Assembly: GCA_951406725.2 (NCBI GenBank)
Contig: OX597834.1
Span: forward strand, 8,184,001-8,248,000
DNA: 64,000 nt
Direction of reading: 5' to 3'
DNA from: Octopus vulgaris
Taxonomy: Eukaryota
The notes beneath the pieces are model-generated. The model had not been told where the DNA came from. It saw only the letters and a list, made by a program, of their open reading frames with translations, and ran no database searches. Shown here one piece after another: positions 1 through 64,000 of this stretch. The stretch's first letter is position 1; every line of letters begins with the position of its first letter. Both the position numbers and the translations under genes were made by a program.

Positions 1-190
1 TTACGCACTGGGGTCGATATAACCGACTTAATCCGTTTATCTGTCCTTGTTTATCCTCTCTGTGTTTTGCCCCTTGTGGGTAGTAAAGAAATAAGTATTT
101 CATGCGTCTTTATACTCTGAGTTCAAATGCAGCCGCGGGGGTCAAGTTTATTTTTCATCCTTTCTGGGTTGTTAAAATAAGCATCACTTG
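1..190 (+). mobile_element. SINE family B 3' part, joined at GTATTTC to a more decayed family B body
   Basis: 1-100 matches the family B tail (ggggtcgat..ccccttgtgggtagtaaagaaataagtattt) seen at 22.6, 43.8 and 44.6 kb; 100-190 is a diverged ctgagttcaaat..tttcatcctttc body. Confidence 0.8.
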
Positions 191-720
191 CTCCATCATC
201 TAAAACTACAGGGTTTGAGATATTTTATATGGTTGGGAGCAGGGAGAATCGTTACTGCACGGAAAATAACGCTTATTGGCATTACATTCTGAGTTTAGAA
301 GCTGCCGGGAACTACTTTCCTTTTCATCCTTTTGGGAAGGACAAAATAAGTACTAAAAATTGAAACCAATAAGATCTTGAAACACAATCACTAAGGGTTA
401 TTTCCTTTATAATTATCCCCTATATTACATCATCTTCGGTCTGCCTGCACTGGATATGATCCGTATGATGTTTGCTGTGCAACCAAGAATGACGAGTTAA
501 AAGAGGACACACGAAGTTCCTAGTATTTTACTTGTCTGTATTGTATCAACCTGTGAAATATGACGAAAAATTTCAGCGGCATTATACGAATTAATTATGC
601 AAATAGCCCAAGAAATTTTTTGACGCCATCTCATGTCCCGCATATTATCAGTTTTGACAATAGGCATAATTATGTGTTGCGTGTGTGTGTATTTATACAC
701 ACGCATATACATGCACACAC

Positions 721-734
<14 letters not shown>

Positions 735-752
<18 letters not shown>

Positions 753-822
753 CAATAAATACAAGTGCTTATGTACATGCTGGGATATATATATATATAA
801 TATATAATATATATATAAATAC

Positions 823-863
<41 letters not shown>

Positions 864-1031
864 TATATAAATATATATAATATATATATATATGTATACA
901 TGTATGTATATATGTATATACATAAGTATATATATGTATATATATATATATATAATATATATATGTATATATTTGTATAAATGTATAAATGTATATAAGT
1001 ATATATGTATGTATGTATGTATGTATATATG

Positions 1032-1089
<58 letters not shown>

Positions 1090-1112
1090 ATATATCTATA
1101 TATATATACATT
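735..1112. repeat. compound (TA)n/(TATG)n microsatellite
   Basis: direct inspection; source of the YIYI pseudo-ORFs. Confidence 0.95.
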
Positions 1113-2591
1113 TACATGATCGCACACGTAGGTGTGTGTGTTTCTGTGTGGTTGTTTAAATTGGGAGCAGTTTTCTCAGAGTCTGTAAGATGCCATTCAA
1201 TCAGCGATCAAAATAGAATCAAATTACACACTAGACATTTCAGATTTTAATTCATCCACTTTTAAGGCTTCTCTTATATTGCTGTGTACCTAGCTGCTTG
1301 TGTTGATCAGACCCTAATTATTCTCCCTTCTATCCTTACTGTTATTTCAAGTATGAATAGTTGTGCAATGTTCCCGGAATATATGAGGCTGAGAGGTTAA
1401 GATATTTTCTGCTAATTTCTTTCATATCGTGAGTCCGTTTTGCTCAGCCACATTTCTTTGCACTTCCTTAATATAATGAATCTGTATACCCTATAGTATT
1501 TTGCTTCTAGTTATTGTTTTGGTTGCTTTGATTATTAACCACAGGTCAGCTATGATTTAAGAAAACAATTAAAGAAACGCGTTTAGCTATGCAAATCGAG
1601 TCCTACTTTCACTGATTGACTCACCGGGTCTGTTCTTTCATTTTCAAGAATGTATTTGTAAAGATTAATATTTGTAACAGTATTAAGGAAAACATAGAAG
1701 GTACCTCATTACTAAATACTTTTGGTAGACGGACACCAAAATTATCTTTGTCAGTATGAAAGAATCTATGAAACGTTAGGAATTGATCCACATATTGTCA
1801 AACACGGACACTACATCGGTAATAGTTCCAAATTTTGGCACAAGGCCAGCAAATTTTGGGGGGAATGTGTTAAATCGATTACATCGATTCTAGTCTTCAT
1901 CTGGTGCTTATTTTATAGACCCCCCAACAGTACGAAAGTCAAACTGAATCCTGGCAGAATTTGAACTCTATAACGTAAAAAGGAGGGAAATTATGCAAAT
2001 CATTTCCATTGAAACAATTGCAGATGATTCTCTTAAACATCTACGTGTAATCACGTGCCATTATTTCAAAATGTTGATCTCCAAACCCTTATCTCCTCAT
2101 TACAATACTTATTCAAGGTTATTATTTCAATTATGTCACTAACCTTGTTGCACAATTAAGGTTTTCTTCAAAGCGTATCAGGTGCTATATCAATTTAAAT
2201 CTATAAATCTTGTGTACGACTACATTCTATACTTAAGCATGGTGAATAAAACTCGAACATAATTCATTCCGTAAAGCATTCATTCTATATCTATTTTGTT
2301 CAAGAGCTAAGGTAGTTAGTAGTGTAACCCTGTCGCGAGAAGGTGAAAAATAATATATAATATTCAATTGAAAATGGCATTGTATTCCCCTAATAACGAT
2401 ATTTTATTGTTATTTCTGTATTTAATTCTCTCTGCTGTGCATTAAGTATGCTAAAATCTTGTTAGTAATAATTTTCGATGCTTCATGTCTCTCAAACAAC
2501 GGATTATTTAATCCCAGATTAACACAGATCGAGAATTTCGATGGAATTCGTTTTTACTGCAAGTAAACTGTTAATTTTAGGGCATGTAATA

Positions 2592-2795
2592 CAATAATCC
2601 CTCTACTATCGTGGGTGTTACGTTCCAAAACCTCCAACAGGAGTAACTTGAAATCTAAAGAAATATAAGTACCTATATACAGGAACACATGATATACTGA
2701 GGAGTGTTCAATATAAATTTACATATATTATCCAGAAAAATCCGCGATGTACTGAGTGCGTAATTGGTGAACAGCGATATGGCGAGGAATTACTG
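2592..2795. mobile_element. pogo/Tigger-like MITE
   Basis: imperfect TIRs caataatccctctactatcg / cgatatggcgaggaattactg, flanked by TA on both sides. Confidence 0.6.
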
Positions 2796-4065
2796 TACTA
2801 TAACATTTTATGGACCATTGCATTTCTAAAATGCTCAGGTTTGATTTTATGAACATTTGGCAGTTACAAGATGGTGAAACGACAGGTGATTGCCTTCCTA
2901 TCTCCATAAGCAATATATTTATCAGAAAGTTAGCATCTTGAAACATTTCAAAACAATATTTTATACTTTTGTTATCCTAACAGGTATACATTTTGCTTAA
3001 TTTAATTAACAATATCATATACAAATTATAAAGTCGCTCCACATCTTATTACGCCAAAATATTTTTTTATCAGACACACGTACAAAATCAGTATGATCTT
3101 CACCTCATAATAATCTCAATTTAAATTTTGGCTCTTCCAGTATTAAAAATAATGACATTCACTTAGAGCTTATATTAATTTGTCCAGGAACTTACCACTC
3201 TCATCATTCATTTAACTTTGAGTAAGAATAATGCAATTTCGTAATATGAAAGAGTTTACTCTCTTTGTTTCTGCATCCAGACTTATAAATATATGTAGAT
3301 AGATTTTTTTGATTGTGAAATACTGAAAGCAATATTGATTTTAATTATGATTAAAAGTATATAGCTGAGATGAGTTGTTTTGTACGATTAGAGTTCTTCG
3401 AATATTTAAATTTAACACTATATTTATTTAGGAAGCTTATTTATAAAAATTTTTATATTCTACACAAAATTTCGGGTGGGACAAACGCCCATCAGCATTG
3501 AATACTTCATATTTGGCTGTTCAGACGGTATCAGACTGGAATTAAAATTGATTGGCTTCGAAACTTTATTTGTATACCAAACATAATATCGGTCACGTGA
3601 ACTGGGTCACTGAATGTTTTACAATGCCTCATATATATATATATTTACTTGAGTAGATTAGTTTGAATAGAGATTTTAAAACTTCTTTTATTAAATTTAC
3701 AAACAACTTATCTTTATTATATTTTCAGAAAAAAAAATTTGCATTTCAATTGATTCATTAGATTAACTTTTCTTCTCCATCATTAGCTTGATTACATTCT
3801 TCTACATTAAAACGTCTACTTAGCATAGATTTGGAACTTTTTTATTATTATTATTTGTATGGAACAATACTTTCTATTATGTATATTGTTTTCTGTAAAA
3901 CTAAGACTAATGGTAAAACAGGATCAGATATTGAATGGCAATGTAGATTGGGGTATACTTTACACCGCTCCGAGTGTATTTCTTTTCCTTTTATTCTCTC
4001 TATTATAACGTTTATATATTACACGAACGTATATAAACAGAAGATACAAATATTACAGGCTTTCA

Positions 4066-4369
4066 CCTACACACACAGAGACACTAACTAAACATAGACG
4101 CACATAGAGATATACGCATGCGCAAATGAAGACACATACAATAGAAATACAAAATGGCTGATGGTTAGTAAGGAGAGACACAAATAAGAAAGGAGAAAAC
4201 AAAGGACCACTGATGCGGTCACAGGGGTGTGACGAAAGAACTCTGGCCGAAATAAGATTAAAATTAATGTAAAAAAATAAACAACACTGAAGCAAAGTAA
4301 CATCAAATATATAGTACGTGTGTTTTTATTGGATAAACTGGCAAAATGACCATTCCGAAATACAACAAT
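4066..4369 (+). mobile_element. Penelope-like pLTR remnant, family P1
   Basis: homologous to 26931-27225 (minus); contains a hammerhead-like fold at 4204-4248. Confidence 0.6.
4204..4248 (+). ncRNA. variant minimal type-I hammerhead (core CUGAUGC)
   Basis: ggacca-CTGATGCG-GTCACA-gggg-TGTGAC-GAAA-gaa-CTC-tggcc; stem II perfect, stem I imperfect, core A9 replaced by C. Confidence 0.45.
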
Positions 4370-4832
4370 CTCTCTATCATATTTATACATGTACGGTTGC
4401 GCACTTGTGGTAATGTGTACTTGTGTCCTCCAATAGACCTCAAAGAGGCTCTAACTTCCAGTACTCTGCCCACATCGAAATTTTCTCTTTTGTATTTATG
4501 CCATCACAAAATCTTCCAATCCCCACCATAGTGATGCTGTTTTGAATGATTCACATTATATTAGATATATATCAGAGCACGCTTAACATTATGCTTTGTT
4601 CCCCCTTTACGTTGCATTCCCATTTGTGCTCCAAATAAATATACGTCTAAAGCTCCACTGTTTATCGACTTGACTGGCTCCATGGCAGTTCGATGAGGTT
4701 TGCTGTGATAGCTAACTGGATAAGGTAGGTGAAGTTTCAGTTCCCATCCATTTGAACACTACTTTGTATTATCTATACTAAACATATTTTATTTCTCCCA
4801 CTCTCACTCAGTCACTCAATCAATGTATGTGC

Positions 4833-4959
<127 letters not shown>

Positions 4960-5175
4960 CATCAAAATTTAGATTCAGATGAATATGGTACTTAAGTCAA
5001 AGGCACCAGAATTTTGTATTGGATTATCCATATAAATCAAATGGGGTGTTTATGATTAAAATAAGCAACAACTATATCCAAGGTAGAGTAGTACAATTGT
5101 TTCATGCTAATAAAATGAAGTAGCATGAAACAATTGTACTACACTACCTTGGATATACTTTGTTGCTTATTTTAA
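4960..5175. mobile_element. Penelope-like foldback remnant (P2-related), with hairpin 5056-5175
   Basis: ~54-bp near-perfect inverted arms, each carrying the hammerhead 3' half GAAAC-AATT-GTA; minus strand of 4975-5055 resembles 31398-31475; TA tracts on both sides. Confidence 0.7.
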
Positions 5176-5231
5176 AGTATATATATACACACGCACGTAT
5201 ATATTTATATATGCACATACAAACACATATA

Positions 5232-6485
5232 GAAGGGTTGGACAAAATAATGGAAACACCTAGTATAATTTTGAAACATCTATATTACCATCAAAAGCTT
5301 GTTCATTTTTTTTATTTATTATTAGTGTTGCTTAATATGTTTTGCTAAAATTGATCTTTCTTTTTCAGATATCATCAGAAAAAAATATTAAAATTCTTTA
5401 AAATGAGAGATCTATTGGACTTTCAAAGAGGTCAATATGTTGGTTCTGATATAGCGGGTGCTAGCGTAAGTAAAACAGCTGAAAGGCTTGGTGTATAGAG
5501 AAGTATTGTCATTGAGAGTAATGACAACCTTTGAGAAAGAAGGAAAAAACTCCTGGTCGAAAGAAAACTCCGGAAAAAAGCAAAAACTTTCAGATAGGGA
5601 CCTTCGGATGCTTATGCGAATTTTTAGAAATGATCACAAAGGTACAGCTCCCAAAATTACTGCAGACGTTAATGACAACCTCCATAACCAAGTTTCCACA
5701 AAAACTGTTCGCCGGTAGCTGCACAAGGCGGGATATAACGGGAGGGCTGCAAGCAGAAAACCAGTACTTTCAAAAACAAACGTTGCAAAGCGTTTAGAGT
5801 GGAGTAAAAACCTACAGAATTATTCCCAAGAGCAGTAGAAGAATGTTATTTTCTCGGACGGTTCATTCTTTAGCTTATTTCCGACCACCGGCCGAGTATA
5901 CCTGTGGATACAGCCAAAAGAAGAATTTGACCTAGACTGCTTTCTTCCTATTGTTAAACATTAAGGAGGATCTATGATGATCGGGGTGGGGGAGGGCTAT
6001 ATCTTAGAAATCACCCGGCCCAATGATTTCCCTTCGTGGCTGAAGTAATGGTCAATACTATTTAACCATTTTATCTGATCAAATTCATCCTATGTTTGTC
6101 GAACTGTTTTTAGAGGGAAGCGCAATCTTTCAGGGTGATAATGCATCAATTCGCACAGCTAAATTTGTTACGAAATAGTACGAGGAACATTTTAATGAAG
6201 TCGAGGATCGTATCTGACTACCACAGTCCCCTGATATCAATAGCATTGAACATGTATGGTACATTCTAGAAAATCAAGTAAGAAGTCGATATCCTCCACC
6301 ATCATCAATACAAGAACAGGAGCTTCTTTTAGCTAAGAATGAACAAAAAGTCTTTTGGAAACAATTCAAACTTTGTACGAGTCCATACTTCATAGAATTC
6401 AAGCTATAATTACTGCCAAATGCGGTTCTACATAATATTAAAGTAAATTTGTTTGAAATGTTTCCATTATTTTATCCAACCCCTG
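5232..6485 (+). mobile_element. full-length decayed Tc1-family DNA transposon
   Basis: TIRs gggttggacaaaataatggaaaca / tgtttccattattttatccaacccctg enclosing a transposase relic. Confidence 0.93.
5403..6441 (+). pseudogene. Tc1 DDE transposase pseudogene
   Basis: MRDLLDFQRGQ start, VSTKTVRR, FSDGS (FSDES), GGSMMI, IFQGDNA, PQSPDINSIEHVW; several stops and frameshifts. Confidence 0.92.
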
Positions 6486-6862
6486 TGTATATATACATAC
6501 ATATATGGCATGTGTGTTTCTGTGTAAATATAATACAGCGTCGGCTAAAAGTCAATCACAAAATTGTTCAATACTTTTCGGAATTTGTAAAAGACGTGCT
6601 CTAAATTTTCTAAAATATTGATGGGTTCACACTTACTTGTGTATGATGAACCAAACCAATATCAAAATGATAACGTAGTATAAATAAAATGTCAAATGAC
6701 TTGGTGCATAAGTTTTGACCCCTCTGTACGCATTTCAGGAAAATGATTTGCACATATTATTATCGTCGCTGAACTCTATTGAATTTGTTGATACCATTTT
6801 ATTTATATTTTAATTCTTCAATTGCAAAAATTAACTATGTTACAACACTGTTTCAAAATATA

Positions 6863-7713
6863 GGAGGTAGTATCAAACGTTTCCAGGACTAGTTCTGTAG
6901 CGCCAGCAGATGGCAGCACACGGTTTCGTACGCATTGAGGGCTACCAGTGTCATTCTTGAGGCGGTGCGCCGAGTGACATGTGTGTTTACTTCTAAAGGG
7001 GTGAAATCTGAGTTTTTGTGATCACGTGTAAGCTATAGTCTGCGATTTCGTTATGGACAGGAAATTGGAACAAAGAGCTAACTAAAATTTTGTGATAAAC
7101 CTGGGAAATGTGCTACAGGGAAATATAGCGTTCTTCGGCAAGCATAGGACGTCGAGGCAATGGGTTGTACGGAGTGTTTCGAGTGACACGGGGGCCTTGA
7201 AAGCTGCAGAACGTCACTGTTTTGCTCCCAGAAATCTATAGTGCATCGGGAATTCGCCCCCCAGGCCCAGACCGTCAATCAAAAAGTTCCCCTGCAACAT
7301 TTTGAAGTGTTTGCGGGAGAACATTCAGTGAAAGCGACAAGATCAGTGAAGCGCGAAAAACTGGACACTTCGCAAGGACAATACAGCCTGTCACCGAGGT
7401 CTACCCGTGAGTTTCCTACAAAAGGCAACATGGAATCGCTTCTGCACCTGTGAATTCTATTTTCACCCAAGAGGAAAATGCAAAACACAGGTCGCTGTTT
7501 TAACACCCTTATCGAGATTCTGAGCGAATTGCAGTAGGTCCTCGACTCGCTTATAGAAACGGAGTTCGAGGCCGGATTCTAAAAGTAGCAGCAGCCTTGA
7601 GATCGGCGTACTACTGCGCAAGGTGAGTATTTCGAAGATGATGTTAAAACTTATATAAATAAGTTAGCTTTTATCAAACATAACTAATCTGTGAACTTTA
7701 TGATATTACCTCG
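6863..7713 (+). mobile_element. internally deleted mariner element
   Basis: TIRs ggaggtagtatcaaacgtttccaggactag / ctaatctgtgaactttatgatattacctcg; relic MDRKLEQRA..KFC, IVHREFAPQAQTVNQ, AQGEYFEDD. Confidence 0.85.
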
Positions 7714-8019
7714 AATATGTGCAAAGCGTCACGATCTGAAACCGAACAACGAACTATAGTAATTTGAATTGAAAATGCAAGCGCAGTTGGACTCATGTGA
7801 GCAAGCGTATGTATAAGAAAGACGTTACGAAAGGAAAGGCCTCGCTCACCAGGACAAAAAGCCATTGATACAGTTGTTACGTAATATTTAACATGACACA
7901 AATCGCAGTTCTCGAAAAATATAAAAGAATATTCTGTTTAGGAGGCATTTAAACGCTTTTAACAGAGGAAAACACCTGTACGACATGATCGCTAGTAACC
8001 CGCGTAAAAAGGTGTATAT

Positions 8020-8077
<58 letters not shown>

Positions 8078-8162
8078 ATAATTGCATGTGCGTGTCTCTG
8101 TATATATGTGTGTATGTATATTAGTGTGTGTTAATATATCCGCACACACACACACACACACA

Positions 8163-8523
8163 TCTATATCTATAATATAAATTGGACATGGGTGAGCGTT
8201 ATATTCTTTCTTGTCTTGAGGCTCAAAGCCAAACGGCCGGGTGGATTCGCGTGACAAATTGCACACATGTGGAGACGAGTGCATAGATTGGAATGCGGTT
8301 TGAATTTTTTTTCCATAGCCCCCACACTTACTGAGAAAATCGATCTGAAGCTGTATTCTGACAAGGGTGGGGGTAAGAAATGTTCATACAGCTGTGGGCT
8401 CCAATCGAAACAGGGGACCCGACATGATAAGGTTGAGAAACGTTCTTATACATTATACCTAAGCGAAAACGATCACACCCACATCATCCAAACAGACCTG
8501 GTGAAACTGTGCTTCAATGCTAG
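8163..8523 (+). mobile_element. non-autonomous Helitron candidate
   Basis: A|TCTATATCTATAATATAA 5' end, decayed subterminal hairpin cctggtgaaactgtg, CTAG|T 3' end, no TSD. Confidence 0.65.
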
Positions 8524-8609
<86 letters not shown>

Positions 8610-9406
8610 ATTACATACATATATACACATGCATATTTATATTTATATCTATACATATCTATCCATTTGTCTGTCTTTTAGTCTATCTCTTCGCGCGCTC
8701 TGTCTGTCTGTCTGTCTCTCTCTCTCTCGCTCCCTCCTCGATATAAATATCTCAATCTGGGTCACCATGTACCTGTACTTGGATATGAGTGTATGTGTGT
8801 ATGTGTGTGTATGTATATTCGTATAGCCGTATACAATTATACGAATACACACACACATACACATACACACACATACAATTATATTTACATACAATTATAC
8901 GAATACACACACACGCACATACACACACATACACATACACGTCCAAATAGAAGTACAGAGAGTCCGAGATGCAGATACAGTGAGAGATAATTGCAGAGAG
9001 AGACATCAATTATTTAGTGGGTGGAGGGTAGAAACACACTTCAAACACCAATAACAATTCCTGTTATGGAAATATCATTTGCTTTTAGAATTCAATACAA
9101 TCGTTTATGAATATAACTTAATAGTAAATAGCAGAATTTAGCGCCACTTTCATACGGCATGTTCTGCTACATTTCTATATATTTTCATGTCCTTTTTTTT
9201 CTTCGATTATTTTCGATATTGTGTTGCTCTTGTTTTTGATCTTTCTGTGTCTTATGCAGTGTATTGCAATGTTTGTAGTCTGTGCAATACAGTTATCATC
9301 AAAAATTCACTCAGCAAACTCTGCCATAATTTCCTCTCTATTATTATCCACCCTGCTGTCTAATTTCCTTTCCTAATCCATTGCAGATTCATCTTCCCAA
9401 CAGTTT

Positions 9407-9457
<51 letters not shown>

Positions 9458-9590
9458 ATTATCTGTAAATATGCATATATATATTTATTTATATATACAT
9501 ATATATACATACATACATATATCTATATATACATGTATATATAAGTATATATAGATATGTGTGTGTAAACATGTATATATATTTATATGT

Positions 9591-9675
<85 letters not shown>

Positions 9676-10715
9676 CTTGTACGCGCACATACATACAGCT
9701 CACGAATCGACACACAGACAAACAGGTATAAGTATTCATAAAATAACACAGAATATGAAAATATGAGAATATAAATATATAAAGCACACACGTATATGTA
9801 TTCAGAGACTCTCACACATGTATAAATGTAGAACAAATAAATTTTATATGAAATGTGTGTGTGTGTGTATTTATGTGTCTGTATATATGTCTACATAACT
9901 ATGTATATGTATACACATACAGACACTCACACACGCACACATACACATATTCATATGTGTGTATGTGTGTATGCTCCCACAAACACATATATACATGTAC
10001 GTACCTGTGTACACGTATGTGTGTATTGTTTATGCTTACTTATGTGTGTGTGTGTGTGTGGATAAGCAAATAATATGATTGATCATTATTCTCTGTTCAG
10101 AAAAAAAGAAAACGGAATTTTTCTTTTTCTTTATTTTTAATCGTTTGCCGTGATGAAGTCAACCAGTTCGTATAGTAAACTTAAAATAATAATCATATAA
10201 ATCGTACAGTTTTGTCTCCTGTATCCGCCTTATAATATTCAGGTTATATTCTTCTTTCACAGTCTAGCATCGTTTGAACATGGTTCTTCTTTCATATATC
10301 ACCAAGCATCGTCCTACCATGTAATGTTGTTCTACGTGTTGCAACCCAAACAATGCCTTACACATAATATCCACCATGAAGAAGATTACAGAGATGGTTT
10401 TCCTGCTTTTATTCGGACGTAAGTTGGGATACTATTATGCTATATTTGGGAGTACTTGTAATTATTTGAGCAATCAGGTTGTAGAAGCAGTTTTATTACT
10501 TATTAACGTGATTGCGAAGTTTAGATTGTGTTCTTGTGTGGCATCTCTTCGCAGGAAATTCTTCGGTTTATTCATGTTTCCCTGCCAGCATACATTAATA
10601 ATTATCCGGCAAAATTTATCCTGCTTTTATCAAATCTACATGGAGCACAGTTGCAATCCCTGCACATATGTGTTGTGCATTCTCGCGCACCACGCAATAT
10701 ATATATATATATATA

Positions 10716-11561
<846 letters not shown>

Positions 11562-11698
11562 AGTGAGGAACTATATTACTGAAATTCTATTCACTTTTCC
11601 GTAATCTCCAAAATATATATACATAAGAACCCAACAAGCCTTTAGAATTTAATACCTATCCTATGTATGCATGCATATATACATATGCATATATGTAG

Positions 11699-11817
<119 letters not shown>

Positions 11818-12532
11818 CATATACATGTGTAACTTCACAAATATATACACATACATAAACACGTGCGTCACACACACACACTCACACGCACATATACCGG
11901 GGAATGTAGCGTTTTTTTAATAGTGTACATATGTATTAATGCGCATACAAATATTCCTGAGACCTTAGCGAGTTTAGATTGAATACAGCACTTACATCAG
12001 TGAGGTGAAATAACAACTGCCACAAGATTGAAAATTTCATAACGTTTCCGTTCGGTGGTAGAGTCAATGGTATAAAAAAAAATGCAAAATCTCGAAAAAA
12101 TTATTCAAGAAAAATTCCATTTCATTATGGCATATGAAGAATATGAATTATAGAATCGAATATCAATATATGTGGTGGTGGGGTGCACATCGGTTGAAAT
12201 ATTTCCATCTGTACTCGAATAAACAACAATATGCAGATATCTGCTTAAAAAATTTAACTATATTAACCAGAGCTATTAAAGCCTGTGTATGTCTGTGCAA
12301 GTGAATACGTGTGTGTATGTGAGAGAAAATGTGTGTCTGCATGCGTTTGTGTGACTATGTATACGTTTGCATGTATATATACGTAGATGTATTCACGTGT
12401 TTGTTCACGTATGCAGTTAGGTATCTATCTACTTACTTCTATACATATATATATTTATAGACATGTATGTGTAAGTGTGTGTGTGTGTTTTCTGCAACGA
12501 TTTTGATAAACAGTGCCGTGTTAAAAGTCTGT

Positions 12533-13268
<736 letters not shown>

Positions 13269-13328
13269 GATTTTGAAGTTAGGACGTGAAGACGAAAAAA
13301 ATACTGCTAATTGTAATATATAATATTA

Positions 13329-13745
13329 TAGGCGCAGGAGTAGCTTTGTGGTAAGTAGCTTGCTAAGCAACCACATGGTTCCGGGTTCAGTTCCACTGCC
13401 TGGCATCTTGGGCAAGTGTCTTCTGCTATAGACCTGGGCCGACCAATGCCTTGTGAGTGGATTTGGTAGACGGAAACTGAAAGAGGCCTGTCGTATATAT
13501 GTATATATATATATGTGTGTATGTGTGTGTATGTGTTTGTGTGTCTGTGTTTGTCCCCCTAGCATTACTTGACAACCGATGCTGGTGTGTTTACGTCCAC
13601 GTCACCTATCGGTTCGTCAAAAGAGACCGATAGAATAAGTACTTGGCTTACAAAGAAAAAGTCCCAGGGTCGAGTTGCTCGACTAGAGGCGGTGCTCCAG
13701 CATGGCTGCAGTCAAATGACTGAAACAAGTAAAAGAGTAAAGAAT
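13329..13745 (+). mobile_element. SINE family A
   Basis: full-length copy aggcgcaggagt..aaacaagtaaaagagtaa. Confidence 0.92.
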
Positions 13746-14460
13746 ATACTCGTACTCTCGTGTGTGTGTGTGTGTGTGTACCATATGCGTATCGATTGGG
13801 ACATGCAATATATCCCAACAATTTACTGAAGTAATAAGAATAGATACAAAATATTTCATACAGAAAATATTATTTATCTAACGTCAAATTTATTCTCAAC
13901 ACTGTGAGTTAGCATAATTGCGAATATATTTTGACTACTGTCTATATCGGTTATTCGAGCAGCAATTTCACAAATTAGAGGAAAGTAATTCTCTCATAAT
14001 TTTTATTTAGTTTAAATTACCAATATGTTCTATGTATTAAATTTCATTAATTACAATTGCAATTGGTTATCAGTTCCTATTTTCTCGAAGAATATTTTAA
14101 AACGTGTTTAAATGCTTTATCATTCCAAGTTGTTTGTTCAGCATTCTGGTCTATGTCTGTGGAATGCATAAGTTCTTGTTCTTTGCCCTATATTGGTTGA
14201 TTTACTACTTTGTTCATCTCTTGTTCGTTGATTTGTCTTGGAATTGACATGTTACTCAAAACATTTGTACAAACATTTAATAATTTATAAATTTTCATTT
14301 TATATGTCTAAAATCGCTGAATGTGACTCCGCGTCATATGTGATTCTGAAAACTCAATTTTTGTGCAAGTAAAATTATATGATGTATTTAGATACTCACT
14401 CATAATAGAAATTAATTTAGAATACGGCGATGCTATCTTGAATTAAAACAGAACAATGCC

Positions 14461-14557
14461 ATACATACATACAAACATACATACATACATACATACATAC
14501 ATACATACATACATACGTACATACGTACATACATACACACATACATACATACATACA

Positions 14558-14586
<29 letters not shown>
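14461..14586. repeat. (TACA)n microsatellite
   Basis: direct inspection. Confidence 0.95.
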
Positions 14587-14588
<2 letters not shown>

Positions 14589-14803
14589 TGATACTAGTCT
14601 GTGGATGTTGAACCACAAGGGGAAATTTCTGACCTGACGTCCACTGTTCGAAGATTGTAATGGACACAGGTTTGTGTGTCACACAGCTAGATAGATGTGA
14701 TGGCCTCTTGGAGCTAATCAACGGCAGCATTCGTCCTATTTTCCTGGACTGCCATGTCAGCTTGGCGATAACAATTAATATCCAGTAGTCCTGCTGTAAT
14801 CGC

Positions 14804-14839
<36 letters not shown>

Positions 14840-14980
14840 CTATTTGAAAACAATATTTGTCAGGTTGGAACAATGCCAGAGAATATGATATAAAGTGAAA
14901 GACATAGATAGGCCCTCGAGCTTATCTTGAAGTCATCCCAGGCATCAACGTGGGGTGCACACAACGAAATTGCCTCATGA

Positions 14981-15237
14981 ATACTAGTGGGACAAACACA
15001 GACACACAAATACTAGTGGGACAAACACAGACACACAAACATATACGCACACATATATATATACATATATACGACGGGCTTCTTTCAGTTTCCCTCTGCT
15101 AAATCAACTCACAAGGCTTTTGTCGGCCCGAGGCTATAGTAGAAGACACTTGCTCAAGGTGCCACGCAGTGAGACTGAATCCGGAACCATGTGGTTGGTA
15201 AGCAAGCTACTTACCACACACCCACTCCTGCGCCTAT
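14981..15237 (-). mobile_element. SINE family A 5' half, with a 29-bp tandem duplication at the break
   Basis: atactagtgggacaaacacagacacacaa occurs twice at 14981-15038. Confidence 0.85.
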
Positions 15238-15851
15238 AGATATAGAAATATGCACACACAGATCCACGTCTGTGTATATCTGTGTACATTCAAGTATGCG
15301 CTTCACTATCTCTAAGTTTGCATCCATATATGTATGTATGTACGTGCGTATACGTGCCTGTGTGTGTCTGCGTGTTTGTGTGCGTGTATGTGTGTGTTTG
15401 TGTGTGCATGTATTTGTAATTGTATGCCAATATGCAACGAATTTAAGCTTAGACAATATGAAAAACTCACAAAACAAAACGTTACTTTTCTCCTGAAAAA
15501 TACATTTCACTACATTTTACTTTTCTTTTCTTCGATTTTATGATAACTTGCTGTCATTTCTATTGAGTTGTTATTTAAGCAATTTTTTTCTCTAAATATC
15601 CATCATTCAATACAGAGTTTTTAACAGTTTTTGTCTTTAATCTTTAAGACTTTTTCATTTTATTTACGAGGGACCTTTTTTTATACCTTCTCCTTCAAAC
15701 TTCTCATATTTCTATGAAACTAGTATTTCTGACTTATTTCCTTGTACAGTATATGTCTTTTTTGCTACAGTAACTATAATTTATGTACAGCAACTGTAAT
15801 TTATATCCCTGGTATGTTTGTGTCTTTTATTATTGGTTTTCTCCTTTCATA

Positions 15852-15940
<89 letters not shown>

Positions 15941-16139
15941 TTTTATACATACATGTACATATATGCATGCCAAACGAATGCGTCCCTTTACACGTTTGTA
16001 ACGAATAATATTGCTAGTATTTTTTACACACACACACACACATATGTATATATTCGTACACAGAGATATATACATATTTATACACATGCATATATGGATA
16101 TACCTATAGATAAAAATCCCTCACACATGCAAATATACA

Positions 16140-16175
<36 letters not shown>

Positions 16176-16763
16176 CGTACACATGTATATGTGTATATAT
16201 ATGTATGTATGCATGTATGTATGTTATATATATATATGTATATGTATGTATGTATATATATATATATGCATATATATATATATGTTTGTGTGTGTACATA
16301 TATATATTATATATGTATATATGTGTGTGTGTGTGTATGTATGCCTCTGTATATACATGTATATGGTTTTTGTAGAAGTTTCCTAGGATAAGCAGCTGTC
16401 ATTCTAGTCTCTCGGTTGGCATTAGAATGAGATGTATTTCTTTATCGTGTTTGGTATAGAAATTTACGTTTGTTCGCTTCACTTTTTCTTACACCTATGT
16501 TTTATAAATAACTTTGAAAGTTTTAAGTTCGAATAAAATTACATATTACTACGACGGCATAAAATTAATTCACAACGAGTTGCAGCGATGACATGTAAAA
16601 ATATGGGAATGTTTACGGGTCTGTCATAGGAATAGGACATCAGTATTTGAAATACTTTAAATAGGTTTGACTAATCAGCTTCTATTTTGCATCTTGCCTT
16701 AACACAGCTGAAAGAGTAAACGAAATAAACAACATTTGCATAGTTGCACATAATGAATATATA

Positions 16764-16950
16764 TATTCATAGCATTTTTCCGATGGCCGGATAACTGAAG
16801 AGATGGTGCCGTGGATTACCACCTGGGCCCCGAAACGCGGAGTTTTGTCATGGCTACCGAATAATTGTCACAAATTACATTTACAAATAAATTCCTCTAT
16901 TTACATCATGTCGAGGTTTCTTTGGTTCATTTGTTGTCTTACCATTTTAT
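16764..16950 (+). mobile_element. family P3 element with hammerhead at 16790-16849
   Basis: gataa-CTGAAGA..c-GAAA-cgcggag-tt-ttgtc; TA runs on both flanks. Confidence 0.7.
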
Positions 16951-16954
16951 CAAG

Positions 16955-17046
<92 letters not shown>

Positions 17047-17384
17047 ATAACATGTGGATTTTATCATTTCCACAATGCATTAGGGTTTATTACTTGAAAT
17101 AAAAAAAAGCGAATGACTCACCCTTGAACGATAAAATCAAACGACAGTACACGCTTTTTCTCCTTTTTATTTTTATGTCTTTCTTATACAAAAGAAAAAC
17201 AATGCACATACATAATACATAGTTAAAAATGTTTATTCTAATTATTATTTTAACACTTTAGCATACTCTACTAGATTTCTGTTCACACTGACCAATTGGG
17301 GTCTCTCACACCTACCCTACAATAACATTCAAAACATGACCAATCACAACATCAAAATTTTGATTATAATTCAAAACAATTCTT

Positions 17385-17598
17385 TCTCTCTCTTTTATTT
17401 GTTTCAGTAATTTGACTGCGGCCATGCTAGAGCACCACCTTTAGTCGAACACATCGACACCGGGACTTATTCTTTGTAATCCCAGTACTTAATCTATCGG
17501 TGTCTTTTGCCGAACCGCTAAGTGACGAGGGCATAAACACACCAGCATCGGTTGTCAAGCAATGCTAGGGGACAAACACAGACACACAAACACACACA

Positions 17599-17635
<37 letters not shown>

Positions 17636-17800
17636 GACGGGCTTCTTTCAGTTTCAATCTACAAAATCCACTCACAAGGCTTTGGTCGGACGGAGGCTAT
17701 AGTAGAAGATACCTGCCCAAGGTGCCACGCAGTGGGACTGAACCTGGAACCATGTGGTTGGGAAGCAAGCTACTTACCACACAGCTACTCCTGCGCCTAT
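17385..17800 (-). mobile_element. SINE family A
   Basis: full-length homology to the other copies. Confidence 0.92.
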
Positions 17801-18352
17801 AAAAAAAAACGTGAATAAAAAACGAACAACATTGCATCAGGCAGAGGAATCTGAATGCAAAAGGATTATATAGAATAAAGAACAAGCAGTAATGGTACAG
17901 AAGGAAATTTAGAAAATTCCAACCATTTAAGAGAAATATAGTACATGGAACCAACATGGCAGGCTCCAAATGTATGTACCTTGGCATACAAACAACCGTA
18001 ATTGTTCGCATAATCTTATTCAATAGTTAATAATTCTAAACACAAACAGAACCACACACGAACACAGGAAAAGACACTGACGCATATACACACCAAACGA
18101 AAATATAATTCTTTTTTAAAATTTCTCTTTGGTTGTGTTTTATTTATTATTTGTTTTTCGCCTCTTCTGTCATTCTTCTAGACAACGTTGCTTTTTTGTC
18201 TTTGCGAAAATCGATTTGCTTAAAAAGAAATATATTACTTTAAATTCTATATATCTTACATAATGAAATTATTATATTAAATGTTCTCACAAAAATATAG
18301 AGACACACACACAACTCCTGAATGCATATAGGCCTACACAATATATGCGCAG

Positions 18353-18410
<58 letters not shown>

Positions 18411-18499
18411 CCATGTATAAATATATGTGTGTGCGTGTGTTTTTGTGTGTATATGCATCTGTGACTGTGAATATCCATGATCAATTCTCTCCTCCTTTC

Positions 18500-18540
<41 letters not shown>

Positions 18541-18545
<5 letters not shown>

Positions 18546-18870
18546 TCACTGGTTAGAGCGTCGAGCTTACGATCGTGAGGTTGTGAGTTAGAATCCCGGA
18601 CCGGGCTGGGTGTTGTGTTCTTGAGCAAGACACTTTATTTCACGTTGCTCCAGTTCACTCAGCTGTAGAAATGAGTTGCGACGGCACATGTACAAAGCTG
18701 TATCGGCCCCTTTGCCTTTACTTTGGATAATACTGGTGGCCTGGAGAAGAGAGACCGGTGTGCATGGGCAACAGCTGGTTTTGCATAAACAACCTTGCCC
18801 GGTCTTGTACCTGAGGGTAACTTTCTAGGTGCAATCCCACAGTCAGTCATGACCAAAAGGGGTGTCAGAT
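18541..18870 (+). mobile_element. SINE family C (tRNA head plus CORE-like domain)
   Basis: A box tggctcactggttagagc, B-box-like gagttagaatccc, CORE-like tgtgttcttgagcaagacacttt..ctccagttcactcagctgtagaaatgagt. Confidence 0.8.
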
Positions 18871-18883
18871 ATATTATATATAT

Positions 18884-19047
18884 ATTCATAGCATTTTTCC
18901 GATGTCCGGATAACTGAAGAGATGGCGCCGTAGATTACCACCTTGTCATCCAAAACTCGGAGTTTCCTCATGGCAACCGAATAATTGTCACATATTACAT
19001 TTACAAATAAATTCCTGTATTTACACAATATCGAGGTCTCTTTTATT

Positions 19048-19050
<3 letters not shown>
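18884..19050 (+). mobile_element. family P3 element with hammerhead at 18909-18969
   Basis: same 5' boundary as the 16764 copy; stem II GATGGCG/TGTCATC; GAAA mutated to AAAA. Confidence 0.7.
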
Positions 19051-19124
<74 letters not shown>

Positions 19125-19329
19125 GATTATTAAAATTTTTTGGTAGAAATGACTGTTGTCCCTCTTAGCGTGAGGCATGTATGTATAATAATGCCCTCTC
19201 TATATAAATTAATATGTTCAATAAGAAAGAATTATTTTCGAAATTTTTCTCTTATGAGGTTTTTCACGCTATCTACCTGATAATTTCTTGTTAAGATTCC
19301 TTATTAAGAAGTTATCCTTAATTGTTAAA

Positions 19330-19428
<99 letters not shown>

Positions 19429-19504
19429 CATACATATATATATGAACATGTATATATATATATATATATATACATACATACATATATATATGAACATGTA
19501 TGTA

Positions 19505-20780
19505 TGGGCGATGTCTAATCTATAATTATCCGGACTGTCGCCATAGTAACCAAGCTAGAACGTTAAACTTATTAGCTTGGCACAGATTGATCATGAATTC
19601 TGTTTAAAGTTTACAGTTCTAGCTCACTTCCGCTATTTACACCAGTACTTGAAAGGAAGTTGTGTAGCATGTGATCCTCGTTTTGACCATGACAGAGAAT
19701 GATGTCATGACGATACCTGTTGAGAGGCCTATGCCAAGTTGCATAATGTGTATGGAGAGGAGTGTATGAGCTGCACAGAAGTGTACGAGTTGTTCAGACG
19801 TTTCGAAGCTGGCCCGTAAAATGTCGATATTGCCGAACGTTCTGGGAGGATCGCAACTAGCAGAACTGAAAAATCATCGGAGATGTGTGTGTATTTGAGA
19901 GGGGATATCGTCGAATCAACATGCATGAGTTATCAGAGGTTGTGGTTATTAGTTACGGTTCAGTTCAGTCCATTATTACTGAAGATGTGAGTATGAGACC
20001 CCTGTCTGCCAAGTTTGTACAAAAACTGATTTCAGCTGACCAAAAAGACACTCGGGTTTCAGTGGTACAAGATCTCCTTGAATGCATCGAGAACGCTGAA
20101 AAGTTTTCAATTTTTGTGTAGGCTTTTAAATAGTTACTCTTTACTCTTTTACTTGTTTCAGTCATTTGACTGCGGCCATGCTGAAGCACCGCCTTTTATC
20201 GAGCAACTCGACCCCGGGACTTATTCTTTTGTAAGCCCAGTACTTATTATATCGGTCTCTTTTTGCCGAACCGCTAAGTAACGGGGACATAAACACACCA
20301 GCATCGGTTGTCAAGCAATGCTAGGGGGACAAACACAGACACAGAAACACACACATACATATATACATATATACGACAGGCTTCTTTCAGTTTCCGTCTA
20401 CCAAATCCACTCACAAGGCATTGGTCGGCCCGGGGATATAGCAGAAGACACTTGCTGAAGATGCCACGCAGTGGGACTGAACCCGGAACCATGTGGTTGG
20501 TTAGCAAGCTACTTACCCCACAACCACTCCTGCGCCTATTGACAAGATTTTGGCAAAATTAGATGTAGGGTTTTGCTCAGGTTTCTCTATGATGGTCAAT
20601 AAGACGATCACACGCAACACACTTTCCACTGCTTTAAACAGCGGAAGTGAGTTAGAACGTTAAAACTCAGTGCGCATGCACAGTAGAGTTCAAGGCCAAT
20701 CTGTGTCAGCGACTTTAGTATGCGTCCTTCAGCTTCCTTACTCTAGCTACAGTCCGGATACTTATTGATCAGATCACTTA
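19505..20780. mobile_element. mariner-derived element with two inverted 5' ends, interrupted by SINE A
   Basis: tatccggactgt TIR motif at both ends; ~19560-19700 is inverted-homologous to ~20580-20720; HTH relic VYGEECMSCTEVYELFRRFEAG on +. Confidence 0.75.
20135..20538 (-). mobile_element. SINE family A
   Basis: full-length homology to the other copies. Confidence 0.92.
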
Positions 20781-20967
20781 TATACGCATTTACGCTTTTA
20801 CGCCTTCTAGCCATGCGGCTGCGATCATACTTACTCATTCACATCCACACACGCACACGCAGACACGCACGCACACACACACCACACACATATATCGACC
20901 TTATTGACGACCATATTTTTTTCATTTCAGTTGTAACTTGCAAATAGCGATCTTAATAGTTCATATA

Positions 20968-21022
<55 letters not shown>

Positions 21023-21026
<4 letters not shown>

Positions 21027-21273
21027 TAGAGGAAATGAAGGTACTCAGAAAATCGGATGGTTTATATTTACAGATATTTATTTGCATATTATATTACACT
21101 TTTTATACATCATATAACTTAGATCATGTATTAGCGCTTTCTCCCATTCTAGTGGGGTTTTCAAATCAAACTAAGTTTGATTTGAAAAATATCTGTAAAT
21201 ATAAACCATCCGATTTTCTGAGTACCTCATTTCTTCTAATATAAAATACCTGTACATCATCTCCAAACCTTCC

Positions 21274-21274
<1 letters not shown>
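21023..21274. mobile_element. Penelope-like foldback remnant, family P4
   Basis: inverted arms 21023-21079 / 21187-21242 between (TA)n tracts; decayed hammerhead on minus (ttgaaaa-cccca-ctagaa-tggga-GAAA-GCGC-TA). Confidence 0.6.
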
Positions 21275-21363
<89 letters not shown>

Positions 21364-21493
21364 AAATAGAAAGATGAATAATCTTGTAGTAGATTAATCA
21401 AAAGTTTAACCGATACCTTAGTAGCAAAAATCACAGCAGTAAAATAAAACGATTTCTGTTCAATCTGCGTTCAGCTCCATTTCTTCAATTCAC

Positions 21494-21539
<46 letters not shown>

Positions 21540-21549
21540 TATATATATA

Positions 21550-21762
21550 TAAAGTTAATCCAAACATGAAAACACAAAGAAAAAACACAACAACGTGAGG
21601 ACGTGGAACAGGTATTGTATTATTGGATGCTCAGGAAGGAGAGAAAGAAGGAGGGTTCAACTTTTCGAGCGGAGCTCTTCGTCAGAAACATAGGAAAAGG
21701 AAACATCGAAAGAAATGAAAACGGAGGGAAAAAATCGACAACGGTACACACGTAGTCACATT

Positions 21763-21767
<5 letters not shown>
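21550..21767 (-). mobile_element. Penelope-like pLTR remnant, family P5
   Basis: non-microsatellite ~215-bp island between two (TA)n tracts, containing a hammerhead fold. Confidence 0.65.
21655..21689 (-). ncRNA. minimal type-I hammerhead, family P5
   Basis: minus strand GTTT-CTGACGA-a-GAGC-tcc-GCTC-GAAA-agTT-GAAC. Confidence 0.65.
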
Positions 21768-21819
<52 letters not shown>

Positions 21820-21822
<3 letters not shown>

Positions 21823-21965
21823 ACGACATGCATCTCTCAGTTTCCGTGTACAAAATCCACTCACATGTCCTTTGTAGGCCAGAGGCTATAGTCGAAGACA
21901 AATGTGACACGCAGTGAGCCTGAACCCGGAGCCATGTGGTGGGGAAGCAATCTTCATACCACACA
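21820..21965 (-). mobile_element. decayed SINE family A 5' part
   Basis: cagtttccgt..aaatccactcac..gaacccggagccatgtggt. Confidence 0.75.
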
Positions 21966-22632
21966 TCCATACACACACACACACACACACTGACACACAC
22001 ACATGCGTGCGAGTGTGTGAATATACGTGCGTCTGTGTATTTGCTATTGCACATGTCTTTATATTAACAGGGATGAATTTATAGACAATAAAGATAAACA
22101 GAAAGAAAATGAAATATATCTGCCCTGAGACATAACGAATAACACTTGTCAAACCTACATATTTACTAATAAACCCATATATGTTTGTCTGTATCTGTTT
22201 TGTATATCCGTAGACAATTTGAATGTGTATATATGGTTATGAATACATGAATATGTATATCTTCATAAATATTCATGAACGAGATTTATTCATTATGTCC
22301 TCTACCGCCATACATTTCTCTCTCTTGTTGATGTGTTGCAGTTTTGCATCTTGATATTAATGTTGTCTGAAGACAAGAAGCAATATGAATATTGTTTTCC
22401 TTCTTTAACTTCGTAAACATTGTTCATATTGACCTGGAATTTATATTATTTGTATTAACATACTCTTAGCCGTCAACTACGTCGCCGTCACCATCACCAC
22501 CTTAACCATCATTATAATCATCATCCTCATCATCGTCGTCGTCATCATCATCACCACCATCATTATCATCATCATCATCCCCATTATTGCCACTGTCCCA
22601 CAGTCGTCGTTGCCGCTATATATGTTACCATA

Positions 22633-23235
22633 TAAGGCGGCGGGCTGGCAGAAACGTTACCACGCCGGGCGAAATGCGTAGCCGTATTACGTCTGCCGTT
22701 ACGTTCTGAGTTCAAATTCTGCCGAGGTCGACTTTGCCTTTCATCCTTTCGGGGTCGATCAATTAAGTACCAGTTACGCACTGGAGTCGATGTAATCGAC
22801 TTAATCCGTTTGTCTGTCCATCTTTGTCCCCTCTGTATTTAGCTATTTGTGGGTAGTAAAGAAATATGTATTTCGTCTGCCGCTACATTCTGAGTTCAAA
22901 TTCTGCCGAGGTCGCCTTTGCCTTTCATCCTTTCGGGGTGGATCAATTAAGTACCAGTTACACGCTGGGGTCGATGTAATCGACGTAATCCATTTTTTCT
23001 GTCCTTGTTTGACCCCTCTGTGTTTAGCCCCTTGTGGGTAGTAAAGAAATAAGTATTTCGTCTGTTGTTACGTTGTGAGTTCAAATTCCGCCATGGTCGA
23101 CTTTGCCTTTCATCCTCTCGGGGTCGATAAATTAAGTACCAGTTACACACTGGGGTTGATGTAATTGACTTAATCCGTTTGTCTGTCCTTGTTTGTCCCC
23201 TCTGTGTTTAGCCCCTTGTGGGTAGTAAAGAAATA
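22633..23235 (+). mobile_element. SINE family B, one head plus three tandem ~184-bp bodies
   Basis: head aaggcggcgggctggcagaaacgtt; B box gagttcaaattc; body gactttgcctttcatcctttcggggtcgat (resembles the Meta/MESC SINE domain, from memory); junctions gaaat..gtatttcgtctg. Confidence 0.92.
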
Positions 23236-24972
23236 CATATTTGTTATCATTGTCATCATCATAACTTATCATCATCACCATTATTATCATTGCCATGGTT
23301 GCCGTCTCAATTATTATCATGATCATCATAATATTATCATCATCAATATCCTCATCATCATTATCACTGACATCACCGCCGTCGTCGTCGTCGAATTCGC
23401 TGATGTAATTTTTCATGAGAAAACCCATGAGCAAACTAAAGACTTTGTAGTTTTCCCCTTGATCTTATGTATTATCCAGCCGCATTTCCTTCAACTCATT
23501 TTGTGTCTTAAGGGGCTGTGTCTTAATATATAGAGCTTCCGTTCCGTGATACATGTTGCTATGTTGGGTTAATGTGCATGCTATAAAAACATTTCAGATG
23601 AACAAATGTTTTGAGGATATTGCTTCGATAAACGGTGACTGTGTAAGCGAGTTTGGGTTACTATGACACCTACTTTTATACTACGAAACACACAACTCGT
23701 CTCTCGTTTGAGCATGTTCTCATAGATCTGGGTAACTTTAGTAAATTAGGTTGAAAATATTTTGTTTATTTATCTATCTGGGGAATACCCACTAATCTAG
23801 GGCGCATTGAAAATATTGAAAATGTTCGAGCAATTTACCTTTATTTTTCTCACCAATAAATATTATAGGTCACCGCTATCCTCTCATGCAAATATGAACA
23901 TACTGGATAAATATAAACTTCAAACTGAAACGATAGCAAAAAGAAAAAAACGATTTAAAGCAGTGATACCTAGAAATACTTCGAACGTATATGTGTGTGT
24001 GTGCGTGTGTGTATGTATGTACATATATATATATTTATATATATATGTATTTATATACATATACATATGCATATATATATATTTTTTTTTATATTATAAA
24101 TATATATATGTATGTATAAATATCTTCTCCATTGGTAGCTATTTATCACGTGATAGCAAATTCACTATTGTCACTTATATCCCAGTTGTACAATCTTTAC
24201 TCCATTGCTTGTTATAATGTGATAATATAACTTTCAGAATTTGTAGCTCACTGCTTATATATGGCATATGACAATAATCAAAAAAGTTGTCATTTATATT
24301 CCAACGTTCTGCTGGCCTAGATATTACACTTGATGTTTCGCTATTGTGAAAAATAACCACGTATAAATTCCACTTGAGTATTCTAAGCAGCAGTAGCTCT
24401 TTTTGATAAATGAGGGAATATAGTTAGTTTCCAATAATAAACACAATTTCTGATATGCGAAGAGAATTGCTCTCACGAATGCGTTGCTTTGATGTTATCA
24501 GTAAATTAACGAGTCACCTGTTACGATAATGTGTTCACTTAAGAACATACTGTCACGTCTCAAATACACTTCAGCACGTAAGTTACTCGAACTATATCTT
24601 TAACAATCTGCTTTTCTCATCCGTATGGAATTTCTATGAATATTATATATAGCACCAAGTCGTCTCTCGGAATGAAAGCAGTAACTTTTGCGCACGTATG
24701 AAAGTAATTTCAAAACTTCAACTTACTAGTTCTTAGTTTAACTCCTGCATTTTGGTCTCTATTCTGTTCCATGAAATCTATCACAATTCACCTGTCCATC
24801 AAGCAATATTATCAATCAACTACACACTTGTTTTAAATTCAGGTATAAAGAATCTTTTATGCTTAATTATTATTTCTTTTTTATGAGTGACTGTTATTAT
24901 TGGTGATTATCTTTTCCAGTTCTATCGCAATTAACCATTATTAATTGATACGTCTTAGAAACAAAAAAAAAA

Positions 24973-25056
24973 GATCCACGAAACCGGTCTGATGAGCCTC
25001 TGGCTGGGGAATGGTCTTTCCCTAGACATATTCTCATAAGGCCGGTTTTCTGGATT
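24973..25056 (+). ncRNA. candidate pre-miRNA-like hairpin
   Basis: ~39-bp bulge-free stem with about 6 mismatches and several G-U pairs on +; loop near 25012-25017. Confidence 0.3.
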
Positions 25057-26454
25057 CTGTGGAGTATATACTCCTCTTGGACTGGATCACAGTGCCTCAC
25101 CGGGTTATTAATTTGCCAACTTAGTAGCGGGAGTAATATGAAATGAAGTGTTTCACTCATGAATAAAAATATGCTTTTCCCAGTCGGGGAATCAAAACAA
25201 TGCACTTATGACCATGCATAAACACTAGTCACAGACCGCCAGAGATACATCTTACTAAACCATTATTCAATCATGAAATTAAGATCACAATCTATTTATG
25301 ACATTCCATCCATTATTAAACAACCAAAAGTTGTGCTAATATTTAAGAATTGAAATTTCTCTATAACAACTTGGTGTACTCGCTGAGTATCACGTCATTA
25401 AAGTTGTATATATCATTTGTAAGGGGTTGGAGATTTGCCGGATGTAAAACTATGGGGAATGTGTTGAAACAATATTCAATGGCTATCCTATGCAATGTTG
25501 ATTTCCTTTATCCATAGTTATTGTATGGTACTCTAAATAAGCAATGGGTAATTTTGTTTCCCACCAGAAGAGTCCGGCTTAAAAGTATACCATGTGTGTC
25601 AAACTTGTATTATTTCAAAAATCGTACGTTTTATACATATATTAATATTCTTTGTTTATTTTTGTGCCACGATTCCAATTAGTAAAAGAATAATTGACAA
25701 TATTGTTAATATTGTTGTATTTCTTGGCTTTGGTATGTGATTCAAAGAAAACTTGAATTTGGCGAGAAGTATAAGATTAATCTCAAAGCAGGAATACCTC
25801 TGTAGCAGTAAATCTATGAGACAGGTAGCAGTAAGTTTTTTTGAAGATTACGTATAAGCTATATTGAAAATATGAAGCTACTTCTCCGAATGTTAAGTTG
25901 CTTCATTAGTTCGCTTTCTTTTTTAACGGTTCTCTTTGATCTAGATACGCAGAACTACAGAGCAGATATAACTTTGGGATTTATGCAGTTGATTCAAAGA
26001 TATAAAATAGGTGGCACTGATTTTTATTATAAGTCATACTGTTTTAAATATTTAATACTGAAGCTATGGATTATTTAGTAGGAGAATAAAATATTTATGG
26101 AAGGAGAATCATTTTTACACTTGTTTCAAGAAGTTAGCGTCTTGTATGGAGAAGCTCATATTTTGGAGCTGCTAGAAAAATACAAATACTCTTTTTCTCA
26201 CATATTTTCACATGTTTCCGTCAGACACGAAACGTTACATTCCAAAGTTCACTACGACAGACCAACATTTACAACTGCAAGCTTGGGTGTTTAGTCGTTT
26301 CCAGTACTGGTGTCCAATTGTTTCTCAAATTTGGGGCACGATCTTGAAAGAGAATTTATAGATGTTAGCAGTACCTGCAGGTTATGACAGACACGTCAGC
26401 TTCAAGTCCTACACAAACGTTTACTAATTGGGAATACAGGTTTTTTTTTTCTTT

Positions 26455-26667
26455 TTTCTTTTGCTTGTTTCAGTCATTTGACTGCGGCCATGCTGGAGCA
26501 CCGCCTTTAGACGAGCAAATCGACCCCGGGACTTATTCTTTGTAAGCCCAGTACTTATTCTATCGGTCTCTTTTTGCCGAACCGCTAAGTGACAGGGACG
26601 TAAACACACCAGCATCAGTTGTCAAGCAATGCTAGGGGGACAAGCACAGACACACAAACACACACAC
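26455..26667 (-). mobile_element. SINE family A 3' half
   Basis: cttgtttcagtcatttgactgcggcc..gctagggggacaagcacagac. Confidence 0.9.
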
Positions 26668-26930
26668 GTTGTCTAATAATGTCTACATAAACAATTGATA
26701 GTGAAAGATTGCATTGCCACGTTTGTAAAACCATTCAAAATATTAAAATTGAGGTGAATCAAGTAAAAAAGTAACTACAATATAATAACAATCTCTGTTT
26801 GGCAAAAATCTTTTTGTTTTAACCTTTATGGAAACATTAAGTTGTTCTTTCTTGAATAGCTTTTCAATAATTACGTTTATATATTTGTTGTGCAAGATTT
26901 TTTATGTGACATCGTTTGTTGAAACATATA

Positions 26931-27335
26931 TTGTTGCATTTCTGAATGGTCATTTTGCCAGTTAGCCAATATAAACACTCGCACTATATATTTGGTGTTA
27001 CTTTGCAACAGTGCTATTTATTTTTTACTTTAAACGTAATCTTATTTCGGCCAGAGTTCTTTCGTCACACTCCTGTGACCGCATCAATGGTCCTTTGATT
27101 TCTTCTTTCTTATTTGTGTGTCTCTCCTTACTAACCGTCAGACATTTTGTATTTAAATTGTATGTGTCTTCATTTGCGCATACGTATATCTCTATGTGCG
27201 TCTATGTTTAGTTAGTGTGTGTGTAAGTTTAATTCAAAAAATAAATAACACTGAAGCAAAGTAACACCAAATATATAGTGCGTGTGGCTACATTTATTGG
27301 CTAAATTGGCAAAATGACCATTCCGAAATACAATA
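26931..27335. mobile_element. family P1 element: minus copy 26931-27225 plus inverted partial copy 27236-27335
   Basis: homology to 4066-4369; arms 26931-27026 and 27236-27335 are reverse complements; hammerhead-like fold at 27049-27093 on minus. Confidence 0.75.
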
Positions 27336-27796
27336 TTTTCAATTACTCTTTTACTAATTGGAATCGTGGCTCAAAAATAAACAAAGGATATTAATATATG
27401 TATAAATGTACAACGTTTGTAATAATACAAGTTTGACATAAATGGTGTACTTTTAAGCCGGGCTCTTCTGGTGGGAAACAAAAATTTATATACACGGACA
27501 CACAGGTATACGCATTCGCATATAAAGAGAATAGAAATGGCGTTCAAAGCCTTAATCTGAAAACAACTTGTGCTTGCGTGTTCCATCTACGATTTACCTG
27601 GAAGAAACTAAAGGGTGAGGTCTACGGCTTAAATCTGCAGCAGCCTACCAACACGTGACAGCACCACTGTTGTTTACTCTATGTGAACGCTGTCCATTTC
27701 TCACACCCTAAGTGCTGATGTCCCTACAATCACTTGAAGAGTAATAACTATTGTATACATACATACATACGTATATATATATACATAAATAAATAA

Positions 27797-27843
<47 letters not shown>

Positions 27844-28808
27844 TACATAAATACATAAACATATATATATAAATATAAATATATACACATACAATTATAT
27901 ATATATACATAAACATATATATATATAAATATATACACACAAATATTCAAATGTCATTGTTCTCATTGTGTTTTTTAAACTGAAAAGAGTTTGAAGTTTA
28001 TAATTCTCACTTTGCCATGGTTTGGTTTTTAAATTCTAATTCTTTGGAATCGTGGCTGAAGAATACCATAAACCAATATATCATTATTAAATCTCTTTCA
28101 ATTCTCCTGAGAAAATTTATCAAATCTGGATTGCCTTAGACTAGTAAACTACTATCAACATGACACATAATACGATGTGTTCAGTTGATATATGCGATTT
28201 AATATTAAAAAACAAAACCAAAAACTTTTATTCATTCTTGCAGAATCAAAATGGAATCACCGATGCCGAGATTCAAAATAACACATCATCTTCCATTATT
28301 AACCAGATTCATATACTTTATTTGATATAAAATAAAAACTCAAATAAACAAAATCGTTTCTGTTTTTTTTTTTCTCTCATTTATTTTAATATTATTTTGT
28401 TTTGCTATGTGAATAATCTCCTTTGTGTGAATTTTGAATCAGTCACTGCTTAATATATATTTTTTTTCCTTCTATTTTGATTCATTGTTTCAGCGTTATT
28501 TAGTTTTGTTATAACACACTTCTGATCAATTTAATAGGAATGTTTACGTTGAGAAATTTACAGGGAAATTTATCAGTTATACGCAATATAACAGTTGGGT
28601 GACACCATCGGATATATATTGTGTCTTTTTTTTTTTTTTTGCAAAATGTCTTTTTCATATTCTGGAAGAAAAGAATGAAAGGAAGGCTTTGTTTAAAACA
28701 TTAATAACACCGTGTGGCATTTGGAAGTCATAATGTTGATGCTGGTAAGAAATATTATTACTATCAAATGCCATTGTCAGATCACAATACCTAACCTTTG
28801 GCGGCCCT

Positions 28809-28809
<1 letters not shown>

Positions 28810-28847
<38 letters not shown>

Positions 28848-28898
28848 CGACGACGACGGCGGCAGTGGAAATGAAAATGATGGTGATGATGAAGTTGC

Positions 28899-28947
<49 letters not shown>
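28810..28947. repeat. (GAT)n and (AAT)n microsatellites
   Basis: direct inspection. Confidence 0.95.
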
Positions 28948-28950
<3 letters not shown>

Positions 28951-29126
28951 ATTTTTATTGATTCCAAGGTTCTGTCTAATATCATAAATACTTGGTATAA
29001 AATGAGATCTACAAAATATTTGTACATGTATACAAATAAGGAATGGGTGGGAGTAAACGATGATATATATAATATAATATAATGTAATATTATACATCTA
29101 CGTATGTATGTATGTATGTATGTATG

Positions 29127-29176
<50 letters not shown>

Positions 29177-29183
29177 CATGCAT

Positions 29184-29236
<53 letters not shown>

Positions 29237-29238
<2 letters not shown>

Positions 29239-29443
29239 GGGAGAGTTTACGAAAAAATACAAAAGACAAAGACAGGTGGTGTACAAAACAAACAGACATA
29301 TTAGTATAGCGCTCAGAAATAGAAAAAGTCTTTTTTACGTTTCGAGCCTACGCTCTTTTACAGAAAGGGACAGATAAAACAAAGAGAGAAACAAAGAGAG
29401 AAAGAAATGTGTGTAGTGACTAACAATTTGCCATGGCGACTGA
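29237..29443 (-). mobile_element. Penelope-like pLTR remnant, family P6 (layout similar to P5)
   Basis: between (TA)n tracts; minus strand TTT-CTGTAAA-a-GAGC-gtag-GCTC-GAAA-CGTA-AAA at 29333-29366. Confidence 0.6.
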
Positions 29444-30214
29444 TATATATGTATATATATGTTATAACGATAGGGAATATGGAGACTACATCCTCAAAAT
29501 TTCTTTCCTTTTATTTTACGGTTTGTTACACAGCATATTTTTATGGTTACGCTGACCTACTCATGTTTCTGCTGCATAGAGTATGAACAAAATCATATGC
29601 AACGGTACGCACTCTGCTAAGAGGAAACACGCGTAGGGCGTCGTAACCATAAAAACGTGCTGTACGACATTGCAAAATTAAAGAAAATATATTTTGAGAA
29701 TATACTAGTCTCCATATCTTTTCGATCGTTATAATTCTTGCTTTTATACACACCAGATATTATTATCGGAATTTACAGCGTGAATGAAAACTTCTTGTAA
29801 TCATGGATGATAAATATTTATTGGTTCGGTTAGCCGTAATCTGGAATACAAATAAAAGCTACTACAGTGTCAACCTAAATGACATAACACTCTAAATCCA
29901 CAAAGACTCACACATAAACATACTGACACACACATGCAAACACACGCACACGCACGCATATACAACACACACAGAAACACGCAAACACACACTGACACAA
30001 ACACACACACACACAACACTCACGCACACAAACAAACACATATGTGCTAAGAGATGATTTTAAGTATTTCACACATGGCAGCTTTGCGATCCACATTCAG
30101 GTATGGCCCAGTATTACAATTTTGGAACGATAGAAATATCCCAAGTATAGATCATAACTAAACATCAGGGAGTAACCTAAAACTCCGAAGGTAAAACACC
30201 ACCAGTTAAGTAGC

Positions 30215-30565
30215 ATCAGTCATCATCATTGTTCGACCGTGGTCGAGACAATGGAACTTACCATGCTACGCCAGACTTCACGGTCCATCATAGCGTTACG
30301 GAGGTCCTGTTGCTGGATGTCTGTATCCCTGGAGATTACATCAGGATAGGAGAGTGTTCGCCCTCTGGTATCGCGAGCAGAAGGCTTCCACAGGAGAAGA
30401 GTAGAATTTACCTCGTTTTCAGCTCTACAACAATGTCCAGCAAACTGGACTCTCCTACCTTTCACAAGAGATGATTACAGGTGGTAATTTTCCATATATT
30501 TGTACTTTGGTTGGATGACGCTTCCACGTGAGATTTTGAGCTCTCATAAGGAGGCGAGTGTACTT
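30215..30565 (-). mobile_element. RTE-clade LINE 3' fragment
   Basis: YTRLLMRAQNLTWKRHPTK..RRVQFAGHCCRA..LLLWKPS..MMDREVWR, followed by a (TGA)n tail. Confidence 0.85.
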
Positions 30566-30614
30566 CCATAATACACAAAAACGTTTAGAGAGTTAGCTGT
30601 ATTGTTTAGGAGAT

Positions 30615-30759
30615 ACTCTTTTACTCTCTTACTTGTTTCAGTCATTTGACTGTGGTCATGCTGGAGCACCGCCTTTAGTCGAATAAAATCGACCCCAGGA
30701 CTTATTCTTTGTAAGCCTAGTAATTATTATATCTGCCTCTTTTGCCGAACCGCTAAGTT

Positions 30760-30760
<1 letters not shown>
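30615..30760 (-). mobile_element. SINE family A 3' fragment
   Basis: tail homology. Confidence 0.88.
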
Positions 30761-30831
<71 letters not shown>

Positions 30832-30921
30832 CTACATCTATGTACATCCATACATAGATGTATATGTGCTTGTATCTATATCTATCTATCTATATATATA
30901 AATGTGTATATGTATATGTAT

Positions 30922-31514
30922 ATAGGAAAAAAGCAACAAGAATGGATTAAAATCTTGGTACAGTTGTTTCGTACGCGGACATATTTAATAAGCTACAAAA
31001 AAATGCAGTAAATATAGATGGCTCGTACTCGTCAGCCGAAAAAACATCAGAGAATTCCCAAACATCAAAAGGGGTAGATACAAATGAGGGTGTAAGATTA
31101 ATTGCATTGAAGTAAGTTCGATTCCTGGAGATCCGATGAAAGGTCTTGAACTTACAGAATTTGTGCATGTCTATATATCGCTCATATTGAATTGTTAATC
31201 AAGTTATGTGAAGAAATTTCGGATACAGTCATGCGAAATTTCTGAAAATCCGAGTAAGAAGCAAAGTGACTGTCATTTCGGCTGACGAGTACGAGCCATC
31301 TATATTTACTGCATTTTTTGTAGCTTATTAAAGATGTCCTCGTACGAAACAATTGTACCGAAATTTTAATCCATTCTTGCTGCTTTTTTCCTATTTGTAA
31401 TCACCCCACTTGTCGTATGGTTTACACCATATAGATTTCCGGTGCATCCTAGTTAAGGACCATATACATGTGAATTCATTAGAATTCACTTGAATCTCAA
31501 TTACTTAAACCGTG

Positions 31515-31515
<1 letters not shown>
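30922..31515. mobile_element. Penelope-like foldback element, family P2
   Basis: ~120-bp inverted arms 30922-31041 / 31276-31394, each a complete hammerhead; the plus copy continues to (TA)n at ~31515. Confidence 0.85.
31275..31364 (+). ncRNA. type-I hammerhead ribozyme with intact core and extended stem II
   Basis: stem I ATTTCGG/CCGAAAT, CTGACGA, stem II GTACGAG/CTCGTAC, GAAA, palindromic stem III ACAATTGT, GUA cleavage triplet ending at 31357. Confidence 0.88.
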
Positions 31516-31564
<49 letters not shown>

Positions 31565-32342
31565 CATATTTATGTATGATTGCATGTACGTTTTGGTGAG
31601 TGTAGAACCACCTCTTAGCCAATATTGTTCTCTGGTCTGCACTGACCTGCTGTAGTACCATTTGTGAAGGCCCCACCCATGGGTTACCTAGTATATAAAT
31701 AACGAAATGTACAAACACTGGGATTGATTTCCGAGGGTGTAGTAAAACACAGGGTGTGAAGCACCCTGATTTTTATCAACTCATACATAAAACCTACCGT
31801 TCTACTGAACGTACCGTTCTATCTTGCGTCTTGCATGTTTCTGGGCCAAATTATCCGGCATCCTTCTTATTGTCTTTTGGCTTTAAAACAAGATCAAATT
31901 TTACATGTACCATCCTGACACACATTCACAGCGCTTCTTCAAATTCTAGTTTTAATGACATACAGAAGACAACCCAAACTTAATTAATAGTCAAATAAAT
32001 CCTCTGAGCAGAAACGTTTACACATTTGTTGCCTAAAACATCCACGCCTCACGTTAGTGCCATGCTTCTGTTGGTTGTTGAACATCCAATCTTAACTTGC
32101 AATGTCTGTGTTCAGTGTGCTGCGGTTACTTTTAGGTGTGTTCCCTTTCTCTTGTTATTACTGCGTTAGGTTTGCTTGCTCATCTGTTAAATTATTATTT
32201 ACCGATATATTTTTCAGTTTATCTTTGTTTTGCATCCACCTTCCTATTTCAAATCCGTGTAGGTCATTCTCCCTTTAAAGCTATATATCAAAATAGGAAT
32301 AAGAACATTTATAAAACGTAGACTTTTTCTCAGTTTCCACTA

Positions 32343-32370
32343 ATTATTATTATTATTATGTTCATTGTTA

Positions 32371-32464
<94 letters not shown>

Positions 32465-32468
32465 CATC

Positions 32469-32533
<65 letters not shown>

Positions 32534-32534
32534 C

Positions 32535-32617
<83 letters not shown>

Positions 32618-32625
32618 CATCATCA
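32343..32625. repeat. (ATT)n microsatellite with (ATC) interruptions
   Basis: direct inspection. Confidence 0.98.
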
Positions 32626-34142
32626 GTCATTTTTTTTTAAATTAAAAGAAACCATTATTAACATTAAATGTTTAAGTGTTTGAAACGAATTATTGTTAAT
32701 GCGATTATAATATTCGGACTATTAACCTCATCTCTAGAGTTGAAGCCTTTGTTTGGCTTTTTTTTTTATATTTATAACTACTCTATGTTTTGGTCGGTTT
32801 GATCTCTGATCATCATCAATTTTCTTTTGATGTCCTCTTTCAGATCAATAGTCCGAAACATTATAATCATACTAATATATTGTTAGACACAGACATAAAA
32901 TAATTAGACTAACACGAGTCAGAATGACAAGGTAGAAAGTAAACAACACACGCAAAGGCACAAAGGAATGGAACATATATGCAAAACTATGAGACCCTTT
33001 ATGTCCGTACCAAAATGTTGACAGTGTTATTTATACAATAGTTTCGATAATAAGATAATAGACGCGATAGACTCCCTTGAAAATATTGTAAATATGCAGA
33101 CAGAGCATAAGTGAACCTGCATTAGATATATGGAAATATTTATTGTATGCAAACACGCAAACATACACTAGACCGATCAAACACACTTGTGACAGAGCCT
33201 CGCCCGCACACGCAGAAGTACACTCCAATTTACAGACAGAGAGAAACAGAGGCCTCTTTTGAAAGAGGACATTATAAAAATATCTACTGCAAGATTTCTA
33301 AAGTATCTAGGTTAGAATGATAGTTGCTAACACAAAGAACTCTTTGGTCCGCTGAGATTATCAATGTAATATTTTATACAATTTGGAAATAGAAAAATAG
33401 TGTAACGTATTGATGCATAAGTGTTTGAGAGATGTGAATTTAGAGGCAGCACTCAGTAACGATTGTTTAAGAAGAAAGTAAAATTTCAATGTGTAATAGC
33501 AATGTGATATCTCGTAATACAGTTCGGAACGAAAGCGGTCCTGGAAATTGTGAGCGAGGAGACAGAAACTCGATAATCACACAACTGAGATAATTTACAT
33601 ATCAGTTGTAAATGCAAATGTTGAAAATATTTTCATTGATTGAAAAATGAAACATTTTTTTTTATAAAGCAGTGTTGTTATTTATCCTCCACGCAGCTCT
33701 CCATTGATAGACAGAGCTCCGATTAAATATAGATGTAAATTATTCCATACGATCCCTCTTTCATTTCAGAGAGGACGGTAACTCTGAATGGGATTTGGCT
33801 GTGATTTCCATCATGTCGGATCACCTACATTTTAATTTATCAACGGTCAAAATTAACTTCGTGCGAAAATACTGCACATCTTTTTGTTGTCCTTTGAAAA
33901 TTCTTGCCAATTCTTCGTGAATAATAAAGATGCAATTTCATACGCATAACAACGGTTGGAAGAAATATGGATATTGCATACAGAAATTACTCTAGAGAGA
34001 TTTTTCCTATGCAACACGTAAAACAAGATAACTCACTGATGAGAAAATGAGAAATACGTCGTACATGTTTTTAAATGCAAAAGTGCAACACCGATATTTG
34101 GAGAGTTTCACACTCAAAACAAATTGGCTAGAAATCATTATC

Positions 34143-34592
34143 CCATTATCCGACCGCGGCGGAATTTGAACTCAGAACGTAACGGCAGACGACATAACGA
34201 TAAAAATTTCGCCCGGCGTGATAATGTTGGTGCCAGCTCGCCCCCTTGTTATTAGATCGACCCAGTACGCAACGGGTATTTATCGACCAAGAAAGGATGA
34301 AAGGCAGAGTCGACCACGGTTGAATTTAATGTCAGAACGTAATGACAGATGAAATACTTATTTCTTTACTGCCCACAAGGGGCTAAACGCAGAGAGAACA
34401 AAAAAGGACAAACAAACGGATTAGGCCGATTATATCGACCCCAGTGCGTAACTGGTACTTATTTAATCGACCCCGAAAGGACGAAAGGCAAAGTCGATCT
34501 CGGCGGAATTTGAACTCAGAACATAACGGCAGACGAAATATCGCTAAGCATTTCGCCCCTCGTTCAAACGAATCTGCCAGCTCGCCGCCTTA
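34143..34592 (-). mobile_element. SINE family B cluster (young copy, older body, second head)
   Basis: head at 34592; junction gaaatacttatttc at ~34351-34364; more diverged unit below it; second head at ~34150-34246. Confidence 0.88.
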
Positions 34593-35161
34593 ATACTTCT
34601 AAATATAATACTATTCATACTTTCATACATATATTTCCACAATAATTCGTTATTTCTTGTTTTCTATTTGTATTCGTTTTGACAAATCTGTCAACGTTTC
34701 ATTTCATATTTAATATCAATATGCGATTGTTCAGCATTATTAACTACAGAAATACACATACTCTGGTTTTGGTTTTCGAATAAATATTATAATTAAAATA
34801 GGCTTCAGAGAAACACACTTTAGTAGTTTTTAACATATATATATAATATCAGCAAATTTTTTTGTTTTACTTTGAACAATCTACTTTTCTGCGCCAATAA
34901 ATATGTATTTCTACGTAATTATTTTGCATTTCGTTTGCTATAACTGAAGTTATTGCCGGTTATAGCCAGACGACATTTCCGCTGATGACGCTCAGTGAAG
35001 CAAAAAGATGTCCGGCGATGTCTCATCAACGAATATAATTATTCTCTCGTCACATATTTCGCTTACGTCGGTATATATTTTTTTATTCTTAAATACTCGA
35101 TGCGTTAAACATACTTTCATCCACTTAATATACACAAATTTCACCTACTTCAGGAACTCAC

Positions 35162-35229
35162 TTAGCAATCTTGATAAATTTTAAAATACATATGTACCAG
35201 GTATTTTTTTCCCAAGTTTTCAGTGGCAT
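35162..35229 (-). CDS. candidate first coding exon MPLKTWEKNTWYICILKFIKIA (phase-2 end), product unknown
   Basis: ATG directly after a (GAA)n tract, 22 open codons, consensus donor AA|GTGAGT at 35161; no downstream exon identified. Confidence 0.4.
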
Positions 35230-35230
35230 T

Positions 35231-35290
35231 TCTTCTTCTTCTTCTTCTTCTTCTTCTTCTTCTTCTTCTTCTTCTTCTTCTTCTTCTTCT

Positions 35291-35322
<32 letters not shown>

Positions 35323-35460
35323 CTCTTCTTCTTCTCTTTCTCCTCCTCCTCCTCCTTATTCTTCTCATCCTCCTCCTCCTTCTCCTCCTCCTTATTCTTC
35401 TTTTCCTTCTTCTCCTCCTCCTTCTCTTTCTCCTCCTCCTCCTCCTCCTTCATCTTTTTC
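35231..35460. repeat. (CTT)n/(CCT)n polypyrimidine tract
   Basis: direct inspection. Confidence 0.95.
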
Positions 35461-36369
35461 TTAATCTTCACCTACTTTTTCTTTTTCGTCTTCTTTCTTC
35501 AACTCTCTCCTTCCGAAGATTCATTTTTCTTATTTCCTTATTTTTGTTGTTTTTGTTACGTACGGTTGGAGAAGTTAGAAAACTTTCTCGGCCCACACAT
35601 CACCTTAGAGCACCACACCACCCCCCAAAAATAGGTGGCACAACGCCAACCATACTAGTAAGATTGCGCTCCCAAACACTGTAAGATCAAATACAAAGTA
35701 CAATGCTTGCAACATCATCAACATCAGAGATAGCAGAGAGATCAAAATTATCCATCGCTTGCAACTACAACAGCAACACCAGAACTACACCAGGAGTCTG
35801 AAATTCAAAAGCATCGCCGGATACGACAACAAAAACAAATGCAGCTTGAGACAAAGACCCCAACAACACCATCATCCTTATTTCTACCAATATAAACCGA
35901 AAAACACCCGAAACAACCACCCAAGTCGTTTCGCAACCTACCTCTTCCCTCTGCCTCTCAGCCAAACACACACACACAGACATTCGCACAAGCGCATATT
36001 TACTGCCATCAATTTCCGAATCAGATTTCACAGACAGTGATATCTCCACATCTAGAAAAGAAACCGGGGAAGAACCCCGTCGCAAGAACCTAAAGCGAAA
36101 AAGAATCTATACTATAAAAACATGTTGCTTTGCAACACTCATCAGGAAACTCAGATAACACGCTGACAACAATTAGAGGCACATCGATACAGCCAGAAAC
36201 TCAACCGTCAGCACAACCACCGCTACTACCACCAGCATTCCCATTACTACTACGATCTCACATATCATACGAAAACGTGCACAACGACAGCAAGCCACAC
36301 AGACAACTGCTGCGTGCTAGCAATGCGGTGCAGCAAAGGATTAATGGTCCTCCTAGCACGAAGTAAAAA

Positions 36370-36412
36370 TACTGAGACTGGCGCGGGGGGGAGGCACCTG
36401 TTCTTTTAAAGT
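36370..36412 (-). promoter_or_regulatory. candidate core promoter
   Basis: minus-strand TTTAAAAG starting 31 nt upstream of an Inr-like CCAGT (A at 36379), second Inr TCAGT at 36373, GC-rich spacer; repeat-free, CpG-richer region. Confidence 0.4.
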
Positions 36413-37933
36413 GCTACAAGCTCTAATGCTGATGAGCATGTCACTTGAGACATGAAAAAGCATTAAAGAAAAATTCCCCTACAAGGGGAAACCCGTCTTG
36501 TAAATGCAATCAGGAATCTTTTAAGAGGGTTCCCAAAGGAATCCTAACAAGATATGATGGTCAGGCTACCCGTTTTCTAACCGCGCTGGAAAGGTAAAGT
36601 AACCCCAAACTTTTCTTCTCTCTCAAATCTTTCCAGCCAACTTGACTCTCGCCCACCGAAAATGCTAGGCTGTTGCCAAAAATTGAAGCAATTAAGGATG
36701 ACAACCTGGTAAAATAGTTAGCATTTCGAATAGAATTTATAGTGTTATCGCTTTCTGTTATTTATATGCTGCGCGTTAAGCACGCCGAGCAAGTACCAGT
36801 CAAGTACCGAAAATTGCCAGCCTTTACCAAAATTTGAAATAACTATAATTTTTCTTCTTCTACTACTACTACTACTAGTAGTAGTAGTAGCAGCAGCAGC
36901 AGCACCGGTGGCGGTGCTGGTAGTAGAGGGTAGTCACCGTTGGCTTTTTTTAATTCAACGCATTTTACTGATCCATTTTGTTTTTACAGCAAGCACTGCG
37001 ACTCTGGTGATACTTTAGTTAAATGTTTGGCTAGTAAACATATTTTTACCGGAAAGCTTCGCTTCGAGTTCTATGAAGAAGATTTCATTACTTTACCAGC
37101 ACAAAGCAATCCGATTGGTTGCGGCATTATTCACTGGTAACTAAGGAAGAAGGGAAATGGGAAAATATTACCTGAGATATTTCATTCCAACTTCGAAATT
37201 CCCTATTCTTCGAAATAGCAAAGCATCTAACAAGACTACAATCTTTCTGTCACGAATACAGCCGAGGAGCAAATCAACAGAACTTGCCGTAGACGTAGCA
37301 GCAACGGCAATATTTCCTGTGAAAGAACGACGCGATCTACTTACCGAACAGCAGTAATTATAAATAGTTACGAGATTAGATCAGAAGGAACAAAGATATC
37401 ACTGATAAAGAATGTGTGAAACTAAGTACGATATAACAGAGGAGATAGGAAAAAAATATCACTCTGGAGAACTCTCGATTTTCTACAAAAATACATTTCT
37501 ATCGCCCAATTTTAATCTTAGCACCAAAACTCCTGCGTTTTATCATGCATGATTACCACAACAGTTGGTGTCGAGCCATCAATAGCACCAATTGACTGAA
37601 TTCTTAAAGATGACAGAAATGAAGAGTTTATAGTAGTTATAAAGGTATCTTGACTCCGTGTTTTAAATGCTTACAACGAATGAGTTTAGAGGTTTCATGA
37701 AAATGTCCTTTGATGGCTTTTGTTACGTGCAATGGTGTACTTTAAATAACAAATGACAAACTCAAGGAAATAATTGGTTTCGTGATGTGCTAATAACCTT
37801 GTTTAATATATTATTTGTCCTTGTATTTGAAAGAATAGCAGTGCTTATAAAACAAGATATATATTTATGTCGAACGGCAGAGAATACAAAATAGCTGTCG
37901 TCCTACTTGGTAATTGAATGCTGGAAGACTAAC

Positions 37934-37972
<39 letters not shown>

Positions 37973-37975
<3 letters not shown>

Positions 37976-38567
37976 TTTAAATTAATGGCGAGAAATTAGA
38001 TATTAATTTAATTTCCCGCTAATATATATATATAATACAGTTTTACAGAACTTTCAGTTTTTTTATGCTAGACCACTGGTGTGAAATCGATGTTAATTAA
38101 ATTAATATCTAATGTCTCACCCTTATTTTAAATTTAAAATTAAATCAATAAGTTCTCTAACCGGTAAAGGCCGCTGTAGTAAAGTATTATCTGTAGCATC
38201 GGTTTTTCCGGTAATTTAGCGTGCCAAACGAGGATATTTGAAATAGTAGCCACGAGTGTAATGGGTAGGACTGTTTTGCAAGTCTGACTTTGTGTGGACG
38301 TCCTAGTTTGCAGTCCTGCAAACTATATTCAACTTGGACGCTCGTACCGATGATCTACGGACAATTATGTAAGTTACTTAAGTAAGATTGCGTAATTCGT
38401 TGATAGTGAAACATGAATACGAATAATCCGTATTTTTATCACTTTTTCTTTTGTCTTGCTCGATTACGTTTTGGTTGTTTTGCTAAATTTTTCTTGAGAA
38501 CATTTCTTGGTAGTGAGACCGTAGCGGATCTATTTCTAGCATATGGGTATCCACATGGTGGTTTCCC

Positions 38568-38572
<5 letters not shown>
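37973..38572 (+). mobile_element. Penelope-like remnant, family P7
   Basis: between (TA)n tracts; inverted arms 37973-38012 / 38095-38135; decayed hammerhead at 38343-38421. Confidence 0.55.
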
Positions 38573-38612
<40 letters not shown>

Positions 38613-38619
38613 TATAAAT

Positions 38620-38942
38620 ATAAACTTAGATAAACTTAGATATGTTTCGACCAAAGATTGGTCCAGTCCATGTCTAACTTAATAGCACCACCTGATAGGA
38701 TTATTCGAATCCTATTTAAGTCAAGTTTTATTTATGGTCCATTCAAGTAGTGAGTTCTTGTTGGGTGAGTTGTATCCAATTATGGGTCGCTTATCTGGTA
38801 TTCTTTGAAGGAATCTATCCAGACTCCGTTTAAAGTTGATGGGATCCTTTTCCTCTTTGATCTCCCTCGGGACAATGTTAAATAGGGCAGGGCCTGTTGA
38901 GGAAAAGAAATTATGTTGCAGTGTACATGTATGCTGTGATCT
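38620..38942 (-). mobile_element. LINE 3' end (CR1/L2/Jockey-group RT C-terminus plus 3' UTR)
   Basis: open frame 38942-38721 ..FFSSTGPALFNIVPREIKEEKDPINFKRSLDRFLQRIPDK..GY..NSLLEW..stop, then a stem-loop and (tctaagttta)2 tail. Confidence 0.8.
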
Positions 38943-39079
38943 TATATATATATATTGGTTACGTATTAAACTAGAAATAGAAAAGAAAAAGCTATTAGAA
39001 AGTAATTTTTTTGAATGGGACGGCGAATTTAAAAGAATATATGCTAATGTAAGTTTTTTTTTAATGTCTTAAAATACAT

Positions 39080-39290
39080 GAAGGTGGTGAGCAGGCAGAA
39101 TCGTTAGCAAACCGGGTTTAGCAACATTTCGTACGTCTTAACGTTCTGACTTCAAATTCAACGAAGGTGGACTTTGCCTGTCCTCCTTCGGGGTCCATAA
39201 AATAACTACCTCTTGAACATAGGCTCAATTTAATCGACTCATTTACAAGCCCGAAACCGCTTATCGTGTGTCAAACTTTGAAATCAATAT
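39080..39290 (+). mobile_element. decayed SINE family B
   Basis: aaggtggtgagcaggcagaatcgttagc..gactttgcctgtcctccttcggggtc. Confidence 0.75.
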
Positions 39291-40378
39291 ATCTAAAAAA
39301 AAATAAGTGACTTATGATACTTTTGTGATTTTTTTCTAGTGTAATACTTGTATGCTGCTACTGCCTTTGGTGTTAGGATTACAACAGAGTTAAATTGATT
39401 TAGAAATTCATTTTCTTTTGAATCAGTCGGATCCTGAAAGACTAAGAAAACCGAGAATCATCGATCGATGAAAAGCATGAATAAAATCATATTAATTTCT
39501 AAATATCAAACAATATTTTTTTTTACAGTGGCTAATCTCAAATTCTTCTATACTTCTCCAAATGAAAAAAAGAAATGTACTCCTAGACTATTTTTGCTTC
39601 TTAAATTAATTGTCAGTATGATCATCATTAGGCATTTCATTGCCTACCATTACAATCCACGTTCATACTATAGATCAATATGTTCTCAGACAGCGCAGTA
39701 GATTATTTCAAGATGCTCACAGAAATACACATAATTGATGCTTATTCTCTTCCTCCTCCAATCTCTCTCTCTCTCTCTCTCTCTCCCTCTCTCTCTCAGT
39801 ACATGTATATGTGGCTAGGTGTACACAAACACACACACACACACACAAACAAGCACGCAATCTCCAACAGGAAGACGCTCAGAAACAAAATACCAAGATG
39901 GTGACGACTGAAAAAACCTTTAATCATAGGTTTGCTAACTCTTCTTTGATCATAGGTCTTCGTAATCGCTTTTGATGATACGTCTAATCAATCGCTTTTG
40001 AATATCTGTCTGCATACTCGTATTTGAACGGAGACCTACAAATCTCAGGGCCGAACAAAGTTAAAACAATAAATGCATAGCCTTTATGGTTATTGCCAAA
40101 TTTCGAACCTATAACAATATCATCGTTAATTTCAAAACTAAACACAAGGCTACGTATGTGTATCTAACGTGATGACCTTTGCTATTGATTTCCAGATAAC
40201 CCGAGAAGGGAATACGTACCTTTTAACTCACTGTAACACAAAATAGATGCACAATATATTTCTCTTATGCACCAAATTGAGGGACCTATTGGACAATGCA
40301 TGCAAGGGTATACTTTAAAAAATGTATATATATGTACGTATGTATGTATATTTGCTTGTTTGTCTGTGCGTAGATATA

Positions 40379-40582
40379 CAGAGTGTCCGCCTTAAAACAA
40401 AAACTATAAACACACTTCGGGAAACGAAAAATCTGTATAGATATTTTAATCCAGTGTTATCTCATTTTGTTAAAATTTCGAAGGAGGTATTATATTTATA
40501 GACGAACTTATCCGAGTTAAATATTTATAAAGAGGGACACATTTCCTGAAGTGTGTATATATTTTTTGCAGGGTGGACTCTT
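40379..40582. mobile_element. Tc1/mariner-type MITE
   Basis: imperfect TIRs cagagtgtccgcc..acacacttcgggaaa / tttcctgaagtgtgt..gggtggactctt with TA flanks. Confidence 0.6.
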
Positions 40583-40962
40583 TATGTATGTATTAATATC
40601 CGAATGGGTCATCCAACACGGAATCAGTGTAGTATCCTCTAAAAATTTTTTTTCTGTTACGACTTTTCTTGTTCCTAATTTATAATTAAATTAATTATAA
40701 TTAATTTAATCTCTTCCATGTTTCTGACATGTTGGTGTTACCATTTGAAGCGATCGTATGCATGGATTAAAAATTAACACCTTCTCTTCTCCATCTTTAA
40801 TTGTTTGTTGAGTATAATACACCTTATACTTGTATAGTTTTCCTATTTTTTAATAAAATACATGCAATAGCAAGCTATAAATGTAATATTAAAGTATCTT
40901 TATTAGAAATCTTACTTTGGTCCCCCTAATGTAAAACTGTTCTAATTGAACTCAACCTTTCT

Positions 40963-41032
40963 CGGTGCTATTAAGTTAGATATGGCCTGGACAAATCTTT
41001 GGTCGAAACATATCTGAGTCTATCTAAGTTTA
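40963..41032 (+). mobile_element. isolated 3' tail of the 38.6-kb LINE family
   Basis: ggtgctattaagttaga..tttggtcgaaacatatct..tctaagttta matches the reverse complement of 38620-38690. Confidence 0.85.
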
Positions 41033-41039
41033 TATATAT

Positions 41040-41101
41040 ATTGGTAAAAACGGTAAGATAACAAAAGAAAGAGACCTCGATATTAAGTAAGTAAAGGAAG
41101 T

Positions 41102-41105
<4 letters not shown>
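41040..41105 (-). mobile_element. family P3 3' fragment
   Basis: reverse complement matches aatatcgaggtctctttcttttgttatcttacc; flanked by TA runs. Confidence 0.7.
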
Positions 41106-41157
<52 letters not shown>

Positions 41158-41630
41158 GTATATCTGTGTAAGTGTGTATTTATATATATAAAGAGAGAGA
41201 GAGGGGGAGATAAGCAGACACCCAGACAGGCAGAAGTAACTTACACACTTATATAGGTGTCTGCTCGCAAGCTAATTAGGTCACTATCAAAATAATGAAA
41301 TCGAAGATTTTAATAAATTTTTACTAATTACTTGTGTCAGACACAAGAGTAATTAGTAAAATTTATTAGATTAAATTATTCTTGAAGCCAAAGGGGTGTA
41401 ACCTTTACCTTAATGTTAAAACAGCCGAGAAGTAATCAAAAAGTTGAAATTCATCCAGCATTAACATAAAACAAATCTTCCACAGTCTCATATAGAAAAT
41501 TCACAACCGCTTAATAACAAAGGTTGTCGACTTCGCGTAATCGACCACGAACCTAATTCTGGAATAGTTATGCAATATTAACTAGAATTCCACAATTTAC
41601 TTTTGGTTGTCTGCATTAACAACACAGCCC

Positions 41631-42076
41631 GGATCTTTTCGGTTTGAACGGCAGTTTTTAACATAATTTATAGATAATTAAAAAAAATTTAAACTTCGTA
41701 TGCTGGTAGAATGTGTTTATAAAACATCTTTTTCTCTTGGCTTTATTGAGAAAATTCTATAGTTTGTAAGATATCTCTTTGTTTTTTTCTTTTCAATTTC
41801 TTCCATTCAACCAATCAATTACGTCTATTGAGGTAAATATCATTCTGTGCCGTATGAATGTGTCCCTCGTTTAAGAAACAGATTGGGTTTATTTACATTT
41901 GTGAAGAAAAAAAGATACCCTTCCTCCCACCCCCAACCCTAACAATAACCCTAAGCCTAACTAATCCTAACTCTAAAACAGATAGAAATGCAATAGATCG
42001 ATACTAGGGTCATAATTATGGGTGACAATTTCATATGACACCGCTAGAAAAACTGCCGTTCAAACCGAAAAGATCC
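41631..42076. mobile_element. MITE with 28-bp TIRs and 8-bp TSD (Merlin-like)
   Basis: TIR GGATCTTTTCGGTTTGAACGGCAGTTTT at both ends; flanks cacagccc / caccgccc; GG termini. Confidence 0.85.
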
Positions 42077-42497
42077 CACCGCCCCACATTTAATATCGGT
42101 TTAGTATTTATAACCCCGTAACAATTCCTGCTCTCTTAGCCCTTACCGTTTCATGTAATTATTGGTTTATTTTCAACGATTCCATGATTTCCTTTAGACA
42201 GAATATTTCTTGGCAGTCACTAAACAGTGCCATTATCCTTTATGTTTTATATGTTCTGGGTAACTAGTACTACCTTACATTTTGAACCCTAATTCAAATA
42301 TGTATTGAAGTAGTAGTAAAAATGGTTCAACGAAGTGCAGTGTTCCGCAAGGGAGTCTAAGAACTCCGTCGATTTGAATTATGTATATACATAACTCAAT
42401 GCTTTCGAAAATTGATAATAATTGTTGCACATTTTGTATAAAATAATATTTACATACATAATATAGCATTAATATTAATTAACATGTTTATCTATAT

Positions 42498-42878
42498 AGG
42501 AATGGCTAAGTGGTAAGAAGATTGCGTCCTAGCCATATAGTTCCGGGCTCAATTCTACTTCGTGGCAATTTGGGTGTGTGTGTTTTTTTTATAGCCTCGG
42601 GCCAACCAACGTCCTCTGAGCGGAGTACGTAGAAGGAAACTAAAAGAAGCTCGTCGCATGTGTGTTCTTTTTTCGTCAGTGTTCCCCCACTACCACTAAC
42701 TCTACAATCGGAGTTGGTGTTTATGTCTCCGTAACAGTGGTTTCACAAAAGAGTATGATAGAATAAGTAGCCGGCTTTAACACAAATAAGTGCTAGAGTT
42801 TTCTCATTCGACTTAAAAGGTCTTAGGGAGGTGCCCCAGCTTGGCCGCTGTCTAATGACTAAAGCAGGTTAAAGGTAA
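42498..42878 (+). mobile_element. diverged SINE family A
   Basis: aggaatggctaagtggtaagaag..gatagaataagta..gccccagcttggccgc. Confidence 0.8.
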
Positions 42879-43082
42879 AAGCTAGGTTTATATTTTTGTA
42901 GTGTTGAAATATAAACAATCTTCGTTTTATTATTATATTTAGAAAACGCATTATTATTTCTATTTGACTTGTGTGTTGTCGAGTAGTGAAGCTTATTGTG
43001 CAGCTATCATATAAGCAATGAACACTAGCTTGTTTCACTACCGTCTTTATAATTACTTCTGCTGTAATATAACTACTAAATA

Positions 43083-43628
43083 TTGGGTTGTCCGGAAAGT
43101 TCGTGCCGATTTTTGAAGGAAAGAAAAAGGTCAATAAATATCTGCCATTACATTTCTAATCAACCAAGTATGAACCATTTTGTTCCACAATGCGTCTCCG
43201 TCTTTCCTTTAACTTGAAAATACCCTCTTCCCAGAATTGAGGTGGTTTCATGGCGAACAATTCATCAAGGTATCTTTTTACGTCATCAAAGGAATTGGAA
43301 TTGTTTACCATTAAGACTATTCTGCAGAGACCTGAATAAGTGGGAATCCGAAGGAGCAATATTTGGTGAATATGGAGGGTGGGGTAACACATTCCAGCTG
43401 AGCTGCAGCAATTTTTGCCTGGTTCCCAAAGCATCAAATGACGAAAGCGAACTTTCTTATCTTCCATTTTAAAGTGTTACGGAATTAACACAGGTTATAG
43501 GAACATAAAACTTCTTCCACGAAACGATAGCTTAAACTGTGCTCTAATGGAGGTGTAGACAATCATGTTCTAAAATAATTCCAAAGGTAAGCTACTATAA
43601 ATCGTCACGAACTTTCCGAACAACTCAA
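43083..43628 (-). mobile_element. internally deleted mariner with both TIRs
   Basis: TA|TTGGGTTGTCCGGAAAGTTCGTG..cacgaactttccgaacaactcaa|TA; MEDKKVRFRHLML fused to WNVLPHPPYSPNIAPSD..IVEQNGSYLVD. Confidence 0.93.
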
Positions 43629-43804
43629 TACATACAGCATTTAACTAAGAGGTCATATTTATCCTCACTGGTGATATAAACAAGTGTGCATTTTGTACCA
43701 AAAGCAAATGTGAGAGCTTGTCTCATGGTATCTACCGCAGTATAGTTGGTTCTCATAGAAGATCCACGATTAACTGGGGATAAATCTGAGCTCTCGGTAT
43801 TAAT

Positions 43805-44044
43805 AAGGCGGCGAGCTGGTAGAAACGTTAGCGCGCCTGGCGAAAAGCTTCCCGGCATTTCGTCTGCAGCTACGTTCTGAGTGCAAATTCCACCGAAGTC
43901 GACTTTGCCTTTCATCCTTTTGGGGTCAATAAATTAAGTACCAGTTACGCACTGGAGTCGATATAATCGACTTAATCCGATTGTCTGTCCTTGTTTGTCC
44001 TCTCTGTGTTTAGCCCCTTGTGGGTAGTAAAGAAATAGGTATTT
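43805..44044 (+). mobile_element. SINE family B monomer
   Basis: complete head-to-tail copy. Confidence 0.93.
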
Positions 44045-44065
44045 ATTAGCGATAGAGGCAGTATT

Positions 44066-44304
44066 AATACCTATTTCTTTACTACCCACAAGGGGCTAAA
44101 CACAGAGGGGACAAAGCAGGACAGACATAGGTATTAAGTCGATTACATCGACCCCAGTGCATAAGTGGTACTTAATTTATCTACCCCGAAAGGATGATGG
44201 GTAAAGTCGACCTCGGCGGAATTTGAACTCAGAACGTAACGGCAGACGAAAGACGGCTACGCATTTCGCCCGGTGTGCTAACGATTCTGCCTGCTCGCCG
44301 CCTT
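44066..44304 (-). mobile_element. SINE family B monomer (inverted partner of 43805-44044)
   Basis: complete copy in opposite orientation. Confidence 0.93.
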
Positions 44305-44642
44305 AAATAAATAAATCGCTAATAAATACAGTTAACTAAATACAATGCTGCATCACATAAGTACTTGTATGCAGCTGTTTCCTCAGAAAGTTATCGTTGT
44401 TTTTTCAATAGTGCTCAATACCAAATCTGCTCTACTAACATACATCTATTTTGCGCCTTTTTTCCGTTATATAAATATACATTTTTTGTCTCGCTTTCTT
44501 CAATAATGCTCAATACTCAACGGTGCTATTGACATTATTTCCTTGTTGTGACTTTTCCATACCGTTATATAAATTCCATGACAAATTCTCGAACTAAATT
44601 TCTCTTCACTGCGAGAACGATTTACTTTTGTTTCACTATGTT

Positions 44643-45432
44643 ATACCTATTACTACACTACCCACAAGGGGCTAAACACAGAGGAGACAAACAAGGACAG
44701 ACAAACGGATTAAGTCGATTACATCGACCCCAGTGCGTAACTGGTGCTTAATTTATCGACCCTGGAAGGATGAAAGGCAAAGTCGACCTCGGCGGAATTT
44801 GAACTCAGAACGTAACAGCAGACGAAATACCTATTTCTTTACTACCCACAAGGGGCTAAACACAGAGGAGACAAACAAGGACATTCAAACGGATTAAGTC
44901 GATTACATCGACCCCAGGGCGTAACTGGTGCTTAATTTATCGACCCTGGAAGGATGAAAGGCAAAGTCGACCTCGGCGGAATTTGAACTCAGAACGTAAC
45001 AGCAGACGAAATACCTATTTCTTTACTACCCACAAGGGGCTAAACATAGAGGGGACAAACAAGGACATTCAAACGGATTAAGTCGATTACATCGACCCCA
45101 GTGCGTAACTGGTGCTTAATTTATCGAACCCCGAAAGGATGAAAGGCAAAGTCGACCACGGCGGAATTTGAACTCGGAACGTAACGGGAGACGAAATACC
45201 TATTTCTTTACTACCCACATGGGGCTAAACACAGAGGAGACAAACAAGGACAGACAAACGGATTAAGTCGATTACATCGACCCCAGTGCGTAACTGGTGC
45301 TTAATTTATCGACCCCGGAAAGATGAAAGGCAAAGTCGACCTCGGCGGAATTTGAAGTCGGAACGTAACGGCTGACGAAATATGGCACCGCATTTCGCCC
45401 GGCGTGCTAACGTTTCTGCCAGCTCGCCACCT
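44643..45432 (-). mobile_element. SINE family B, one head plus four tandem bodies
   Basis: cccaca(a/t)ggggctaaa recurs at 44661, 44845, 45029 and 45214 (period 184-185). Confidence 0.95.
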
Positions 45433-45844
45433 ATGTTATATCATTGAAGCTAGCACGCTTGTTATGTACATAAATGGATTAGTTAGTTGTTTCTCGGAGA
45501 TAAGTGAAACGATATTGGTACCTCTGATGAGACCCCCCCATCGAAAATCGAATAAATCTTTTCATCATATTTTCAATATGCAGGAAATGAGGCACTTTTA
45601 GTATAAACATATGTCTACTTCAAAATTCTACAAATACATCATCATATAGTGATATGATATGGACTAGGTAACATGTTCAGAAGCAAATGTTATTAGAATC
45701 AACAATTAGCCTCTTATAGTATGCTAATTCTGTGGCTCTATTAGGATTTAGGTGTATGTAAACAGAATGGATTATTGTTTTTCTGGGATTTTTCAATTGA
45801 TGTACTCAACGCTATTGAGGCTTCGATTAATTATGCATGCATAT

Positions 45845-45866
45845 ATCTATCTATCTATCTATCTAA

Positions 45867-45944
<78 letters not shown>

Positions 45945-46310
45945 GGGTAAACCTCACCTGTCCTCCCCTTTACACTTCATATTGACATTTCAGTGATAAC
46001 GATCCCTATTGATCAAATTATTTTCCTTTCCCTCCCCCCCTTTTTTTTAAAAATCTTATTTTATCCCCCCCTTTTTTGTCCTCTTTCTTTCCATTTACGA
46101 TCCCTTTCGATCGAAAACCAAAAGAAAAGCTCTACCTTTTAATTTTGTCCTGTCTGTGTGACTAATAAAGAAACATATCTATCTATCTATCTAGCCTATC
46201 TATCTATCTATCTATCTATTTATCTGTCTATCTGTCTATCTATCCATCCATCTATCTATCTTTCTATCTATCTAACTATTAATGTGCATATATATATATA
46301 TATTATATAT

Positions 46311-46379
<69 letters not shown>

Positions 46380-46390
46380 CAGATAGACAG
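45845..46390. repeat. (ATCT)n/(GATA)n tracts interrupted by an insert at 45945-46176 ending aataaagaaa
   Basis: direct inspection. Confidence 0.85.
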
Positions 46391-47111
46391 AGACAGACAA
46401 ACAGAAGACAGACAAACAGACAGACAGATATATAACAGCGAGTGAGATAGAGAGAGAAATCGTGAGTGAGACACATGAAAGGGCGAAAGAGAGAGTAAGA
46501 GAGAGAGAGAGAGTGAGTAAAGTGAGAGTGAGAGAGGCATACCTATCGTGCCTTGAATAAATAAGTTGAACAGGATTTGAAATGAGATTATATGATTTAA
46601 CAGAATGCATAACGAGTGATAATCTACGTTATCATCTCACTACCACCCATTATCATTAATAATATTGATAATTGTAATTAGAATATCAATCGCATTAATA
46701 TTGACATTAATGAAATATATTATAACATTTCCGATGATCAATTGTTTACTTAATGCGACATTAAAATATTTGTAAAAACAAACAAAAGAAGAAAACAAAA
46801 GATATCTGTTATAAAATATTTTAGTAAAATATTTCCTGGGTGGGAAAAAAAAATGATACATCATTTAATTATTTAATCAATCAATTTTAATCGTTAAATA
46901 TTTATAGGTTTCAAAATATATTTATGTTTGGTTCGTCAGTTTTTCCTACGCGCATGTGATAAGAGGCTTTTTGTTCGAACAAGGTTACTGCTGCGGTTGC
47001 CGTTTAACCCCAGGTCAACAATGAACGAGCTCAATTCTCTCCAAAGACAATGCAATAATGGCAATCACATATTTAGCAAGGACACGTCCTAATAATCGTT
47101 CCAAGTCATAT

Positions 47112-47615
47112 CTCTCTCTCTATCCGCTAAGTCGAAGTCGACTCTCGGTCACTCGTTGGATCAGTGTCCTCCAGTCAGCCCCACCCTGGGCCGCCTTCTT
47201 CAGATTCACTAAGTCCATTCCGGTATCCCTCCCAAAGGTGCCAAGCCAGCGGGTTCTTGGTCGGCCTCTTCCTCTCTTGCCACTGACCATTCCGAGCGTA
47301 ATGCCCTTCTCCAGGGATTTTCTCCGCATAATATGCCCGAAATATGCCAATCTATGCTTGGTGGTCCTATCTTCTAGCGACGTTTTCGGCCTGATCTGCT
47401 TAAGAACTTCTCCTTGTTGAGCCTCGCTGTTCATGGAATCCGTAAAAGTCTTCTCCAACACCAAAGCTCGAATGCATTAATTATCTTCTGGTCAGGTTTC
47501 TTTAGTGTCCAGGTCTTGCATCCATATGTTGCTATTGCGAAGGCAATTGCATTCACCAATCTGCATTTGGTAGCGAGTCTGATGGGCTCTACTCTTCCAG
47601 ACCCTGCGCCTGCTC
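47112..47615 (-). mobile_element. 5'-truncated RTE (BovB-like) LINE
   Basis: ATYGCKTWTL..INAFELWCWRRLLRIP..LAYFGHIMRR..GKRGRGRPRTRW; TSD ccaagtcatat at 47101 and 47616. Confidence 0.93.
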
Positions 47616-48110
47616 CCAAGTCATATATCGTGTAATTTTAAGGCAACTGTGTTTTACCTTCAAGGCATAGCTCTGATATTCCTGGAACAGCTAGTAAACT
47701 TGCTGGAACGCTTTCCTATTTCTTTGTTAATTTTTGTGACAAACATGAAATAAAAATGCTCCGTTTATAATATTCTCGAGGCTCTTAATGACTGGTGGCA
47801 ACGGTGTGGCTAATGTTTCTCACGACTAGTTTCAAATCAATATCTGCAGAGTGGGAAATGCAGTTTCAAGCTTGCGAGATAAAGGATTTGCAGTAGCGGT
47901 TACGGTGAGGCCTCGCAAAGGACAAAACATGGGTGACGAAAGGACTGTATTTGAATGAGTGAGAGTGACACGAAATTACTAAAAGTGAACACGAGAGGGA
48001 TTTGGGGAGATAGCAAAATTGTAGCTCGGAATATGGTGTGTATATTTTTGAGAGATTTCATGCGCCACACCTCTGATAACTCTTCTTTTCATGTAGTCTA
48101 GAATATCTGA

Positions 48111-48497
48111 GTGGAGGCGCAATGACCCAGTGGTTAGGGCAGCGGACTCGGGGTTCATAGGATCGCGGTTTCAGTTTCCAGACCGGGCGTTGTGAGTGTT
48201 TATTGAGCGAAAACACCTAAAAGCTCCACGAGACTCCGGCAGGGGATGGTGGTGATCCCTGCTGTACTCTTTCACCACAACTTTCTCTCACTCATACTTC
48301 CTGTTTCTGTTGTACCTGTATTTCAAAGGGCCGGCCTTGTCACTCTCTGTGTCACGCTCAATATCCCCGAGAACTACGTTAAGGGTACACGTGTCTGTGG
48401 AGTGCTCAGCCACTTACACGTTAATTTCACGAGCAGGCTGTTCCGTTGATTCGGATCAACCGGAACCCTCGACGTCGGAATCGACCGAGTGCTTCCC
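48111..48497 (+). mobile_element. SINE family D, full length
   Basis: tRNA-like head ggaggcgcaatg(a/g)cccagtggttagggc; TSD agaatatctga. Confidence 0.92.
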
Positions 48498-48654
48498 AGA
48501 ATATCTGAATACGTAGCTACAGCACCATCCTGGAAAAATCATGTTGCAAGATTCTGTAAGTGAGACTTGGTGCAATAGTCAAATGTTAACATACACCTCG
48601 TTAGAATATTTATGTTATAAAATTCGACACCAATTTTTGCAGCCATATCAGCAG

Positions 48655-49105
48655 CAAGGAGGCGAACTGACAGAACCTAGCAGGCCGAGAAAACTGTTTT
48701 GCGGCATTTCGTCCGTCCTTACATTGAGTTCCAATTCCACCAGAACGACTTTGTCTTCCATCCGTTCGGGGTCGATAAAATAAGTACACATTGACCCCTG
48801 GGGTTGGTGCAATCAACTAGCCCCACCCTCAAAATATGAAGCCTTGTGTCTATAGTAGGATGGTTTGATACTTTTATTAGATATTACAAGACGGTGAACG
48901 GCCAGAATCGATATCATGCCGGTCAAAATGTTTTGCGCCATTTCGGCTATCCTTACGTTTAGAGTTCAATTTCCGCCGAGGTCGACTTGCGTTCCATCCG
49001 TTCGGGATCGATAAACTAAGTACCACTTGAGCATTGGAGTCGATGAAATCGATTTAGCCCCACCCATCAAAATTTCAGGCCTGGTGCCTATAGTAGAAAG
49101 GATTC
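48655..49105 (+). mobile_element. two decayed SINE family B-related copies
   Basis: aaggaggcgaactgacagaa.. and aagacggtgaacggccagaatcg.., each with ttccatccgttcggg(g/a)tcgataaa. Confidence 0.78.
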
Positions 49106-49116
49106 TTTTTCTTCTT

Positions 49117-49212
<96 letters not shown>

Positions 49213-49552
49213 GAGTGAGAGAGCAGTTCATGCCATCAAAGTGACACTGGGGTAAAATATACGAAGCCCAATATACCCATCATGACTACCCGTCTGATAA
49301 GAGTACACCAGGCACATACATCAGAAACATATGTGCGCGACATGATGATCTCATATCAAGATAAACAGCGCATGACCTTGCAGGTGGGGTCCAGTTAAAA
49401 ATTTCTTCAGGTTGAGTAGTCCATCCCGCTCAAAAGGTCCCTGAATAAGGGTTGTTTAAGGATGTTGAAAGAACCACCCATGTTTCCAGAGGTGAAATAT
49501 TCAAACCCCAAAGAAACCCTCTCAACACATGGCTATGATGCTCCCCCACTAC
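49213..49552. mobile_element. ~340-bp insert inside an (ATT)n tract, unclassified
   Basis: GC-richer island precisely bounded by (ATT)n on both sides. Confidence 0.5.
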
Positions 49553-49623
<71 letters not shown>

Positions 49624-49919
49624 GTTATTGGATATTGTTATTTTCAGATTTCATATCATAGGAAGCAGAAGTGACTTTATGAGAAAAGAAAAATTCAATT
49701 CTTTTAGCTTTTACAAATTCTTGACAGTGCGGCAAATGTACAGTGTATATTACATTCAAATAAATCTTGCAATAACAGGGCTACCGTTGCAGTATTTCCC
49801 AGTATGTATGATGCTTTTACTAATAATAAGTTTTTCGAGATAATCAACAATGTGTTCAATATGATAGAATTTTCGAAAAACGAGTCAAAAATTCAATACG
49901 CACCACTCTGTCCTATTGT

Positions 49920-49940
49920 AATATATGTTTATATATATAT

Positions 49941-50009
<69 letters not shown>

Positions 50010-50262
50010 TATGTATATATTTATATATACATATATATATATATGTATATACATATACATATACATATGTACATATATATATATATATATATACATACAT
50101 ATATATGTGTGTATATATATATATTATATATATATATTTATATATATAAACATACTTTATAGGACATATATATATGTGTATATATATGTATATACATATA
50201 TATATGTATATATATATATGTATATACATATATATATGTGTGTATATATATATATACATATT

Positions 50263-50359
<97 letters not shown>

Positions 50360-50360
50360 A
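49920..50360. repeat. degenerate (TA)n/(TACA)n tract
   Basis: direct inspection. Confidence 0.95.
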
Positions 50361-51756
50361 AGAAAGGAATTCATACTCTCACTGGTGTATTATGCAAGGG
50401 TATTCCTTTTTTTCTTTTCTTTGTAAAGTATTGTAATATATCTTAGCGAAGAAGCAAACAGGACAATGGCAGTAATTAACGAGATTTGAACTTATGAACG
50501 TGCGCAGTCAGTAAGGCCTTCACATACAACCCTCACTGCAATAATATATGGGTTACGGTCGATAGAATTCTTTAGTACATTAATTATAAGAAAACATTTA
50601 TGTATTCGAATTTGTGCTTCGGTACTGGTCTTTCTCTGTGTATGCGTGTCTGTGTGTGTGTGTGTCTGTTTCAGTGTCTGGTTTTATGTGTGTTAGTTGT
50701 GAAGTATATATAAGTGTTGCGCATTGATATTCAAATATAAGTGTGTGTCTGTATATGTACGTATGTGTGTGTATGTGTGTGTGTGTGTATGTGTGTTTGT
50801 GTGTGGTGTGCAGTTAACCAAAGTTCATTACTCACTTCTAATATTACATTGCTTAGGTATTTTGTAAGACTTTTTTTTTTTTAGTATATATATATATTTT
50901 TTAACGTCATTATATTTTTCTTCAATTTGCGCCAATCAATTGTTCAACCAATTTCTATTTCGCTTCGGCCTCGCTCTTCTCCTCTTAATAAAATTTCTTT
51001 TTAGTTTTATTAAAATTCTTTTAAATAACTTTTTGTTTTTTTTCTTCCTTAATTTTTGTTGTATTTTTTCTATTCTATTGTAATACTTTTGAACAACTTT
51101 TATGTATAATTTTATTTCATTTGCTTTTATTTTATGTTCATCGAAGTTCGTTTTGTTTAATTGAAATTATTGATGGACCATTTCTTCTCATTTAGGACTA
51201 GAGAGAACAATATTCCACTTATCTTTTGACGAGCAGCGATATGATGGAGGAGAGAGATGGAGTGTTGGTGCTGATTGCTATAATGGTGGGGAGCTGTTGG
51301 TTGTAGGGAATAATGATGATAACGGCATTGGTAGGGAGTAGTAGTGGTAATAGTTGTAACGTTTATAGTCGTAGTAGTAGTTGTTGTTGTAGTACTTGCA
51401 ATGGTGGTACTTATGTTTCTGGCGGTGCTGGCGTCGATGGTGTCGATGGTTATATTGAGGTACTTGTATTTCAAGATGTTATTGTGATGATACGAATGTC
51501 ATCGCGGGTAGTTCGGGTTGTGTGTACTGATTGTTATGCAATTTCTGCTTGAACTTATGATGCTGTAAGAATTATCTTATAGCGACGATGGTTATATTTC
51601 AATCGGTTAGCACTTTTGTAGTTGTGGCTGTTTTTTACTTTTATTTATAGTTTTTGTTACATTTGTAGTATTACAGTGGCTGTCGTTACATTTCTACTGG
51701 TATTAGTGGTGTTTTTTGATGGCTATACTTATGCATTGGATGTTAGTAGTAATACT

Positions 51757-51947
51757 GTGGAGGCGCAATGGCCCAGTGGTTAGGGCAGCGGACTCGCGGT
51801 CATAGGATCGCGGTTTCGATTCCCAGACCGGGCGTTGTGAGTGTTTATTGAGCGAAAACACCTAAAAGCTCCACGAGTCTCCGGCAGGGGATTGCGGTGT
51901 TCCCTGCTGTACTCTTTCACCACAACTTTCTCTCACTCTTACTTCCC
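51757..51947 (+). mobile_element. SINE family D short form (head plus core only) with TSD
   Basis: ends at cttacttcc; flanks agtagtaatact / agtggtaatact. Confidence 0.88.
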
Positions 51948-52696
51948 AGTGGTAATACTAAAAGTGATGGTGGATGTAAAGATTTTGAAGATAGATGTAG
52001 AATTCATAGTAATAATTATGCTTTCTGTGCCTTTACTAATATTAGTTATGCTTGTAGTACGTAAACTAGAGATGCGTTAATTAGTGGCGGCAATAAATGT
52101 TGTTTTGGCGCTGGTGTGAGTGGTGTTGCTTGAAATGCTTATAGTTTTGTTGGTTAAAATCGTAGCACTTACAACCGTAGTAGCGATTGTGTATTGTGGT
52201 TATAATCGGGTTTTGTCCTGTTGCTCGTACATATGATGCTGTCTTAATATCTTTAGTGGTGCTGGCTTTATTTGCAGTGGTATGTTATATCAATGGAATT
52301 GCGTCTAGTTGATTGTTAGACTTAACGTTAATGTTTGTAATAGAAGAGGTGACGCCTATCGGTAATTTAATTCGAATAAGGGGTATAGTTTTTAGTGGCA
52401 AACTTTATGATTGACGTGGTAGAGAGGATAATATATATAATATCGCTGTTTCTTCCTTAGCCTCATATCGACCCATTTTTGCAGAATTTTGATCGAGGTT
52501 ACTCCAGTCATATTAAACAATCGTTTAGGTCTTATAGTTTAAAATGCAGTGGTGTTACTTGAGGTTGATATCACAGATACTTGTAACATGCGTGTAACAT
52601 ACCTGTAAGAACGTAGGGACAGACTTTCTTTAATAATGATATTTATGTGCTAGCCAGGACTCTTGCATAGTCAATTCACTGGCAAATGTTGATGGA

Positions 52697-53085
52697 GTGG
52701 AGGCGCGATGGCCCATTGATCAGGGCAGCGGACTCGCGGTCATAGGTTCGCGGTTTCGATTCCCAGACCGGGCCTTGTGAGTGTTTATTGAGCGAAAACA
52801 CCTAAAAGCTCCACGATCCCCGGCAGGGGATGGTGGTGATCCCTGCTGTACTCTTTCACCACAACTTTCTCTCACTCTTACTTCCTGTTTCTGTTGTACC
52901 AGTATTTCAAGGGGCTGGCCTTGTCACTCTCTGTGTCACGCTGAATATCCCCGAGAACTGCGTTAAGTGTGCACGTGTCTGTGGAGTGCTCAGCCACTTA
53001 CACGTTAATTTTACGAGCAGGCTGTTCCGTTGATTCGAATCAACCGGAACCCTCGTCGTCGTAACCGACGGAGTGCTTCAAGAAG
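52697..53085 (+). mobile_element. SINE family D, full length
   Basis: homology; TSD aaatgt(t/g)gatggag. Confidence 0.92.
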
Positions 53086-53452
53086 AGAGAAATGTGGATG
53101 GAGGGATCTTCATGAGATCGATGAATTGTATTTCAGTTATGGTGTTAGAGTTTGTGAATGTATCTGAGGGAAAACGCGGAGGAAAGCAGGCGCTTGTTTA
53201 GAAGTCCAAATATATAACCTCAACAATACACAATGAGACTTAAGTTGTAAAATCCTGTAAAGATTAGGAATCACAGGGAGAACATGAAAGCAGTAATTTA
53301 GTCAAAAGCATGCAGTTGCTGGTAACGAAATACTGGCCATATGGACTCGGAGAATTCGATCCAGCTTTTGTAGCTTGTATTTTTTATAAGGGAATAAGAG
53401 ATACATTTGGTAGTACCTCAAGAGGCTTGTTTTGATCGTTTATCTGTTATCC

Positions 53453-53885
53453 GTTTCAGTCATTAGTCTGCGGCCATGCTGGGGTGCCGCCTTGAATAAC
53501 TTTTAGTCGAGTAAATTGGCCTTAGAAATTATGCTTTGTCTGGAAGCCTTGTACTTATTTTATCGGTATTTTTGTCGATCCACTAACTTACAGGAGCATT
53601 TACAATCCAACATAGACACGCAAACTCAAGACACGCAAACACGCTCTCGGACATATACAAACACACAATTATATGAATATACGTGTGTGTATTTATGTAC
53701 ACACACATATATATATACATAGACACACACACACACATACATACAAGAAGCTTCTTTCTGTTTCTGTCTACCAAACCCACTCTGGTCGGACCGAATGTAT
53801 AGTAGAAGCCACTTGTCCAAGAATTGAACCTGGAACCATTCATTTGGGAAGCAAGCTCCTTTCTATGGGGCCAGGCCTGCGGCTT
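53453..53885 (-). mobile_element. diverged SINE family A
   Basis: gtttcagtcattagtctgcggccatgctgg..gaacctggaaccat..cctgcg. Confidence 0.8.
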
Positions 53886-55157
53886 ATTTATTTTTCACAG
53901 TTATTTGACTAGTTATTTCTCGGACAATCAATACTGGTGATAATGGTAAAAGTATATAATGGTTAAGTAGATCTCGTAGAAATGATGCTTGGATTAATAC
54001 TGTTTATATTTGTTGTTGTAGTAGTGTTTCTATTATACAGAAGCAACAATTAAAGGTGAAAGAATCAAGTTTTGTTGTGTTGGGTTCCTTAGGCATCATG
54101 CATATATAAGGCAGACTTAGTGAAACGTGGCTTACCCAAGCCATGGTGTAAGCTATCACTTTAAACATGTTGTGTGCCAATGGGATATTATTTTCAGCAA
54201 TTCGTGTGATCTCGTAGTTCAGCTGAGATTGCGAGTATGTTGACTCAAGTCCAATCCGATAAAGCAGGCCTACGTTGTACATGCACATCAAGCAATACAT
54301 GTATTGTTATACATACCATGCAATAGATCAAATAAACGGAAATCTGATATTTCTAACACGTGCAACTCACTTTTTATTACAGTTAACATTATATTATCAT
54401 TTCCATTACTATTGTACTGTAAAAGCTTTTCTCACATAGTTGCATGTATGTCTCTGTTTGTAAGTATTGTAACGTAGGATTAACTCTAACACAAACTCGT
54501 GATACATTCCCTCTTCAAACTTAACTCTTAAACTCACTTTGACTCACTGTCAAAGTCTCATTTTCTACAACCTCATCAATCATTGCTCCCGCTTGCTCGA
54601 AATTCTTCCCCTCTCTTGCCTCTCTATTTTTCTCACTCGGTCGCTCTCTCGTTCTTCCTGTGTCGTTTCGTCACACTTTCTTTGTCGTAATCTTCCTATG
54701 TATTTCTCTCTCATTTCTGTTCTCCTCTCTTCTCACTTTCCGTCTTCTCTCCGGTCTTCTATAACTCTCTGGAATTCGTATTATTTTGTCAAATATAATT
54801 CTTAATTATTCACAAAATTTTGAATTAATCATGCAATATCTTATAGTCTTGACATTTCGAAAACAGGATTGTTTATCTTTAAAATGCCATTATAAGGCTG
54901 TGTGAAAGCCGAATCTGATCAGCTTGATCGTAAAACAGGCTGATGGGACCTGATATGAAAGGATTTAAATGCTAAAGGGATAACAATCACATTCCTTATC
55001 CAGAAGGCTGCAATACATATGTCTCCTAAAACCGTTTACCTTAATTCTCTCGATATTTTCTTCTTTAGACTTTGAAGAAAATCAGATGTGAATTTTCGTT
55101 CTTCTTTGTCGTATCTCTATTTATATGCAAGGTAAAAAGTGTTAATATATATCCTTA

Positions 55158-55528
55158 ATTAATGCATTCGAGCTTTGGTGTTGGAGAATACTCTTACGGA
55201 CTCCATGGACAGCGAGGCTCACCAATGGAGAAGTTCTTAAGCAGATCAGGCCGAAACTGTCGCTAGAAGCTAGGATCACAAAGAATAGATTGGCATATTT
55301 CGGTCATATTATGCGGAGAAAATCCCTGGAGAAGGACATCATGCTTGGAATGGTCAGTGGCAAGAGAGGAAGAGGCCGACCAAGAACCCGCTGGCTTGAC
55401 ACCATCAAGAGTGATACTGGAATGGACATAGCCAATCTGAAAGAAGCGGCCCAGGATAGAACTGACTGGAGGACACTGATCCAACGAGTAACCGAGCGTC
55501 GACTTCGACTGAGCGGGTAGATTGATAG
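55158..55528 (+). mobile_element. 5'-truncated RTE (BovB-like) LINE, same family as 47.1 kb
   Basis: INAFELWCWRILLRTPWTAR..LAYFGHIMRRKSLEKDIMLG..RLRLSG-stop; TSD atatatcctt. Confidence 0.93.
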
Positions 55529-58444
55529 ATATATCCTTTACGTATTATATCGAATGTGTACATGGAAATCTAGAGACATCATTTTACCTTTCAGTCAAAT
55601 GTCATTCAACATTCTCTGATATTTTAAAAATAAATTTCTGTAAATATTTGCTGTGTAATATTCGTTGACACAGAAAGGCTTTATATTCATTTTTTAAAGT
55701 TCCAGTTATTTTCCCCTTCAGTAAGTTTCCCTGTTTACGCATCGTAAGCAAGGACCGTTTCCTGGTGTCCGAAAGGCTGACTGACACTGCTGGCTGGAAG
55801 GATGTTGTGATAAGTGTCAAAATCGCATTAATATCCGCTCCAGTGCTGATTGATGGGTTTCCTTATTTCGGAATTTTAGTTGTCGTTTATTGTATTTCAT
55901 GTCAGTTTTATCTGGACGTTTTTACCTCACAACCTTGTCATATTTCTTGACTCATTGAGCATCGTATTTTTTGTAATTCTTACATACAAATGTGTGTGCT
56001 CGTGAGCGTTAGCGCATACGTGGGTGTACCTGTTCGTATGCATGTGCGCGCGTGAGCTTGTATGTGTGTGTATACACATATTTATATTTATAATTATCTA
56101 TCTATATATATATAGTGTAATGCAGGCATGCATGCATGCATCCAATTATCCATCAATCCATCTATACATCCATCAATAAATACATACACTCGAGATTTGG
56201 CTGAAAGGGAACCGTCGTGTAAAACAAAATATTTACTAACAATTAAGTTAAATACGCACCATTATTTGGTTCCCCATTATTCAAACACCTTTCTAAACGG
56301 TTATTTCTCCAATTTTGTAAAGTGCTTTGGCACCAAAAATATCACTGAATATATGCATTGCACCAACTGTTTAGCGTTGCGAAAGCCCTACTGCATTGCT
56401 GGATATAGGACAGCATATCATTACGTGCAATAACAAACTACATCAATGTGCATCTGTCGGACTCCGACATACAAGTGATTGTAATAAATCCTCTCTTTTC
56501 AAATTATGGTGGAAAGGGAGCGGTGTTGTCGTAAGATACTTCATGGACTATGCATATTATATCCTCAGGTGCCCATATCTGTCAAGTTTGACACTAGGCT
56601 AATGCTGGGGCCAAGCTGGTTTTATCTAAACTAAAATGAGCAAAATTAATTTTCACTTGATTGGGAACTTAGTATTTTTTCAACGCTTCAACGATTTCCT
56701 TAATTCACTGCGAGCATCGCAAATTGAGTAAGAAATGATATTGATGAGATCATGTTCCTGAGAATTTCAATCCTAATAGTCAGATCTTTTTTTAAATTGC
56801 TAATAGGCCACAGTTTTTAATTTGTTATATATGTATCTATATGTGTGTGTATACAGACATACATAATATATACATGTTAAAACACACACACATATATATT
56901 TATGCACACACATATATACATGTACGTACACACATGCATATGTGTGCGTGTGCTCGTGTCTATTTGTACATAAATAAATTTGTGCCTATGAATGACATAT
57001 TGTGGCCTTGATGCGGGATTTCCAGGGTTTATGAAATATGGAATCAACACTCAGCTACTAATGTTTCCTGGCCGACACTGCCACGGAGTAGTAACACCTG
57101 TCAGGGTCGTAGCTATGATTTAATTAGTATACTATCGTTTGCCTAGCTACATAATAGAAACTAGTTCTGGTGGAAAAAAAACTTCCATGTGGAGAAAGGA
57201 AACTGGACTATCGTTTTGTAAAACACAGAGAGCAAAAAGAGGCAAGTAAGACATCTCGATGACCCATTGTGACCTTAGGGATCTCCGGTTGTTTTGACCT
57301 GGTCACTCCCCCGTATAAAAACAAATGTCAAATGTTAAGAGAGTAACGTTGACGCTGCACCACCCACATCATTTGTCATCATTAAGAATGATCTAACACA
57401 CAAAGACACAAGCACTCAGATACACACAGACACAGACAAAAAGACACACACACGCACATAGACGAAGAAGCATTGTTAGTATGATGTTCAGTGTTAGATG
57501 GATTAACTAGTCTCAAATCCAAACATATTCCAAAAGGAGGATGATATTCTATTAGAAGTAATACCTTACACAGTCTGTGTGTAGGCAATTTTAGCCAGGA
57601 AAATCGCTGTACTGTCACTCCCAGATTTTTGGACAGAAATAAATATCAGACCAAACTTGTTGCTTCATGACGCCATATGAAATGTTACTGAGAAATTTCG
57701 ATACCGACATATTTGTGCGGTGTTCACGGGTAGATTAACAAAATGTGAACAGAAAATTATTTATGCAAGTGCCGTATGATCTTCCAAAATTATATAAAAT
57801 GTTATAACAGACAAAGAAATGGGTGTTTAGTCTAAGATAATGAAGCAAAAGCAGAATGCGAAACTATGTAAGACACGAAAAAGGAAAGTGAAAAATAGGC
57901 GTAGATATGGACAGTCACTGCAATGTCAGGGACGTGGTTCGGCGTAATGTGTTAAAACCTTGTACTTGGCATAGTAACAGGAAGGTAGAGGTAAAAAGTT
58001 TAAGATAATCAAAAGTAAAGAACGAAAGACTTATATTTAGTAAAACATCAGCTACTATTAGGAAATAACTTATAAGACAGTATGTGTGGACGTATGTATG
58101 TTATGTAGGTTTATATGCGTGTTTGCACGTTTATGCATATTTGTACGGATCTGTGTGTGTGTGTGTGTATATATATATATACACGCACAGAAAATCACAC
58201 ACACACACACACGTATATATTAACACATATATATATGTAAATGAGTGTATGCATATCAATATATATATATACGCATATTATATATGTATGTGTAAATATG
58301 TATATATGTGCGTGTGTGTATGCGTATGTTTGTGCTTTTTGTGCGTATATATATATATATATAACAAATATACATTAATGGGTAAACATACATATATACC
58401 TATATATAGATGTACATAACATACATTCGTCCACACACACAGTG

Positions 58445-58481
<37 letters not shown>

Positions 58482-58952
58482 ATATATACTCCATATATAT
58501 CTACATACATACATACATACATACGTACATAGATATGCACGTACCTACAAATGTATGTATATGTATGGTTCTGCATATTTGAACGCTACAAATTTTCACC
58601 GATGCCTCTGGCAAATGTAGAAATCATTAGAGCCAGCATCTCTCTCATTGCAATAATTTTCGCCATCGTCGCTTCTACACCCTACCATCCTCCGTCCCCA
58701 TCCTCTTCATCACCGTCACCCTCACCATCGTCATCGTCACATCACCATCATCACGCTCAGCATCATTGTTTTAATCTCAATCTCCTTTATTAACATCAAT
58801 TAATCATATTATACTTTCATTCTTCATGAACAAATTTAATTATCCATTTATTATATTTTCACATTATTTTGCTTCGTTTTGTACAACGCTTGATTGTGTA
58901 CGTATGTGTGAGTATCCTATCAAAAGTCTATTCGCATGCGAGGGTGTCTGTG

Positions 58953-59004
<52 letters not shown>

Positions 59005-59438
59005 AAACATATATATGTATATATGCGTGTATGATTTGTGTACGCATATACATATCTCTCCACACATATTCTTACATGTATATATACATATATAAGTATA
59101 AACGTACACGTGTGTACATATATATGTGAGTGTGTGTATACTGTATATATATACATATTTATACATACATGTAATTATATTTTATATATATATATATATA
59201 TGTACGCATGAATATACATATATATATATGTATATATATATACATATATCTGCGTATATGTACGGATATATATGCCTATATATATGTATATATATGATCA
59301 CACACAAACACACGCAAACACACAAACACACATATATATATACAATATATATTTATATATGCATATATGTATAACATATGTGTATTACATATAAACATAT
59401 ATATATATACAAAAATATATATATATAAATATATATAT

Positions 59439-59519
<81 letters not shown>

Positions 59520-60103
59520 CTTATATATATGTAAATACGTATATATATATATATATATTTATTTATTTATTTATACACATTTCCTTGCCTATATGTGTGA
59601 GTGTGTGTGTTTTTTTTTTTGCGTGTTTAATAGCAAGATGGTGAATGAACGTGTGTGTGCGTCATATTGTAGCCTCCCCTGTGTGTTGGCTAAAATTCTG
59701 TAAAAAACTTTATTGTAATTTAATGAAAGATATTTTAACGAAGTATCTTTTTATCTCTTTTTTGACTTCGTTTCCAACAGTCCCGTAGTGTATTCGATTC
59801 ATGTTTCGCCTTTCTTGTGTATTTATTCCGTGGAAGAAATCATTTAATATGTTGGCAAATACACAATTATTTTATTTTATATCATAGTATTGGGCAGTGG
59901 ATATTTATTTATTCTGTGAATTTCGTTTTTATTCATGTGGGCGGCACTGACAGTTCTTGCGTTGCTACAGTTCTTTATTGCTGTCAGTTTCGAGTGCTGA
60001 CGTTGACTGCTTCCTGATGGAGGATGGTGATGATAAGGCTGATGATAATTATGACGATGAACAATGATCACGATGATAATGGTAGATGTATTCTTGGTGA
60101 TTT

Positions 60104-60435
60104 GGTTGTTGCTGTTGCTGTTGAGCGTAGCGGTCTTCGTCCAGTGGGAGAAGTCCGAACCGTGGTCCTTTGCTATTCGTAGGACCCGCAGAAGAGAAAG
60201 CAGGTCAACCCCCGACACCGAGACGGATGCGTAGGAATTCGGGGAAAAGAAATAGGAAGAACGAGTGAGAGAAAGTTGGAGCGAAAGAGTACAACAGTGG
60301 TCGCCACCACCCCCTGCCGTGGAGCTTTATGTGTTTTCGCTCAATAAACACACACAACGCCCGATCTGGGAATCGAAACCGCGATTCTCCGACCGCGAGT
60401 CCGCTGCCCTAACCATTGGCCCATTGCGCCTCCAC
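60104..60435 (-). mobile_element. SINE family D variant with an alternative 3' module and CAA/CAG tail
   Basis: head and core align to family D up to cttcc, then unrelated sequence. Confidence 0.85.
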
Positions 60436-60952
60436 TGCAGTTGCAGTTGATTATAATGATGTGATGATGATGTCGACGACGACAATGGTAATGGTAATAG
60501 TGATGACTATGATGATAGTGATGACGAAAATTAAAATGATAATGATGATGACGACGGCGATGACGATGATTATGAATATGTGATCATTAGCGATCAAAAC
60601 GCTGAACAAAATCTGTTATCATGAATAATGGTTGACATTTAAATCGCCGAAGACATCTCGCAGCGTCTGATTTCCTATGTTGTATCGTTTCGCCTATGAG
60701 CAGCTTCTCTGGAGCTGATGTGTAATCAAAGTTTTTCCCAATTCTGATGAAATTATAGTTTCAGGCAGTCTACAAACAGGACAACATTAAACAAATTTCT
60801 CTATTATTATATTATATATGAACGATTTTAGAAATCGTATTGAAGGAGTTTTTGATAGATTTGTAGCATAGCCGCTTCGTGGCTTATTCTGGTATATTTA
60901 GTAAATTCAATGAGAACATACAGACTGGCTTGTGTCTTCATATATATATATA

Positions 60953-61112
60953 TGGAATGGCTGTGTGGTAAGTAGCTTGCTAACCAGCCACATGGTTCCG
61001 GGTTCAGTCCTACTCCGTGGCATCTTGGACAAGTGTCTTCTGCTATAGCCTCGGGCCGACCAATGCCTTGTGAGTGGATTTGGTAGACGGAAACTGAAAG
61101 AAGCCTGTCGTA

Positions 61113-61199
<87 letters not shown>

Positions 61200-61401
61200 T
61201 TGTGTGTCTGTGTTTGTCCCCCTAGCATTGCTTGACAACCGATGCTGGAGTGTTTACGTCCCCGTCACTTAGCGGTTCGGCAAAAATGACCAATAGAATA
61301 AGTACTGGGCTTACAAAGAATAAGTCACGTGGTCGATTTGCTCGACTAAAAGCGGTGCTCCAGTATGGCCGCAGTCAAATGACTGAAACAAGTAAAAGAG
61401 T
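60953..61401 (+). mobile_element. SINE family A
   Basis: full-length copy with expanded internal (TA)n. Confidence 0.92.
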
Positions 61402-61422
61402 ATATATATATATATATATATA

Positions 61423-61885
61423 TATAAGATTCGTTTTCGTAATAAGATAAAAAATCAAGGCTGTATAGATATTAGAGCCTTTATAGATAGAAGGTCTTAC
61501 AGCTGTTTCTAGGATATTTATTAATAATATTCCTTCATCGGAGACGGTGTTAGAGGAAAGTTAAATCATAGTTTAGATGTGAAATTAACTATTAGTTAAC
61601 TTTCTTCTCACACCGTCTCCAATGAAGGGATATTATTAATAAATATCCTAGAAACAGTTGTAAGATCTTCTATCTATAAATGCTCTAATATCTATACAGC
61701 CTTGATTTTTTTTTTATTTTATTACGCAAAAATACTCTTATATACACGCTAACATAGAACCAACTTTAAATCCTTCATTCGCAATATTACCGAATCTGGA
61801 AGTTAAATATGGTCTGTCTATAGCACTTATGGAGAATTACCTGACACCTTTGGGTCTCAATGACAAAATTATCTCTTATAATCCA
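61423..61885. mobile_element. Penelope-like foldback element, family P8
   Basis: ~140-bp inverted arms 61423-61564 / 61596-61744 with a ~30-nt spacer; the plus copy runs on to (TA)n at ~61885. Confidence 0.85.
61494..61545 (-). ncRNA. type-I hammerhead with CCGAUGA core
   Basis: GTCT-CCGATGA-aggaatatt..aaatatcct-a-GAAA-CAGCT-GTA-AGAC; palindromic stem III ACAGCTGT; sister copy at 61615-61666 on +. Confidence 0.75.
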
Positions 61886-61905
61886 TATATATATATATAT
61901 ATATA

Positions 61906-62005
<100 letters not shown>

Positions 62006-62760
62006 CATATATATATATATAAAAATATATATACTTATGGTATATTCTGTTAAGAACGTAGCAGACTAGAGTATAAGATTCGTCCACATTCAGATTTTGC
62101 GTTTGGACATATGTCGTGTGTGAATATGTAATTGAAAAATTTGGAGGCAACAAGAAGTGGTACAGTTGGATAATTATTTTTTAAACACTACATATATATA
62201 TATATATATATGTGCGTGTGTGTACGAGCGTGTGCGTGTGTGTGCGTGTTTACATATATATATATAGCTTGTCTTTGAAATATATAATTATGTTACGATC
62301 TGCTAATATGTAACATTTAGTGCACCAGTGTTCATTTAGAATATTTTATTTGCATTTCCATAATTGAATGAAAAAAAAACTGTTACGATTATATTTCAGA
62401 ATGCATTTTCGTTGCTTTGATTATTACATCATATAATGTACTTGATTGTGAGTAAGTGTTAATGCGTATAATCTATTCGTTGTTGTAATGAATGATAATA
62501 CACTCCATAGATGTTAATATATAATGTTAAATGCAGGCTATCTCCTTGATACACCTTCAGGAATGCGTAGCATATTTTTGTTAGCTTTGCCCATGTTATG
62601 TCGGGTATTGCATGGTGCGTGTTATTGTTCAGTTACACGCTCTCCAAAAGTATCTACGCTTTCTAGAACTTCTCCTTTGCACGTGACGTCTAGGCCGCTG
62701 ATCTTTTGGAAATATAAACGTAATTTTTGATTGAAATTCTACAATGTGAAATAATAAATA

Positions 62761-62945
62761 TAGTTAAGTTAATGTTTTTGGCTCAAAAAGCAAAAAGCAT
62801 GGCCATGTAGGGGGGCATTGAGTTATGTACTGGGAGGGTGTTCATGCAAAGAGTTCAGGCCATTTCTGGTCAAGAGAGACTTTGAACCGAGCGGTCGTCG
62901 GCATCTTCACTATCTCGTCCGGCAGCTTATTCCACGGATCCGCAA
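62761..62945 (-). mobile_element. CR1-type LINE 3' end
   Basis: ADPWNKLPDEIVKMPTTARFKVSLDQKWPELFA-stop, short UTR, (TAACT)n tail. Confidence 0.82.
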
Positions 62946-63135
62946 ATATGTTAGATAATACAGCTATGATTTAAAGGGCAGGAAGCTGAAACTCGTACGA
63001 CTACGATCCTCAACCACCAGGGATGAGCTGATACCTAAAAATAACAAATTGAATAAAAATGGTATTTTTGTTTCTGTAAACTTAAAAGAAATACTAAAAT
63101 TATTGCTATACTTGCATTGAACAGTTCTATTATGT

Positions 63136-63519
63136 GGAGGCGCAATGGGCCAGTGTTTAGGGCAGCGGACTCGCGGTCATAGGATCGCGGTTTCGATTGC
63201 CAGACCGGGCGTTGTGAGTGTTTATTGAACGAAAACACCTAAAGCTCCACGAGGCTCATGCAGGGGATGGTGGTGATTCCTGCTGTACTTTTTCACCACA
63301 ACTTTCTCTCACTCTTACTTCCTGTTTCTGTTGTACCTGTATTTCAAGGGGCCGGCCTTGTCACTCTCTTTGTCACGCTGAATATCCCCGAGAACTACAT
63401 TAAGGATACACGTGTCTGTGGAGTGTTCAGCCACTTACATGTTAATTCCACGAGCAAGCTGTTCTGTTGATTCGGATCAACCGGAACCCTCGTCGTCGTA
63501 ACCGACGGAGTGATTCCAC
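63136..63519 (+). mobile_element. SINE family D, full length
   Basis: homology; TSD tctattatgt. Confidence 0.92.
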
Positions 63520-64000
63520 TCTATTATGTAGAATAGAAGGACGGTGAAAACAAGATTTCGATATAATATTTGACACAGTACTTCAACACATATAAAGAAT
63601 CATAAATAAAATAGAAGCATATGATGATAAACATTTGCTTTTCTCACATTATGGTTTTCAGCCTGGGGCCCTTTTTTTAGCTCTTTGTGTTCATTTATAT
63701 TTCAGTGAAAATTAACAAAGAGCATGGCGATATAGATTTGTTCTGCGGCAGTTGATACAAATACCGCAATAGACAATATATAAACAAAACTAGAATGAAC
63801 AATAATAACTTTAACCATTCCGAACCATTCTAAAAATAATAAAAATCAAATTTTTATTGAAATAATTGAAAATAGAACGAATATTTCATGCAAATATGCG
63901 TGTGCGTTCGCATGTTTGTATGGAGGTACGTGGCTTAGTACGGAGAACGTTCGGAGTATTAAGTCCATAAAGTGGATCATACAAGATTATGAGATTGTTG

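What the first reader, a model, noticed from the sequence alone, without database searches (positions are those of the whole stretch)
61423..61744. P8: ~140-bp-arm hairpin containing two opposed hammerheads with a non-canonical CCGAUGA core
The minus copy has perfect stem I (GTCT/AGAC), an AT-rich stem II, palindromic ACAGCTGT and a GUA site. The plus copy differs by a few transitions. With only a ~30-nt spacer, this is the strongest ribozyme-containing dsRNA/cruciform in the window and an independent replicate of the 30.9-kb architecture in unrelated sequence.
Basis: partly seen in the sequence, partly recalled or inferred. Interest (0 to 1): 0.72.

Follow-up and report, generated by a model that had tools for sequence, protein, structure and literature searches.

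The report
Penelope stub with altered hammerhead core
This hairpin is two cut-off ends of a Penelope-type jumping gene joined head to head, a layout already described; the less ordinary part is that its ribozyme carries a core change (U4 to C), likely to weaken cutting, which replaced the normal core in the younger copies of two separate families in this genome.

Summary
The hairpin is real. It is a 5'-truncated insertion of a Hydra-clade Penelope-like retroelement (PLE) in a (TA)n tract: an inverted arm ending at a proximal 3' site (61423) and a direct arm running about 135 nt further into a 'tail' (61880). A parent copy with reverse transcriptase, GIY-YIG endonuclease and the same layout exists (L031). 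Most copies are single arms and junctions vary, so it is not a MITE. Only the minus copy has CCGAUGA; the plus copy is broken (G5A). Any transcript holds one sense ribozyme, buried in the duplex, so P8 is unlikely to cleave. The architecture is published, and this scan noted it on other DNA (e1-9549524, e1-8829949). New here: U4C is a subfamily trait. Old subfamily C has U4 in 93 of 100 listed copies; four younger subfamilies carry C4. A distant Hydra family switched likewise (old: U4 96 of 100; whole family: C4 89 of 100) and its youngest copies have intact tandem ORFs. All 26 published Hydra hammerhead rows read have U4. Cleavage and selection are untested.

The parts
61401..61426 (.). (TA)n tract at the left end; the insertion target. 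It follows the 3' end of a common SINE (SINE identity recalled, not tested). No target-site duplication can be told.
   Evidence: Hydra PLEs target (TA)n
61423..61582 (-). Inverted 5'-truncated copy of the PLE 3' end (pseudo-LTR), ending at the proximal 3' site, without tail
   Evidence: matches parent L031 positions 3168-3336 at 89%
61494..61545 (-). Type I hammerhead motif, C4 core, one unpaired A on each side of stem II, palindromic stem III; predicted cleavage after the GUA, between 61498 and 61497
   Evidence: predicted lowest-energy dimer is the hammerhead dimer, -20.5 kcal/mol
61582..61583 (.). Head-to-head junction of the two truncated 5' ends, 1-nt overlap
61582..61744 (+). Direct 5'-truncated copy of the PLE 3' end
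   Evidence: matches parent from position 3176
61615..61666 (+). Decayed hammerhead copy: G5A, C>U in the palindrome, C>U in stem I
61745..61880 (+). 3' extension ('tail') present on one arm only, ending at the distal 3' site
   Evidence: 1431 candidate loci, 40 scored; parent match to position 3457
61885..61947 (.). (TA)n tract at the right end

Best explanation
P8 is two 5'-truncated copies of the 3' end of a Hydra-clade Penelope-like retroelement, joined head to head in a (TA)n tract, likely made in one insertion event and likely inert. Shown: parentage, asymmetry (one arm with tail, one without), variable junctions, (TA)n target, decay of the plus copy. Inferred: the RT-endonuclease nicked both strands of the (TA)n target; one strand primed reverse transcription at the proximal 3' site and the other at the distal site; both cDNAs stopped about 35-45 nt upstream of the hammerhead and were joined at their ends. 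Because the arms overlap, this needs two RNAs in a dimer or strand displacement on one RNA. In the parent's tandem transcript the hammerhead would work as a dimer through the palindrome. C4 was inherited from the source element, where it had replaced U4; it most likely leaves a weakened ribozyme whose fold was still kept. In P8 itself a read-through RNA would form a long duplex that hides the one sense ribozyme.
For: Parent L031: RT (38.7% over 199 aa to P0001, E 1e-38), CxCX5C linker, endonuclease, about 950-nt 3' region with the hammerhead, tail at the direct end, and a 974-bp inverted tail-less copy at the 5' end. 8 of 11 other endonuclease loci carry the same arm downstream on the same strand, one cut by the locus edge. 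32 of 37 adjacent divergent pairs are proximal+tail, none proximal+proximal or tail+tail; 18 of 18 such pairs not picked by the tail query, at most 4e-6 if ends were independent. In 10 of 14 pairs with long overlap, at most 2 other copies match an arm as well as its partner does. 59 of 69 tail ends are followed by a TA or CA repeat within 32 nt. Published: inverted 5' copy and one-ended tail (PMC8557442); Penelope-13_HM with hammerheads on both strands; cleavage and extension of both strands, two start sites, predicted dimer (PMC11167929). Across subfamilies the hammerhead changes at 1 of 37 columns against 22 of 58 nearby flank columns (A1 vs C, p 3e-5), and 1 of 37 against 11 of 58 after the switch to C4 (p 0.017).
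Against: P8's own arms are no closer to each other (91.5%) than to other copies (median 90.7%; 36 of 87 as close or closer); they share only two minority states (32 of 67 and 8 of 67 copies), so one source template is not shown for this locus. No intact ORF or full tandem unit of P8's own lineage was found. Pfam support is below cut-off (GIY-YIG E 0.0027; RVT_1 E 0.022 for L096, none for the L031 RT). The RWK and DKT motifs were seen in P0001 and family F, not in P8's lineage. Conservation is partly inflated by how copies were found: single A1 copies also deviate less in the hammerhead (2-3%) than in the flank (5-6%), and the 3' half alone gives p 0.098 after the switch. U-turn mutants were low-activity in a mutational scan (PMC9901934), so C4 may be dead, not weak.
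Confidence: 0.9

Rival explanations
1. A single arm inserted first and the inverted arm arose later, by fold-back repair or by a second insertion into the first.
For: P8's arms are no closer to each other than to other copies; they differ in a 4-nt length variant near the junction.
Against: Fold-back would copy the same 3' end; 18 of 18 unbiased pairs have two different 3' ends. A second insertion would be expected in (TA)n, not at the truncated 5' end.
Confidence: 0.05
2. The hairpin has been kept as a functional dsRNA or ribozyme switch (editing substrate, small-RNA source, cruciform).
For: Very stable predicted hairpin; the minus hammerhead keeps all core positions of the family.
Against: The plus copy is broken at G5, the arms carry private changes at ordinary levels, and the layout is common (5 of 46 sampled loci). 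The palindrome needs a second sense copy, which no single transcript has.
Confidence: 0.03
3. A palindromic DNA-transposon MITE with TA target duplication.
For: Inverted ends flanked by TA.
Against: Most copies are single arms with variable 5' truncation; junctions differ in every pair; the sequence is the 3' end of an RT-endonuclease element; one end carries a tail.
Confidence: 0.01
4. A non-LTR retrozyme (tandem non-coding unit copied through circular RNA).
For: Type I hammerhead with palindromic stem III, PLE-related.
Against: No head-to-tail short units at P8; the arm is collinear with the 3' region of an autonomous element.
Confidence: 0.01

Closest known systems
Hydra-clade PLEs, e.g. 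Penelope-13_HM and Hydra-1_Obim (Craig et al. 2021, PMC8557442; passages, section 11, supplement parts 1, 2, 52 of 59)
   Same: C-terminal endonuclease with CxCX5C linker, no CCHH inside GIY-YIG, CxxC and CxH motifs, (TA)n target, 3' hammerhead often with one extra base on each side of stem II; Penelope-13_HM has an inverted 5' copy with hammerheads on both strands.
   Different: All 26 Hydra rows of File S2 have U4; this lineage has C4 in its younger subfamilies. Tail about 135 nt against the 30-40 bp described. 3' region about 950 nt. Sequence identity to Hydra-1_Obim was not computed; its listed hammerhead differs.
Dual minimal hammerheads of Schistosoma Cercyon PLEs (Cervera and De la Pena 2014, PMC4209133; text parts 1-2 of 4, supplement 2 part 2 of 3 and term searches)
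   Same: Hammerheads 100-700 bp apart on opposite strands, tied to truncated PLEs; unpaired base after A9; palindromic loop 3; dimer needed; low activity in vitro.
   Different: Their core variant is U3-A8; no CC core found in the searched supplement (file 1 not searchable).
PAc Poseidon element of Anolis (Frangieh et al. 2024, PMC11167929; text parts 1-2 of 4)
   Same: Two RT start sites bounding the tail, both DNA strands cut and extended, predicted protein dimer.
   Different: There the start sites are not homologous to the target and the tail lies in the ORF; here both 3' ends finish in TATA beside (TA)n, and coding in the tail was not shown. Hammerhead mutants did not block PAc insertion in vitro.
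Natural U4C viroid hammerhead (cited in Perreault et al. 2011, PMC3088659; passages and section 8)
   Same: Same core change; much lower activity in vitro yet enough for infectivity.
   Different: A viroid variant, not a fixed state of high-copy retroelement subfamilies.

Membership tests
Hydra-clade PLE | RT followed by C-terminal GIY-YIG endonuclease | tested here: met
   L031 collinear with P0001 over RT and endonuclease; Pfam GIY-YIG below cut-off; atlas hits 0.94-0.95
Hydra-clade PLE | CxCX5C linker, no CCHH inside GIY-YIG, CxxC and CxH around E and N | tested here: met
   translations against the definition
Hydra-clade PLE | RWK and DKT motifs | tested here: inconclusive
   present in P0001 and family F; no copy of P8's lineage reached that region
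Hydra-clade PLE | (TA)n target | tested here: met
   59 of 69 tail ends; 41 of 57 tail-less ends followed by TA
Hydra-clade PLE | Placement in an RT phylogeny with reference clades | not tested
   no reference PLE proteins were held as sequences
Neptune-clade PLE | CX2-5CxxC linker and CCHH motif with two cysteines inside GIY-YIG | tested here: not met
   one cysteine between the motifs, CxCX5C linker
PLE insertion structure | 5' truncation, inverted 5' copy, tail at one end | tested here: met
PLE insertion structure | Head-to-tail tandem forming a pseudo-LTR before the ORF | tested here: inconclusive
   seen in family F; not found for P8's lineage
Type I dimeric hammerhead ribozyme | Stems I and II, palindromic stem III, NUH site | tested here: met
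Type I dimeric hammerhead ribozyme | Canonical CUGANGA core and G10.1-C11.1 closing pair | tested here: not met
   C4 in the minus copy, C4+A5 in the plus copy; unpaired A on each side, then G-U
Type I dimeric hammerhead ribozyme | Self-cleavage | not testable with these tools
   needs an assay
MITE | Fixed length, both terminal inverted repeats in most copies | tested here: not met
   36 of 46 sampled loci show no inverted family piece; junctions vary
Non-LTR retrozyme | Head-to-tail short units each with a hammerhead | tested here: not met
   none at P8; arm is the 3' end of a coding element

The most novel reading that the evidence does not exclude
Hydra-clade PLEs in this genome were repeatedly selected for a weakened hammerhead: U4C swept in at least two distant lineages (endonucleases 31% identical), perhaps a third, while the rest of the ribozyme was kept, because slow or protein-gated cleavage spares the tandem RNA needed for translation and insertion. 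C4 hammerheads would then be a working class missed by CUGANGA descriptors, and family F (4925 exact motif hits, intact 717-aa frames in identical tandem units) would let the role of PLE ribozymes be tested with natural before and after alleles.
Probability: 0.25. Interest if true: 0.62.

Novelty: new variant of a known kind. Interest (0 to 1): 0.37.

Why it matters
The hairpin alone matters little: it is a known footprint of PLE insertion. The core change bears on an open question, what PLE hammerheads are for (Craig 2021 call it unclear and ask whether they parasitize PLEs; PAc inserts without cleavage in vitro). Here the same change, known to lower activity elsewhere, replaced the canonical base in younger subfamilies of two lineages, giving matched U4 and C4 alleles for an assay. 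It also means descriptors that require CUGANGA undercount PLE hammerheads. The strict one-tail rule in inverted pairs gives genomic support to the two-start-site model.

Tried and rejected
Rfam: whole window, 259 matches at E up to 1, the 150 shown all simple-repeat look-alikes below gathering score; hairpin alone, no hammerhead family. First idea that U4 copies are CpG decay of C4 (5 U4 against 6 A5 in 58 copies): rejected, the sample was biased to one subfamily; genome counts are 1579 C4, 790 U4, 177 A5 and old subfamilies are U4. First clade guess Neptune: rejected. Tail as ORF start: no codon-position bias (11/8/10), search for a longer extension gave 1 hit; unresolved. Expression: no RNA holder listed; contigs of four runs cover both arms but cannot show this locus, strand, ends or editing. 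Homolog search among longer proteins gave 1 unnamed hit among 1638 candidates. Energy of a hand-written dimer structure failed to evaluate; the predicted lowest-energy dimer was used instead. The first conservation test with wide flanks was inflated by poor alignment and was redone with near flanks. Lunse et al. on PLE hammerhead variants was not held and may describe C4 cores. No host gene context was established: none of 16 long open frames in the window was tested further.

Full report
Observation. The inverted repeat is at the stated place: 125 nt ungapped at 93%, reaching 61423 and 61744 with gaps. The plus copy has G5A and C>U changes in the palindrome and stem I. The arms abut with a 1-nt overlap, and the right arm continues as family sequence to 61880. 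The genome is 2.8 Gb in 227 contigs; that it is an octopus is inferred from this and from earlier notes.

Family and parent. The arm has 1248 candidate loci, 40 scored. Copies are 5'-truncated at many points and end at a proximal site or about 125-135 nt further, in a tail. Two hits 4 kb apart proved to be one insertion, L031: broken RT frames, an endonuclease frame, about 950 nt of 3' region with the hammerhead, a tail, and a 974-bp inverted tail-less copy at the 5' end, 97.7% identical. This is P8's layout at full scale. Of 11 other endonuclease loci, 8 carry the arm downstream on the same strand. The endonuclease has a CxCX5C linker, no CCHH inside GIY-YIG, and CxxC and CxH motifs, which define the Hydra clade (PMC8557442 section 11). 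L031 is collinear with P0001, which has the Hydra RWK and DKT motifs. Pfam scores stay below cut-off, and no reference tree was built.

How the hairpin forms. Among 37 adjacent divergent pairs, 32 join a proximal end with a tail end, 5 have an internal end, and none has two alike; 14 of the 32 were picked by the tail query, the other 18 were not. In older subfamilies 'proximal' means that homology to the parent stops near that site. Three pairs (L049, L137, L169) barely overlap, as in twin priming on one RNA. In 10 of 14 long pairs the partner is among the closest copies; P8 is an exception (36 of 87 as close). In 46 loci taken at steps along the chromosome-1 lists, 10 have an inverted family piece and 5 have two opposed hammerheads. 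This fits the published picture: inverted 5' copies and a one-ended tail, two start sites and extension of both strands by a predicted dimer, opposite-strand hammerheads 100-700 bp apart, and Penelope-13_HM. The priming steps are inferred, not shown.

Can P8 cleave? Predicted only. The isolated minus copy folds weakly as a monomer (hammerhead fold -2.8 kcal/mol) and its lowest-energy dimer is the hammerhead dimer (-20.5; -28.1 for intact copy L002). The old U4 copy tested (L128) was not predicted to fold this way as monomer or dimer, which limits what folding can say. In the full hairpin, forcing the hammerhead costs 64 kcal/mol. A transcript of either strand has one sense copy only. No data on expression, editing or RNA ends were obtained.

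The C4 core. Exact 19-mers: 1579 C4, 790 U4, 177 C4-A5, controls 0. A tree of 150 copies (152 found, 2 dropped as false), with the two core columns masked, gives a ladder from subfamily C through B1, B2, A2 to A1, P8's group; mean within-group distance falls from 0.245 to 0.116, and the switch lies inside B1. Because many U4 copies were picked by U4, subfamily C was counted directly: U4 in 93 of the first 100 of 138 listed. A distant Hydra family F (endonuclease 31% identical) has 4925 motif hits, C4 in 89 of the first 100; its older subfamily has U4 in 96 of the first 100 of 355; distances are 0.264 among 11 U4 and 0.147 among 17 C4 copies, the latter lowered by tandem units. Its youngest copies are tandem 2.58-kb units with open 717-codon frames. 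Family D has both states (C4 30 of 100 listed; the pattern also takes in family E) with only a weak age difference (0.173 against 0.19). Old copies turning C4 into U4 by decay cannot explain over 90% U4 with no C4-A5 in those lists.

Is the ribozyme still constrained? Subfamily majorities differ at 1 of 37 hammerhead columns against 22 of 58 near-flank columns for A1 and C, and 1 of 37 against 11 of 58 for A1 and C4-type B1 (p 0.017; 3' half alone p 0.098). Single copies also deviate less in the hammerhead than in the flank, so part of this is ascertainment. Constraint is strong over the whole lineage and modest after the switch. U4C lowers activity in vitro but allowed viroid infectivity (PMC3088659); U-turn mutants were low in a scan (PMC9901934 passages). 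A 2026 virome survey used a CYGANGA descriptor and saw both bases (PMC13481778 passages), so C4 as such is not new. The extra base on each side of stem II is common in published Hydra hammerheads. Also seen: PMC13282606 (passages, no mention of ribozymes), PMC6765202 (passages), bioRxiv 10.64898/2026.07.22.740005 (part 1 of 5).

Verdict. P8 is an ordinary stub of a known retroelement clade, and similar stubs were noted before by this scan. The added result is a core variant that took over in the younger subfamilies of two lineages, with an intact family at hand for testing. Whether this is drift in a ribozyme that matters little, or selection for weaker cutting, is open; I favour tolerated weakening.

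Noticed in passing
L175, L176 (G000:C1:57.208-57.225 Mb): Young Hydra family F: four minus-strand and two plus-strand hammerheads at 2.58-kb spacing, three open 717-codon frames with all Hydra motifs, C4 core; 4925 motif hits genome-wide, many in inverted pairs.
   Followed up: partly
window 30922-31394 (tail-like stretch to about 31515): Second inverted pair, 120-nt arms at 94%, canonical core, unusually long stem II (about 57 nt), unrelated sequence; looks like another PLE stub with a one-sided extension. Family not searched.
   Followed up: partly
L025 near 2112 (minus strand): Another hammerhead-like motif with a C4 core and a canonical G-C closing pair, from a family not identified.
   Followed up: no
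L003 near 2438 (+); L087 near 790 and 5230; L018 near 1124 (-): Further hammerhead families with long stem II or canonical cores in random flanks; hammerheads are dense in this genome.
   Followed up: no
L049, L137, L169: Inverted insertions whose two pieces hardly overlap and meet near the proximal start site, the pattern expected from twin priming on one RNA.
   Followed up: partly
L124, L125, L126: Inverted pairs in which both arms carry the inactivating G5A change, so either dead-ribozyme sources were copied or arms converted each other.
   Followed up: partly
L031 about 4190-4260; L037, L108: The RT-endonuclease linker of this lineage holds a long in-frame Asn/Thr-rich trinucleotide expansion, absent from P0001.
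   Followed up: no
window 60318-60435 and 63134-63251: 118-nt inverted pair 2.7 kb apart around P8; these are two of five copies of a dispersed repeat in the window, not part of P8.
   Followed up: yes
window 47123-47476 (-) and 55146-55517 (+): Two related open frames that look like LINE fragments (recalled, not tested).
   Followed up: no
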